Of a stretch of 64,000 bases of DNA, positions 1 through 64,000 are shown piece after piece. The notes beneath the pieces are model-generated. The model had not been told where the DNA came from and did not search any database. It was given only the letters and a program-made list of their open reading frames with translations. Source of the stretch: an uncultured Verrucomicrobiae bacterium (GTDB taxonomy: Bacteria > Verrucomicrobiota > Verrucomicrobiia > Chthoniobacterales > UBA10450); NCBI GenBank assembly GCA_963834385.1, contig CAWIBO010000003.1, forward strand, positions 224,001 through 288,000, given 5' to 3'. The position numbers and the translations under genes are program-made. Numbering within the stretch: position 1 is the stretch's first letter; each line of letters starts with the position of its first letter.

Positions 1-1091
1 ATGGGGACAAGAACCGTGCGCCATGAACCGAGGAAGAGGAAAATCACCACCATGACGATGAGGAGAGTTTCCGTGAGCGTTTTCACGACCTCGTTGATGG
101 CGGTGTTGATGTAGGCGGTGCCGTCGTAGGCGATGCGGCCCTGCAAACCGGAGGGGAGATCGCGCTGGATGGAATCCATCTCCGCCCGGACACGCTGGAT
201 GACGTCGATCGAGTTGGCGTTGGGCAGCGGCCAGACGCCCATGAAAACGGCGCGCTGCTGCGAGAAACGCACTTCGTCGTCGTAGCTTTCCGCGCCGAGG
301 ACGACATCGGCGACGTCACCCAGGCGAACGAGCGTGCCTTCCTCCTCGCGGATGACGAGCTGGCGGAATTGTTCCGGCGTCTGGATGTCGGTGTTGGCGG
401 TCAGGTTGACCTGGACGAGCGAGCCCTTGGTGCTGCCGAGGGCGCTCAGGAAATTGTTCGCGGCGAGAGAGCGGCGGACCTGCGCGGGACTGACGTTCAG
501 CGCGGCCATCCGGTCCGGCTTGAGCCAGATGCGCATGGCAAAGGTGCGGCCGCCGAGGATCTCGGCCCGCTGGACGCCGTCGAGCGCGGTCAGGCGCGGC
601 TGCACCACGCGGTTGAGGTAATCGGTGATCTCGTTCGACTGGAGGATGTCGGAGGTGAAACTGAGATAGGCGGAGGCGAACTGGGAATCGGCGGCCTCCA
701 GGTTGATGATCGGGACCTCGGCTTCCGGCGGGAGATCGCCGCGCACCTGGTCGACCTTGCTGCTGATCTCGGCCAGCGCCTCGTGCGCCGGGTAATTGAT
801 CTTGAGCCGCGCGGTGATGGTGGAGGCGCTCTGGGCGCTCTCGGACTGCAGATAGTCAATGCCGTCCGCGCCGGCGATGGCGCGCTCGAGCGGGCTGGTG
901 ATGAAGCCGCGCACCAGCTCGGCGCTCGCGCCCACGTAAACTGTCCGGACGGTGATGGAAGCCAGATCGCTCCGCGGATATTGCCGCACGTTCAGCGTCC
1001 GCCAGGCCTGGAGGCCGCCGATCAGGATGACGAGGCTGACGACCAGCGCCAGGACCGGCCGGCGAATGAAGATGTCGGTAAACGACTTCAT
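1..1091 (-). CDS. RND efflux transporter permease subunit (AcrB/MexW-like), N-terminal part; continues beyond window start
   Basis: Manual translation from ATG at 1091: MKSFTDIFIRRPVLALVVSLVILIGG...VRQYP...VRGFITSPLERAI...FAMRIWLKPDRM...IFLFLGSWRTVLVP, the typical AcrB-family N-terminus. ATGA overlap with the upstream MFP gene. Missing from the ORF track because it has no stop in the window. Confidence 0.93.
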   Translation of the reverse strand, partial: MKSFTDIFIRRPVLALVVSLVILIGGLQAWRTLNVRQYPRSDLASITVRTVYVGASAELVRGFITSPLERAIAGADGIDYLQSESAQSASTITARLKINYPAHEALAEISSKVDQVRGDLPPEAEVPIINLEAADSQFASAYLSFTSDILQSNEITDYLNRVVQPRLTALDGVQRAEILGGRTFAMRIWLKPDRMAALNVSPAQVRRSLAANNFLSALGSTKGSLVQVNLTANTDIQTPEQFRQLVIREEEGTLVRLGDVADVVLGAESYDDEVRFSQQRAVFMGVWPLPNANSIDVIQRVRAEMDSIQRDLPSGLQGRIAYDGTAYINTAINEVVKTLTETLLIVMVVIFLFLGSWRTVLVP

Positions 1092-2254
1092 GTGTTCGCG
1101 GGGGTCGGATTTTCCTCCGGTTTTGGCGCCACGTCCTTTTGCACCTGCACGGCCATGCCGTTCCGCAGCTTGAAGACCCCGGCGCTCACCACCTGGTCAC
1201 CCGGCTTCAAGCCCGTGGTCACGCCGACGAGATCGCCCCGCGTTTCGCCGATGCGGATGAACTGCTGCCGCACCGTGAGGGATTCCTGGCCGGTCTCGTC
1301 GTCCTTCTTTTTCTCGAGCACGTAAACGGAATCGCCGAAGGGCGCATAGGAAACCGCGGTCGCCGGGATGACCACGGTCGGCGTTTCCTGCGGCAAGGTA
1401 ACCTCGACCTTTCCGAACATGCCGGGGCGCAAAAGCAGCTCGGGGTTTGGCAGTGTCGCCTGCAGCGAAACGTTGCGCGTCACCGGATCAATCACGGAAT
1501 TGAGCGCGGTCAGTTTGCCCTCAAAGGTCTTCTCCGGGAACGCATCAGTCCGCACCGTCACCGGCAGCCCTTCCTTCAGGTCCGGTAACCGCTGCTGCGG
1601 CAGGGTGAAATCGACAAAGATCGGGTCGACCGCCTGCAGGGTGACAATGGGATCGCCCGCCTTGACCGTCTGGCCCACGTTCACCTGCCGGATGCCGGCA
1701 TGCCCGTCGAACGGCGCCCGGATGATCAGCTTGTCGAGCGTTCCCCGGGCCGTATCGGTCGAGGCCACGGTTCTCTTGAATTTTGCCTCGGCCGCGTCCA
1801 GCTCGGCCTGCGAAATGACCTTGCGCCGGGCCAGGTCGCGCGCCCGTTCCACTTCCGCCCGGGCCAACTCGGCCTCGGCTTCAGCGGCCTCGACCTGCCC
1901 TTCCTCCGAGGCCGAGTTTAAGCGCACCAGCAGATCGCCTTTCTTGACCATGGCGCCGCTTTGGAAAGCGACTTCCGCCACGATCCCCGGCACTTCGGCG
2001 CTCAGGAGCGAACCTTGCACCGGCGAAATGGTCCCCACCGCGCGCAACACCGGCGGCCAGTTCTTCTCCACCGCTGCCGTCACCGCCACCGCTTCCGGGG
2101 GCGGTCCGCCCTGCCCGCCGCCCGCCATCATGGCGCCGAATTGCAGGCCTTTCAGGCCGAAAACAAGAAGCAGGAAAACGGCGACGCCCGCGCCCAGGAG
2201 CAGCCAGTTTTTCCAACGAGAACGTTCTTTCATCAAGCCGCCCGGTCCTTTCAT
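1088..2254 (-). CDS. RND efflux periplasmic adaptor (membrane fusion protein)
   Basis: N-terminal TM anchor, lipoyl-like GIVAEVAFQSGAMVKKGDLLVRL, alpha-hairpin, IRAPFDG and LRPGMF motifs. Lies between TetR and the RND permease. Alternative start at 2233. Confidence 0.93.
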   Translation of the reverse strand: MKGPGGLMKERSRWKNWLLLGAGVAVFLLLVFGLKGLQFGAMMAGGGQGGPPPEAVAVTAAVEKNWPPVLRAVGTISPVQGSLLSAEVPGIVAEVAFQSGAMVKKGDLLVRLNSASEEGQVEAAEAEAELARAEVERARDLARRKVISQAELDAAEAKFKRTVASTDTARGTLDKLIIRAPFDGHAGIRQVNVGQTVKAGDPIVTLQAVDPIFVDFTLPQQRLPDLKEGLPVTVRTDAFPEKTFEGKLTALNSVIDPVTRNVSLQATLPNPELLLRPGMFGKVEVTLPQETPTVVIPATAVSYAPFGDSVYVLEKKKDDETGQESLTVRQQFIRIGETRGDLVGVTTGLKPGDQVVSAGVFKLRNGMAVQVQKDVAPKPEENPTPANT

Positions 2255-2883
2255 CGTTGCGCCAAAAGGGGTTCTTCCACCCCGCTGAAAAGGATGCGCC
2301 AGAGACTGCGCGCCACGCCGAGCTGTTTCTCGCGCCGTGCCTCCTCGGGCACACGCGCCAGGTGGAGCACTTCGCGCATCAGGAGACCGTCACTCACGGC
2401 CAGGACCAGTTCCGCCAGCTCGCGTGGCGAAAGATCCTGCGCCGCGCGGCCCGCTTCCGGCGCCCGGCGAATCAGCTCGGTCAGCCCGCTCAGAACGGTC
2501 TCCGAAACATCGCGCACCAGGGTGGCCACGGTGGGATTGCGGCCGGCCTCGGCAAAAAGATCGACCACAAAAGCCGCCTCAACCTGCGGCGCGTTCTCGC
2601 AGCAGTGCGCGGTGAAAAGGATTTCCAGCGCCTCCAGCAGGGTCGGAGCCAGCCGGGCCCGCTCGAAAACCTCCTGGATCTCCTGTTTGTGCTCGTCGGC
2701 CATCGCGGAAATGACCGCGTCCTTGTTTTCGAAATAGCGGTAGATCAGGCCGACGCTGATGCCGGCCTGCTCGCTGATGTCGTGCATGGTCGTCTGGTGA
2801 AAACCACGTTTGGCAAAGCAGACCATGGCGGCGCCCAGGATTTGCTGGCGGCGATCGGGGGAATCAGGGCGGGAAGAAGACAT
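2251..2883 (-). CDS. TetR/AcrR family transcriptional regulator
   Basis: HTH RRQQILGAAMVCFAKRGFHQTTMHDISEQAGISVGLIYRYFENKDAVI. Start taken at ATG 2883, just downstream of the promoter/operator. Confidence 0.92.
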   Translation of the reverse strand: MSSSRPDSPDRRQQILGAAMVCFAKRGFHQTTMHDISEQAGISVGLIYRYFENKDAVISAMADEHKQEIQEVFERARLAPTLLEALEILFTAHCCENAPQVEAAFVVDLFAEAGRNPTVATLVRDVSETVLSGLTELIRRAPEAGRAAQDLSPRELAELVLAVSDGLLMREVLHLARVPEEARREKQLGVARSLWRILFSGVEEPLLAQR

Positions 2884-2909
2884 TGAGGAAAATGAGGGGA
2901 GGCGGAACA

Positions 2910-2934
2910 TGAATGAACGTTCATTCACTGTCAA
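2910..2934 (-). promoter_or_regulatory. Sigma70-type -35 (TTGACA, 2929-2934) with a perfect 18-bp palindromic operator TGAATGAAC/GTTCATTCA (2910-2927); probable TetR autoregulatory site
   Basis: Perfect palindrome directly visible, sitting in the -35/-10 spacer about 27 nt upstream of the tetR start. Confidence 0.75.
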
Positions 2935-3128
2935 ATGGCTGTTCATTGTTTGTCCCAAAAACTTCCGCCTCCGGGGGCGAAGTCTTCCGTGGAGTTTCCG
3001 GCCCTGTTTTACCCGTGCCGGCCTCGCCGATGAGCTCGTGCTCCTCCGGCGGCACGGCGAACGCGTTCTCACGCCAAAATCCTGTGTTCGACCTCCAGAC
3101 CGGGAAGCCTCATCTTCCCCCACCAGCA

Positions 3129-4115
3129 ATGACGCGCCTGGCTGCCGCTTTCCAATCGTATCCGCGCGACGAGCGCTGCCTTGTCGCGCTTTCCGGCGGA
3201 CGCGATTCGGTGGCCCTGCTTCACCTTCTGCTCGAGCACGGATTCACCCGCCTGATCCTTTGCCACCTGAATCACCAATTGCGCGGACGCGCCGCGGCCG
3301 CCGACGCGCGTTTTGTCGAGAAACTCGCGGCGGTTCATCGGCTCGAGTTGCAACTGGGCGAGGTCGATGTGGCCGCCTTTGCGCGGGAACGGAAACTTTC
3401 CGTGGAAACGGCCGGGCGCGCAGCGCGCTACGCCTTTTTCGTGCAGGTCGCCCGGCGCCGGCGAACTCCCCGGATTTTTCTCGGCCATCACGCCGACGAC
3501 CTTGTGGAAACGTTTCTTTTCAATCTCTTCCGCGGCGCCGGCACGGCCGGGCTGGCGTCGTTGCGGGAACGCTCGGTGCACCGGGTGGGCCGGACGGAGC
3601 TGCATCTGCTGCGCCCGCTGCTCGGCGTTTGGCGCGACGAGATCGACGCATACATTGCCGCGCGCAAGCTCACGTTCCGCGAGGACAAAACCAACCGGGA
3701 TCTCGACTCGAGACGCAACCGGATGCGCCACCTGATCATTCCCCAGATCGAAAATCTCCTCGGGCGGAACATTCGCAAAAGCGTCTGGCGCGCCGCCACC
3801 ATCGCCGCCGACGAGGATGCGCTGGCCACGCAGATGCTGCCCCCGGCGGCGACCCTGCAAAAGCGTGAGTTGGTTTTGTCCGAGCTGAACGCGTTGCCGG
3901 TGGCGGTGCAACGCCGCGCCCTGCGCGATTGGCTTCGGCACCATCACATTCCGGAGATTGGATTTGATCTCGTCGAAGGAATCCGGCTTTTGCTCGATCC
4001 GGCAAACGCGACCGCGCGGATCAATCTCCCGGGCGGCGGCCAGGCGCGGCGCCGGGCGAAAAAAATCTTCCTGGAGAAGGCAAAGGCCGGGCGGCGCGCG
4101 AAAACCGTTGATTAG
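3129..4115 (+). CDS. tilS: tRNA(Ile)-lysidine synthetase
   Basis: PP-loop VALSGGRDSVALL, HLNHQLRG, ETAGRAARY, GHHADDLVET, LLRPLL, EDKTN and RNRMR motifs. Confidence 0.95.
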   Translation: MTRLAAAFQSYPRDERCLVALSGGRDSVALLHLLLEHGFTRLILCHLNHQLRGRAAAADARFVEKLAAVHRLELQLGEVDVAAFARERKLSVETAGRAARYAFFVQVARRRRTPRIFLGHHADDLVETFLFNLFRGAGTAGLASLRERSVHRVGRTELHLLRPLLGVWRDEIDAYIAARKLTFREDKTNRDLDSRRNRMRHLIIPQIENLLGRNIRKSVWRAATIAADEDALATQMLPPAATLQKRELVLSELNALPVAVQRRALRDWLRHHHIPEIGFDLVEGIRLLLDPANATARINLPGGGQARRRAKKIFLEKAKAGRRAKTVD

Positions 4116-4118
4116 GAT

Positions 4119-5621
4119 GTGGGCAATTCATCCATCTGGCGCGAGGGAGCCGCGCCCCGTTACCCGAAGCTCTCGCAATCCCTCGAGGTCGACGTGCTCG
4201 TGGTCGGCGGCGGCCTCACCGGCCTGACCGCGGCCTTTCTCCTCAAGCAAGCGGGCAAAAGCGTGGCCGTGGTCGAGCGGGCGCGGCTGGGGGCAATCGA
4301 CACGGGCCAGACCACCGCGCACCTGACCATGGTGACCGATGCCCGGTTGCATGAACTGACCAGCCATTTCGGCCGCGACCATGCCGGGGCCGCCTGGGAT
4401 GCGGGCGCGGCCGCGATCGACCAGATCGAGTCGATTGTGACAAGCGAGGGAATCGACTGCCAGTTTCGCCGGGTGCCGGGGTTTTTGCATGCCGCCGACG
4501 GGCGCGCCCGGGAGGAGGAGAAGACCTTGCGGGAGGATGCGTCCCTGGCGCAGGAGTTTGGATTTTCCGCGACTTACCGCGAAGCCGTGCCGTTTTTCGA
4601 TGTCCCGGGCGTGCAGTTTTCCGACCAGGCCCTTTTTCATCCGCTGCGTTATCTGCATGGGCTGGCGCAGAAAGTGGCGGGGGACGGGTCCCACGTTTTT
4701 GAGGAAAGCGAGGCGGGCGAGTTCGACGCCGGGAACAACCGGGTGGAGGTGAACGGCCACTTCGTGAAACACGACCGGGTGATCATCGCCACGCACAACC
4801 CGCTGGTGGGTTACGCCGGCATGGCGGCCGCGACGTTGTTCCAGACCAAGCTCGCCCTCTACACAAGTTACGCCGTGGGCGCGACGATCCCCCGTGGGCG
4901 TCTGCCGATTGCCTCCTTTTGGGACACGGCTGATCCCTACAATTATCTGCGGGTCCATCCCGGCGACGGGCATGACATCGCGATTTATGGCGGCGCCGAT
5001 CACAAGACGGGGCAGGTCTCGGAGACGGAGACGTGTTTTGCGGCCATCGAAAAAAGGCTGCACGGCTTCCTGCCCGAGGCGGCGATCACGCATCGCTGGT
5101 CGGGCCAGGTGATCACGACGAACGACGGCCTGCCGTTCATCGGCGAAAACGCGGAGCGCCAGTTTATTGCCACCGGCTTTGCCGGCAACGGCATGACCTT
5201 CGGCACGGTCGCGGGCATGATGGCGCGCGACTGGGTGATGGGAACCAGGAACCCGTGGAGCGATCTCTTCGCGCCGGACCGCAAGAAGATCCGGGGCGGC
5301 ACCTGGGATTATCTCCGGGAGAACGTCGATTATCCCTATTACCTCGTGAAGGGCCATCTTCAGAAAGCGGAGGCGGAATCGGTGCGCGAGATCAAGCCGG
5401 GGGAGGGCCGGATCATTCGGGAAAACGGCGCAAGAATTGCCGCCTGCCGCGATCAGGACGGCGGCCTGCACAAGCGATCGGCCATCTGCCCGCACATGGG
5501 TTGCGTGGTCCGCTGGAACCAGGCCGAGTCAACCTGGGATTGCCCATGCCACGGATCGCGCTTCAAGCCGGACGGCGATGTCATCAGCGGGCCGGCCGAA
5601 TCGCCCCTGGCCAAACCCTAG
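4119..5621 (+). CDS. FAD-dependent oxidoreductase with C-terminal Rieske [2Fe-2S] domain (YhfW-like)
   Basis: VVGGGLTG Rossmann motif and DAO-like body; Rieske motifs CPHMGC and WDCPCHGSRF. Confidence 0.92.
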   Translation: MGNSSIWREGAAPRYPKLSQSLEVDVLVVGGGLTGLTAAFLLKQAGKSVAVVERARLGAIDTGQTTAHLTMVTDARLHELTSHFGRDHAGAAWDAGAAAIDQIESIVTSEGIDCQFRRVPGFLHAADGRAREEEKTLREDASLAQEFGFSATYREAVPFFDVPGVQFSDQALFHPLRYLHGLAQKVAGDGSHVFEESEAGEFDAGNNRVEVNGHFVKHDRVIIATHNPLVGYAGMAAATLFQTKLALYTSYAVGATIPRGRLPIASFWDTADPYNYLRVHPGDGHDIAIYGGADHKTGQVSETETCFAAIEKRLHGFLPEAAITHRWSGQVITTNDGLPFIGENAERQFIATGFAGNGMTFGTVAGMMARDWVMGTRNPWSDLFAPDRKKIRGGTWDYLRENVDYPYYLVKGHLQKAEAESVREIKPGEGRIIRENGARIAACRDQDGGLHKRSAICPHMGCVVRWNQAESTWDCPCHGSRFKPDGDVISGPAESPLAKP

Positions 5622-5678
5622 GGCGGTCGCGCGCGATATCGGTTTCCTCAGGGAGCGGACGCGATAGAGTAGCCGCCG

Positions 5679-7019
5679 ATGTCCGTTCCTGTCCGTGTTC
5701 GTTTTGCCCCGTCGCCCACCGGTTACCTGCATATCGGCGGCGCCCGCACCGCCTTGTTCAACTGGCTGCAGGCGCGCAAAACCGGCGGCGTTTTTGTCCT
5801 GCGGATCGAGGACACCGACAAGTCGCGCAACACCGAGGAAGCGGCCGCGGCGATTTACGATGGGCTGCGTTGGCTCGGGCTCGACTGGGATGAAGGTCCG
5901 CACGCCGGCGGGGAGTTCGGCCCTTATTTCCAGAGCCAGCGTGATGAGATTTACCAGCGTTACCTGGACCGCCTCCGCGAAGCGGGCGCGGTCTATGAGG
6001 ATGGTGGCGCCATCCGGTTCCGCGCCCCGCGCGAACACGTCGTGGTCGATGACCTTGTCTGCGGCCGGATCGACTTCGACCTGACCAACCCGGAGACCCA
6101 TCCGGACATGACCATCCGGCGCCCGGACGGCTCCTGGATCTTCCATTTTGTGAACGTGGTGGACGACATCGAGATGCGGATCAGCCACGTCATCCGGGGC
6201 GAGGATCACCTCTCGAACACACCCAAGCACGTGGAGCTTTATCGCGCGCTGGGCGCCGAGCCCCCGCGCTTTGCCCATATCCCGCTGATCCTGAACCAGG
6301 ACGGCTCGAAGATGAGCAAGCGCGACCTGGGGGCGAGCCTGCAAACCTATATCGAGAACGGGTTCCTGCCCGAGGCGGTGCGCAATTATCTCTGCCTGCT
6401 CGGCTGGTCGCCGAAGGATGACCGCGAGAAGATCGCGCTGGAAGAGGTCACTCGCCTTTTCGAGCTCGAGAAGATCAACCGCAAGAATGCGGCTTTCGAC
6501 CTCGAGAAATGCACCTGGCTCAATGCGGAATACATGAAGGAGATCACGCCGGAGCGGTTTCAGGAACTGGGCCGTCAGGCCCTTCGCCGGGCGGGCCTCG
6601 ATCTCTCCCTCTTCCCGGAAACCTACGTCGAGGCTGCGCTGGCCACCTGTCTCGGCAAGGTCCGGACCTTCCAGGAACTGCCGGTTTACGCCGGCTTTTA
6701 TTTCCGGGACGATTTTGTCTACGACGCCGCCGCGGCCGCGAAACATTTCGTCCCGGCGAACGAAAAACTGGTCACGATCATTCGCGAAGCCTTCGCCGAG
6801 GCCGAGGCGTTCGACGCCTCAGCCCTGGAATCGGTTCTCAAGACCACCGCCGCCAGTCTCCAGCTCAAGGTGGGCGCGCTGGTGCATCCGACGCGGCTGG
6901 CTGTCACCGGCGCCACCGCGGGGCCAAGCCTCTATCATCTTCTCGAGGTCCTCGGCCGCGAAAAGGTGCTGGCGCGACTCGATCGCGCTCTCGCGGACGC
7001 GAGTTTCAAGGCCGCCTGA
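5679..7019 (+). CDS. gltX: Glutamate--tRNA ligase
   Basis: RVRFAPSPTGYLHIGGAR (HIGH), LRIEDTD, HVIRGEDH, KMSKR, and C-terminal anticodon-binding RLAVTG. Confidence 0.96.
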   Translation: MSVPVRVRFAPSPTGYLHIGGARTALFNWLQARKTGGVFVLRIEDTDKSRNTEEAAAAIYDGLRWLGLDWDEGPHAGGEFGPYFQSQRDEIYQRYLDRLREAGAVYEDGGAIRFRAPREHVVVDDLVCGRIDFDLTNPETHPDMTIRRPDGSWIFHFVNVVDDIEMRISHVIRGEDHLSNTPKHVELYRALGAEPPRFAHIPLILNQDGSKMSKRDLGASLQTYIENGFLPEAVRNYLCLLGWSPKDDREKIALEEVTRLFELEKINRKNAAFDLEKCTWLNAEYMKEITPERFQELGRQALRRAGLDLSLFPETYVEAALATCLGKVRTFQELPVYAGFYFRDDFVYDAAAAAKHFVPANEKLVTIIREAFAEAEAFDASALESVLKTTAASLQLKVGALVHPTRLAVTGATAGPSLYHLLEVLGREKVLARLDRALADASFKAA

Positions 7020-7034
7020 CCGGCGCCGGACCCC

Positions 7035-8808
7035 TTACGTGTTGCCGGTCTCTTTCCGCCAGGTGTCTTTCAACGTCATTGTCCGGTTGAAGACCGGCGC
7101 GTCAGGGCGGGAATCGGGATCAAGCGCGATATAGGCCAGCCGTTCCAGTTGATATTGTTTTCCCGGCTCGGCGCGGCCGAGCGACGGCTCCAGTTTTGCC
7201 CGCACGATCTCCAGCGAATGGGGGTTCAGATGTTTCCGGAAATCGCCCCCCTCCTCCGGGTCCGGCTCGGTGAAAAGCCGGTCGTAAAGACGGACCTCCG
7301 CCTCGAGCGCGTCCGGGGCGCTGACCCAATGGATCGTGCCCTTGACCTTGCGGTTTGAGGTCGCGCCGCCGGTCTTGCTTTCGAGGTCGGCGGTGCAACG
7401 GAGCTCGACCACCTTGCCGCCGGCGTCCTTGATCACTTCCTCGCACTTGATGATGTAGGCGTATTTCAACCGCACTTCGCCCCCGGGCCGCAGCCGAAAA
7501 TATTTCGGAGGCGGCGTTTCCATGAAATCGGCCTCCTCGATGTAAAGCTCGCGGCTGAAGGGGAGGGGGCGTGTGCCGCCGTCCGGATTCTCCGGGTTGT
7601 TGGTGGCGTTCAGTTCCTCCGTTTGTCCGGCCGGGTAATTGGTCAGGACGACCTTGAGCGGGCGAAGCACGCCAAGCCGCCGTTCCGCTGTCCGGTTGAG
7701 CCGCTCGCGCACGGTGTGCTCAAAAGCGCCGACGTCGGTCAGGCTCGGGTATTTCGTGATCCCGATGTGATAGGCAAAATCGCGGATGGCGGCGGCGGGA
7801 ATGCCGCGCCGACGCAGGCCGGAGAGGGTGGGCATGCGGGGATCGTCCCAGCCGCGGACCGCAACCGTCCTGCACGAGCTGGAGCAGCTTGCGCTTGCTG
7901 ATCACGGTGTAATTCAGGTTGAGCCGGGCGAACTCGATCTGGCGCGGGAGGGTGCGCGGAAGATCAAGCGACTGCAGGATCCAATCGTAAAGCGGCCGGT
8001 GCACCTCGAATTCCAGGGTGCAAAGCGAATGGGTGATGCCCTCGATATAATCGCTCAGGCAATGCGCGAAATCGTACATCGGGTAAATGCACCATTTGTC
8101 GCCGGTATGATGATGTTCGGCGTGCCGGATCCGGTAGAGCACCGGGTCGCGCAGCCAGACGTTCGGGGCCGACATGTCGATCCGGGCGCGCAGGGTCCGC
8201 GCCCCGTCCGGAAACTCGCCCGCTTTCATTCGCGCCAGCAACTGGAGGTTCTCCTCCACTGATCGGTCACGGAACGGGCTCTCCTTGCCCGCCCGGCGAT
8301 ATTCGTCCGTCTCCTCGGGAGTCATGTCGTCGACGTAGGCCCGCCCTTTCCGGACCAGTTCCACGGCGCACTCGTAGATCTGGTCGAAATAATCGGAGGC
8401 AAAGAACGGCGTGACCGCCGTGCCGGGCGCGGGATTGCGCACCGCCGGCAGGTGAAAATCCTTTCGGCCCCGCACTTCACGCGTCTCCGGCGTTTTGCCG
8501 GAAGGTTTCAAGCCGACACGGTCGTCGGCCCACCCCTCGATCAGCCAGAGGATGTCCCGCGTGATCGATTCGACATACTCGGCTTCCTCCTTCTCCGGGT
8601 TGGTGTCGTCCATCCGGATGTTGCAGGTGCCGCCGAATTCGCGGGCAATGCCGAACCCGAGACAGATGGCCTTGGCGTGACCGATGTGCAGGTAGCCGTT
8701 CGGCTCGGGCGGGAAGCGTGTGTGAATCTCGCTGTGCCGGCCGGCCTGGAGGTCGTCCGCCACGATTTCGCGGATGAAGTCGGTCGGGGTGCCGTTTTCG
8801 CTGGTCAT
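7035..8808 (-). CDS. glnS: Glutamine--tRNA ligase, split by a single +1 insertion near 7863 (probably a sequencing error)
   Basis: [45 protein letters not shown] in one frame; [28 protein letters not shown] in the next. Removing one T from GAC GGT t GCG GTC CGC GGC TGG restores [12 protein letters not shown]. Confidence 0.93.
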
Positions 8809-8872
8809 GGGTGCGGCGGACAGTAGCAGACGAACGCGCATGCGGAAAATCCGACACGTGTCACATTTCGCC

Positions 8873-9793
8873 GTGCCCGACCCTTACACGCTGGAAGATC
8901 TTCGCCGCTGGAAACCGGACCGGGCCGGGGAGAAACCGGTTCGCCTGGGCGTCATCGGCCGGCCGGTGGCGCACTCGCTGTCGCCCCGCATGCAAAACGC
9001 CGCCTTGGAAGAGGCCGGTTTGCCGGCGCGTTATGCCGCCTTCGACCTGGGCGAGGAAGAACTCGAGGAGGGGCTCGCTCTTTTTCGGAAACACGAATTT
9101 ATCGGGCTGAACGTGACCGTGCCGCACAAGGTCGCGGTCGTGCCGTTGCTGGACGAGGTGGCGGAGAGCGCCCGGCAGATCGGCGCGGTCAACACCATCG
9201 TCTTCGCCGGGGAGAAGGCCACCGGGCACAACACCGATGGCAGTGGCTTTGAACGCGCGGTGCGCCGCGAGTTCGCCGTCGATCTGCGTGATCTGCGCGT
9301 CCTCCTGCTCGGGGCGGGCGGGGCTGCGCGCGCCTTTGCCTGGCAATGCGCCCGGGCCGGTTGCGAGCGGCTGGTCATTGCCAATCGGACACGCGAAAAG
9401 GCGGCCGCGCTGACCGCGGAGCTGGGCGCTTTTTTTCAGGGGCAGCGTTTGCTCGGACCGGTGGCGCGCCTGGAAGCGATCGGGCTGGAGGAGCGCGCGC
9501 TGCGATTGCAACTCGAGCACGTTGACCTTGTGGTGAACGCCACGCCGCTCGGACTGCACCGGAGCGATCCGTCGCCGCTCCCGGCTTCGTTGCTCGCGCC
9601 GAGTTTGCTCATTCTGGACACCACCTATGGATCGTTCCCGAACGCGCTTCAGCGCGCCGCGGCCGAGGTGGGAGCGCGCGCGGTCAATGGTCTTTCGCTT
9701 CTCCTGGAACAGGGCGCGGAGGCCTTTGGCCTTTGGTTCGACCGCGAGGCGCCGGTCGCGGCGATGCGGCGCGCGCTCGAGGAGAAAACCTGA
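8873..9793 (+). CDS. aroE: Shikimate dehydrogenase
   Basis: [51 protein letters not shown]. Start codon uncertain (8840-8873). Confidence 0.93.
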
Positions 9794-9803
9794 GGCGGTG
9801 AAG

Positions 9804-10619
9804 TCAGGCGCTTTCCCGCGCCATTTCCTCTCCGCGGCGGGTGGCCGCTTCGATCGCGGCGGCGAGACCCTCGCCCGCTTTCATTTTCTGCATCGCGGCC
9901 AGGCCGGCGGCGGTTGTTCCTCCCGGCGTGACCACCTGCGAGATGAGTTCCGCGAGAGGCCGGCCGCTGGCCTGCGCCAGCCGGGCCGCTCCCAGGACCG
10001 TCTGCGTGGCCAGGATGAGTGAGTCTTCCGCTTTCAAGCCGACCCGCACCCCGCCATCCGCGAGCGCTTCAATGACGCTGTAGACAAAAGCGGGGCCGCT
10101 GCCGGCCAGGGCGGTGACGGCGTCAATCTGCGCGTCCGTCACTTCCACGACCGTGCCGATGGCGCCGAACATTCTGCGGGCCAGCCCGAGGTCAGCCGCG
10201 GTGGTGCGGGCGCCCGGTGCGATGGCGGTGGCGGCCGCGCCCACCGCCGAAGGGGTGTTCGTCATGGCGCGCATGAACCGCGCGGGCGCGACGGCCTCCA
10301 TGCTCTCGAGGCGGATGCCGGCGGCCAGCGAGATGACCGTGCGGTCTGCCAGTTTCTCCCCCAGCTCGCGCAGCACGGGCAGGACCACGGAGGGTTTCAC
10401 CGCCACCAGGATGATTTCGGCCGAGGCGGCAACCTCGGCGTTGTCCGCCGTGACTCTGATGCCGGTTTCGTCGTGCAGCTTCTGCCGCGCCGGTTCATTT
10501 GGCTCGCTCGCCAGGATGTCCCCGGGGCCGCAGAAACTCGCGCCGATGAGGCCGCGCATGACCGAGCCGGCCAGTTTGCCCGCGCCGATGAAGCCGAGCC
10601 GGTGATGCGGTGTTGTCAT
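9804..10619 (-). CDS. proC: Pyrroline-5-carboxylate reductase
   Basis: GFIGAGKL, ISLAAGI, RAMTNTP, TALAGSGPAF, VVTPGGTT. Confidence 0.95.
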   Translation of the reverse strand: MTTPHHRLGFIGAGKLAGSVMRGLIGASFCGPGDILASEPNEPARQKLHDETGIRVTADNAEVAASAEIILVAVKPSVVLPVLRELGEKLADRTVISLAAGIRLESMEAVAPARFMRAMTNTPSAVGAAATAIAPGARTTAADLGLARRMFGAIGTVVEVTDAQIDAVTALAGSGPAFVYSVIEALADGGVRVGLKAEDSLILATQTVLGAARLAQASGRPLAELISQVVTPGGTTAAGLAAMQKMKAGEGLAAAIEAATRRGEEMARESA

Positions 10620-10652
10620 TGAGAAAGGGGCGGAAGACCGCGATAGTATTCA

Positions 10653-11603
10653 ATGGTTGGCGCCGGTGTAAACTTTGGTCTCGATCTTGCCCAGGAGCTG
10701 GCGGAGCTGAAACGGGAGCGCAACGCCATTGTCCTGGCGCACAACTACCAGGTGCCGGAGCTGCAGGACGCGGCCGATTACGTCGGGGATTCGCTCGGGC
10801 TCAGCTACAAGGCGCGCGAGACCGAGGCGGACGTCATTCTTTTTTGCGGGGTGCATTTCATGGCCGAGACGGCCAAGATCATCAACCCGGGCAAGCGCGT
10901 CATCCTGCCCGATCTCGACGCCGGTTGCTCGCTTTCCGAATCCTGCCCGCCGGAAAAGCTGGCGGCCTTTTTGCAGGAACACGCCGACAAAAACTATTAC
11001 GTCATCGCCTACATCAATTGCAGCGCGGGCGTGAAGGCGCTTTCCGACATCATTTGCACGAGCGGCAACGCCGAGAAGATCGTCCGGGCCGCGCCCGCGG
11101 ACCGGAACATCCTTTTCGTGCCCGACCAGAATCTGGGCGCGTGGGTCATGGAACGGACCGGGCGCAGAATGGATCTCTGGCAGGGCAACTGTTATGTGCA
11201 CGTCGAGTTCACCGCCCGCAGCATCGGCCGCATCCGCGACGAGTATCCGGGGGCGCCGGTGGTGGCCCATCCCGAATGCACCCACGCCGTCCGTCTGCTC
11301 GCCGATGAAGTTTGTTCCACGGAAAAAATGGTGAGCTTCTGCCGGGAATCGCCCGCGCAGACCATCATCGTCGTGACCGAGGCCGGCATGCTGCACCGGC
11401 TGCAAAAGGAGGTCCCCGGCAAACAGTTCATCCCGGGTCCGACCGACAATTGTTTCTGCGGGGAGTGTCGCTTCATGAAAATGAACACGCTGGAGAAGGC
11501 GGTCGATGCGCTGCGCCGGATGGAGCCGGAGATCATTTTGCCGGAGGAACTGCGCCGGCGGGCGGAGGCGCCCATCCAGCGCATGCTCGAGCTGAGCCGC
11601 TAA
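10653..11603 (+). CDS. nadA: Quinolinate synthase
   Basis: LAHNYQ, GDSLGL, FCGVHFMAETAKI, AGCSL, YINCSA, CTSGNA, AHPEC, CRFMK. Confidence 0.96.
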   Translation: MVGAGVNFGLDLAQELAELKRERNAIVLAHNYQVPELQDAADYVGDSLGLSYKARETEADVILFCGVHFMAETAKIINPGKRVILPDLDAGCSLSESCPPEKLAAFLQEHADKNYYVIAYINCSAGVKALSDIICTSGNAEKIVRAAPADRNILFVPDQNLGAWVMERTGRRMDLWQGNCYVHVEFTARSIGRIRDEYPGAPVVAHPECTHAVRLLADEVCSTEKMVSFCRESPAQTIIVVTEAGMLHRLQKEVPGKQFIPGPTDNCFCGECRFMKMNTLEKAVDALRRMEPEIILPEELRRRAEAPIQRMLELSR

Positions 11604-11699
11604 ATCAGGGGGCAGCCCGCGCAGGGACGAGGGATCGCTCACGCCGCCGGGGCGAACTCTTCGCTTGTCACCCATGGCGGCTCAATCTTCTATTCTTCG

Positions 11700-12941
11700 A
11701 TGCAGCGGCCTTCCCTTCTCATGATGCTGGTGGTGTTCCTCCTCGGCATCATCATCATCCGGGAACCGCGCTTCGCCGCGCTGGAGGAAAATTTCCTGCG
11801 CTGGCTCCTCCATAACTCCCGGGGGGGCGCCCGCAGCGTCCCGCTCACCGTGGTCGAGGTCGGGCGCGACCGGCTCCTGGAACAGAAGGATGACGACAAG
11901 GGAGCTGTCGAAGCCTTTATGCGGGGCGGCGGCACGGTCGTTTCCCCCCTGGAATACGCGCTCTTCCTGCAATCGGTCCTCGATTTTCAGCCGACCGTGA
12001 TTGCCTTCGAGAATATCTTGCGCTGGCGCGAGCGCGACAAGATGCAGGAGCAGGTCTTTCTCGACCAGGCCATGCGGGTGCCCAAGCTCCTGTTGGCGGC
12101 GGAACTGACCACCGCGCCCGACCCGGATGCGCCGGGAGGCGATGTCGTCGGGTTCACCCAGGTGCGGGGGAAACGCGGCGACTTGATGGAATACACCGGG
12201 ATCAGCCGGCAGGCCGGGGAGGATCTCCGCCTGATCTCCACCGCAGGCTTCACCAATCTGCCGGACGAAATTGCCGACGAGTTGCATGTGCCGCTGCTCT
12301 TTCGTTATCGCGGCGAGATCCTTCCTTCCTTCCCCCTGCAGGCCGTCCTGATGTGGCTGCGGGTGACACCGGCGGAGGTCAAGGTGGAGCTCGGTTCGCA
12401 CATCGAGCTGCCGGATGGAAAACGGATCCCGATCCGGCGCGACGGCACCATGACGGTCAACCCCAACGCCGCGCTCGGCGCCCGCCGGATGAGCCTGAAC
12501 GAGCTCCTGCTGGCCGCGCGGGAACGAACCCCGGCCGGCACCACCGCTTCCAATCTCGAAGCGATGCGCGAGCATATCGTGCTGGCACGGACGCCGCGCA
12601 ATCCGCTGGCCCCGCCGGATATCTTTGCCCCCGCCATCGCCACCATCCAGGCGGGCGCGTTCGTCAGCCGCGTCGGCCGGACCTTCGATTTCATCGTGAT
12701 CATCCTGACCACGGTCGCCCTGGCCTTCCTTCACCGCTTTTCGCGGCTCGATCTCTTCCTCGGGGGCTTTGCCGTGACCGCGGCCTACTGCCTGGTGGCG
12801 CTCGGAATTTTTTCCCGCTGGAACCTCTGGCTGCCCGGCCTCCTGCCGCTCGGCGCCATCTGGCTTCTGGTCTTTTTCGGCATGTTCGTGGCCCGGCCCC
12901 GCCGGAAGGAAGCGCCTGCCGCGGGCGCGCCGGCCGGCTGA
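11700..12941 (+). CDS. Membrane protein with CHASE2-like extracytoplasmic domain and three C-terminal TM helices
   Basis: N-terminal TM; AGFTNLP...VPLLFRYRGEILPSFPLQ...IPIRRDGTMTVN...HIVL resemble CHASE2 segments; three TM helices at the C-terminus and no output domain. Confidence 0.6.
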   Translation: MQRPSLLMMLVVFLLGIIIIREPRFAALEENFLRWLLHNSRGGARSVPLTVVEVGRDRLLEQKDDDKGAVEAFMRGGGTVVSPLEYALFLQSVLDFQPTVIAFENILRWRERDKMQEQVFLDQAMRVPKLLLAAELTTAPDPDAPGGDVVGFTQVRGKRGDLMEYTGISRQAGEDLRLISTAGFTNLPDEIADELHVPLLFRYRGEILPSFPLQAVLMWLRVTPAEVKVELGSHIELPDGKRIPIRRDGTMTVNPNAALGARRMSLNELLLAARERTPAGTTASNLEAMREHIVLARTPRNPLAPPDIFAPAIATIQAGAFVSRVGRTFDFIVIILTTVALAFLHRFSRLDLFLGGFAVTAAYCLVALGIFSRWNLWLPGLLPLGAIWLLVFFGMFVARPRRKEAPAAGAPAG

Positions 12942-12970
12942 AACCTCCGGCCCGGGCCGGGATTATCCCT

Positions 12971-14347
12971 GTGAAATTCATCAACCTCACCCGCCGCACC
13001 GAGATCGGGGCGAATTGTTATTATCTCGAGGCGGCCGGGGAACGGTTTGTCCTCGACTGCGGCATGCATCCCAAGGCCCAGGGCGAGGAGGTAACGCCCA
13101 ACTTTGCCGCCCTGGGCGACCGCACCCCCGGGGCCATCATCGTTTCGCACGCACACCAGGACCACATCGGGACGCTTCCGCTCCTGATGCGCCGGTTCCC
13201 GGCGGCGCCGGTTTTCATGACCGAAGCCACGGCCGAGATCGGTGATGTCCTGCTGCACAATTCCGTCAACGTCATGACCCGGCAGCGCGAGGAACTGGGG
13301 ACGACGATGTATCCGCTCTTCACCCATCGGGAAGCGGGCAACGCCAACCAGTTGTGGCGCCGGTGCCCGTTCCGCCAGCCCTTTACCCTGGCCGGGGAAC
13401 GCGCCTCGGCCCAGGGCGAAGAGGGCGTCACTTTCGAGATGATCGATGCCGGGCACGTGCTCGGCTCGGCCGGGATTCTTCTCCGCGCTGAAGGGCGGAC
13501 CATTTTTTACACCGGCGATGTCAACTTCGACGACCAGACGCTGATGAAAGGCGCGGAGTATCCCGGGCAGGGGATCGACGTCATGATCATCGAGAACACC
13601 CGGGGCGACAACGCGCTCCCGGAGAAATGGAGCCGGCAGACCGAGGAGGAGCGCTTCATCGCGGCCATCGAAGCCGCTTTCGAACGCGGCGGCTGTGTCC
13701 TCATTCCCGTTTTTGCCCTGGGCAAGACGCAGGAGGTCCTGGCGATGTTCCACAAGTTTCGCCGGAACCGCCTCCTTCGTTCCTGCCCGATCTACATCGG
13801 CGGGCTCAGCACAAAGATGACCGAGATTTACGATCGCCGGGCCCTGACGAGCCGGCGGCATCTTCCGCGTCTCCAGCTCATGGAAGAACTCAGCCCTTTC
13901 GTGCTGAACGGCAAGACCATCGCGGAAGCGCCGGCCAAGCCGGGCCGGATTTACGCCCTCTCCAGCGGGATGATGACGCCCAAGACTCTTTCCAATATTT
14001 TCGCGCGCCAGATCCTCGAGCATCCGCAACACTCGATTTTCTTCGTCGGTTACGCCGATCCGGCCTCGCCTGCCGGCCTGATCCGCGCCGCCGGGCCGGA
14101 CGACCCCGTGTTGCTTGATCCGGATGAGAAACCGTTGCGCCTGCGCTGCGCGATCGAGCAGTTCCAGTTCAGCGCCCATGCCTCGCGCGAGTCGCTCATT
14201 GATTATGTGCGGCGGGTCCGCCCGAAAAAAATCGTGCTGGTCCATGGCGATCTCCCGGCCATCGAACGGATGCACGCGGAGTACGCCGCCCTGCTCCCGG
14301 AGTGCGAGGTCATCGTGCCTCCGCCCGGGGTCGAGCTCGAGCTGTAG
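12971..14347 (+). CDS. MBL-fold metallo-hydrolase, beta-CASP family (RNA-processing exonuclease-like)
   Basis: EIGANC, LDCGMH, SHAHQDHIG, AGHVLGS, YTGD, LIPVFALGKTQE, SSGMM, FSAHA, LVHGD. GTG start at 12971. Confidence 0.92.
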   Translation: MKFINLTRRTEIGANCYYLEAAGERFVLDCGMHPKAQGEEVTPNFAALGDRTPGAIIVSHAHQDHIGTLPLLMRRFPAAPVFMTEATAEIGDVLLHNSVNVMTRQREELGTTMYPLFTHREAGNANQLWRRCPFRQPFTLAGERASAQGEEGVTFEMIDAGHVLGSAGILLRAEGRTIFYTGDVNFDDQTLMKGAEYPGQGIDVMIIENTRGDNALPEKWSRQTEEERFIAAIEAAFERGGCVLIPVFALGKTQEVLAMFHKFRRNRLLRSCPIYIGGLSTKMTEIYDRRALTSRRHLPRLQLMEELSPFVLNGKTIAEAPAKPGRIYALSSGMMTPKTLSNIFARQILEHPQHSIFFVGYADPASPAGLIRAAGPDDPVLLDPDEKPLRLRCAIEQFQFSAHASRESLIDYVRRVRPKKIVLVHGDLPAIERMHAEYAALLPECEVIVPPPGVELEL

Positions 14348-15108
14348 TGAAGATCGTTTCCTGGAACATCAATTCGCTCCGGAAACGGCAGGAGCGCCTG
14401 CTGGGCTGGCTGCAGGCCACCGCGCCCGACGTGGTTTGTCTCCAGGAAACCAAATGCACGGACGCGTTGTTTCCCCAGGCGGACCTGGAGGCGGTCGGTT
14501 ACCACGCGGTTTTTCACGGTCAAAAGTCGTACAACGGCGTGGCCATCCTCGCCCGGACCCGGCCCACGGAGGTCGTGGCCGGGCTCGGGAATGCCGAGGA
14601 TGCGCAGGCGCGTCTCCTGGCCGCCACCGTGGACGGGTTGCGCATTTATTCCGTTTACGCTCCCAACGGCCAGGCGGTCGGGTCGGAGGCCTATCTTTAC
14701 AAACTCGCCTGGTATCAGCGGCTCAAGGCGCGGTTGCAGGCGGAAAAGACCGGGACCCTGGTGGTTTGCGGCGATTTCAACGTCGCGCCGGCCGATGAGG
14801 ATGTGCACGACCCGGCGCTTTGGCGCGGCGCCATCATGTGCTCCGAGGGCGAGCGGGCGGCCTTCACCGATTTGTGCGAGATTGGGCTCATCGATACCCT
14901 CCGCCTGCATCATCGCGAAGCCGGCATTTTCAGCTGGTGGGATTACCGCATGCTTGCCTTCCCGAAAAACCGGGGGCTTCGCATCGACGCCATCCTCGCC
15001 GGGAAGGAAACCGCGGCCCGTTGTCGCGCCGCCGGGGTGGAGCGCGAAATGCGCAAGGGCAGCGAGCCCTCCGATCACGCCCCGGTCTGGGCGGAATTTT
15101 CCGGATGA
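14347..15108 (+). CDS. xth: Exodeoxyribonuclease III
   Basis: KIVSWNINS, CLQETK, YNGVAIL, VYAPNG, CGDFNVA, FSWWDYR, GLRID, PSDHAPV. Confidence 0.95.
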   Translation: MKIVSWNINSLRKRQERLLGWLQATAPDVVCLQETKCTDALFPQADLEAVGYHAVFHGQKSYNGVAILARTRPTEVVAGLGNAEDAQARLLAATVDGLRIYSVYAPNGQAVGSEAYLYKLAWYQRLKARLQAEKTGTLVVCGDFNVAPADEDVHDPALWRGAIMCSEGERAAFTDLCEIGLIDTLRLHHREAGIFSWWDYRMLAFPKNRGLRIDAILAGKETAARCRAAGVEREMRKGSEPSDHAPVWAEFSG

Positions 15109-16952
15109 AACCGCGCCGCAAGGTCAACCGTCCGCCGGCGCAGCCCCTCATGGTTTTCGACGGCGACTGCCATTTTTGCCGGCGTTGGATCGAACGCTGG
15201 CGTGAGATGACCGGGGGCCGGGTGGAATACCTCCCGTCGCAAAAGGTGGCCTCCCGGTTCCCCGAGATTCCGGCGGAGGAATGGGCGAACGCGGTGCAGT
15301 TGATCGAGCCGGACGGGACGGTTTACCGCGCGGCCGAGGCGGTCTTTCGGGCCTTGAGTTACGGCCGGCGCGGCGCCTGGCTTTCGGTTCTTTACGACCG
15401 GCTGCCCGGCTTCGCTCCCGTGACCGAGGCGGCGTATCGCATGGTGGCCGGGAGCCGGACGGCGGCTTCGCGGGCGACCCGCCTGCTTTGGGGGACCGAT
15501 GTGCGCCGGCCCACCTATGCGGCCGCGCGGGAACTTTTCCTCCGCGCGCTCGGCGCCATTTATTTGGTCGCTTTCGTTTCCTTCTGGGTGCAGGCCGAAG
15601 GGCTGGTCGGCAGCCGGGGCATCCTTCCCGTGGCCGACTTCCTGGAGGCGGCCCGCGCGCATTTCGGAGGGAGCGCCCCGGGTTCGCTGCCGACTCTTTT
15701 CTGGCTGGATGCGAGCGACGCCACACTCCATCTCCTTTGCGCCGCCGGGGTTGTTCTATCCCTCTGCCTTCTGGCCGGGTTTGCGCCGGTCATTTCGCTC
15801 ATCGGGCTTTTCCTCGCCTACCTTTCCCTGACCGTGGGGGGCCAGGCTTTCCTGAGTTTTCAATGGGACATCCTCCTCATCGAAACCGGGTTTTGCGCGA
15901 TCTTCCTCGCACCGGCGGGTTGGTGGCTCTCCCGGGCGCGCACCCGCCCCGTTTCCCGGGCCGGGCTTTTCCTCCTCAAGCTCCTTCTCTTCAAACTGAT
16001 GTTTATGTCGGGCGCGGTGAAGCTGACCAGCGGCGACCCGAGCTGGGCGGGGTTGAGCGCGCTGAATTACCACTATGAAACCCAGCCGCTCCCGACCGTG
16101 CTCGGCTGGTGGATGGCGCAGGGCCCGGGCTGGCTCAAGGCGGGGACCACCTTCTTTATCCTTTTTGCGGAACTGGCCGTCCCTTTCCTGATCTGGGCAC
16201 CTCGTCGTCTGCGCCTCATCGCCGCCTCCCTTCTGGCCGGCCTCCAGCTCGGCATCATGCTCACGGGAAATTTTGCCTTCTTCAATTTGCTCGCGCTCGC
16301 GCTGGGCCTTCTTCTTCTGGATGACACCATCCTCGGTCGGCGCCGTCCGCAGGCCGGCCCGCCCCCGGACGGGTTCGGGCTCTGGTGGCGCCGCGCCGGC
16401 GCCCTTGTCCTCCTGCTGACGCTGCCGTTTCATCTCGTCCTGATCGTTTCCTCTGTGCGGCCCACCCTGGAGTGGCCGCGGCCGGTCACGCGGGCGTATG
16501 CCGTTCTGGCGCCCTTTCATATCGTCAACGGTTACGGTCTTTTCCGGGTGATGACCCGGACCCGGCCGGAGATCGTGATCGAGGGGAGCGCCGACGGGAT
16601 TGACTGGAAACCGTATGAGTTCCGCTGGAAACCAGGTCCGTTGGACGGGGCGCCGCGCTGGGTGGCGCCGCATCAGCCGCGGCTCGACTGGCAGATGTGG
16701 TTTGCGGCGCTGGGGCGCTACGACATGAACCCGTGGTTTTTGCGGCTCCTGGAGCGTCTCTTTGAGAATGAGCCGTCTGTCACCGGCCTGCTGGCGAAGA
16801 ACCCGTTCCCGGGGGAGCCGCCCCGGTACCTCCGGGCGCGGCTTTTCCGTTATCACTTCACCGATCCGGCCACGCGGCGGGAAACCGGCGCGTGGTGGCG
16901 CGCGCATGAGCTGGGCGAATACATTCCGACGGTCTCCCAGCGGGGCGAGTGA
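15105..16952 (+). CDS. Lipase maturation factor (LMF1) family membrane protein with N-terminal DCC1/DUF393 thiol-disulfide domain
   Basis: N-terminal [12 protein letters not shown] motifs [59 protein letters not shown]. Confidence 0.9.
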
Positions 16953-16958
16953 TGGCGG

Positions 16959-16986
16959 TTGTCGGCCGTCGGGTTTGCGCTATACT
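16959..16986 (+). promoter_or_regulatory. Putative sigma70 promoter of infA (TTGTCG-N16-TATACT), probably leaderless
   Basis: TATACT at 16981-16986 lies 6 nt before the GTG start, with no Shine-Dalgarno. Confidence 0.5.
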
Positions 16987-16992
16987 GTGCCC

Positions 16993-17211
16993 GTGCCAAA
17001 GGAAGCAGCGATCGTGACGGAAGGAACCGTGACCCAGGTTTTGCCGGGGACCATGTTCCGCGTCGATCTGCCGGGTCAGCGCAATGTGCTGGCCCATATT
17101 TCGGGCAAAATGCGGAAGCATTTTATCCGCATTGTCCCGGGTGACCGGGTGGAAGTTGAACTTTCGCCCTACGACCTGACGAAGGCGCGAATCATCTTTC
17201 GCGCGCAGTAG
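16993..17211 (+). CDS. infA: Translation initiation factor IF-1
   Basis: [25 protein letters not shown]...[38 protein letters not shown]. Confidence 0.97.
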
Positions 17212-17232
17212 TCCCCGGGAAATCGAAGAGGG

Positions 17233-17261
17233 ACGCGCGCTCCTGCCCGGAGGCGCGTTTT
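17233..17261 (+). terminator. Possible intrinsic terminator after infA
   Basis: ACGCGC(G)CTCC-TGCCC-GGAGGCGCGT stem followed by a short T-run. Confidence 0.4.
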
Positions 17262-17332
17262 ACCAATGAGAAGAGCCGGTTTACTGATTGCCAATCGTGC
17301 CGGATAGTAACAAAACAAACCTGGAGAATATT

Positions 17333-17707
17333 ATGGCTGACGAACTCAAATCGACAAACAGCGGAGTGCCCGCGGAGGCGCAGAACAAGGTGGAAAGCAG
17401 CAAGACGCACGCGCGCCGCGCGGCGGAAGACGCTCGCCGCGCCGCCGAGGAACTGAAAGCGGCCGCGACCGACGTGGCCGGCGAATATCGTGGTCGGGCC
17501 GAGGCGGCCTGGACCGATGCGCGCGGACGCGCCGAACAGGCCTGGGGCGATGCCCGTGGCCGGGCCGAGCAGGCCTGGGGCGACGCCAAGTATCGTGCCC
17601 GGACCCTGCAGGAGGATGGCGAACAGTACGTGCGCGAGAACCCGATGCGCGCGGTCTTCACCGCTCTCGGCATCGGATTTGTCCTCGGACTCATTTTCCG
17701 TCGCTAG
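17333..17707 (+). CDS. DUF883/ElaB/YqjD family tail-anchored protein
   Basis: Helical Ala/Arg-rich body and C-terminal YVRENPMRAVFTALGIGFVLGLIFRR; GGAGA SD upstream. Confidence 0.88.
   Translation: MADELKSTNSGVPAEAQNKVESSKTHARRAAEDARRAAEELKAAATDVAGEYRGRAEAAWTDARGRAEQAWGDARGRAEQAWGDAKYRARTLQEDGEQYVRENPMRAVFTALGIGFVLGLIFRR
17489..17587 (+). repeat. Three 33-bp in-frame tandem repeats (RGRAE[AQ]AW[TG]DA)
   Basis: cgtggtcgggccgaggcggcctggaccgatgcg / cgcggacgcgccgaacaggcctggggcgatgcc / cgtggccgggccgagcaggcctggggcgacgcc. Confidence 0.85.
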
Positions 17708-17719
17708 CCTCGCTGCCGC

Positions 17720-18151
17720 ATGGCTGGAGGACGCATGCCGTTCCGCAACCCCGCGGGGCGCGCAGGCCTGCTGAATAATGTCGTCGGGCTCGCGCACTCG
17801 CTGGCCGTCTACTTTGAAAGCCGGTTTGCCCTTTTTGCCGCCGAGTCAAAGCGGGCGCTGGTGCACCTGCTTATCCTGGTTGGCTGCCTCATCGCGGCCG
17901 CCATGCTCACGGCGTTCGGTTATGTCTTCCTCCTGGTCACGGCCATCTTCGGCCTGGCCCGGCTCCTGGAAGTTTCCTGGATCTGGATCGCGCTTGGTTC
18001 GGCCCTGGTGCATTTCACGCTCGCCGTGATCTGCGTCCTGGTGGCCCGCCAGCGCGTTCGGCATCCGCTCTTCCAATCCACCGCCCTTGAACTAAAGAAG
18101 GACCGCGAATGGCTGCAAAACCTGGATCGTCCCGAGACCTCCCCGCGCTAA
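17720..18151 (+). CDS. YqjE-like (Phage_holin_3_6 family) two-TM membrane protein
   Basis: ESRFALFAAE, two TM helices, FQSTALELKKDREWL; directly after a YqjD homolog. Confidence 0.8.
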   Translation: MAGGRMPFRNPAGRAGLLNNVVGLAHSLAVYFESRFALFAAESKRALVHLLILVGCLIAAAMLTAFGYVFLLVTAIFGLARLLEVSWIWIALGSALVHFTLAVICVLVARQRVRHPLFQSTALELKKDREWLQNLDRPETSPR

Positions 18152-18486
18152 GGGAGGAAATCGCGCTCTCGCGCGCCCGCCTCGGGCGCGACGTGGAAGG
18201 ACTGCGCTACGAGCTCGATTTTTCGCGCAAGATCAAGCGTTCCTTCCAGGAGAACACTGCCACCTGGATCGTTGCCGTCGCGGCGGTCACCGCTGCCGTC
18301 GTGTTTCTGCCCGTCCGCAAGAAGGAGGTCTACGTCGCCAGAAAAGGGGAGGAGGCAAAACGCAAGGGCATCCTGCAAGCCGGCGTCGCCATCGGTGCCC
18401 TTCGCCTCGTCGGCGTTCTCATCCGGCCCCTCGTCATCTCTTTCGTGACCCGCAAGCTCGGCAGCATGGGCGGGCGCATGCGCTAG
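18109..18486 (+). CDS. YqjK-like small membrane protein
   Basis: LREEIALSRARL, one TM helix; third gene of a yqjDEK-like arrangement, overlapping the end of the yqjE-like gene. Confidence 0.65.
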   Translation: MAAKPGSSRDLPALREEIALSRARLGRDVEGLRYELDFSRKIKRSFQENTATWIVAVAAVTAAVVFLPVRKKEVYVARKGEEAKRKGILQAGVAIGALRLVGVLIRPLVISFVTRKLGSMGGRMR

Positions 18487-18538
18487 GCCGGCCCCTTTTC
18501 GTTTTACGCCGGCGGACGGGAAGGCTAATCATTGGCCC

Positions 18539-19640
18539 GTGCGCCAGTTCACCAAAACCTCGGCCTCTCCCGCGCCGGGCGCGCACGTGGACGACTACCT
18601 CGCGGTGGGCCAGCAGGCCGGTGCCTCCGACATCCACCTCGGGGTGGGCGCGCCCCCGACCTGGCGCCTGCACGGAATCTTGCAGCCCATCTGGCCCGAT
18701 CTCCCTCCTCTGACCCCGCCCGAAACGGCCGCCCTGGCCGAGGGATTCCTTCCGCCCGAACAGAAACAACTCATGGAGGAACGGGGCGACGCCGATTTCG
18801 CCTACGCGAACGCGAACGGTCGCTACCGCACGAGCGTGGTCCGGCAGCGGCTTGGGACCGACATTGTCTTCCGCATCATCAACAGCGAGGTCCGGAGCAT
18901 GGACGAACTCGGGCTGCCGGAGCATCTCAAGCTGCTTACGCGCTATCAAAACGGCCTCATCCTCGTGACCGGCTCGGTCGGGAGCGGGAAATCGACCACC
19001 CTGGCTGCGCTGGTCGAGCAGGTGAACCTCGAGCGCCGGGAGCACATCATCACGCTCGAGGATCCAATTGAGTACATCTTCGAGCCCAAGGGTTGTCATA
19101 TCACCCAGCGCGAGGTGCACACGCACACCGTCTCGTTCAGTGCCGCCCTGCGCGGCGCCCTGCGCGAGGATCCCGACGTCATCATGGTGGGGGAAATGCG
19201 TGATCTCGAGACCATTTCCCTCGCCATCACCGCCTCCGAGACCGGTCACCTCGTCCTCGGTACTTTGCACACTGGCAACGCCTCGCGCACGCTGGACCGC
19301 CTGCTCGATGTCTTCCCGGTGGACCAGCAGGAGCAGATCCGGATCATGGTCAGCGAATCGCTCCGCGGCATCATCAGCCAGCAACTGGTGCCGCGGGCGG
19401 ACGGCCAGGGGCGCGTCCTCGCCCTCGAGACCCTGACCAACACTCCGGCGGTGGCCAATGTCATCCGCGAAGCCCGCACCTTCATGCTTCCCGGCATTAT
19501 CCAGACCGGCAAAAAAGCAGGGGATGCAGCTCATGGACGATTCCCTTGTCGCCTTGCACGGGCAGGGCTTGATCAGCGCCGAGGAAGCCGAGGCCCGGGC
19601 CGAACAAAAACAGCAGATGCGTTCCCTTCTCGGGAAATAG
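18539..19640 (+). CDS. pilT: Type IV pilus retraction ATPase (PilT family), copy 1; +1 A in the A-run at 19511-19516
   Basis: ASDIHL, Walker [40 protein letters not shown]. The conserved C-terminus [12 protein letters not shown]...LLGK* is in the +1 frame and ends at 19640. Confidence 0.88.
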
Positions 19641-19642
19641 AG

Positions 19643-20806
19643 ATGGCCTATCTCGACCAGTTTCTCCGGGTGATCGTCGAACAGGGCGGCTCCGATCTGC
19701 ATGTGGGCGAGGGCCAGCCGCCGAAGATGCGGCGTCACGGTGATGTCGCGCCCATCCGGGAGGAAACCGTCACGCGCGAGGAGGCGGTCAAGATGCTGCG
19801 CGAAATCTGCCCGGGCCGCGGCTGGGAAATTTTCGAGGAAAAAGGCGACCTTGATTTCGCCTACGAGATGGATGCGGAATCACGCTTTCGTTGCAATTAC
19901 CTCAAGCAGACAAATGGCTACGGTGCCGTTTTCCGTCTTATCCCGACCCGGATCGCCAGCCTGGAACAGCTCGGCATCCCGCCGGTGGTGCGCGAGTTCG
20001 GCCATTTGCGCGGCGGCCTGGTGCTCGTGACCGGCCCCACCGGTTCCGGCAAATCGACCACCCTGGCGGCGTTGATCGATTACATAAACGAGAATTTTTC
20101 CCGGCACATCGTGACCATCGAGGAACCGATCGAGTTCGTGCACCGGAACAAGAAGAGCATCGTGACCCAGCGCGAGGTGCCCTTGAATTCCATCTCCTTC
20201 CCGGCCGGGCTCAAGGCCGCCTTGCGCCAGGATGCCGACATTGTCCTCGTGGGCGAAATGCGCGATCTGGAAACAATTTCCCTCGCGCTGACCGCGGCCG
20301 AAACCGGGTTGCTCGTCTTTGGCACCCTGCACACCAACAACGCCCGCAAGACGGTGGATCGCATGGTCGACGTTTTCCCCGCCTCGCGGCAGGCACAGGC
20401 CAGGACCATGCTGGCCAACTCGCTCCGGGGCGTCCTCGCCCAGCTCCTTTTGAAGAAGGCGGACGGCTCGGGCCGGGTCGCGGTGAACGAGATCCTCATC
20501 GCCAACGCCGCCGTCTCCGCCATCATCCGAGAAGGCGCCACCCAGAAGCTTCAGGACGTCATCGTGGCCGGGAAAGGCCAGGGCATGCAGTTCATGGACG
20601 ATGCCATCTGGAGCCTGCTCCAGCAGGGGACCGTCTCCCCGCACGAGGCTTTCATGAAGGCGATTGACAAGAATCTCTTCAAGAAATTCCTCCCCCCGGA
20701 GGAGGAGGCGCTGGCCCATTCGGCCGGGGCCGCCCCCGACGACCAGCGCCGCGCCCCGGGCGATTTCGTGAAGGAACGGAAGGCCGCCGCCCGAGCCCCG
20801 CGTTGA
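19643..20806 (+). CDS. pilT: Type IV pilus retraction ATPase (PilT/PilU family), copy 2
   Basis: MAYLDQFL, GSDLH, GPTGSGKSTT, TIEEPIEF, ALRQDADIVLVGEMRD, FGTLHT, GMQFMD. Confidence 0.9.
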   Translation: MAYLDQFLRVIVEQGGSDLHVGEGQPPKMRRHGDVAPIREETVTREEAVKMLREICPGRGWEIFEEKGDLDFAYEMDAESRFRCNYLKQTNGYGAVFRLIPTRIASLEQLGIPPVVREFGHLRGGLVLVTGPTGSGKSTTLAALIDYINENFSRHIVTIEEPIEFVHRNKKSIVTQREVPLNSISFPAGLKAALRQDADIVLVGEMRDLETISLALTAAETGLLVFGTLHTNNARKTVDRMVDVFPASRQAQARTMLANSLRGVLAQLLLKKADGSGRVAVNEILIANAAVSAIIREGATQKLQDVIVAGKGQGMQFMDDAIWSLLQQGTVSPHEAFMKAIDKNLFKKFLPPEEEALAHSAGAAPDDQRRAPGDFVKERKAAARAPR

Positions 20807-20842
20807 CATAAAAATCGGCGCCTGCTAGGTTCGCGCCGATTT
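20803..20842 (+). promoter_or_regulatory. Sigma70-type promoter TTGACA-N17-TAGGTT for the HNH gene, with a 10-bp inverted repeat flanking the -10 box
   Basis: TTGACA 20803-20808, TAGGTT 20826-20831; AAATCGGCGC (20812-20821) and GCGCCGATTT (20833-20842). Confidence 0.55.
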
Positions 20843-20900
20843 ACGGAAGGGCGGTCTCGCATGGGCGCGAGTCCGCGCAACGCAAAAGGATCCGCAGACT

Positions 20901-21500
20901 GTGTTAAACACTCAGGTACTTGTGCTGAACCGCCTCTGGCAGGCCGTCAACGTCTGCTCGGCCCGCCGCGCTTTCGCCCTCGTTTACCAGGGGCACGCCC
21001 AGGTCGTCTCGTCTGATGCCGGCAGCTTTCTCACCCACGATTTCGACAGCTGGCGCGATTTCTCGGTGAGCGCGCCGGAGCATGAGATGGTTACCACCAT
21101 CTCGTGGAAGATCCGGATTCCCCGCGTCATCGTTCTGCTCCTCTTCGATCGCCTTCCGAAAAAGGAGGTGAAGTTCACGCGGCACAATGTCTTCGAGCGG
21201 GACAAGAACACCTGCCAGTACTGCGGCCGTCTCTTCGACCGGAGCGAATTAAATCTCGATCACGTTTTGCCGCGGGATAAGGGCGGGCTGACCACCTGGG
21301 AAAACGTGGTCTGCTCCTGTATTCCCTGCAATACCCGGAAGGGGAACCGGCTCCCGCACGACGCCCACATGGCGTTGATCCGGAAACCCAAGCGGCCCAA
21401 ATGGCGGCCTTTTGTCCATGTGACCTTCTCGAGCCAGCATCACGAGAGCTGGCGCCACTTTGTCGATCTCGCCTACTGGAACGTTGAGCTGAGCGACTAG
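20901..21500 (+). CDS. HNH endonuclease (McrA-like, zinc-binding)
   Basis: VLVLN N-terminus; RDKNTCQYCG...LNLDHVLPRDKGG..TWENVVCSCIPCNTRKG. Confidence 0.92.
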   Translation: MLNTQVLVLNRLWQAVNVCSARRAFALVYQGHAQVVSSDAGSFLTHDFDSWRDFSVSAPEHEMVTTISWKIRIPRVIVLLLFDRLPKKEVKFTRHNVFERDKNTCQYCGRLFDRSELNLDHVLPRDKGGLTTWENVVCSCIPCNTRKGNRLPHDAHMALIRKPKRPKWRPFVHVTFSSQHHESWRHFVDLAYWNVELSD

Positions 21501-21510
21501 GCGCGCCGGT

Positions 21511-22923
21511 TTACGGCAGCGCGTTCAGGATGGGCTGCGGGTAAACCCCGAGCCAGAGAATGCCGGCCATGAGCGCGATCATGGCCACGCGCGAAAGCGG
21601 GTTGATCGCGATCGGTTCCAGCGAGGCCGCCGGGTTCCAATACATCGCCCGGACCACCTTGAGATAATAATAGAAGCCGCAGGCAACGGTCACGATGCCG
21701 GCCACCACCAGCATGGTCTGTTTCTGGGCGATGGCCGCGTCAAAGATCATGAACTTGCCAAGAAAGCCGACCGTGAGAGGGACGCCGGCGAGCGAGACCA
21801 TCGCCAGGAGCATGGCGAAAGCGAGAAACGGCGAACGGCGCCCCAGGCCGTCGAAGTCCTCGATTTTTTCGCCCGTCTGCTGCGCCACCAAAATCAGGAC
21901 AGCGAAGCTGAGCAGGGTCATAAGAAGATAGCCCACCAGGTAAAAGGCGACCGCTCGCCCGGAAAGTGCGGCCACGCCGATAAGGAGGTAGCCGGCGTGC
22001 GCGATGCTGGAATAGGCCAGCAGCCGTTTCAGGTTCGTTTGCGGCAGGGCCGCCAGGTTGCCGTAGATCAGGGTGAGCAGGGCCAGGACGGCAATGATCT
22101 TCGTGACCTGCGGCAGCATCATGAACGGTTCAAGAACGCGAAGCAGGACAACGAATCCCGCGGCTTTCGAGCCCACGGAAAGATAGGCTGTCACCGGCGT
22201 CGGCGCGCCCTGGTAGACGTCGGGAATCCAGATGTGAAAGGGAACGGCGGCAATCTTGAAGCCGAAGCCGACCAGCACGAGCACGATGCCGAAAAGGGCC
22301 GCGGTGCGCTCGAGGTCCGGCCGGGCCAGGGCGTCCGCGATCCGGGCCAGGTTGGTCTCGCCGGTGGCGCCAAAAATCCAGGTGATGCCGTAGACCAGGA
22401 ACCCGGTCGAAAGCGCGCTCAGGATCAGGTATTTTACCCCGGCTTCGAGGGTGACGGGACGCCGCCGGGTGAACGCCACCAGGACATAAAAAGCCATCGT
22501 GACCAGCTCGAGCGAGACGAAGATCATGATGAAATCGACCGCCGAGGCCATCCACATGAGGCCGGCGCAGGCGAAGATCGGGAGCGCAAAAAATTCACCG
22601 AGAGCGCCGAACCGATCGGCACTCCGCCCCGGCAAGGCCGAGGTGGTCCCGAAATCCACCATCATGATGAGAACAAGGATGGTGGTGACCAGGGCGAACC
22701 GCTTGAAGAAGAGAGCCAGGCTGTCGGCAGCATAAAACCCGGCCATGGCGGTGGAGCCGGCGGCCTCCGGCGTCACGAAAAAACTGGCGAGGAGAACGCA
22801 GGCCAGGCCCAGCATGCCCGCGTAGGCCAGCCGCCGGCGATCGATCGTGCGCGCGAAGGATTCAATGAGGACCACGAGGAAGCCCAGGACGACGACCGCA
22901 ATTTCAAGGGTGGGCGCGTTCAT
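21511..22923 (-). CDS. nuoN: NADH-quinone oxidoreductase subunit N
   Basis: EAGVKYLIL, GFKIAAVPFHIWIPDVYQGAPTP, KRLLAYSSIAHAGY; last gene of the nuo operon. Confidence 0.95.
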   Translation of the reverse strand: MNAPTLEIAVVVLGFLVVLIESFARTIDRRRLAYAGMLGLACVLLASFFVTPEAAGSTAMAGFYAADSLALFFKRFALVTTILVLIMMVDFGTTSALPGRSADRFGALGEFFALPIFACAGLMWMASAVDFIMIFVSLELVTMAFYVLVAFTRRRPVTLEAGVKYLILSALSTGFLVYGITWIFGATGETNLARIADALARPDLERTAALFGIVLVLVGFGFKIAAVPFHIWIPDVYQGAPTPVTAYLSVGSKAAGFVVLLRVLEPFMMLPQVTKIIAVLALLTLIYGNLAALPQTNLKRLLAYSSIAHAGYLLIGVAALSGRAVAFYLVGYLLMTLLSFAVLILVAQQTGEKIEDFDGLGRRSPFLAFAMLLAMVSLAGVPLTVGFLGKFMIFDAAIAQKQTMLVVAGIVTVACGFYYYLKVVRAMYWNPAASLEPIAINPLSRVAMIALMAGILWLGVYPQPILNALP

Positions 22924-24395
22924 TTGGCGGGGAGCACCATCTTGAATCCCGGCGAAACCAGGGTCACCAGCGCCTGCGGGAAAAAGCCGATCCAGAGCAT
23001 GCTCGCGACGAGGATAAGGACCGGCATGCGCAGCCGGCCCCGAATATCAGTAAGACCTTCCCAGCTGCGAGTGGGCCGGCCCATGAAGGCGGAGCGGTAG
23101 GCGCGCAGCATGTAAACGGCCGAGATGACCACACCCCAGAGCGCCAGCACGGTCGCCACCTGCGGAAAACCAAAGCCCGCGAGGGAAAATCCGTTCTGGA
23201 AAGCGCCGAAAAAGATCATGACCTCAGCGGAAAAATTCGCGAAACCAGGCAGGCCAATCGAGGCGAAAGCGGCCAGCCCAAAGGCAAGGCCGGCAAAGGG
23301 CATCACCTTGCCCAGCCCGCCAAGGTCCGCGAAATCAAGCGTGCCGGTGCGGGCACGGACTTCGCCCGCGACCGCAAAGAGCAGCGCGATCGAGAGCCCG
23401 TGGGCAAAGATGAGCAGGGCCGCGCCGTTGGTCCCGATCAGGTTCGCGCTGGCCAGCCCGAGGAAAATGTAACCCATGTGCATGACGCTGGAATAGCCCA
23501 GCATCCGGTCGAGGCTTTTTTGCGCGAGCGTGACCAGCCCGACGTAGATGATGTTGCCGAGCAGAAGAAAGAGCAGCAGCCCCGTCCAGTATTCCGCGCC
23601 TTCCGGCAGCATCGGCAGCGCGATGCGGAGCAGGCCATAGAGCCCGAATTTTTTCAAAACGCCGGCGTGGAGCATGGCCGCGGGCGTCGGCGCGCAGGCA
23701 TACGCATCCGGCGCCCAGGTATGAAACGGGAAAAGGGAGACGAGGATGCCGAACCCAAGAAGAAGGACGAGGTAGATGTTGCGCTGCGCTTCCGGCGCGA
23801 TCCCTCCGTTAAGCGCGGCCTGTTGCAGTTCCCTCAGGTCAAAGGTCCGCAGGTCCACGGGCACGCTCTGGTAGAGCATGATCAGCCCGATCAGGAGGAT
23901 GAAGCTGCCCAGGGCAAGATAGATCGTGATCTTCCAGGCGGCGGCGGAGCGGCTGCCGGTGCCCCAGATGCCGATCAGGAGAAAGGTCGGGATCAAGGCC
24001 AGCTCGTGAAAAGCGTAGAAGAAGAGAAGATCGAGCGCGGTGAAGGCCCCAAGCGCGCCGGCCGCAATCAGGAGAAGACAGGCGTAATATCCCCGGCGCC
24101 CCTGCGCCACGTCCCCGGCAAACCAGATCGCGCAGAGCGTCACGATGGTCGTGAGCAGAACCATGATCATGCTCAGGCCGTCGACGCCGAAAGCGAAACG
24201 GAAGCCCCACTCCTCCACCAGCGTAAAAGAGGTGACGTGGTGGAACTGGTTTCCGCGCCCCAGGCCGGCGTAAAGGAGCAGCGCTCCGAAAAAGGAGGCG
24301 AAGGAGGCATACCAGGCCGTCCGCCGGGGAGGCGCGCCGGCGGCGATGAGCGCCACGGCCACGAGCGGAGCAAAAATAACGGCAAGAAGCAGCAT
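22920..24395 (-). CDS. nuoM: NADH-quinone oxidoreductase subunit M
   Basis: GVDGLS, FYAFHELALIP, FPFHTWAPDA, GYSSVMHMG, AHGLS, IGLPGFANF. Confidence 0.95.
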   Translation of the reverse strand: MLLLAVIFAPLVAVALIAAGAPPRRTAWYASFASFFGALLLYAGLGRGNQFHHVTSFTLVEEWGFRFAFGVDGLSMIMVLLTTIVTLCAIWFAGDVAQGRRGYYACLLLIAAGALGAFTALDLLFFYAFHELALIPTFLLIGIWGTGSRSAAAWKITIYLALGSFILLIGLIMLYQSVPVDLRTFDLRELQQAALNGGIAPEAQRNIYLVLLLGFGILVSLFPFHTWAPDAYACAPTPAAMLHAGVLKKFGLYGLLRIALPMLPEGAEYWTGLLLFLLLGNIIYVGLVTLAQKSLDRMLGYSSVMHMGYIFLGLASANLIGTNGAALLIFAHGLSIALLFAVAGEVRARTGTLDFADLGGLGKVMPFAGLAFGLAAFASIGLPGFANFSAEVMIFFGAFQNGFSLAGFGFPQVATVLALWGVVISAVYMLRAYRSAFMGRPTRSWEGLTDIRGRLRMPVLILVASMLWIGFFPQALVTLVSPGFKMVLPAK

Positions 24396-26194
24396 CAGGA
24401 AAAAACGGTGAAGTAGATCACGGCCACGATTCCCAGGCCGAAAAGAAAGGCGTAGGCCTGCAGGTTGCCGACCTGCATGAGGCGGAGGAGCGCGCCGAAG
24501 CCCCAGGTGACGCCGCTCAGGCCGCGCACCAGGCCCGCATCCAGGATCCAGCGGTCCAGAAAAGCGCTCAGGCGCGCCAGGATTCCCTGGGTGGAATCAA
24601 TCAGCCAGCGATAGAACTCATCGATGTAAAACCGGTTCCGCAGCACGCGCAGGTTGAGCGGTTCCGCCACCCGGTTCCGGTAAAGGACAAATCCTCCGAC
24701 CACGCCCAGGACCATGGCGATAAAGGCCAGCGACGGAACGAGGGCGCCGTGCGCCTCATCATGCGCTGGCGTGGGTAGGAAGCGATGCGCGAAAAATCCG
24801 AAGCCAGCGAGGGCCGCGGGGATCGCCAGGACCAGCAGCGGCCCCGTCATCACCGCCGGCGCCTCGCGTCCGCGCCGGGCCTCCTCCGTGCGAGGCGGGC
24901 CGAGGAACGCGACCACGACCAGGCGCATCATGTAGAAGGCGGTCAGGAAAGCGGTGAAAAGAGCGACGCCGAAGAGCACCGGGTTTTGCGCGTAGGCCAC
25001 GGCCAGGATCGCGTCCTTGCTGAAGAAGCCGCTGAAAGGCGGACAGCCGATCAGGGCGAGTGTCCCGACCATAAAAGTGCCAAAGGTGACCCGGAGCCGG
25101 CCGGCCAGCCCGCCCATTTTCCAGATGTTCTGCTCGTGGTGGAGGACCACGATGATGGCGCCGGCGCCGAGGAAGAGGAGAGCCTTGAAGAAAGCGTGGG
25201 TGAAAAGGTGGAACATCGCCGCCGTGCCGGAGGCGAGACCGACGGCCATGACCATGTAACCGAGCTGCGAAAGGGTGGAGTAGGCCAGGATGCGCTTGAT
25301 GTCGTTCTGCTGCATGGCCATGAGGGCGGCCAGGACCGCGGTGATGGCGCCAATCCAGGCAATGACGGCCAGGGCGGTGGCCGAGGTCTCAACGAGGAAA
25401 CCGACGCGGACCAGCATGTAGACACCGGCCGCCACCATGGTGGCGGCATGAATCAGGGCGGAAACGGGCGTCGGGCCTTCCATGGCATCGGGCAGCCAGA
25501 CGTGGAGGGGAAACTGGGCGGATTTTCCCATCGCGCCGCAAAAGATGAGGAGGACGGCCGCGGTGAGGAAGGCCGGGTGCGCGGTCAGGCCGCCCATGCG
25601 CGCGGCCACCTCGGCGAAGACGATGGAACCGGTCGCGCTCCAGACCATGAGAATGCCGATCATGAAACCAAAATCGCCGATGCGGTTGGTCAGGAAGGCC
25701 TTCTTGGCCGCTTCCGCCGCCGAGTCCCGCTCGAACCAGTGCCCGATGAGGAGATAGGAGCTGACGCCGACCAGCTCCCAGAAGATGAACATCATCACGA
25801 AATTGTTCGCGAGGACGATGCCCAGCATGGAAAACATGAAGAGCGAGAGGGAGGCGAAATAGCGCGAGACACCGGGATCGCCCCGCATGTAGCCGAGCGA
25901 ATAGACGTGGATCAGGGCCCCGACCCCGGTGACCAGGACGAGCATGGTTTTGCTGAGCTGGTCGAGGACGAAGCCAAACGGGATATGGAGGTGGGGACGC
26001 AGATCGATCCAGGTGATCTGCATGGTCCGGATCTCGGGCTGCGCAAAAACGAGGCAGGCGCAGAGAAAACTGCCCAGCACGGCCGCGACCGAGATGAGCG
26101 CGCTGACGCGCGGGGAGGGCCGGGTCAGGAGCAGGATGGTCACCGTGCTCATGAGCGGCAGGAGAAGAATGAACCAGGGAAGAGGGCTGCTCAT
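24395..26194 (-). CDS. nuoL: NADH-quinone oxidoreductase subunit L
   Basis: IHVYSLGYM, WELVGVSSYLLIG, NRIGD, GKSAQFPLHVWLPDAMEGPTPVSALIHAATMV, THAFFKALLFL. Confidence 0.97.
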   Translation of the reverse strand: MSSPLPWFILLLPLMSTVTILLLTRPSPRVSALISVAAVLGSFLCACLVFAQPEIRTMQITWIDLRPHLHIPFGFVLDQLSKTMLVLVTGVGALIHVYSLGYMRGDPGVSRYFASLSLFMFSMLGIVLANNFVMMFIFWELVGVSSYLLIGHWFERDSAAEAAKKAFLTNRIGDFGFMIGILMVWSATGSIVFAEVAARMGGLTAHPAFLTAAVLLIFCGAMGKSAQFPLHVWLPDAMEGPTPVSALIHAATMVAAGVYMLVRVGFLVETSATALAVIAWIGAITAVLAALMAMQQNDIKRILAYSTLSQLGYMVMAVGLASGTAAMFHLFTHAFFKALLFLGAGAIIVVLHHEQNIWKMGGLAGRLRVTFGTFMVGTLALIGCPPFSGFFSKDAILAVAYAQNPVLFGVALFTAFLTAFYMMRLVVVAFLGPPRTEEARRGREAPAVMTGPLLVLAIPAALAGFGFFAHRFLPTPAHDEAHGALVPSLAFIAMVLGVVGGFVLYRNRVAEPLNLRVLRNRFYIDEFYRWLIDSTQGILARLSAFLDRWILDAGLVRGLSGVTWGFGALLRLMQVGNLQAYAFLFGLGIVAVIYFTVFS

Positions 26195-26198
26195 GCGG

Positions 26199-26519
26199 CT
26201 AGAACTTCAGGCTGCTCATATCCTCCACATGCGTGGTCTGGCGGGCGCGGTAGAGGGCGACAATGATGGCGAGACCGACCGCGACCTCGGCCGCGGCGAC
26301 GGTGATGATGAAAAAGACAAAAACCTGGGCGTTGTAGTCCGGGAGCCCGGCGGCATCGAGGCGGAACCGGGAAAAGGCCACCAGGGAGAGGTTGGCCGCG
26401 TTGAGCATGAGCTCGAGCGACATGAAGATGATGATGATGTTCCGGCGAAGCATCACCCCGGCAAAACCGATGGTGAAGAGCAGGCCGCTCACGAGCAGGT
26501 AATCGCCGAGCGTGACCAT
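26199..26519 (-). CDS. nuoK: NADH-quinone oxidoreductase subunit K
   Basis: [32 protein letters not shown]. Confidence 0.96.
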
Positions 26520-27022
26520 CAACGGAGTTCCTTCTTGCTGAGAACGACCACGCCGATGGTGGCGACAACCAGGAGAACGCCGATGACCTGGAAGGGGAGA
26601 TTGAAGTCATCAAAGAGCAAATGGCCCACTCCCCGGATGTCGTCCGGCCGCTCGGGCGGGAGCGCCGGCATCGGCTGCCCGGCCCCGCGCAGGCTGTGCG
26701 TGACCGCGTAGACCTGGAGGAAGAAAACGAAGGCGACGGCGGCGCCGCCCGCGGTGGCGACCCAGTTCAGGCGGCGGCGTTCCTCCGCCCGGAGGTCGAG
26801 CAGCATGATGATGAAGAGGAAGAGCACCATGACCGCGCCGGCGTAAACCAGGACCTGGATGATGCCGATGAAAAAGGCGTCGAGCGACATGAAGAGGGCG
26901 GCCAGGCCGAGAAAGGAAAGGACGAGGCTAAGGGCGCTCGCAACCGGGTTGCGGTTGATCACGACGGCGACGCCGAAGATCAGCATCATCAGGGCAAAGG
27001 TCCAGAAGAGGTAGGAAGGCAT
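26519..27022 (-). CDS. nuoJ: NADH-quinone oxidoreductase subunit J
   Basis: [40 protein letters not shown]. Confidence 0.95.
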
Positions 27023-27089
27023 GACTCGGATTTCAGGGGACGGAGTTCGGGGCCGCGGGCGTGCGCAGGTTGCCTCGAATCCTGCCCTC

Positions 27090-27620
27090 TCATTTCATTT
27101 TGTTCCATTTCAGGACGAGCCCGTGCATGACGCCGCCGATCTCGACCAGCTTCTCCTTGTCGTGCACCATGTCGCTGCGGGTCAGGCCGGTGATGGCGTA
27201 ATCCTTGCGCAGATAAATGGCCTGTTCCGGGCAGACTTCCTCGCACATCCCGCAGTAGATGCACCGGATCATGTCGATATCGAATTCCTCGGGATATTTC
27301 TCGACCTTGGCGAAACGGTCGCGCCCCGGGATCTCGCCCGGGACGATTTTGATCGCGCGCGGCGGGCAGATGAATTCGCAAAGCTGGCAGGCGACGCAGC
27401 GGAGCCGGTCGTCCGCGTCCGTCACCAGCGCCGGGGCCCCCCGGTAATGCTCCGGCATCTGCGCGTCCCACTTTTCCTCAGGGTATTGCATGGTCACGCT
27501 GGTCCGCCCGAGCAGCAGGTTCTTCAGGTGGCGAAAGGTGATCATCAGGCCGCCAACGATCGCCGGCAGGTACAGGCGTTCCGCGATGGTCAGGTTGGGT
27601 CGGGTGACGGTGATGGCCAT
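27090..27620 (-). CDS. nuoI: NADH-quinone oxidoreductase subunit I
   Basis: TMQYPEE; two [4Fe-4S] motifs, CVACQLCEFICP and CIYCGMCEEVCP. Confidence 0.96.
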   Translation of the reverse strand: MAITVTRPNLTIAERLYLPAIVGGLMITFRHLKNLLLGRTSVTMQYPEEKWDAQMPEHYRGAPALVTDADDRLRCVACQLCEFICPPRAIKIVPGEIPGRDRFAKVEKYPEEFDIDMIRCIYCGMCEEVCPEQAIYLRKDYAITGLTRSDMVHDKEKLVEIGGVMHGLVLKWNKMK

Positions 27621-27627
27621 GGGAGTT

Positions 27628-27758
27628 AAATGACGAATGACGAAGGACGAAGGACGAAGGAATGACGAAGCCCGAATGACGATCGACGCGGCGACTCCAT
27701 TCCTCTCCCGTCTCTCCTCATTTCGGTTCGGTCATTCGTCATTCGTCATTCGTCATTT
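27628..27758. repeat. Gene-less intergenic element: inverted arrays of the heptamer GAATGAC/GAAGGAC between nuoH and nuoI
   Basis: Left AAATGACGAATGACGAAGGACGAAGGAC (27628-27655) versus reverse complement of right (27731-27758) AAATGACGAATGACGAATGACGAATGAC: 26/28 identical. Further GAATGACGA copies at about 27660-27682. Confidence 0.85.
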
Positions 27759-27773
27759 CATCGCGGCGGTCAC

Positions 27774-28883
27774 TCAGCGCGGCAAGTAAGCAATGATGAC
27801 CGCCGCGATGAAAATATTCACCAGCGCGATCTCAAAGAAGAAAATCCAGCCGAGGCGCATGAGCTGGTCGTAGCGAAAGCGGGGCAGGGTCCAACGCACC
27901 CAGATAAAGACGAAAAGAAGCATGGCCACCTTGCCGAAAAAGACCGCGATGTTGAAGAGTCCGCCGAGCACGCCTTTCCAGCCCGGGGCGTCGCCGGTGA
28001 TGAGCAGCCACTCGAAACCGTTCCCGCCCCACCAGGGCACCGGCAGATGCCAGCCCCCGAGAAAGAGGGTCACGATGATGGCGGACCCGGTGATCATGGC
28101 GGCGTATTCGCCCAGGAAGAAGAGGGCGAACTTCATCGAGGAATATTCCGTGTGATAACCGCCCACGAGCTCGGTCTCGGCCTCCGGCAGGTCAAAGGGA
28201 AGCCGGTTGGTCTCGGCAAAAATGGCGATGGTGAAGACGACAAAGGAGATGAGCATCGGCCCGGCCAAAAGCCATTTCCACGGGTTGCTCAGGTCGCCGA
28301 GGAACGGCGCGATCATCCAGCCCTGCTCGATCTGGTAACGCACGATCTCCGTCAGGCGCAGTTCCCCCACCAGGAGAAAAATCGGGATGACGGCGAGCCC
28401 AAGCGAGAGCTCGTAGGAAATCATCTGCGAGGAGGCGCGAACCCCGCCCAGGAAGGAATACTTCGAGTTCGAGGCCCAGCCGGCGATCACGATCCCGTAA
28501 ACCCCGAGCGAGGCGATCGCGAAAACGTAAAGGACGCCCACGTTGACGTCGGCAATGACCATGGGCACGCCGAGGAGCGTGCTGCCGAACGGCACCACCG
28601 CCACCGTCATGATTGCCGGGACCATGGCCAGGCAGGGCGCCAGCCAGAAGTAGAACTTGTTTACGTGCGCCGGGGTGAAGTCCTCCTTCAGGAGAAACTT
28701 GGCCGCATCGGCGATCGGCTGGAAAAGGCCGGCCGGTCCGACGCGGTTCGGCCCAAGGCGGTCCTGGATCATCGCGCTGACCCGCCGCTCGGCGTAGACG
28801 CTGTAGGAGACCATCGGCAGGATGACGAGGAAGATCACGCCGACGATCTTCAGCAACGAGACCGTGATAAAATACCAGTCCAT
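27774..28883 (-). CDS. nuoH: NADH-quinone oxidoreductase subunit H
   Basis: [68 protein letters not shown]. Confidence 0.97.
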
Positions 28884-28885
28884 GG

Positions 28886-30592
28886 TCAATCGGCCGGGAC
28901 GGTTGTTTCGTCGCGGTTTTTCTCACCTTCCACGGGCGCGGGCGAACGGTTGGCCTCCATGACCTCGACGCCGAGGTCGCCAATCTTGCTGAGGGACAGA
29001 CCCTGCAGGGCCGGCGTGTTCTCGGCCATCTCGCGGAAGACGTCCTCGACCAAAAGGAGACCGTTTCCGCCGGTGCGCGCCTGCAGGATGTCGCGCAGGA
29101 TTTCCCAGTCGTCGCGCGCCTCGCCGGGAGCGTTGATGGCGCGGTTGAGACGCTGGAGACGTCCCTTGCCGTTGATCATGGAGCCGCGCTTTTCCGCGAA
29201 GCCGCAGGAGGGGAGCAAAACGGTGGCGTGCGGGGTAGCCTCGTTGGCCAGGAGACCCATGACAATGAAGGCGGGCAGGGTCGAAAGCACCTCCGTGGTC
29301 AGGCCAAACTCGGTCGGGTCCTCGCCGAAAACCAGCAGGGCGCGAACACTGCCGTTTTTCACTCCCTCGACAATGGCGGGCAGGTGCGCGCCCGGTTCGC
29401 TCGTGATGCCGAGAAGTTTGGCGCCGTTGGTGTTCGGGTTGCGATCCTCGCTCAGGAGGATGTCGTCGCCCGGGCCGCGTCGGGGAACAATGTCGAGGTG
29501 TTGCACGCCGAGGGCGCGGGCCAGTTTCGCGGTCAGCCAGAGTTCCTCATTGGTCATGCGACCGGAGGCGACGAGCGCGATCTCCCAGCCCTGGAAATGC
29601 TGGAGCTGCAGAGCCGCGTGCTTGATCGCGGTGTCCCACGAAACCGGGGCCAGCTTTGTCCCGTCAAAGATCTGCGGCTGGAGCAGGCGTTTCTCCGATT
29701 GCAGATAATCGAAATTGAGGCGGCCGTAATCGCACATCCAGGTGGAATTGACGGCGTCGTTCTCGCGCGGCGTCTGGCGGTAGATCACATCCTGCCGGGT
29801 GCCGATGACGGTGTTGCAGCCGGTGGCGCAACTGGTGCAGAAGCTCTTCGTTTCCTTGAGGAACCAGACCCGCATCTTGAACCGGAAATCGGTGGAGGTG
29901 AGCGCGCCCACCGGGCAGATGTCGACGGTGTTGAGCGAGTAATTGTTTTCCAGCTGCCGGCCGGGGTGGGCCGTGAGCACGGTGTGGCTGCCGCGATCGA
30001 TGAAGCCGAGGACGTCGTCCTTGGCCACTTCCTGGCAGAAACGGATGCAGCGCGAACAGAGAATGCAGCGTTCATCATCGAGGGTGACGCGGGGACCGAG
30101 CTCGACGTTCTTCGGTTTCTTTACCTTGTTCTCGAGGAACCGGGAGGCGGCGTTGCCGTACTCGACGCTGAACTCCTGCAGCCGGCATTCCCCCGCCTGG
30201 TCGCAGATCGGGCAGTCGAGCGGATGATTGATCAGGAGAAATTCCATCACGCCCCGGCGGCATTCCTCGACCAGGGGCGAGGTGGTCCGCACCCCCATCC
30301 CCTCGGAAACATCCTGGGCGCAGGAAATCTGCGGGCGCGGCATCCAGTTGATCAGCGGCTTCCCGTCCTCGCCCAGCTCCGGCTGGCGATCGGGCCCGAG
30401 CTTGGGCATGCCCATCTCGACGAGGCACATCCGGCAGTTCCCGGGCGAACTCAATTTCTTGTGGTAGCAATAGCGCGGGACGTAATGCCCCGCCTGCTCG
30501 CACGCCTCGATCAACCGCGTCCCCTTGGGGAACTGGTGCCAGACACCGTCCACCTGGACGTTGACCATTTGTGCTGGAGTGGATTCGGGCAT
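28886..30592 (-). CDS. nuoG: NADH-quinone oxidoreductase subunit G (short form, 568 aa)
   Basis: PRYCYH...GNCRMCLVE, NHPLDCPICDQAGECRLQ, CILCSRCIRFC...CPVGAL, CTSCATGC...WMCD. Confidence 0.94.
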   Translation of the reverse strand: MPESTPAQMVNVQVDGVWHQFPKGTRLIEACEQAGHYVPRYCYHKKLSSPGNCRMCLVEMGMPKLGPDRQPELGEDGKPLINWMPRPQISCAQDVSEGMGVRTTSPLVEECRRGVMEFLLINHPLDCPICDQAGECRLQEFSVEYGNAASRFLENKVKKPKNVELGPRVTLDDERCILCSRCIRFCQEVAKDDVLGFIDRGSHTVLTAHPGRQLENNYSLNTVDICPVGALTSTDFRFKMRVWFLKETKSFCTSCATGCNTVIGTRQDVIYRQTPRENDAVNSTWMCDYGRLNFDYLQSEKRLLQPQIFDGTKLAPVSWDTAIKHAALQLQHFQGWEIALVASGRMTNEELWLTAKLARALGVQHLDIVPRRGPGDDILLSEDRNPNTNGAKLLGITSEPGAHLPAIVEGVKNGSVRALLVFGEDPTEFGLTTEVLSTLPAFIVMGLLANEATPHATVLLPSCGFAEKRGSMINGKGRLQRLNRAINAPGEARDDWEILRDILQARTGGNGLLLVEDVFREMAENTPALQGLSLSKIGDLGVEVMEANRSPAPVEGEKNRDETTVPAD

Positions 30593-30594
30593 GG

Positions 30595-31064
30595 GATGAA
30601 TCAGGAAACCAGGAAAGCAGGAAACTCAGGATGGAAAATCGTGCACGGCGTCTTGGCTGGAACTCGCGGCCGACACGTTTAATCGTCAGCGGGCGCGTGG
30701 CGAAATTCAGAAGAAGACCGTCGTTCAGGTCGACAGCCTTCAGATAAGTGCGCAGGATGGCGTAATGTATCGTTTTCCAGGGCGATAATGGCCTTGAACT
30801 CGACGAGCGACATCGGCCTCAACCAGAAAGTCCAGGCGATGCTCACCGATTTGATGATCCTTGTAGAAAAGCGGGATCGGGTGTTGCCGCTATACTGAAT
30901 GCCGCTGAGCGGCGAAGTTCGACCGCCAAGTGCCTGCTCGTAAATAGACTCGAGGAAACCCGGACCCAGCTCCGGATGGACACGTGATGGCCGCGCCGAT
31001 GATCGGCCTCGTGACGTCCCGATCCCTCAGTTTTTTTCCTGTGTTCCTGCTTTCCTGATTCATC
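30595..31064. mobile_element. Putative IR-bounded element between nuoF and nuoG carrying a GxxExxY gene
   Basis: Terminal inverted repeats GATGAATCAGGAAACCAGGAAAGCAGGAAA (30595-30624) and, on the minus strand, GATGAATCAGGAAAGCAGGAACACAGGAAA (31064-31035): 27/30 identical, built from an 8-nt CAGGAAAN unit. Mobility is inferred, not shown. Confidence 0.65.
30630..31063 (-). pseudogene. GxxExxY protein (PD-(D/E)xK nuclease-like), multiply frameshifted as read; 3' end uncertain
   Basis: Stitched translation: MNQESRNTGKKLRDRDVTRPIIGAAIT/VHPELGPGFLESIYEQA/LAVE../GIQY/RQHPIPLFYKDHQIGEHRLDFLVEADV/LVEFKAIIALEN/IHYAILRTYLKAVDLNDGLLLNFATRPLTIKRV. The GFLESIY motif is at 30940-30960. Confidence 0.88.
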
Positions 31065-31068
31065 TTCC

Positions 31069-33042
<1,974 letters not shown>

Positions 33043-33046
33043 GAGA

Positions 33047-33355
33047 CTAGTTTGAAAGCGAGCCCGTCATGGACTCCACCTTGTCGTCCCAGAAAACGAT
33101 GGTGACCGTGTCGCCGCCCTGCTTGTAGATGTAGGTGACCTTCTTGTTCACATCCATCGGTTCAGTCTCGACGGTGGTGGGCAGGCCGAGGATGGACTCG
33201 ACCTGTTTCCGGGCCATGCCGGTGGCGACCTCCTCGACATTGGCCTGGGTGAGGTTTTTGTCGGGATTACAGGCCGCCAGGAGGAGAGCAGCGCCGGCCG
33301 CAAGAAGCGTCCGCGCGGCCCGGGCGGGAATGAAGGCGCGGGCCGGCCGGCTCAC
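33047..33355 (-). CDS. Small lipoprotein, SmpA/OmlA(BamE)/DUF3862-like
   Basis: Lipobox LLAAC; GMARKQVESILGLP motif; GTGA overlap with the upstream paralog. Confidence 0.75.
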   Translation of the reverse strand: MSRPARAFIPARAARTLLAAGAALLLAACNPDKNLTQANVEEVATGMARKQVESILGLPTTVETEPMDVNKKVTYIYKQGGDTVTIVFWDDKVESMTGSLSN

Positions 33356-33654
33356 GGCTCGCGTCCGAGGTTGGTGTCCTTGCTGTCGACCTCGTCGTTC
33401 TTGAAGGTGATGACAGCAAACTTGTCCTCGTTCTCGTAGCGGTAGGTCGTGCGCTTGTAGATGACCTTGTCCTCCTCCTTGGCCGAGGTCGGTTCGCCCA
33501 GGATCGATTTGACCTGCGTCTTCGACATCCCGAGCGAGATCTGATCGTAGTTGGCCGAGGTCAGTTTCGCGCCGGGAGCCCGTTCGCAGCCGGTAATGAC
33601 AAGGGAAAGGCCAAGAATCGCCAGCACGGCCGCCAGTTGGAAGGAGTGTTTCAT
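33352..33654 (-). CDS. Small lipoprotein, SmpA/OmlA(BamE)/DUF3862-like (paralog of the adjacent gene)
   Basis: Lipobox VITGC; LTSANYDQISLGMSKTQVKSILGEP motif. Confidence 0.78.
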   Translation of the reverse strand: MKHSFQLAAVLAILGLSLVITGCERAPGAKLTSANYDQISLGMSKTQVKSILGEPTSAKEEDKVIYKRTTYRYENEDKFAVITFKNDEVDSKDTNLGREP

Positions 33655-33659
33655 AATGG

Positions 33660-34916
33660 TTACCTGTCGCATTCGCCCATGACAAAATCCAGACTGCCGA
33701 GAATGGCAACGACATCGCTCATCATCGAGCCGGGCAGCAGCTCGGGCAGGATGCTGAGATTGACGAACGAAGGCGCGCGGATCTTGAGCCGGTGAGGCAC
33801 GCCGCCCCCCTTGCTGTTAATGTAAAAGCCCAGCTCGCCCTTCGGATTTTCCGCCCCGAAGTAGACCTCGCCCGGCGGCGCCTTCAGCCCCTCGGTCACA
33901 ACGATGAAGTGGTGGATCAGCTCCTCCATTTTCGTCATGACGTTGGCCTTTGGCGGCGGCATGTTTTTCCAGTCGGTCACGTTGATCGGGCCCGCCGGCA
34001 GGGTCTCGATGACCTGGCGAAGAATGCGCACGCTCTGCCGCATCTCCTCGATCCGGACCAGATAACGGTCGTAACAATCGCCGGCTGAACCGACCACCAC
34101 CTCGAAATCGTATTTCTCGTAATCGAGATAGGGATGTTTCCGCCGCAGATCGTGTTCAACGCCGCTTCCGCGCAGGTTCGGCCCCGAGAGGGCGTAGGCG
34201 ATGGCGCGATCCTTCGGGATGACGCCGATGTCCTTTGTGCGGTCGACGAAAATCCGGTTCCGGGTGAGAAGCTTGTCGATCTCGTCGAGCTGCGGGATGA
34301 AGCCGTCGAGAAACGCCTCGAGCTGCGGGATGAACGTGGACGGCAGGTCGCGGATCTGCCCGCCGACCCGGGTGTAGGAGGTGGTGAACCGCGCCCCGGT
34401 CAGGAGTTCAAAGAGGTTATACAGCTTTTCGCGCTCGGTGAAGGTGTAGAGGAAAACGGTCATGGCGCCGAGATCGAGGGCCATGGCGCCGAGGCCGAGG
34501 AGATGGGCGGAAATACGCGCGGTCTCGCAGCAGAGGACGCGGATGGCCTTGCCCCGGGGCGGCAGCTCCCAGCCCATCAATTTTTCGACGGCGAGGGCGT
34601 AGGCGACGTTGTTCGCGAGCGGAGCCAGGTAATCGAGCCGGTCGGTGTAAGGCACGAACTGGTTGTATTGCATGTTTTCCGCGATTTTCTCGTCGCCGCG
34701 ATGCAGGTAACCGACATCGGGCGTGGCCCGGGTGACCATCTCCCCGTCGAGCTCGAGGACGAGACGGAGGACGCCGTGAGTGGCGGGGTGGGAGGGCCCC
34801 ATGTTCAGGATCATTTTCTCGCCGATATCGCCCGCCGCCGGGTCCATCTCCGCCTGGGCCTGCGCGACGCGCGTGGCCGGGTCCGGTGATTCGAGTTCGC
34901 GCGTGGTAAAGCCCAT
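33660..34916 (-). CDS. nuoD: NADH-quinone oxidoreductase subunit D
   Basis: LNMGPSHPATHGVLRL, GYLHRGDEK, DRLDY, ENPKGELG, RLKIRAPSF, DFVMGECDR. Confidence 0.97.
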   Translation of the reverse strand: MGFTTRELESPDPATRVAQAQAEMDPAAGDIGEKMILNMGPSHPATHGVLRLVLELDGEMVTRATPDVGYLHRGDEKIAENMQYNQFVPYTDRLDYLAPLANNVAYALAVEKLMGWELPPRGKAIRVLCCETARISAHLLGLGAMALDLGAMTVFLYTFTEREKLYNLFELLTGARFTTSYTRVGGQIRDLPSTFIPQLEAFLDGFIPQLDEIDKLLTRNRIFVDRTKDIGVIPKDRAIAYALSGPNLRGSGVEHDLRRKHPYLDYEKYDFEVVVGSAGDCYDRYLVRIEEMRQSVRILRQVIETLPAGPINVTDWKNMPPPKANVMTKMEELIHHFIVVTEGLKAPPGEVYFGAENPKGELGFYINSKGGGVPHRLKIRAPSFVNLSILPELLPGSMMSDVVAILGSLDFVMGECDR

Positions 34917-35045
34917 CCTGAGCTGTTATGCTCGCGCCGCGCGCACGCTAGGCAAGCCGAATATTGAGCATTCCGAGGGGGCGCGCCCGGATCTTCCGCG
35001 TTTTTCGCGATTCGCATTCCCCGCGATTCGATTTAATGCTTCCAG

Positions 35046-35981
35046 ATGGCACGAAAAATTGCACTGCTGTTTGCGGGGCAGGGGGCGCAGACCGTCGGGA
35101 TGGGCCGGGACCTGGCGGAAAAATTCGAGGTGGCGGGTGAATTGTTCCGGTCAGCGGATGAGATCCTGGACCGGAGCCTGACCGGGGTGACGTGGGAAGG
35201 CCCCCTGGAGGAGCTGACCCGGACATCAAACTGCCAGCCGGCGCTTTTCGTACATGGGCTGGCCTGCCTCGCGGTGCTGCGCGATCTCGCCGGAAATTTC
35301 GAGGTTGGCGGTGCGGCCGGCCTGTCGCTCGGGGAAATGACGGCGCACGCCGCCGCGGAGACGTTTGCCTTTCCGGCCGGGCTGAAACTGGTGCAACGAC
35401 GGGGACAGCTCATGGACGAAGCCTGCGCCGCCACCTCGGGGGCGATGGCGGCCATGATCGGTGCGGAGGAAAACGCGGTGCGCGCCCTGGCCGCGAATGC
35501 GGATGTCGATGTGGCGAACATCAACGCGCCCGGGCAGATCGTGATCTCGGGCGAGAAGGCAAAGGTCGACATGGCGGTCGGGTTGGCCAAGGAACATGGG
35601 ATCCGACGCGCGACGCTCCTGAACGTGGCAGGCGCCTATCATTCGCGCCTGATGGAGTCAGCCTACCAGCAACTTGGACCTGCCCTGGTGAACGTGCAGA
35701 TGAACGTCCCGAAATTTCCCGTGATCAGCAACGTCACCGGGCAGGAGGTAAAAACCCTTCCGGAGATCCGCTCGACCCTGCAGGAGCAGGTGACCAGCTC
35801 GGTGCGCTGGGTGGATTGCATGGAAACGCTGCTGGGCCTGGGCTGCGATTTATTTATCGAGCTGGGGCCGGGCGGCGTCCTCGCTGGGCTCCTGCAACGC
35901 ATCCGGAAAGGCGTTGAGGTCGTGAGCGTGAGCGATGTCCCTTCCCTGGAGGCAGCGGTGGAAAAGCTGCGCCAGGGTTGA
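35046..35981 (+). CDS. fabD: Malonyl CoA-ACP transacylase
   Basis: LFAGQGAQTVGMG, CQPAL, GLSLGE, ANINAPGQIVISG, VAGAYHS, ELGPGGVL. Confidence 0.96.
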   Translation: MARKIALLFAGQGAQTVGMGRDLAEKFEVAGELFRSADEILDRSLTGVTWEGPLEELTRTSNCQPALFVHGLACLAVLRDLAGNFEVGGAAGLSLGEMTAHAAAETFAFPAGLKLVQRRGQLMDEACAATSGAMAAMIGAEENAVRALAANADVDVANINAPGQIVISGEKAKVDMAVGLAKEHGIRRATLLNVAGAYHSRLMESAYQQLGPALVNVQMNVPKFPVISNVTGQEVKTLPEIRSTLQEQVTSSVRWVDCMETLLGLGCDLFIELGPGGVLAGLLQRIRKGVEVVSVSDVPSLEAAVEKLRQG

Positions 35982-36090
35982 TCCGCGGCCATCGCGGTGC
36001 TGGCGTTGTTGTCAGACGTCGGGACGGGAGCGGGTGGGAACGCGACTGCGCGGTTGCACTGGCCCCGGCGTTTCCACTACTGTCTGGCGC

Positions 36091-36543
36091 GTGAGCCTGC
36101 CGCAAAAGATCGATGCCGACCTCAAGGACGCCATGCGGGCGAAGGACGCGGAAAAACTCAATGTCCTGCGCATGCTCAAATCAGCCTTGAAATATGCCGC
36201 GATCGAAAAGGCCGGCGCGGATGCGGAACTCGATGACGCCGAGGCCAGTCAGGTGATCCGAAAACAGGTCAAGCAACGGCAGGATTCGATTGAGAGTTTC
36301 GAGAAGGGCGGCCGGGCGGAGCTGGCGGCAAAGGAAAAATCGGAGCTGGCGATTTTGAGCGGCTATCTCCCGCAGCAGATGAAACCGGAGGAACTGGCCG
36401 CGCTGGTGCGGGAGGCCATCGCGGAGACCGGAGCGACCTCGAGGGCGCAGATGGGCGCGGTGATGAAGGTGCTGCAGGCGAAAGCGGCCGGGCGGGCCGA
36501 CGGCAAGGCCCTGAGCGCGGAGGTCCAGCGGCAGCTTGGCTGA
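36091..36543 (+). CDS. GatB/YqeY domain protein
   Basis: SLPQKIDADLKDAMRAKD...KQVKQRQDSIESF...YLPQQM...MGAVMK...GRADGK. Upstream TTGCAC-N18-TACTGT promoter. Confidence 0.92.
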   Translation: MSLPQKIDADLKDAMRAKDAEKLNVLRMLKSALKYAAIEKAGADAELDDAEASQVIRKQVKQRQDSIESFEKGGRAELAAKEKSELAILSGYLPQQMKPEELAALVREAIAETGATSRAQMGAVMKVLQAKAAGRADGKALSAEVQRQLG

Positions 36544-37213
36544 TCTCAGCGCCATCATCGTCGCGGCCGGCAGCAGCCGGCGGATGGGCTTTGATAAGTT
36601 ATCAGCCCTGATCGCCGGCCGTGAAGTGCTAGGTCATTCCGTGGCGGCCTTCGCCGCGCTCCCGGAGGTGGCGGAGATCGTCGTGGTGGGGCATCCCGAC
36701 CGGCTGGAGCTCCTTGGCCGGATGGCAGCGGCCGCGGCCCTTGAGAAAAACGTGCGTCTGATTGCCGGCGGATTGCGCCGGCAGGATTCCGTCGGGGCTG
36801 GTCTCGCCGCCGTGACTGCGCCCTTTGTCGCAGTGCACGATGCCGCGCGTCCCCTGATCACGCCGGCGCTGATTGGCCGGCTGCTGGAGCGCTGCCGGGA
36901 AAAGCGGGCGGTGGCGCCCGCGGCGCCGGTCACGGACACGCTGAAGCGGGCGGGAGCAAATTACGAAGTGATGGGCTCGCTCGACCGGAACGCCGTCTAT
37001 GCCATGCAGACCCCGCAGGTTTTTGCGACCGATCTTTTGCGGAGGGCCTACCGCGCGGTGGAGGAGAAAGCACTGGAAATCACCGACGAAGTTTCGGCGG
37101 TGGAACATCTCGGGGAAGCGGTCTGGCTGCTGCCGCACGATGAACCGAACCCAAAGATCACCTATCCCACCGATCTGCCGCTGGCCGAATTCTGGCTGGA
37201 GCGCCGCCGCTAG
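36536..37213 (+). CDS. ispD: 2-C-methyl-D-erythritol 4-phosphate cytidylyltransferase
   Basis: IIVAAGSSRRMG, GGLRRQDSV, VHDAARP, DTLK, QTPQVF, ITDE, NPKITYPTDL. Confidence 0.95.
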   Translation: MADLSAIIVAAGSSRRMGFDKLSALIAGREVLGHSVAAFAALPEVAEIVVVGHPDRLELLGRMAAAAALEKNVRLIAGGLRRQDSVGAGLAAVTAPFVAVHDAARPLITPALIGRLLERCREKRAVAPAAPVTDTLKRAGANYEVMGSLDRNAVYAMQTPQVFATDLLRRAYRAVEEKALEITDEVSAVEHLGEAVWLLPHDEPNPKITYPTDLPLAEFWLERRR

Positions 37214-37214
37214 G

Positions 37215-38201
37215 CTACTCGACGAGGGCGCTCTGCGGGCGCGGGAAATGTTCGTCCACCAGGCGGACGACCTGCTCGACGTTGGCCGGCTTGAATTGCC
37301 GGTTCTTCAGGCGACCCGCCGCGGGCAGGTCGGCGACCTGGAGCAATTCGCCCCCTTTCCAGATCCAGGCCGCCTCGTTGTAGGGGCCGACCCGGCGAGG
37401 TTTGCTCCAGGTATGGATGGAGAGAAGGCGGTCGCCCAGCGCGGCGGCGATATGCATGGGGCCGCTGTCGACGCTGATGGTGAAATGGGCCACGCGGAGA
37501 AGGCGGACGAGCTGGAGCAGGGTGGTCTGGTTGGTCAGGTCGATGCAATTGGCCGGAGGATCAAAGGGGCGGGTCGAGCGTCCCACCACGACCACGCGGG
37601 TGGGGCGAAAGGCGTGGCAGAATTCCTCAATCACCGCGGTGGAGATCGATTTGCGCCGGCCGCGCGCGTAGGGATGAAGCAGGATAAAGGGAGGATACTC
37701 GTCAAAACGGGGCAGGGCGTCGCCGGATGGGAGCGGACAACGCAGCAGCTCGGGCTCGGGCGCGCCCACCAGTTCGGCGAGTTTGAGATAGCGCTCAACG
37801 GCGTGGGCCCGGCGGTCCACCCGTGCGACTTCATCGTAAAAAAAGCGGGAGCCTTCGCGGCCGTCGCTCATCCCGACGATCTTCCGGGCGTGGCTGGACC
37901 GGGCGATGAAGGCGCTGCGGAAAAGGCCCTGGAAATCGACCGCGAGGTCGGGTTGCAGCTCACGGGTGCGCCGGAGCCAGGCCATAAGGGAGCGGGGCGC
38001 GCCGAGGCCGCGGAATTCGCCGCGCGGGAACAGGTGCACATGATTGACGTCGCGGTTGCCGCGCAGCAAGGAAGCCCATTCCGGGTTGATCACCCAGGTG
38101 ATCTGCGCCCTGGGATAGGCGTCGCGGATGGCGGCGACGGCGGGCAGGGTATGGACGATGTCGCCGAGCGAGCTGGGTTTGATGATGAGGATTGATCGCA
38201 C
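37215..38201 (-). CDS. Glycosyltransferase family 9 (LPS heptosyltransferase-like)
   Basis: ILIIKPSSLGDIVHTLP, DFQGLFRS, HAVERY, DSGPMHIAAALG. Start approximate. Confidence 0.9.
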   Translation of the reverse strand: MRSILIIKPSSLGDIVHTLPAVAAIRDAYPRAQITWVINPEWASLLRGNRDVNHVHLFPRGEFRGLGAPRSLMAWLRRTRELQPDLAVDFQGLFRSAFIARSSHARKIVGMSDGREGSRFFYDEVARVDRRAHAVERYLKLAELVGAPEPELLRCPLPSGDALPRFDEYPPFILLHPYARGRRKSISTAVIEEFCHAFRPTRVVVVGRSTRPFDPPANCIDLTNQTTLLQLVRLLRVAHFTISVDSGPMHIAAALGDRLLSIHTWSKPRRVGPYNEAAWIWKGGELLQVADLPAAGRLKNRQFKPANVEQVVRLVDEHFPRPQSALVE

Positions 38202-38215
38202 GGGGAAGGACGAGG

Positions 38216-38938
38216 TTACCGGCCGAGGGCGAGGCGGTCGGCCAGGAGTTCGGGCAGCCGTGATTGCCGGATTTTTTGCTGGGCGCCGGCAAGATCGTAT
38301 TTGATCCGGCGCAGTTCGACGACTGCTTTTTCGGGATCGAAGAGGCAATAGGCGGCGCGCCAGTCGCCGTCGCGTGGCTGGCCGACGCTGCCGGCATTGA
38401 TGAAATATTTTTTGCCGGGATCGATCGCGAGGCGCTCGAATTTTTTGCGGTGCACGGCGCCGTCGCGCTCAAAAGCGACCGGGATGTGGGTGTGGCCGAA
38501 GAAGCAGACGCAGGTGTGCTGGTAGGTGAAGCTGGCCCCGGCATCGAGCGTGTTCAGGACGTAGCCCCACTGGTCCGGGGTATCGAGGGTCGCGTGGACA
38601 ATGGTGAAATCGCGCACGAGGCGGGTCAGCCGGAGCTGTTGCAGCCATTCCTTTTGGTCATCGTCCAGGGCGGCCCGGGTCCAGAGCAGCGCACGCGCGG
38701 CCAGTTCGTTGAAACCATCGAGAGGGGAATCGAGCGCGGCCTGTTCGTCGTGGTTGCCCTTGACCACCGGGCACTCGAGTTCCTGCACGAGCTGAATGCA
38801 TTCGGCCGGGTTCGCATTGTAGCCGACGACATCGCCGAGGCAGACGAAATGCGTGGCCTCCTGGTCGTGGGCATCGGCCAGGACAGCCTCGATCGCCTCG
38901 AGGTTGGCGTGGATGTCGCTGAAGATGGCAAATCGCAT
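38216..38938 (-). CDS. Metallophosphoesterase family protein
   Basis: SDIHANLEA, CLGDVVGY, KGNHD, FFGHTH, INAGSVGQPRD. Confidence 0.92.
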   Translation of the reverse strand: MRFAIFSDIHANLEAIEAVLADAHDQEATHFVCLGDVVGYNANPAECIQLVQELECPVVKGNHDEQAALDSPLDGFNELAARALLWTRAALDDDQKEWLQQLRLTRLVRDFTIVHATLDTPDQWGYVLNTLDAGASFTYQHTCVCFFGHTHIPVAFERDGAVHRKKFERLAIDPGKKYFINAGSVGQPRDGDWRAAYCLFDPEKAVVELRRIKYDLAGAQQKIRQSRLPELLADRLALGR

Positions 38939-39711
38939 CAGGGTCGGGCGCGGCCCGGGGCCGGGTCGGGAATGCGCTGGTCCGCCGGAACGTTGAGTTT
39001 TTCCTCGAGCGATTTCAATCGTGCAATCAGGGTGGGCGCGCGTTCCCGGGCGCCGCGGCGGTAAAGCTTGAGCAGGCGGGCATAGGCGGAGTGTTCCTGG
39101 CCGCGAACCTGGGCGAGCTCGTAGGCCGAAAACCGCTCCAGGTAGGAGGAGGCTCCGGGCAGGGTGGAGGCATGGAGAAACGCCTCGGAGGCGCGCATGT
39201 GATCCTGGAACTTGTCGCGGTAAAGCCGGCCGAGCGCTTCCCAAAGCCGGGCGCTGCGCGGGTTGTAACGCAGGCCGCGTTCGAGAAAATCGCGCCCCAG
39301 GTGATAAAATTCGCGCTGGCGGCGAAGCCGGTCGGCCAGCCGGGGATTTTCGGGATCGCGCCGGGCCGCGGCACTCGCGTTCCAGGCCATGTGCCAGGCG
39401 GCGATGTCCCAGAACATCTCCGAGGCCGGCTGCAACGAGGTGGCCTGGCGCAGAAGCAGGAGCAGCCGGCTCCAGTCCGTTTTCTCCCAGGCGGCGTGGG
39501 CCTGCAAAAAAAGGAAGTCGGCCACCACGGAGCGGAAGCCGCTCAGGGCGGCGACAAAGCCGAAGTGCCCGATTTTTTCCCGCAACTCGAGATCGAGTTT
39601 GCCGCCGTGAAAACGGAGGTCGCGATATTCGCGGGCCAGGCCTTGTTCCATTGGCAACCGGAGGAGACCGAAGCCGAGCAGGGCCGCGCTGAGAAGAAGC
39701 GGGCGTTTCAT
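38938..39711 (-). CDS. Membrane-anchored TPR-like hypothetical protein (PilG/XapA-like by context)
   Basis: N-terminal TM; LSGFRSVVADFLFL, AWHMAWN, FLERGLRYNP helical repeats; translationally coupled to the ABC permease. Confidence 0.6.
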   Translation of the reverse strand: MKRPLLLSAALLGFGLLRLPMEQGLAREYRDLRFHGGKLDLELREKIGHFGFVAALSGFRSVVADFLFLQAHAAWEKTDWSRLLLLLRQATSLQPASEMFWDIAAWHMAWNASAAARRDPENPRLADRLRRQREFYHLGRDFLERGLRYNPRSARLWEALGRLYRDKFQDHMRASEAFLHASTLPGASSYLERFSAYELAQVRGQEHSAYARLLKLYRRGARERAPTLIARLKSLEEKLNVPADQRIPDPAPGRARP

Positions 39712-40610
39712 AGTTCGCGCCCCTGGAAGGCGGCGGCGGCAAGGAGGAGATAGAGCACGATGTAAAAGCTGCCCAGGCCGAGCGTTTTCAGGAAAAGGCC
39801 TGCCGGGATGACGGCGCCCGCGACCAGGTCGTCGATCACGTTGAAAAGCTGCAGATCGGGAAAGATAAGGGCGACGAGGGCCAGGAAGAGCCGGCTGACC
39901 AGGCCGGGGATCTGCTGCTCGAGCCAGGCTTCCCGGGCGATCGCCTGCAGATGCCCGATGAAGTAGACAAAGGTCATGACCACGATGGTGAAGATGCTCG
40001 TGGTGGCGAAGGTGGAGACAAAAAGGGTGAGCGCGGCCAGGAGCGCCGCCTTGAAATAGATGACCACCAGGCCCTGGAGGAGATTGAGGTGGAAAGCGGA
40101 CGCGCTGATCTCGGCCAGGGCGGCGCGGAGTTCCTCCTCCGGCGCGCCTTGCATCTGCAGCGCGGTTTGGGCCAGCAGCGATTGCTCGCGAAAATAAAGG
40201 ACGGCGAAGAAAAGAGCGCTCATGAGGAGAGCGCTCACCGCCAGGAGGAGGAAGACCCCGATCAGTTTCCCGAGGAGATAATCCAGGCGCGGTACCGGTT
40301 TGGCCAGGACGGTGTAGGCCGTCCGGTCCTCGAGTTCCTGCGGAAGCAGGCGGGCGGTCGCGACGATGGCGAGCAGACAGAGGAAGACGTTGATGGCGCC
40401 GAGGGAGATGTCCTTCAGGATCTGGAATTCCTGCTGGAAACTGAAGCGGGCCATGAAGATCGAGTTACCAATGAGGAGGAAGGCGAAGACGAGGACGACG
40501 TAGAAGATCTTGAGGCGGGTCAGCTCCAGGAAGGTGTTGCCGGCCAGCGCGGCCAGCCGCGGCAGGGAGAAACGGCGATAAGGATGAGGCAGGGCCGGTT
40601 TCTCCGTCAT
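39708..40610 (-). CDS. ABC transporter permease (ABC-2 type, PilI/XapB-like)
   Basis: LAGNTFLELTRLK, ELEDRTAYTVLAKPVPRLDYLLGKLIG, multiple TM helices, C-terminal FQGREL. Confidence 0.85.
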   Translation of the reverse strand: MTEKPALPHPYRRFSLPRLAALAGNTFLELTRLKIFYVVLVFAFLLIGNSIFMARFSFQQEFQILKDISLGAINVFLCLLAIVATARLLPQELEDRTAYTVLAKPVPRLDYLLGKLIGVFLLLAVSALLMSALFFAVLYFREQSLLAQTALQMQGAPEEELRAALAEISASAFHLNLLQGLVVIYFKAALLAALTLFVSTFATTSIFTIVVMTFVYFIGHLQAIAREAWLEQQIPGLVSRLFLALVALIFPDLQLFNVIDDLVAGAVIPAGLFLKTLGLGSFYIVLYLLLAAAAFQGREL

Positions 40611-41458
40611 GCCTCGGGGTCGCGAGTGGCCTCGAGGAAAAGATCCTCCAGGCTGGTTTCGGCGGGTCGCTGCTCCACGATGGTGACCCCGGCCTTGCGC
40701 GCGGCGGTCTCGACCTGACGCAGAAAAGCCGGGGTGGCATCCTCCAGCAACAGATGGGTCCGGTCTCGCCGGGCCACCAGTTCCTTCAGCGTTCCTTCGC
40801 GGACAAGGCGGCCTTGCGCGAGGATGCCGACGCGATCGCACACCTCCTGCACCTGGCCGAGCAAATGCGAGGAAAGCAGCACCGTCTTCCCGCGAGCCTT
40901 CAGCTCCAAAATCAGGTCGCGCAGCACCCGCGTGCCGGCCGGGTCCACCCCGGCGGTCGGTTCGTCCAGCACGACAAGATCAGGATCGTGAATCAACGCC
41001 TGGGCCAGACCAATGCGCTGCAGCATTCCCTTGGAATAACCGCGCAGACGACGCTCGCTGGCATCTTCCAGCCCCACCAGATGCAAAAGCTCGTCCGCGC
41101 GCGCCTTTAGTTTCGCCCCCGTCAGCCCGCAAAGCCGCCCGTAGAAATGGAGCGTCTCGCGGCCATCGAGGAACCGGTGAAAATAAGGGCTCTCCGGCAG
41201 GAACCCGACGCGCTGCCGGCTCGCCACCTCCCGGCTGTCGCGGCCAAAAAGGGACACACTTCCTTCCGTGGGGGTGACGAGGCCGAGGATGGCCTTGAGG
41301 GTGGTGCTTTTGCCCGAGCCGTTCGGTCCGAGAAGCCCGTAGGTTTCGCCCCGTTCCACCTGAAGGGTGACGTCCTGCACCGCCACGACGGGTGTCCGCC
41401 GGAAGGACGACCGGAAAACCTTGGTCAGGAGCCGGACCGCGACAGCGGGCTCACTCAT
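40607..41458 (-). CDS. ABC transporter ATP-binding protein (PilH/XapD-like)
   Basis: GPNGSGKST, signature YSKGMLQR, LDEPTAGVDP, SSHLL. Confidence 0.93.
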   Translation of the reverse strand: MSEPAVAVRLLTKVFRSSFRRTPVVAVQDVTLQVERGETYGLLGPNGSGKSTTLKAILGLVTPTEGSVSLFGRDSREVASRQRVGFLPESPYFHRFLDGRETLHFYGRLCGLTGAKLKARADELLHLVGLEDASERRLRGYSKGMLQRIGLAQALIHDPDLVVLDEPTAGVDPAGTRVLRDLILELKARGKTVLLSSHLLGQVQEVCDRVGILAQGRLVREGTLKELVARRDRTHLLLEDATPAFLRQVETAARKAGVTIVEQRPAETSLEDLFLEATRDPEA

Positions 41459-41729
41459 GCACGATCTGAAACCCGTGCGGCGCGGGGGCCTCCTGGAGGG
41501 TCTGCTCGGTCTGGCCACGGATGTGCGCCCGCAGTTCGCTCTCCGCGATGGCCTCGAGGAAGGCCCGGACTTCGGCATCCTCGCCCGTGGCCTGGAGTTC
41601 CACCCGGCCATCCGGGAGGTTGCGAACCGTCCCGGTGACGTCGAAACCGCGCGCGATTTGTTTGACGGAATAGCGAAAGCCCACGCCCTGCACGCGGCCT
41701 TCGTAATACACCTGGAGGGAGGTCCGCAT
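41451..41729 (-). CDS. Acylphosphatase
   Basis: GRVQGVGFR, GTVRNLPDGRVE. Confidence 0.93.
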   Translation of the reverse strand: MRTSLQVYYEGRVQGVGFRYSVKQIARGFDVTGTVRNLPDGRVELQATGEDAEVRAFLEAIAESELRAHIRGQTEQTLQEAPAPHGFQIVHE

Positions 41730-41778
41730 CCCGGCACGATAGCCCGATTTCCCCGGGCACAGCAAGGCGCGACGGAAC

Positions 41779-42255
41779 CTACTCGACCGGGTCGGGCGAA
41801 GCGGCCACAGGCTCTTCGACCGCCGGGACGTCCGGCGCGGGCAGCGATTCTTCCGGCGGGATCAGCTCGGGATCAGCCGCGCGGAAGGAGAACTGCGGCG
41901 CCTCGGGGGATGGCGATGGCTCGGCCAGGGCGGCCAGGAGCGTGGCGGGTGCCGGGCGGATATCATCGCTGGCCACGTAACCCTCTGTTCCCTCCGCGAG
42001 GCGAACCTTGCAGTAACCGAAGGAAGGACGGATGACGGTGACAAGAGTGTCGCGGACGAGCTGCTGGTCCGGGCCGCTTCCCTGCTGCGGGCCGAAGCGG
42101 AAGAAGGAAGTTTGCGCGACGGAGACGGCGTAGAAGTTCCCGCTCTGGCGGGCCAAAGCGCGGCTGCGTCCGCCGCAGCCGGCCAAAAAAATCATGGCGC
42201 CCGCCGTGAGCAGGAGAGCGGCGGTGGGGAGGCCGGGGAAGCGCCGGGAGTTCAT
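41779..42255 (-). CDS. Lipoprotein with SH3-like domain and Pro-rich tail
   Basis: Lipobox FLAGC; FGYCKVRLAEGTEGYVASDDI resembles bacterial SH3. Confidence 0.65.
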   Translation of the reverse strand: MNSRRFPGLPTAALLLTAGAMIFLAGCGGRSRALARQSGNFYAVSVAQTSFFRFGPQQGSGPDQQLVRDTLVTVIRPSFGYCKVRLAEGTEGYVASDDIRPAPATLLAALAEPSPSPEAPQFSFRAADPELIPPEESLPAPDVPAVEEPVAASPDPVE

Positions 42256-42288
42256 CAACACCCTTCCCTATAGCAAGCTCCTTGCCGT

Positions 42289-42713
42289 TTACTTGTAGGA
42301 ATAGACCAGGCAGACGCTGGCGGGCTCGCCTTCCAGGAGGCTGACCGCGACAAAATACTGGCCGCTATGGGTGGGCGAAAAGCCGGCGGCCGCCCTCGCC
42401 TCCTCCTGGTAGTTCTCGGCCGCGACCGGTGCGCCGGTTTCATCGTAAACCTGCACCCCGAGCTTTTTCGCGGCTTCGTTCCCGCCGGCGGAAAACCAGT
42501 ACTGGTTCCCGGCGTAAAGATTGACCGCAATCAGGGCGTGCTCGGCGGGGGCAATGACCCCCGTCCAGTGACCGTCGCGGACCTTGAATCCTTCGTTGGT
42601 GAAAGCGCCGGCCAGGTCGAGCGCGGTGCGGCGCGCCGCGACCGCTTCGTCTTTCAGGGCGCCCGAGAGCGCGCTGGTGGAAACAAGCAGGAGAACGAAA
42701 AGAAGGGGTCGCA

Positions 42714-42714
<1 letters not shown>
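42289..42714 (-). CDS. Secreted hypothetical protein (small beta-sandwich, PPC-like)
   Basis: Signal peptide MRPLLFVLLLVSTSALSG; beta-rich body (LYAGNQYWF, VQVYDETG, SGQYFVAV); stop/start overlap with the upstream gene. Confidence 0.7.
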
Positions 42715-44984
<2,270 letters not shown>

Positions 44985-44985
<1 letters not shown>

Positions 44986-45332
44986 TGGAACAGGCGGGCT
45001 ACGGCGATTTCCGCGCGCGGCGCGAGGCCACGCTCTGGCAGCGTCTCAATCGCGTCCTGCTCGCGCTTCTCTTTCTCGCCGTCTGGCTGGTCATCATCAG
45101 CCTCTTCTTACCGCAGCACAAAAAACTGCAGCAAAGCCGGGGCGAGATCGATGCCCTGCAGGCGCAGGTGGACGAGCAGAAGGTGCTGCTGGTGCGCCAG
45201 ACCCGCGAAGTGACCCTGCTCAAGACCGATCCGGTCTATCTCGAGTCCATCGCGCGCGACCGGCTCGACCTGATGAAGCCGGGCGAAACCATCTTCCGTC
45301 TCGAGCAAGGCTCCGCCGCAAAGCGGAAGTAA
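44985..45332 (+). CDS. Septum formation initiator (FtsB/DivIC family)
   Basis: One TM helix, coiled coil, LESIARDRLDLMKPGETIF; conserved eno-ftsB synteny. Confidence 0.85.
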
Positions 45333-45383
45333 GACGAAACGCCTCTGCATTGCGCCCGGGAGTGCGGGCGCTATCTTTCCGGC

Positions 45384-46524
45384 ATGGCAACTGAGGCACC
45401 GGAAATCAACACCGAAGAATTGAATTCGAGGCTGGCGGAACTACGGAGGTTTCTTTGACCTCGCCCTCCTCGACCGCCAGTTGACCGAGTTGGAGGCGCG
45501 CATGGCCGCGCCGGATTTCTGGGACAGCCGCGAGCGCGCGCAGGGCGACGTGGAAGAGGTCTCTCGGATCCGTTCCCTCATCAACCCCTTTCGCGAGCTG
45601 GAACGCGAGATCGACGACATCGCGGTCATGCAGGAGCTGGCCGCGGAGGAGAGCGATCCCGGCCGGCGGGCCCAGGCGGACCGGGAACTGGCCGCGGAGA
45701 ATGCCCGGCTGACGAAAAAGCTGGAGGCGTTCGAGCTGCGCCAGTTTCTTTCCGGTCCCAACGATCGCGCAAGCGCGTTCGTCACCATCCATTCCGGCGC
45801 CGGCGGCACGGAATCGTGCGACTGGGCCGACATGCTGCTGCGGATGTATCAGCGCTGGATTGAACGGGCCGGTTACAGCGCGCAGACCATCGATATCCAG
45901 GTGGGCGACGAGGCCGGGATCAAGTCGGCCACCATCCTGGTGACAGGCGAAAATGCCTATGGCTACCTGAAGACAGAGCGCGGGGTGCACCGGCTGGTGC
46001 GGATTTCGCCGTTCGACGCCAACAAGCGGCGGCACACCTCTTTCGCGAGCGTGGACGTGGTCCCGGAGATCGCGGATTCGGCCCCGATCGAGGTGAACCC
46101 GGCGGACCTGGAGGTGGCGACCTACCGGAGCGGCGGCAAGGGGGGACAGAACGTGAACAAGGTGGAGACGGCGGTGCGGATCGTGCACAAGCCGAGCGGA
46201 ATCGTGGTGGCCTGCCAGGCGGAGCGAAGCCAGGGCCGCAACCGCGAGCTGGCCCTGAAAATGTTAAAGGCCAAGCTTTACGAGATCGAAGAGGACAAAA
46301 AGAAAGCCGAGATCGACCGGCAATACGGCGAGAAGGGCGACGTGGCCTGGGGGAGCCAGATCCGTTCCTATGTCTTCCAGCCTTACCAGATGGTGAAAGA
46401 TCACCGGACCGGCGCCGAGACGAGCAACGTGCAGGCGGTGATGGATGGAGATATCGACCTCTTCATCCAGGCGAAACTTCGCGGGCAGAAAGCCGCCAAA
46501 GGCGACTCCGACCGCGAAATGTAA
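45384..46524 (+). CDS. prfB: Peptide chain release factor 2 with programmed +1 frameshift at CTT TGA C (45453-45459)
   Basis: [24 protein letters not shown] then the +1 frame DLALLDRQL...; internal SD-like CGGAGG before CTTTGAC; SPF anticodon mimic (RISPFD) and GGQ motif. Confidence 0.96.
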
Positions 46525-46554
46525 AACCCGCCGGTTCCCGTTTGCCGCAACGGC

Positions 46555-48012
46555 TCAGGGAGCCGGGCTGAGATCGTAGGCCTCGAAAAGCCCGATGCCG
46601 GTGGCCCCGCCGACCCCGCGGATGATCGCGGTGTAATTGCCGGGTGTCAGGGTGGCTTCCAGGGCCGACTCGAGGCTGTTGGAAGGGGCAAACCCCTTCA
46701 TCTGGATGCTGGCGGCGTCCGGGCCGCTGCCCCAGTCGTCGTTCGACTCAAGCACGGTGCCGTTTGCATTCACCAGCTCGAGCCGCGGGTTGGACAGGGC
46801 ATTCGCCACGGCCCCGGCCAGGGCGGGACCGATGGCGCGCAGGATCACGTCCTTGTTCGCGCCGGCACCGGCAATGAATCCGCCGATGAGAACGTCATCG
46901 TTGTTCAAAACCTGGCCGCGAGTGGAAATGTTGGCGGCGCGTGCCGTGCCGGTGTGAAGATCATAGAGCTCCACCAGGCCGATGCCGGTATAGGTGCTGT
47001 CAAACCCCTCAACGACAACCGTGTAGTTGCCCGGGGCGAGGTTTGCGATGATGGCCGCTTCACGGCTGTTGCGCGGATCGAGCCGGTAACTCGCAATGGT
47101 CTCGGGGTTCGTGCCGTCAATCCAGTCATCGTTCGACTGAATAAAGCCGCTCGGGCCGTTCAGGGTCAGAATAGGATCCTCGATGGCGCCGGCGAGCCCG
47201 AACGGGACGAGGGAGCCCCCGATGGCGCGAAGCACCACGGTGGCGGAGGTCGACCCCTGGATGATGAATCCGCCAATGAGGCGGTTATCGTTCAGCCCGA
47301 TCTTCCCGCGGGTGGAGAGGTTGACGAAATTGGATGAGGTTGCGCCGTTCAGATACACGGGGCCGGTGCCGTAGATGGCGACCGCGCCGTTGATATCGTC
47401 CTGCTGCAGGGAGGCCAGAGTGCCGCTCGCCGTCGAATTCATGATGGCGGGGTTGGCCTGCGGCGGGTTGGCCTGGTCCGGATGATTCAGGCCAAGGACA
47501 TGGCCGAACTCGTGCAGGGCCACGCGGGTAAAATCCGTCGCCACCGAGCTGCCGCCGCCGGTGTAGGTGGACCACTTGCGCGGACTTCCACCGGTGTTCG
47601 CGGTGCTAAAAATGACGTCGCCTTCCATGTAGACCTGCGGATTGAGATCATCCCGCGTCGTCCTCAGGGCCACCGCGAGGGTGTTGCTCCCGAACGCGTC
47701 GCCATAAATGGTATTGGAAAAGAAAACCGTGTTATTGGCGTCGCCGTCGACCGGCGCCGCGGTCGTCTGCACGGTGGTAAACTGCATGTGGGCCATGTGC
47801 TGGTTCCAGGCATTCAAGGACGCCACCGCCGCATCGTTGAAATTGTTGTAGGTCAGCGTTTTTCCCGGGACCGCCGTCATGGCCGCGCCATCGAGTTTCA
47901 GGAACATGACCACGGTGCGGTTCTTGGTCCAGCGGCCGTCATCGACGAAGAAGGCGGCGGCGGAGGAAGCGAGGACGAGGAGGAGGAGGAAGGGGAGCAG
48001 TTTAGTTTTCAA
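46555..48012 (-). CDS. Secreted matrixin (M10-like) zinc metalloprotease with two C-terminal NxSTRG repeat domains
   Basis: Signal peptide; HEFGHVLGLNH; Met-turn AIMNS; DDING; tandem ~125-aa repeats starting NLSTRG and NISTRG. Confidence 0.88.
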   Translation of the reverse strand: MKTKLLPFLLLLVLASSAAAFFVDDGRWTKNRTVVMFLKLDGAAMTAVPGKTLTYNNFNDAAVASLNAWNQHMAHMQFTTVQTTAAPVDGDANNTVFFSNTIYGDAFGSNTLAVALRTTRDDLNPQVYMEGDVIFSTANTGGSPRKWSTYTGGGSSVATDFTRVALHEFGHVLGLNHPDQANPPQANPAIMNSTASGTLASLQQDDINGAVAIYGTGPVYLNGATSSNFVNLSTRGKIGLNDNRLIGGFIIQGSTSATVVLRAIGGSLVPFGLAGAIEDPILTLNGPSGFIQSNDDWIDGTNPETIASYRLDPRNSREAAIIANLAPGNYTVVVEGFDSTYTGIGLVELYDLHTGTARAANISTRGQVLNNDDVLIGGFIAGAGANKDVILRAIGPALAGAVANALSNPRLELVNANGTVLESNDDWGSGPDAASIQMKGFAPSNSLESALEATLTPGNYTAIIRGVGGATGIGLFEAYDLSPAP

Positions 48013-48048
48013 GAGGATAACGTAATTACAGGAATAGTGCCGGTGATC

Positions 48049-48570
48049 CTACCGAATCGCAAGCCGGAATGTAACATGAAATTTGCCGCGATTGAAGCGG
48101 CGACAACAGGCTCGGCAGGCCGCTGGACGGCGCAACGGACGGACCCGCGGGAACTGCCGCCGGCAGACCGGGCATTCATACAAATAACGGCGCTGCTGCC
48201 GTATCGTCGGGAGGGGAAGGGCGTGGCAGCGCGCTTCTCCGCCGATGCCGAGATGCCGGCAGGCCAGGCGCCACTCCGGGCCGTGCGGCGCGATCCGCCG
48301 ACGGCCGGCGCGCGTCTGCGCGAGGAGATGGGCCAGCTCGTGCCGGAGGGTGCGGTCGATCTCGTCGGCGCCATGGCGAGCCAGCAACGGGTTAAGACTG
48401 ACCACCGACTCGCGCAGATAGGCGCGCCCGGCGGCGCTGCGCAGGCGCGGATTCCATTGCACCTTCACTCTCCGGGCGAGTTCGCCGGCCCCGATCTCCC
48501 GCAAAAGCTGCCGGGCGAGGGTCTCCAGAGTCTCGTCCCGTCCGGCCGCAGGCGCCGGCACGGTCAACAC
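48049..48570 (-). CDS. SprT-like metalloprotease domain protein
   Basis: WNPRLRSAAGRA, TLRHELAH, HGPEW, YECPVC...ACRAC zinc ribbon. Start uncertain. Confidence 0.85.
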   Translation of the reverse strand: MLTVPAPAAGRDETLETLARQLLREIGAGELARRVKVQWNPRLRSAAGRAYLRESVVSLNPLLARHGADEIDRTLRHELAHLLAQTRAGRRRIAPHGPEWRLACRHLGIGGEARCHALPLPTIRQQRRYLYECPVCRRQFPRVRPLRRPAACRACCRRFNRGKFHVTFRLAIR

Positions 48571-48577
48571 GAGTTGC

Positions 48578-49729
48578 TCAGGCCGCAACAACGCCACGGT
48601 TCTCTCGGGTGGGGAGACGTTCCAGGATTCGCTGCATGGCCGCGAGCGTTTCCTCCATTTCATCGCGACTATTGCCGCAGCCGAGCGAAAAGCGAAGGGC
48701 GGACGCGGCCAGGTCACGCGGCAGGCCCATCGCGAGCAAAACATGCGATGGCACGACTGATCCCACCATGCAGGCCGAGCCGCTGGAGGCGCAGATTCCT
48801 TCGAGGTCGAGCGCCATCAGCATGGTCTCGGAGCTTCGTCCCGGGAAAACGACGTTCAGGGTGTTCTGGAGGCCATCCTCCGAGCCCTGCCGCAGCGCCT
48901 CCGGGGCCAGCCGGGCCAGCCCGTGCCAGAGTGTGTCCCGCAGTTCCTGCAGCCGCGCCTGCTCCGGGGCCTGGTCGGCCAAAACATGGCCGGCCGCCGC
49001 CGCCATCCCCGCAAGGGCGGCCACGTTCTCGGTCCCGGGTCGCCGTTCGTTTTCGTGCGACCCGCCAAAGGTAACCTGTTCCAGCGGAATGCCGGCGCGC
49101 AGGAAAAGGAGGCCGGCTCCCTTGGGTCCGTAAAATTTGTGCGCGGCGAAAGAGGCGGCATCGACCAGTTCGAGATCGCACGTCACCTTGCCAAAAGCCT
49201 GGACGAGGTCGCTGTGCAGGAGCGCGCCCCGCGCGCGGCAGATGGCCGAGATGTCGGCCAGCGGTTGCGTAACGCCGGTCTCATTGTTGGCCAGCATGAT
49301 CGAGACCAGGATGGTGTCGTCACGGACGACCTCGCGCAGGCGGGCGGGATCGATCCGGCCATCGCGCTCGACCGGGAGGAGGGTCAGCTCGAATCCTTCC
49401 TCGCGCGCCAGGCGCTGGCAGGGATGCAGCACGGCATGGTGCTCGGTGGTGGCGCAAACGAGATGGCGACCCCGGTGCGCGTGCGCCCGGGCCAGGCCGA
49501 GCACGGCCAGGTTGTTCGCCTCGGTCCCGCCGCCCGTGAAGACCAGTTCGCCCGGCTTCGTCCGGAGAAGGGCGGCCATCCGGTCGCGGGACTCATCGAT
49601 CACGGCGCGCGCGGCACGGCCGGCGGCATGCACGCTGGAAGGGTTGCCGAACGTATCGAGCTGCGCCTCCATGGCTTCCCGAGCCGGCGGGCAAAGCGGG
49701 GTGGTGGCGTTGTGATCGAGATAGATCAT
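48578..49729 (-). CDS. Cysteine desulfurase (IscS/NifS group I)
   Basis: YLDHNATT, GNPSSVH, FTGGGTEANN, ANNETG, HKFYGPKG, RPGTEN, SSGSAC. Confidence 0.93.
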   Translation of the reverse strand: MIYLDHNATTPLCPPAREAMEAQLDTFGNPSSVHAAGRAARAVIDESRDRMAALLRTKPGELVFTGGGTEANNLAVLGLARAHAHRGRHLVCATTEHHAVLHPCQRLAREEGFELTLLPVERDGRIDPARLREVVRDDTILVSIMLANNETGVTQPLADISAICRARGALLHSDLVQAFGKVTCDLELVDAASFAAHKFYGPKGAGLLFLRAGIPLEQVTFGGSHENERRPGTENVAALAGMAAAAGHVLADQAPEQARLQELRDTLWHGLARLAPEALRQGSEDGLQNTLNVVFPGRSSETMLMALDLEGICASSGSACMVGSVVPSHVLLAMGLPRDLAASALRFSLGCGNSRDEMEETLAAMQRILERLPTRENRGVVAA

Positions 49730-50634
49730 CAAAGGCCCGTGGTGTCCTCCGTTTCGCTTCGGGTGACGATGCGGAGTTGCTTCTCCTCATAGACCACGAG
49801 CGAGTGCGGCGGGATGCTGGACACGAGGAAGACGTTGCCGCCGATGGTGCTGCCGCGCCCGATCACCGTGCTGCCGCCAAGGACGGTGGAACCGGGATAA
49901 ATCGTGACATCATCCTCCACCCGGGGATGGCGCTTGCCGCCCTTGCGGATCCGGCCCAGTTCATCGCGCTCGAAGCTGCGCGCTCCGAGCGTGACCGCGT
50001 GATAAAGTTTCACCCGCGCGCCGATCTCGCACGTTTCGCCCACGACCACCCCGGTGCCATGGTCGATAAAGAAGTGCGAGCCGATGCTGGCGCCGGGATG
50101 AATGTCGATCCCGGTGCGGCTGTGCGCCCACTCGCTCATCAACCGCGGGATGAGCGGCACCTGTTTCTGGTAAAGGAAATGGGCCATGCGGTGGATCGCG
50201 ATCGCCTCGATCGAGGGATAGGCCAAAATGATCTCCTCGTAGCTGCGCGCCGCGGGATCGCCCTCGAAGGCGGCGTCGACATCCGTCCAGAGCATCCGCC
50301 GGATGGAAGGCAGGGCCGCGATAAATTCGTCCAGCAGATCGGAGACGCGCCGGTCGCCTTCACCCGCCGCCAGCCGGAAGCTTTTCACGATTTCCGGCTT
50401 GAGCAGGTGCCGGACATTCTGCACCCGGCTGCGGGTGATCTCGGGAAGATCGCCGGAATAAACCAGGGGGGCGCCACGGAAACCGGGAAACATCAGGCTG
50501 ACCAGTTCCATGCAGGCGGTTTCGATCGGCGCCCGCGACGGGAGGCTGGCCGCCGCCTCCAGATAATTGATGCCGCCGGATTCGCTGTAGGTCCGGAGCA
50601 ATTCTTCGACGGCGTCGTGCGTGGCAACGGGCAT
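49729..50634 (-). CDS. cysE: Serine O-acetyltransferase (long EpsC-type)
   Basis: GDPAA, HSRTGIDIHPGA, FFIDHGTGVVVGET, KRHP hexapeptide repeats. Confidence 0.9.
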   Translation of the reverse strand: MPVATHDAVEELLRTYSESGGINYLEAAASLPSRAPIETACMELVSLMFPGFRGAPLVYSGDLPEITRSRVQNVRHLLKPEIVKSFRLAAGEGDRRVSDLLDEFIAALPSIRRMLWTDVDAAFEGDPAARSYEEIILAYPSIEAIAIHRMAHFLYQKQVPLIPRLMSEWAHSRTGIDIHPGASIGSHFFIDHGTGVVVGETCEIGARVKLYHAVTLGARSFERDELGRIRKGGKRHPRVEDDVTIYPGSTVLGGSTVIGRGSTIGGNVFLVSSIPPHSLVVYEEKQLRIVTRSETEDTTGL

Positions 50635-50686
50635 CCTGCAATTATGCCCGGCTCCGGGCCGCGCGAAAGGGCCGTCTCCGCGCGGG

Positions 50687-52369
50687 TCAGGGCATTTCGA
50701 AAAGAAAGATCGACCCGCCAATGACCGCGATCGGTTCCTGGTCGCGATAGGGCGCGTAGCGGTCGACGTCCTCCAGCATGGCCGAGACCGCCGAGCCGTT
50801 CAGGTGGCCGGCGCCAAGGGCGATCAGGCGAGCCGAGGGATCGGGTGTCCCGACCTCAATTCCCCGCGGGCCGTAAAACTTCAGGATGTGGCCCCCGGTG
50901 GATAGAGCGGTGTAAACACGTTTTATCTTCCGCTTCTTGAGATAGCGGGCGAGCTCGCGGACATCGTCGCCCCATTCGACGTTGGAATCGGAGAGAAGTT
51001 CCCAGGGCTCGTGGCGGCCGCGCAGTTGATTCATGTAGGGGATGTAATCGGGATAGATGCGGACCGCTTCCAGCAACATCAGGCCGACCAGCGCCAGCGC
51101 GGCGGCGCGGCCAAGGCGCCGGCCGCGCCCGGCCTGCCAGAGTGCGGCGAGCAGCGCGCCGGCGAGGATGAAAAGAAACGGGTAGGCGGGAAGAAAATGA
51201 CGGATGCCGATGTTGATTTTGGCCGAGCAGGCGAAGAGGGCAAACGTGCCCAGCGGAACAAGAAGAAAAACCAGCATATGCTCCCGGCGCCCGAGCCAGC
51301 GCCAGAGACCCCAGGCCAGCCCGGCCACGGCCAGGAGCAGGAAGGGAAGGCTCGTCTTCAGGGCGAAAGCGACCGGAAAATAATACCACCAGCCGTGCAT
51401 GCTGTACTGGCCGAGGAGCGAGGCGGCATGCCCGCCGCGGTTGTGAATCCAGACCGAGTAAAGTCCCGCGGTAAGCGACGTCGGCAGCAGCGGTCGGAGC
51501 GTCTCGATCAGCCGGGTCGCCACCTCGACATGCTCCGGGTCCTTGGTCCGCATCCATTTCAGGTCGTGCGCCGGGATGGGTGGACGCTGGAAGAAATAGA
51601 CGCCGTTGATCGCGACCAGCGCCACCAGCAGGGCAGCGGCAAAATGACCGGCCACGCGCCGCCGCGTGAGCGGGTGGGGCGGGCGCACGAAGAGGACCAG
51701 GGCGCCGAGCGCGCAAAGCGGGAGGACGATGACGAGGGAGAACTTGGCCCCGACGGCCAGGGCCAGCGAAAGACCGGAGAGAAGGGCGCGCGCGAGGGTG
51801 GGTGCGCGCCAGTAGCGATGCAGGGCAAAAGCGAAAAAGAGAAGGCCGAGCGCTGCGGCCATGTCGGTCTGGGCGATCCGGCCATGGGCGAGCACGGTCG
51901 GCTCAAGGCAAAAGAGCGCGGTCGCGAACACCCCGGCGGTTTTGCCGAAAAGAGCGGCGGCGAAGAAGAAGATCAGCCAGGCCAGCATCACGGTCAGCAC
52001 CGCCATCGGCACGCGGGCCCAGCGGCTGAGCAGCTCGAAGCGTTCCGGGTTGGCATCCCAAAACTCCGCCAGGGTGGAATAGGGATTGGCCTTGTCCGGC
52101 GCCAGGTTCGGCCGCAGCGCCAGCAAGGGGAGAGCGGCCCACATCTTGGCGAGCGGCGGATGTTCCGGGATGAAAAAGAAGTCGGCCCGGTGCAGATGAT
52201 AGTAGCCCGCGGGGATGTTGAGCGTCTCGTCAATCGTGATGCTTTTGCGCCAGATCGCGGAGAGAAGGTTGATCGCCAGAAAAAGCGTGAGCAGCGCGAC
52301 CAGCCACTCCGCTCGCAGGTTTTTCAGGCCGCGCACACCACGCAATCTCGGTCTCTCCATTGCATTCAC
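50687..52369 (-). CDS. Glycosyltransferase family 39 / ArnT-like membrane glycosyltransferase
   Basis: SITIDE, EHPPLAK, EPTVLAHG, GAKFS, GWWYYFP, IGIRH, DSNVEWG; many TM helices. Confidence 0.85.
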   Translation of the reverse strand: MNAMERPRLRGVRGLKNLRAEWLVALLTLFLAINLLSAIWRKSITIDETLNIPAGYYHLHRADFFFIPEHPPLAKMWAALPLLALRPNLAPDKANPYSTLAEFWDANPERFELLSRWARVPMAVLTVMLAWLIFFFAAALFGKTAGVFATALFCLEPTVLAHGRIAQTDMAAALGLLFFAFALHRYWRAPTLARALLSGLSLALAVGAKFSLVIVLPLCALGALVLFVRPPHPLTRRRVAGHFAAALLVALVAINGVYFFQRPPIPAHDLKWMRTKDPEHVEVATRLIETLRPLLPTSLTAGLYSVWIHNRGGHAASLLGQYSMHGWWYYFPVAFALKTSLPFLLLAVAGLAWGLWRWLGRREHMLVFLLVPLGTFALFACSAKINIGIRHFLPAYPFLFILAGALLAALWQAGRGRRLGRAAALALVGLMLLEAVRIYPDYIPYMNQLRGRHEPWELLSDSNVEWGDDVRELARYLKKRKIKRVYTALSTGGHILKFYGPRGIEVGTPDPSARLIALGAGHLNGSAVSAMLEDVDRYAPYRDQEPIAVIGGSIFLFEMP

Positions 52370-52399
52370 GGAAGGGCGTCCCTAGAGTGAATCACCGCT

Positions 52400-54640
52400 A
52401 TGAGCTCTTTTGAAGTCCTTGGCATCCCGGCGGATGAAGTATCGACCTTCCTCGCCGGGGCGCATTCCGATCCTTTTCGCATTCTTGGTCCTCATCGCGT
52501 GGGGGATGACCTGGCGGTCCGCGTTTTTCGCCCGGACGCGCGCGAGGTGGCAATCCGGTTCGATGGGCAGGAGGCGCCGGCGCAGCGGCTGCATCCCGAC
52601 GGTTTTTTCCAGGCGGTCATTCGGAACGGCGACCGTGACCTTGATTACACCCTGGCGCTGACCGGTTGGGAAGACAGGCAAAAGGACGCGCACGATCCCT
52701 ATCGCTATGGCAGTTTCATGGGCGAGGTCGATCTCCATCTTTTCAACGAGGGCAATCATCTCGATCTCTACCGCCATTTCGGCGCGCACCTGCGGAAAGT
52801 GGGCAAGGTGGAGGGCGTTTACTTCGCGGTCTGGGCCCCGAACGCGCAGCGCGTCAGCGTGGTGGGCGACTGGAACGGTTGGGATGGCCGGGTCAACCCG
52901 ATGCGCCAGCTGCTCCCGAGCGGTGTCTGGGAACTTTTCGTGCCGGGGGTCGAGGAGGGCGCGCACTACAAATTCGAGATCCGCACGCCCAACGGCGCTC
53001 TTCTGCTCAAGAGCGATCCCTTTGCCTTTTTCAACCAGCACGGTCTCCGCACCTCGTCGCTCGTCTACAATCTCGAGCGCTACCAATGGAGCGACGACGC
53101 ATGGATGGCGGCGCGACGCGAAAAGGTCTGGCACCGCAGCGCGGTCAGCGTCTACGAGGTGCACCTCGGCTCGTGGCGGCGCAAAACGGACGAAGGCGAT
53201 CGGTTCCTGAGTTATCGCGAGCTGGCCGACACCCTCCTGCCTTATGTGGTCGAGATGGGTTACACGCACCTGGAGTTGATGCCGGTGGCCGAACATCCCT
53301 TCGAAGGTTCGTGGGGATACCAGGTGACCAATTACTACGCGCCCACCAGCCGCTTCGGCAACCCCGACGAGTTCCGCTATTTCGTCGACAAATGTCACCA
53401 GGCCGGGATCGGCGTGATCATGGACTGGGTTCCGGCGCATTTCCCGAAGGACGCGCATGGCCTGGCGGAATTCGACGGGACCGATCTTTACGAGCATGCC
53501 GACCCGCGCCAGGGCGAGCATCAGGACTGGGGCACGCTGATTTTCAATTTCGGTCGCAACGAGGTCCGCAATTTCCTCATCGGCAACGCGCTCTTCTGGC
53601 TCGACGAGTATCACATCGACGGGCTGCGGGTGGACGCGGTGGCGTCGATGCTTTACCTCGATTACTCGCGCAAGGCGGGGGAATGGGTTCCAAACGCCTT
53701 CGGCGGCCGCGAAAACCTCGACGCGGTCCATTTCCTGAAACGGGTGAACGAGGTCTGCTACGAACGGTTCCCGGGCACCATGACGATCGCGGAGGAATCA
53801 ACCGCCTGGCCCGGCGTCTCCCGCCCGACCTACCTCGGCGGCCTCGGGTTCGGCTTCAAATGGAACATGGGCTGGATGCACGATTTCCTCCAGTACATGG
53901 GGCTCGACCCGATTTTTCGCCGTTATCACCACGGCAACATCACCTTCTCGCTCATCTACGCCTTCCAGGAACATTTCGTCCTCGTCCTGAGCCACGACGA
54001 GGTGGTGCACGGCAAGGGCTCGATGATCGGGAAGATGCCGGGCGACGAATGGCAAAAGTTCGCGAATCTCCGGATGTTCTACGCCTGGATGTACGGGCAC
54101 CCGGGAAAGAAACTGCTCTTCATGGGCGGCGAGTTCGGGCAGTGGGCGGAGTGGAACCATGACCAGGGCCTCGACTGGCACCTGAACGAGCTGCCGCGGC
54201 ACGACGGTCTGCGCCGGATGGTGCAGCATTTGAATTTTGCCTACCGGAACGAACCGGCGCTCTGGGACCAGGACGACACCTACGAGGGGTTTGAGTGGAT
54301 CGACTTCCACGATGCCGACAACAGCGTCATCTCGTTCCTGCGCCGGTCGCGCGAGGGAGACGTGCTTGTCTTCATTATCAATGCCACGCCCATGGTGCGG
54401 CACGATTATCGGCTCGGCGTGCCCGAGACCGGCTTTTACCGGGAGATCATCAACACCGATGCCGAGACCTATGGCGGCAGCAACGTGGGCAACATGGGCG
54501 GCGTCGCGAGCGAGGCCTGGGCCTGGCAGGGGCGGGAGCATTCGCTCCTGATCCAGTTGCCGCCGCTCGCCACCGTGGCCTTCAAGCTCGAGCGCCCCGA
54601 ACCGGCCGTGCCCGCCAAGCCGGAGGAGAATCCGGCTTGA
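52400..54640 (+). CDS. glgB: 1,4-alpha-glucan branching enzyme
   Basis: [60 protein letters not shown]. Confidence 0.97.
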
Positions 54641-54684
54641 CCTCCAGCGGCGAAAGCGCATTCTTTTCCACCTTCCAAACCCCC

Positions 54685-55410
54685 ATGCAAAACCCTCGCT
54701 CCTCCGCCGGTTTCACCCTCATCGAAATGCTGGTCGTCATCGCGATCATCGCGACCCTGGCCGCTTTTGCCGTGCCCGCTTTGACCAACGCGCTCGCGCG
54801 CGGACAGATGACCGGCACAATGAACAACGCCCGCCAGCTTTTCATCGCGGCCCAGCAGATGGCCCTGGATGGCGCCGCCAATTCCGATCCGAATTATGGA
54901 TGGCCGGGCGGTTATGAGGATGTGCAGACGCTGGAGGATTACGCGACGCGCCTCGTGAACAACGATTATCTGAAAGCCGGCGACCTGCAGAAGCTGCTCA
55001 ACGCTCCGGGTGTCGCCTGTAGCGTTACTTCCTCAAGCGGCGGCGGCGGCGGGGGTGGCGCCACCTCCACCACCGTGGATATCACCGGCCGGCCCGCGCT
55101 CAAGGTCTACAAGATTGTCGAAACCGACGGGTCGAACACGCTCTTTGCCACCAGTAACAATTACACCTACAACCAGGCCCTCCCGCAGACCGGGGCCACC
55201 AGCGCGCCGTATGCCGACAAGGGGTTTGTCGTCGTGCGCAAAGGCGGGGACGCCGCCGTTCTCCGGAAAAACCAGGCCACCGTTTCCGGCTTCAGTTCAC
55301 CGCAAAACTTCCAGTCGACCGTTGGCATGAAGACGGGTGACCAGGAAGGCTCGCCCACCGCCGGCGACGGCGAGGTCACGCTCACCGGTCCCTCGGCCGG
55401 CGGAACCTAA
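54685..55410 (+). CDS. Type IV pilin-like protein with prepilin N-terminal cleavage/methylation motif
   Basis: MQNPRSSAG|FTLIEMLVVIAIIATLAAFAVPAL; Ser/Thr/Gly-rich C-terminal domain with a poly-Gly run. Confidence 0.88.
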   Translation: MQNPRSSAGFTLIEMLVVIAIIATLAAFAVPALTNALARGQMTGTMNNARQLFIAAQQMALDGAANSDPNYGWPGGYEDVQTLEDYATRLVNNDYLKAGDLQKLLNAPGVACSVTSSSGGGGGGGATSTTVDITGRPALKVYKIVETDGSNTLFATSNNYTYNQALPQTGATSAPYADKGFVVVRKGGDAAVLRKNQATVSGFSSPQNFQSTVGMKTGDQEGSPTAGDGEVTLTGPSAGGT

Positions 55411-55445
55411 GTCTCGCGATTTCCCGACTCGAGCGCCTGCTGCTT

Positions 55446-56799
55446 TTAATCCGCGGTGGCGTCGAATTCCCCGTCGCTCACCCGGGTGCGGATTCGCTGG
55501 CCGGCTTTGACTGCCCGGACCGAGCGGATGATTTCGCCCTGCGCGTTTAGCGTTACGCTGTAGCCGCGGCGTAAGGTGGCTTCCGGGCCGAGCAGGCGCA
55601 GGGCCGCTTCCACCCGTGCAAACTGCTCGCGCTTTTTCTCCGCGGCATGCGCGGCCAGATCGTTCAGTCGCCGTTGGAAATCGGTCAGACCCTGCCGGCG
55701 CGCCTGCAACTCACGCCGCGGGTGATGCGCCCGCACCGTCTGCCCCAGTTGCCCCAGCACGCGCCGGGTCTGGGCCAGGATCTGCGGCGGACACCGCCGC
55801 AGCGTCTCCTGCGCCAGGTCCACCCGTTGCCGCGCGTCGCGCAATCGGGCCATGACCTCGCGGGCCATGGTCCGCTCGGACAGAAACCGCAGGCGCGTTC
55901 CCTCGGTCTCGAGCGCCCGCCGGGCGCAGCGCTCGAGCGCCACCGCCAGTTCGCCCGAGGCGCCGTCTTACCCCGGCGATGTCGGCCACGATGAGTTCCG
56001 CCGCCGCACTTGGCGTCGGCGCGCGCAGGTCGGCCACGAAATCGGCGATGGTGAAATCGATCTCGTGCCCGACCGCGCTCACCACCGGCAGCCCCGAGGC
56101 GAAGATGGCGCGCGCCACGATCTCTTCGTTGAACTCCCAAAGATCCTCGATGCTTCCGCCGCCCCGGGCGAGCACGATGAGATCGACCGGCTGCCATGGC
56201 GTCCCCGCCCGGTTGAATTCGTGGATGGCCGCGGCGATCTCGGCCGCCGCCCCCGTTCCCTGGACCCGCACCGGGTTGATCAACACCTCCACGTTCGGTG
56301 CGCGCCGGCTGAGAACGTTGAGCATGTCGCGAATGGCCGCCCCGCTCGGCGAGGTGACGATGCCGATCCGGCGGGGAAACTTCGGCAAGGCGCGTTTGCG
56401 GGCCGGGTCGAAAAGGCCTTCCGCTTCGAGCCGACGCTTGAGCGCCTCGAACTTTGCCTGGAGCAGGCCGAGGCCGCGCGCCTGCACGATCTGCACGCTC
56501 AACTGGTACTGGCCGCGCGCCTCGAAAACCGTGATCTGCCCGAAGACCTGCACCTGCGCGCCATCGCTCAAAGGTGGGGAACCGGGAGGCAGGGTGTCGC
56601 GAAAGATCACGCACGAGATCTGGGCGCGCTGGTCCTTGAGGGTGAAATATTGGTGGCCGGAGGCGTAGGCCCGGTGATTCGAAATTTCGCCCTGCACCCA
56701 GACGCTGCCAAAACGCGTCTCCAGCAGGCCGCGGATCGAGCGGGTCAGCTCGGCCACGGTGAGGACCTTGGCGGAACTGCCAAAAAGATCAGGGCTCAT
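55446..56799 (-). CDS. xseA: Exodeoxyribonuclease VII large subunit, split by a +1 G near 55955 (probably a sequencing error)
   Basis: [53 protein letters not shown] in one frame; C-terminal [12 protein letters not shown] in the next. CTC GG(g)C GAA CTG restores LGELAVALE. Confidence 0.92.
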
Positions 56800-56858
56800 G
56801 CTTCGGGACGGAGTGTAGCGCAGGGAAGGACATACGGGTAGATGCCGCTGAAGGGAAA

Positions 56859-56947
56859 TCCGCCGGGGACGGCGGACGCGACAGCGTTTGCACGACGGGA
56901 GAACGTCACCTGCGAAGCGACGCTGTAGCGTGCGCTGTCCGGAGGCG
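56859..56947. repeat. Inverted-repeat doublet (REP-like) in the ruvB-xseA spacer
   Basis: Arms 56867-56887 and 56920-56940 are 18/21 reverse-complementary. Units read GT(C/A)GCGT-SCGCYGTCC, and one carries a perfect 7-bp hairpin TCCGCCG-GGGA-CGGCGGA. Confidence 0.5.
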
Positions 56948-57085
56948 TTCGGGCTTGAAACAAGATTTACGCTGTCACAGCTGTGACAACCAGAGACAAA
57001 AGAAACCTGAAAGCGGCTGTCGACGTGATCGTAAGCGGCTTACGATGGATATCAGGCGCAGGGCGAGGCTGCGGGTGATGGCCGC

Positions 57086-58084
57086 TCAAAGAAGCTGTTC
57101 CTGCATTCCGGCAGGCGGTTTTAATCCGAGCTTGCGATAGGCGGCCGGCATGGCCACGCGGCCCTGCGGCGTCCGCTTGAGATACCCTTCCATGATCAAA
57201 TACGGCTCGTTGACCTCCTCGAGCGTGCCGGCTTCCTCGCCGATCGCGACCGCGAGCGAATTCAAGCCCACCGGCCCCCCGTTAAATTTGTGGATGAGTG
57301 CCTCAATGATCCGCTTGTCCCACTGGTCGAACCCGTCGCGGTCAATTTCGAGCATGGCCAGCGCCTGGTCCGCCACCTTGTCGGTGATCCGGCCGTCCGC
57401 CTTCACCTGGGCGTAATCGCGCACCCAGCGCAGGAGATTGTTGGCCGTGCGGGGCGTGCCGCGGGCGCGCGCCGCGATCTCGACCGCGCCGCCGGCCTCG
57501 ATCTCCACCCCGAGCAGGCCGGCGCTGCGAGTGATGATCTTCTGCATTTCTTCCGCCGCATAATAATCGAGCCGGGCGGTCATGCCGAAGCGGGAGCGCA
57601 GGGGCGAACTGACCATGCCCGCGCGGGTGGTGGCGCCGATGAGGGTGAACTTGGGCAATTGCAGGCGCAGGCTGCGCGCCTGCGGCCCCTGGTCGATGAT
57701 GATGTCGAGCCGGTAATCTTCCATCGCCGGGTAAAGGTATTCCTCAATGGTCGGCTGCAGCCGGTGGATCTCGTCGATAAAAAGCACATCGCCTTTTTCC
57801 AGCGAGGTGAGAAGCCCGGCCAGCTCGCCTGCCTTCTCGATGACCGGGCCGCTGGTGTTTTTGACATTCACCCCCATGGCGTTGGCAATAATGTTGGCCA
57901 GGGTGGTTTTTCCCAGGCCGGGGGGGCCGCTCAGGAGAATGTGCTCAAGAACGTCACCGCGCCGCCGGGCTGCTTCCACAAGGAGTTCGAGGCGTTCGCA
58001 CACTTTGCCCTGCCCAGTGAACTCACTGAACATGGGCGGCCGGAGGGAGACCTCGAAGGCGGGATCAGGCTCGGCCGGTTTCAC
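57086..58084 (-). CDS. ruvB: Holliday junction branch migration helicase RuvB
   Basis: [51 protein letters not shown]. Confidence 0.97.
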
Positions 58085-58094
58085 TGCGCCCTTG

Positions 58095-58493
58095 TTAACG
58101 CAGGTTCTTGGTTAATACCAGTTCGGTCCCGCGCTTCCGCAGAATGTAGTCCACCTTGTCAAAGGCGTTGCGGATCAGGTGCAGGCCAAGTCCGCCCGGT
58201 TTGATCAGGTCGCGCGGCCGGCTTTGCAGGGCCTTGAGCGGCGCCTGCCGCCCGTAGTCGCGCACCCGCAGGCGCACGCAGTCGCACTTTCCCTCAAGGG
58301 AGAGGGCAATCGGCTGGTCGTCCCGCAGGGAATAAGCGTAGCGGATGATATTGGTGCAGGCCTCGTCCACCCCGAGGACCATCAGCGTCCGCTCCTTTTC
58401 CGAGAGCGGGTAGGGCTCGAGGAAGCGGCGAACGAAATTTCGCATGAGCGCGAGGTTGCCGGTATGGCTGCTGAATTCGATCTTTTGTTTCAC
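58095..58493 (-). CDS. RsbW-like anti-sigma factor / HATPase_c_2 protein
   Basis: [30 protein letters not shown]. Start taken at GTG 58493. Confidence 0.88.
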
Positions 58494-58609
58494 CGCTGGA
58501 AAAAGGCTTAGCGAGACCGGGGGGTGGTTCAAGCGCTAATCCACTATTGCGCCCCGAGGCCGCCATGCTTCCGCGATGGACAGGGAGCGAAAGCGTAGTT
58601 CAATTCTCC

Positions 58610-59410
58610 ATGCGCAAACTCCTCGTTCTGCTCCTTCTCTGCGCCACCGGCGCCTCCGCCCAGGAGGAGGGAAACCCCACCGCCTACGAGGCCCTGCGCG
58701 TGGTCGGGACCAAGCATGGCCGCGCCGCCCTCAGCCGCATCGTTTCCGTCACGGGGATGCACGGAACCCCGCAACCGGAGACGTGGAACGTGCTCCTGGA
58801 GGATTCCCGGGCACCCGGCGGTGTGCGTGAAGTGGAGGTCAAAAATGGTCGTATCCGGGCCCAGCGCACTCCCACCCGCTCCATTGCCGGCTCGACCGAG
58901 AATGCGCTGATCAAGACGGCCCGGCTCAATCTCGACTCGAGCGGCGCTTACGAAGTGGCGGCTTACACAGCCCGGCATACCTCCTTTGCCACTGCCAGCT
59001 ACACCCTTCGCACCGATGATCGCGGCAACCCGGTCTGGATCGTTGTTTTGCATGACGAACGGGACCGGCAAATCGCGAAGATGCACATCGGCGCTAATCG
59101 CGGAACGGTCACGCGCACCGAGGGTCTTTTCGCTCCGCCCACGCCGCAGGGCGGGGAGGAGGCCCCGGATGACCAGCGTCTGGCCCAGCGGGATAATGGC
59201 AACCAGGATGAATACGACGATGCCTACGGCGCCGCGGCCGAGGATGAAGAGTACGTCGAAGGCGAAGAGGCGGAGCAGGACCTCGATGATGACGAGGACA
59301 ATCCGATCACCCGCGGGGTGAAGAGCATCTTTCGCCAGGCCCAGGAAGGAGCCCGCCGCATTTTCCACAACGCGCGCCGCTCCTTCGAGGATTTCATCAA
59401 CCGTCACTGA
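58610..59410 (+). CDS. Secreted hypothetical protein with acidic low-complexity C-terminus
   Basis: Signal peptide MRKLLVLLLLCATGASA; Asp/Glu-rich tract near the C-terminus. Confidence 0.75.
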   Translation: MRKLLVLLLLCATGASAQEEGNPTAYEALRVVGTKHGRAALSRIVSVTGMHGTPQPETWNVLLEDSRAPGGVREVEVKNGRIRAQRTPTRSIAGSTENALIKTARLNLDSSGAYEVAAYTARHTSFATASYTLRTDDRGNPVWIVVLHDERDRQIAKMHIGANRGTVTRTEGLFAPPTPQGGEEAPDDQRLAQRDNGNQDEYDDAYGAAAEDEEYVEGEEAEQDLDDDEDNPITRGVKSIFRQAQEGARRIFHNARRSFEDFINRH

Positions 59411-59421
59411 CGGGACGGTCC

Positions 59422-60366
59422 ATGGCCATCCAGTCAGGTGACGATCAGACGGAGCGCTGGCCCGGACTTTCCTGGGAGAAATGGGGTGAAACTTTCACCA
59501 CCCTGCAGCTTTGGACGCAGATCGTCGGCAAGATCAGGCTCGCGCTCACGCCTTGGACGAATCATTCCTGGCACGTCACCCTTCACCTGACCGCGCGCGG
59601 TCTCGGCACCCCGCCTCTCTACTTGGGCGACCGCGCTTTCGAACTCGAGTTTGATTTCGTCGCGCACGAGCTGGTCCTGCGCATTTCCGACGGCACGGTG
59701 GAACGTGCTCCGCTGGAAACATGCAGCGTGGCCGACTTCTACCGGAAGCTGATGAACCTCCTCGCGCGCCACGGGCTGTCCGTCCGTCTCAACACCAGAC
59801 CGAACGAGATGGCGGAAGCGATCCCCTTCGAAGAGGATGTGACTCACTCCCTTTATGAACCGGAGGGCGCCGCGCGTCTCTGGCAGGGCCTCCGGCAGGC
59901 CGACAGAGTTTTTAAAATCTTCCGGGCGCGCTTCTGCGGAAAATGCAGCCCGGTCCATTTTTTCTGGGGCAGTTTTGATCTCGCGGTAACACGCTTTTCC
60001 GGGCGGCCGGCTCCGCTTCATCCCGGCGGGGTGCCCCATCTGTCGGACGCGGTGACACGGGAAGCCTATTCACACGAGGTCAGCAGCGCGGGCTTCTGGC
60101 CGGGCGGTCCCGCTCTGCCGGAGCCGGTGTTTTATTCCTACGCCTACCCGACCCCCGAAAAATTTGCGGAGTGGCCGGTGCGTCCGGCGGCCGCGTATTA
60201 TCACGCCACCCTGCGGGAATTCGTTCTTCCTTACGAGGCGGTGCGCACGGCGGCCGATCCCGATGCCATGCTCCTGGAATTTTTGCAGGACACCTACGAT
60301 GCCGCTTCCACGCTGGGTGATTGGGACCGCGCCGCCTTCGAGGAACATCCTCCGCGCGTGGCCTGA
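59422..60366 (+). CDS. DUF5996 family protein
   Basis: [61 protein letters not shown]. Confidence 0.85.
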
Positions 60367-60413
60367 GATTTTTGCGGACATCCCGGCGTTCTCTCGTCCA
60401 CTATCTGCCTTCC

Positions 60414-61946
60414 ATGAAGATTCAGCGCGCCCTTATCTCCGTCTCGGACAAGACCGGGGTGGCGTCCCTGGCCCGCGCCCTGGAACGCAGCGGCATCGAT
60501 ATCATTTCGACCGGCGGCACCGCGGAACTGCTGCGGAAGGAAGGAGTGCCGGTGCGCGAGATCTCGAACTTCACGGATTTCCCCGAGGTCCTCGAGGGCC
60601 GGGTCAAGACCCTGCACCCGCGCGTCCACGGCGGTCTTCTTTTCAAGCGCGGCAACGCGCAACACGAGGCGGAGGCGCAGAAATGCGGGTTCCAGCCGAT
60701 CGATCTCGTGGTGGTCAATCTCTATCCGTTCGAAGCCACCGCGGCCCGGCCCGGTGTCACCCTGGCCGAGGCCATCGAGCAGATCGACATCGGCGGACCT
60801 TCCATGATCCGGAGCGCGGCCAAGAATTACGAGTCGGTCACGGTCGTGGTCGATCCGGAGGATTACGATCTGGTCCTGCAAACCCTGCGCGAGAACGAAG
60901 GGGCCACCACCCTGAAGCTGCGCGAACGCCTGGCCATCAAGGCGTTTATCAAGACGTCGGAATACGACCGCGCCATCGGCACCTTCCTCAACCAGGAACA
61001 GGCCACGGAGGCTTCCTTCTCGGTCTCGCTTCCGCTTGTCTCCCGCCTGCGCTACGGCGAAAATCCCCATCAGACGGCTGCGCTCTACGGTGATTTTGAT
61101 CGCCGCTTCGAGAAGCTGCACGGCAAGGACCTTTCCTATAACAACATTCTCGACATCAGCGCGGCGGCCAACCTGATCGCCGATTTCGACGCGGCCACGG
61201 TCGCCATCCTCAAGCACACCAACCCGTGCGGGGTGGGAAGCGACGACGATCTGCGCGAGGCCTGGGAGAAGGCTTTTGCCACGGACAAACAGGCGCCTTT
61301 CGGCGGGGTCATTGTCTGCAACCGTCCGCTGAACGAGGCCCTGGCCCGCGCCATCAGCGAAATTTTCAGCGAGGTCATCATCGCCCCCGAGTTTGAGGCG
61401 GAGGCGCGGGCGCTCCTGCAAAAAAAGAAGAACCTGCGCCTTATCCGGATGCTCCCCGGCGCGGCCGGGGCCGCTCTGGGGCAGGATGTGCGTTCCGTCG
61501 TGGGCGGCTTCCTCGTGCAGGAGAGCGATCCCCCGGTCGATTTCGACCAGATCCAGGACAAGGTCGTCACCAAACGCGTCCCCACCCGGGGAGAACTGGA
61601 AGCGATGCAGTTCGGCTGGCGTGTGGTCAAACACGTCAAGTCGAACGCCATTGTCTATGCCGCCCCCGACCGGACCCTGGGCATCGGCGCGGGGCAGATG
61701 TCGCGCGTGGATGCGTCGCGCATTGCCGTCTGGAAGGCGGCGGAGGCCGGTCTTTCCCTCAAGAGCTGCGCCGTGGCCAGCGATGCATTTTTCCCGTTTG
61801 CGGACGGCCTGATCGCGGCCGCCGAGGCGGGCGCGACCTGCGCCATTCAGCCGGGAGGCTCGGTCCGCGACGAGGAAGTGGTGGCGGCGGCGGATGAACG
61901 CGATCTCGCGATGATTTTCACCGGCCAGCGGCACTTTCGGCATTAA
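60414..61946 (+). CDS. purH: Bifunctional AICAR transformylase/IMP cyclohydrolase
   Basis: [65 protein letters not shown]. Confidence 0.98.
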
Positions 61947-61954
61947 GGAAAATT

Positions 61955-63148
61955 ATGGGAATCGAAAAAGCAGTTCGCGATATCTACCAGAAACGCCCCT
62001 ACCCGGGGGTCAGCGGCAGCATGGTGCGCAAGCCCGAGTGGCACCTCGCACCGGTGGCCTGGATGAAGGCGGTCTGGCCGCCGCTGGCGCGCGCGCGCAA
62101 GATCCTGGTGGCCGGGTGCGGCAGCGGGAACGAGGCTTTCGCCATCCGGAGCAAGTTCCCCGATTGCGAGATCGTCGGCGCCGACTTCAGTCCGCGCCCG
62201 ATCGCGGTGGCGCGCCAGTTGCAGAAGAAGTATTCGAAGCGCAAGCCGATCCGGTTTGTCGTGGCCGACCTGACCAGCGCCGGCTTTGCCGATGCGGTCG
62301 GGACCGGCTTCGATTTCATTTCCTGCAACGGCGTCATCACCTACATCCCGCGGCCGGAGCGCGTCTTTCGAAACTTTGCCCGCGTTCTGAACGACGATGG
62401 GGCGGCTTATCTCGGGTTGAACGGTCGCCTGCATTTCAGTAGACGCTGGCGCGGCGAACTCGATTCCTTCGGCTTTGACCACCGAAAATTCGAGGACTCG
62501 GCGAAGCTGCGCGAGACCCTGCAGTTGCTGGGACGCCTCGATGCCGATCTCACCGGCGTGGCCGACGAGACGGCGCCGTACCTGGCCAGCGATCTTTTCG
62601 GTCCCCTTTTCCATAACCTGCCGCTGGGTGACTGGCTGAAGCCGATTCGCCGGGGGGGTCTTCACTTCGTTAACACCCACTCCGTCAGCCGGCGCCTGCG
62701 CATGGTCCTGAACCATCGGTCGCACCGGCTTCTCTTTCCCCGGTCGCCCGCCCAGGCATGTGAACTGATCGAGCGGCTGGACGAATCGTCCTTCCACAAG
62801 CTGATTGTTTCCCGGCGGCCGCCGCCATCGCCGCCCTGGGAAGAGCCGGACGATTTGCTGGATTGGCGACCGCGTCGGACCCCGCTCTTCACCCTCAAGC
62901 TGCCGAAACCGGGCCCGGACTGGCGGGCGCTCAGGCGTTTTGTCGCGAAGAGCCGGACGGCCAACGCGGTCGTGGAATGGAAGATTCCGCAATGGCAGAT
63001 CGAAATTTTACGGACCAGCAAAGGGAAACAATCGCTGCGCGAGATCATCCGCGAATTCCCGATCCGGCCGCCCAAGGCCGAGTTGCGGCGACAGCTCTAC
63101 ATCTTCTATCTGCTCTCGCTGCTGAACCTGGAGCGCCCGGCGAAATAG
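61955..63148 (+). CDS. Class I SAM-dependent methyltransferase
   Basis: YQKRPYP, ILVAGCGSG, GADFS, FDFISCNGV. Confidence 0.85.
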   Translation: MGIEKAVRDIYQKRPYPGVSGSMVRKPEWHLAPVAWMKAVWPPLARARKILVAGCGSGNEAFAIRSKFPDCEIVGADFSPRPIAVARQLQKKYSKRKPIRFVVADLTSAGFADAVGTGFDFISCNGVITYIPRPERVFRNFARVLNDDGAAYLGLNGRLHFSRRWRGELDSFGFDHRKFEDSAKLRETLQLLGRLDADLTGVADETAPYLASDLFGPLFHNLPLGDWLKPIRRGGLHFVNTHSVSRRLRMVLNHRSHRLLFPRSPAQACELIERLDESSFHKLIVSRRPPPSPPWEEPDDLLDWRPRRTPLFTLKLPKPGPDWRALRRFVAKSRTANAVVEWKIPQWQIEILRTSKGKQSLREIIREFPIRPPKAELRRQLYIFYLLSLLNLERPAK

Positions 63149-63155
63149 GCCGGGG

Positions 63156-64000
63156 TTACGGGGCGGGAGGAACCAGCCGCACGTATTTGTAGGGGTGATG
63201 ATCGAGAATGGTCGGGTGCCAATGCTGCACGCTGGGCCGGATCAGGAAGGCGTGGGTAAAGAAAAAGATCGGAAGGATCGGCGCCTCCTCCAGCAGGATG
63301 GCTTCCGCTTCCTGGAACGCGGCGTAGCGCGCGGCCTGGTCGGGCGCGGCCGCCGCCGCCGCAATCAACTCATCGTAGCGGGCGTTTGACCAGCCGGTGT
63401 GGTTGTTGCCGCCGCCGGTCACCCAGAGATCGAGAAAAGTTCGCGGATCGTTGTAATCGCCGATCCATGTCCAGCGGACGACGTCGTAGTTTTTCTGCCG
63501 GCGGGAATCGAAGTAAACCTTCTCCTCCTGGTTGACCAGGCGCGCTTCCACTCCGAGATGGGCCCGCCACATCTGCTGGATCGCCTCGGCCGTGAGCTTG
63601 TGGTTCTCCGAGGTGTTGAAAAGAATCTCGATCGGCGGCAGACCGCGTCCGCCCGGATAACCGGCCTCCGCCAAGAGCTGACGGGCCCGCGGCACATCCG
63701 ACGGCAGGGAGGCGCGCGCGGTGTAACCCGCGGTATCGGGCGGGGTGAAATGGTGGGCGGGCAGCTGGCCGCCGCGCCAGACTTTTTCGACGATGGCCTG
63801 CCGATCGATCGCCAGGCCGAGGGCGCGCCGGACCAGTTTTTCGCGCAGGACCGGGCGGGTCACGTTGACGCCGTAGAAGTAGGTGCCGAGATAGGGATCA
63901 ATGCGCAACAGCTCCGGGTTCTCGCGCCGGTAACGGTCAATGCGATTGACCGGGATCGTGTCGGTGAGATGCAACTGGCCGGCGCGAAAGGAGCGTTCCT
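63156..64000 (-). CDS. Peptide ABC transporter substrate-binding protein (OppA-like), C-terminal part; starts beyond window end
   Basis: VRRALGLAIDR, ARQLLAEAGY, AEAIQQMW, WIGDYNDP, EAEAILLEEAPILPI. Confidence 0.92.
   Translation of the reverse strand, partial: ERSFRAGQLHLTDTIPVNRIDRYRRENPELLRIDPYLGTYFYGVNVTRPVLREKLVRRALGLAIDRQAIVEKVWRGGQLPAHHFTPPDTAGYTARASLPSDVPRARQLLAEAGYPGGRGLPPIEILFNTSENHKLTAEAIQQMWRAHLGVEARLVNQEEKVYFDSRRQKNYDVVRWTWIGDYNDPRTFLDLWVTGGGNNHTGWSNARYDELIAAAAAAPDQAARYAAFQEAEAILLEEAPILPIFFFTHAFLIRPSVQHWHPTILDHHPYKYVRLVPPAP

Follow-up and report, generated by a model that had tools for sequence, protein, structure and literature searches.

The window, the whole stretch of DNA analysed here (64 kb), carries within its nuo operon a cassette of 470 bp (30595-31064) in which inverted arms enclose a GxxExxY gene between nuoF and nuoG (Table 1). 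A sequence-only reading had described the unit and its 30-bp arms, and both the coordinates and the complementarity of the arms (27/30, with 410 nt separating them) were confirmed. That reading had also composed each arm of three octamers. Each arm does hold three 8-bp units, but one of the six departs from the consensus first read at its seventh base, and the repeat unit is therefore better described as six fixed and two free bases. The upstream arm contains the start codon of the gene, at 31063, and codes for its first residues, the peptide MNQESRNTG that had been read from the letters; residues 1-9 of an intact relative are predicted to be disordered (AlphaFold pLDDT below 50). The downstream arm stops 2 nt ahead of the nuoG start codon. 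The G+C content is 57% in the interior of the cassette and 64% in each neighbouring gene. On the upstream side, nuoE and nuoF form a single frame composed of 2Fe-2S thioredoxin-like and Complex1_51K domains, a fusion also present in the relative L006, and a BamE-domain lipoprotein-like frame is found within the operon between nuoD and nuoEF (33047-33715, minus strand).

Table 1. Coordinates of the cassette components and of the flanking host genes in the window.
Feature	Position	Strand	Remarks
Upstream arm	31035..31064	-	30 bp, three 8-bp units (31057-31034)
Downstream arm	30595..30624	+	inverted, three 8-bp units (30602-30625)
GxxExxY gene (TIGR04256 / PF13366)	30626..31063	-	broken as assembled; aligned to intact relatives
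Single-base indels of the GxxExxY gene	near 30985, 30930, 30917, 30910, 30891, 30808, 30771		seven
Fused nuoE-nuoF (657 aa), upstream host gene	31069..33042	-	stop ends 4 nt before arm
nuoG (568 aa), downstream host gene	28886..30592	-	

The gene belongs to the GxxExxY family. Two pieces of the window copy match the TIGR04256 profile at 27.8 and 22.7 bits, both below the 35-bit cut-off, and the intact orthologue L006 exceeds the curated cut-offs of both family profiles, scoring 132 bits on TIGR04256 (cut-off 35) and 126 bits on PF13366 (cut-off 22), which is the sole Pfam match of the intact protein. When the window gene is read through with an X at each break, 101 of 132 residues are identical to the closest intact copy and there are no in-frame stops. 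The GxxExxY motif and PD-(D/E)xK-type residues that had been recognised from the letters are borne out by comparison: among 81 proteins G35, E38, D77 and K89 are invariant and Y41 and E87 are kept in at least 90%, and all six are readable in the window. Alignment to intact relatives makes insertions of six of the seven single-base indels, and would place the stop of the gene at 30628-30626, implying one further indel in the tail.

The breaks are probably a local consensus failure of long-read assembly. Frameshifts split 10 of 87 control genes in the source assembly, about one per 7.5 kb, and from this background 0.05 indels would be expected in 400 bases, compared with the seven that are seen in the window gene. 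All five broken copies of the cassette are in assemblies with no more than 20 contigs, as are 15 of the 54 intact copies (p 0.003). Ordinary decay of the window copy is less likely because the read-through is open at the identity given above, the indels are in large excess and broken copies are confined to assemblies of at most 20 contigs. In a search of read runs by sequence words, no RNA run was among the matches listed; two DNA runs contained fractions of 0.07 and 0.05 of the words, and the contigs of these runs leave most of the gene uncovered. Other broken genes in the source assembly need caution, given the 10 split genes among the 87 controls.

A structural model of an intact relative (pLDDT 90) has its closest fold in the Cas4 protein SSO0001 (Z 8.7, rmsd 3.5, 102 aligned) and also matches lambda exonuclease (E 7.6e-4), and the active-site D, E and K are conserved. 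By this prediction the protein is a Cas4-like PD-(D/E)xK fold, and a fold alone shows no function.

To place the cassette among its relatives, 151 family genomes were searched, 133 of which gave a match, together with one earlier search. From these, 132 junctions were collected and 126 were parsed, leaving out the mis-parsed L194, L197, L212, L226 and L257 and the incomplete L288. All junction states except full cassettes were assigned by eye. An intact octamer cassette stands between nuoF and nuoG in 54 of the 126 genomes (two of them, G002 and G007, are unpublished, and no conclusion depends solely on these two), a broken one in five, and an internally deleted one with its arms kept in six. 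The junction is empty in 28 genomes. Other inserts fill the remaining 33: six four-helix-bundle cassettes, 19 gene-less hairpins of other repeat families (16 of the four-helix-bundle arm family and three others) and eight other genes. Relatives do not, then, all carry the same gene here without inverted repeats, the junction being empty or otherwise filled in 61/126. The states are scattered across the host tree, and records of the junction cassette come from Chthoniobacterales, Candidatus Udaeobacter and Verrucomicrobia. The gene starts within 4 nt either side of the end of the nuoF stop in 46 of the 54 intact cassettes.

The other occupants of the junction deserve description in their own right. 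Four-helix-bundle genes (TIGR02436 / PF05635, tested on L026) are found in L026, L217, L218, L223, L225 and L018; their cassettes possess inverted arms of their own, built of 6-bp units, and one of the six cassettes is deleted. A clan AA aspartic-protease-like gene occupies the junction in seven genomes, L200 (1493-1888), L195, L201, L205, L215, L216 and L220, none of which has visible arms beside the insert; the match, tested on L200 only, is 45.5 bits and falls below the cut-off of 57.35. The nuo region seems to be a hot spot for GxxExxY cassettes, since several relatives carry further GxxExxY genes with other arm words about 20 kb or less from the junction (G050:C3 376423-385014, G010:C27, G022:C1, G008:C1, G017:C2 and G021:C1).

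The history of the cassette is not that of its hosts. When codons within the arms are excluded, the genes cluster in their tree by subtype of arm rather than by host. In a tree test that left out two of the 54 cassettes, the cassette gene has 2 of 49 splits in common with the host tree, versus 11 of 49 for a piece of nuoG of equal length, and forcing the host tree costs 1219 in log-likelihood for the cassette gene versus 141 for the nuoG piece; the AU test alone is indecisive, as the host tree fails it even with the short nuoG control, and the size of the effect decides. In the pair G090 and G106 the flanks are 4.7% apart, compared with 36% for the cassette proteins and 71% for their fourfold sites. 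Other close host pairs differ in the state of the junction, empty in one and full in the other, or filled with one family in one and another family in the other, and occupied junctions have been replaced by other cassette subtypes. All 1431 pairs have pN below pS, which indicates purifying selection on the gene. A single old insertion followed by repeated loss is ruled out by the tree conflict and by the close hosts with distant cassettes. These comparisons indicate that the cassette is exchanged between related bacteria at nuoF-nuoG, in place of simple inheritance.

The exchanged tract appears to be short. Windows in nuoF and in the conserved stretch of nuoG go with the host (a comparison of the nuoF windows without gap alignment is the weaker test of this), and the first 24 nt of nuoG track the cassette in 30 versus 14 pairs, a weak signal that ties at 19 to 20 when another anchor is used. 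No target-site duplication of fixed length was found: the longest in the window is 2 nt, and among 51 cassettes duplications of 2-3 nt occur in 41 and of 4-5 nt in seven, compared with 4-5 nt in two of 51 controls. BLASTN gives one full copy in the source genome (assembly 89.6% complete) and no further full copies at unrelated sites. The return to one junction, the lack of a duplication of fixed length and a window copy that is broken as assembled make the unit unlike an ordinary transposon.

A free-standing homing endonuclease would produce some of this pattern. In that case an empty allele would be cut by the protein within nuoF or nuoG, and double-strand-break repair would copy the gene in, as for phage T4 mobE; the arms would be by-products. 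The return to one junction between conserved genes, the tree conflict and the purifying selection all fit, and other family members also lie between housekeeping genes. The passages of PMC2790892 on T4 mobE describe a similar arrangement, a promoterless nuclease gene between conserved co-transcribed genes that spreads at one site; compared with what they describe, the cassette has a nuclease of another family, inverted arms, dispersed hairpins (see below) and no long co-conversion of the flanks, and it is found in bacterial chromosomes at many unrelated junctions. We consider homing very unlikely, the least probable of the explanations weighed here. No co-conversion is seen past the first nuoG codons, beyond which nuoG, like nuoF, goes with the host; one clade occupies unrelated junctions; occupied sites are replaced by other subtypes; and both the arms and the dispersed hairpins are left unexplained.

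The arms behave as a matched pair. In a comparison of 51 cassettes (4 of 55 were left out), arms from the same cassette agree with each other at 19.5 of 21 positions, versus 16.7 +/- 0.25 when arms are shuffled between cassettes. Such matching could also be maintained for the sake of RNA. In 23S rRNA, intervening sequences form a stem that RNase III removes, and the arms might pair in a comparable way in the nuo mRNA; excision or bypass of the loop would then maintain the coupling of nuoF to nuoG, and the protein would act on that RNA. Folding predictions for the transcript pair the arms as a stem (z -3.87; none of 100 shuffles was as stable), the arms reach from the nuoF stop to the nuoG start, and the other cassette at the junction encodes the 23S rRNA intervening-sequence protein family, which itself occupies nuoF-nuoG in 6 of 126 genomes. 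The ORF-bearing intervening sequences of 23S rRNA (PF05635 / TIGR02436) are likewise a small gene in an inverted-repeat stem within a conserved transcript; in contrast, the GxxExxY cassette lies between protein genes, encodes a nuclease fold and has no sign of selection on pairing of the RNA strand. Any inverted repeat folds well, however, and there is no wobble excess on the sense strand (22 G-U versus 31 A-C mismatches in 51 cassettes, p 0.27), nor would an RNA stem itself explain the exchange of DNA. No Rfam family overlaps the unit, and two weak matches outside it are below their gathering scores. An RNA-level element is, on balance, improbable.

The same arms are found with the same kind of protein well beyond the nuo operon. 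GTDB genomes were scanned for the family motif preceded by the upstream arm, which gave at least 119 loci, at least 69 of them beside nuoF and at least 50 elsewhere. The inverted downstream arm, which the scan pattern does not require, is present at 42 of 46 nuo loci and 27 of 31 other loci among the matches listed with enough DNA (3 of 80 loci were left out of this count), and controls gave 0-3. Among the matches listed, the other octamer-armed loci come from Opitutaceae, Planctomycetota, Lentisphaerae, Spirochaetaceae and others, and their junctions include nusB-ftsY (2), dprA-topA (3), aconitase-nadA and cysS-tmk; 35 neighbours of such loci were scanned, 11 of which had no match at threshold. 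The proposal that the gene plus its arms is a mobile unit is thus supported from three sides: 61 of 126 nuo junctions are empty or otherwise filled, the gene tree conflicts with the host tree, and the octamer-armed clade recurs at other operon junctions in other phyla.

Arm sequence co-varies with protein clade, a relationship that the sequence-only reading had suggested looking for. A single clade (support 0.87) unites 55 of the 56 octamer-armed proteins and contains none of the 67 profile-picked family proteins with other arms; 21 of the 88 family loci were left out of the tree for weak arms or incomplete genes, as were four pattern loci and short ones. Arm clusters change 36 times on the protein tree versus at least 74 times in shuffles, the classes being taken from 6-mer clustering that split the octamer family in three and lumped some others. 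Inverted arms (at least 18/22 matches) also flank 66 of 88 other GxxExxY loci, with other words and periods of mostly 8-11, versus 10 of 88 in direct orientation. Arms arising by chance, or added by unrelated repeats, are ruled out by this difference and by the co-variation of arms within a cassette. The source genome itself encodes two other GxxExxY genes (L001 1357-1808 and L002 1405-1863), each with inverted arms of a different word; close to the family motif of the L002 gene the frame appears to shift.

The octamer clade has residues of its own, several of them in the helix that follows the D-E-x-K motif. A glutamine kept in 64 of the 67 other family proteins, which we take to belong to the RecB-family Q-x-x-x-Y motif, is I or V in the octamer clade, and its loss could mean a changed or lost activity. 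Helix 96-109 of L006 carries an F, an R and an S peculiar to the clade near the replaced glutamine and is a candidate specificity helix.

Arms without a gene are dispersed through the source genome. An arm matrix finds 184 sites in 54 clusters, versus 6 and 8 sites in two shuffles. The sites are intergenic (3/184 lie deep in open frames, versus 95/200 random positions) and face one another (26 convergent versus 4 divergent neighbours), and they are often nested with other short-period repeats. Many of the clusters are hairpins of 59-130 bp, and gene sequence is present in a single cluster of the 54, that of the window. In places, octamer arms nested with several other short-period repeat families form intergenic mosaics in which blocks of 150-290 bp are repeated (G000:C2:249650-250650, C2:910050-910600 and C3:379500-380080).

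The form of the dispersed copies corresponds to that of the resident cassette. One variant of the arm is carried by the cassettes of G149, G144 and G048, which belong to three genera. It occurs at 16, 9 and 3 sites in these genomes, respectively, two, one and two of them in the cassette itself; among the 148 other genomes it has one or two sites in 11 and none in 137. Ordinary arm sites number one in G149 and 12 in G144, there beside the nine variant sites. At two other junctions common to several genera, the hairpin is of the subtype of the genome's own cassette in G149, G118, G131 and G048, and in G096, where the nuo junction is empty, it is of the ordinary form. Judged by these subtypes, gene-less hairpins follow the resident arm variant. 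The median number of dispersed sites is 7 in 59 occupied genomes versus 2 in 61 others, and five or more are present in 39/59 versus 8/61 (up to 18 sites; occupancy was scored at the nuo junction, and kin are not independent in this and the other counts). One dispersed insertion in G131, with no counterpart in three relatives, is a cassette with a deletion in which the 5' end of the gene survives, and for this reason the cassette appears also to reach new sites and to decay there; only two of five dispersed G131 copies are absent from all comparable close relatives. The suggestion that the arms are a recognition site fits both the match of word to clade and the tracking of the variant, but linkage alone would account for part of the agreement between arm and clade.

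It is conceivable that the cassette is a passenger. It would then be moved by an enzyme acting in trans, such as a resident Y1/HUH transposase, or by host machinery that takes up DNA and recombines it within the conserved flanks, and the cassette's protein would be kept for some other benefit and bind the arms, if at all, only to regulate itself. The presence of four-helix-bundle cassettes, other hairpins and a protease-like gene at the same junction is in keeping with this, as are the conserved flanks and the short exchanged tract. The source genome has nine PF05635 matches and three Y1_Tnp matches, two above cut-off, all three away from the unit. What a passenger would not explain is a clade-specific arm word shared across phyla, or dispersed copies that match the variant of the resident cassette; in addition, protease-like inserts without visible arms indicate that arms are not needed just for residence. 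We regard a passenger as rather unlikely.

The reading toward which we lean, with modest confidence, gives the protein a part in its own movement. The Cas4-like GxxExxY protein of the gene-plus-arms cassette exchanged at nuoF-nuoG is likely to bind DNA at its own arms with their 8-bp period, and the exchange likely begins when it cuts there or close by. Recognition of the periodic arms would be by one unit per subunit, and cutting would free or prime the cassette. Re-entry would occur by short-tract recombination that replaces the stretch from the nuoF stop to the first nuoG codons, whatever the occupant. Rarer insertions at new junctions would lose the gene by internal deletion and become hairpins of 60-130 bp, some of which may be copied further by the enzyme. 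Translation of the operon would be maintained by the start codon that the upstream arm supplies beside the nuoF stop and by the position of the downstream arm, whose end is at the start of nuoG. The main doubt about this mechanism is that outside machinery may move both kinds of cassette, because four-helix-bundle cassettes, which have no known nuclease activity, behave alike and turn over at nuoF-nuoG with their own arms.

Among known systems the cassette works most like a REPtron or TIRtron. As set out in the parts of PMC3733652 and bioRxiv 10.1101/2022.05.22.493013 that concern them, these consist of a tyrosine transposase gene (RAYT or TIRYT) with REPs or terminal inverted repeats on either side, and the latter source describes the inheritance of REPIN-RAYT systems as mostly vertical. 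Measured against those parts, the likeness lies in one small enzyme gene between inverted repeats, many gene-less intergenic copies and a repeat family specific to the enzyme. The differences are that the enzyme has a PD-(D/E)xK Cas4-like fold in place of an HUH Y1 transposase, that the arms consist of repeated 8-bp units and include the start codon, and that the cassette moves between hosts while keeping to one junction, with 2/49 splits as in the host tree. On the account given in those parts, the cassette stands outside this group by both its enzyme and its inheritance.

The PDDEXK_3 / GxxExxY family (PF13366, TIGR04256) is listed with unknown function, and the passage of PMC3424549 devoted to PDDEXK_3 reports multiple transfers and mixed clades. 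This is the family of the window gene, and arms, repeats and a mobile unit are absent from that passage. A description of a GxxExxY gene-plus-arms unit was not found in the literature searched, which did not extend to subscription journals and bioRxiv supplements. The cassette is likely a type of mobile DNA that has yet to be reported, with an enzyme that probably recognises its own repeats. Its newness as a class depends on the role proposed for the enzyme; if the cassette is a passenger, it is a new variant of passenger cassette.

We also put forward, more tentatively than the mechanism at the nuo junction, a wider possibility: GxxExxY genes may be the mobilising enzymes of widespread minimal mobile elements. 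The 140-residue Cas4-like nuclease of each clade would read its own periodic word of 8-11 bp, swap its cassette into junctions of housekeeping operons across species and make the matching intergenic hairpins. This would resemble the REP/RAYT relationship, built on an unrelated enzyme, and would amount to a natural code between protein residues and DNA words. The nuoF-nuoG junction is a ready test system: the 54 intact alleles fall into several arm subtypes, close relatives supply empty alleles, and one helix holds residues specific to the clade. If the proposal is true, an enzyme of 140 residues with clade-specific DNA words would be useful as a tool. It would also define a class of mobile element that uses a Cas4-like nuclease and not a DDE, HUH or recombinase enzyme, provide a source for the short-period intergenic hairpins that fill many genomes, and give a role to a large orphan family, members of which are present in 44 of the 61 relatives searched.
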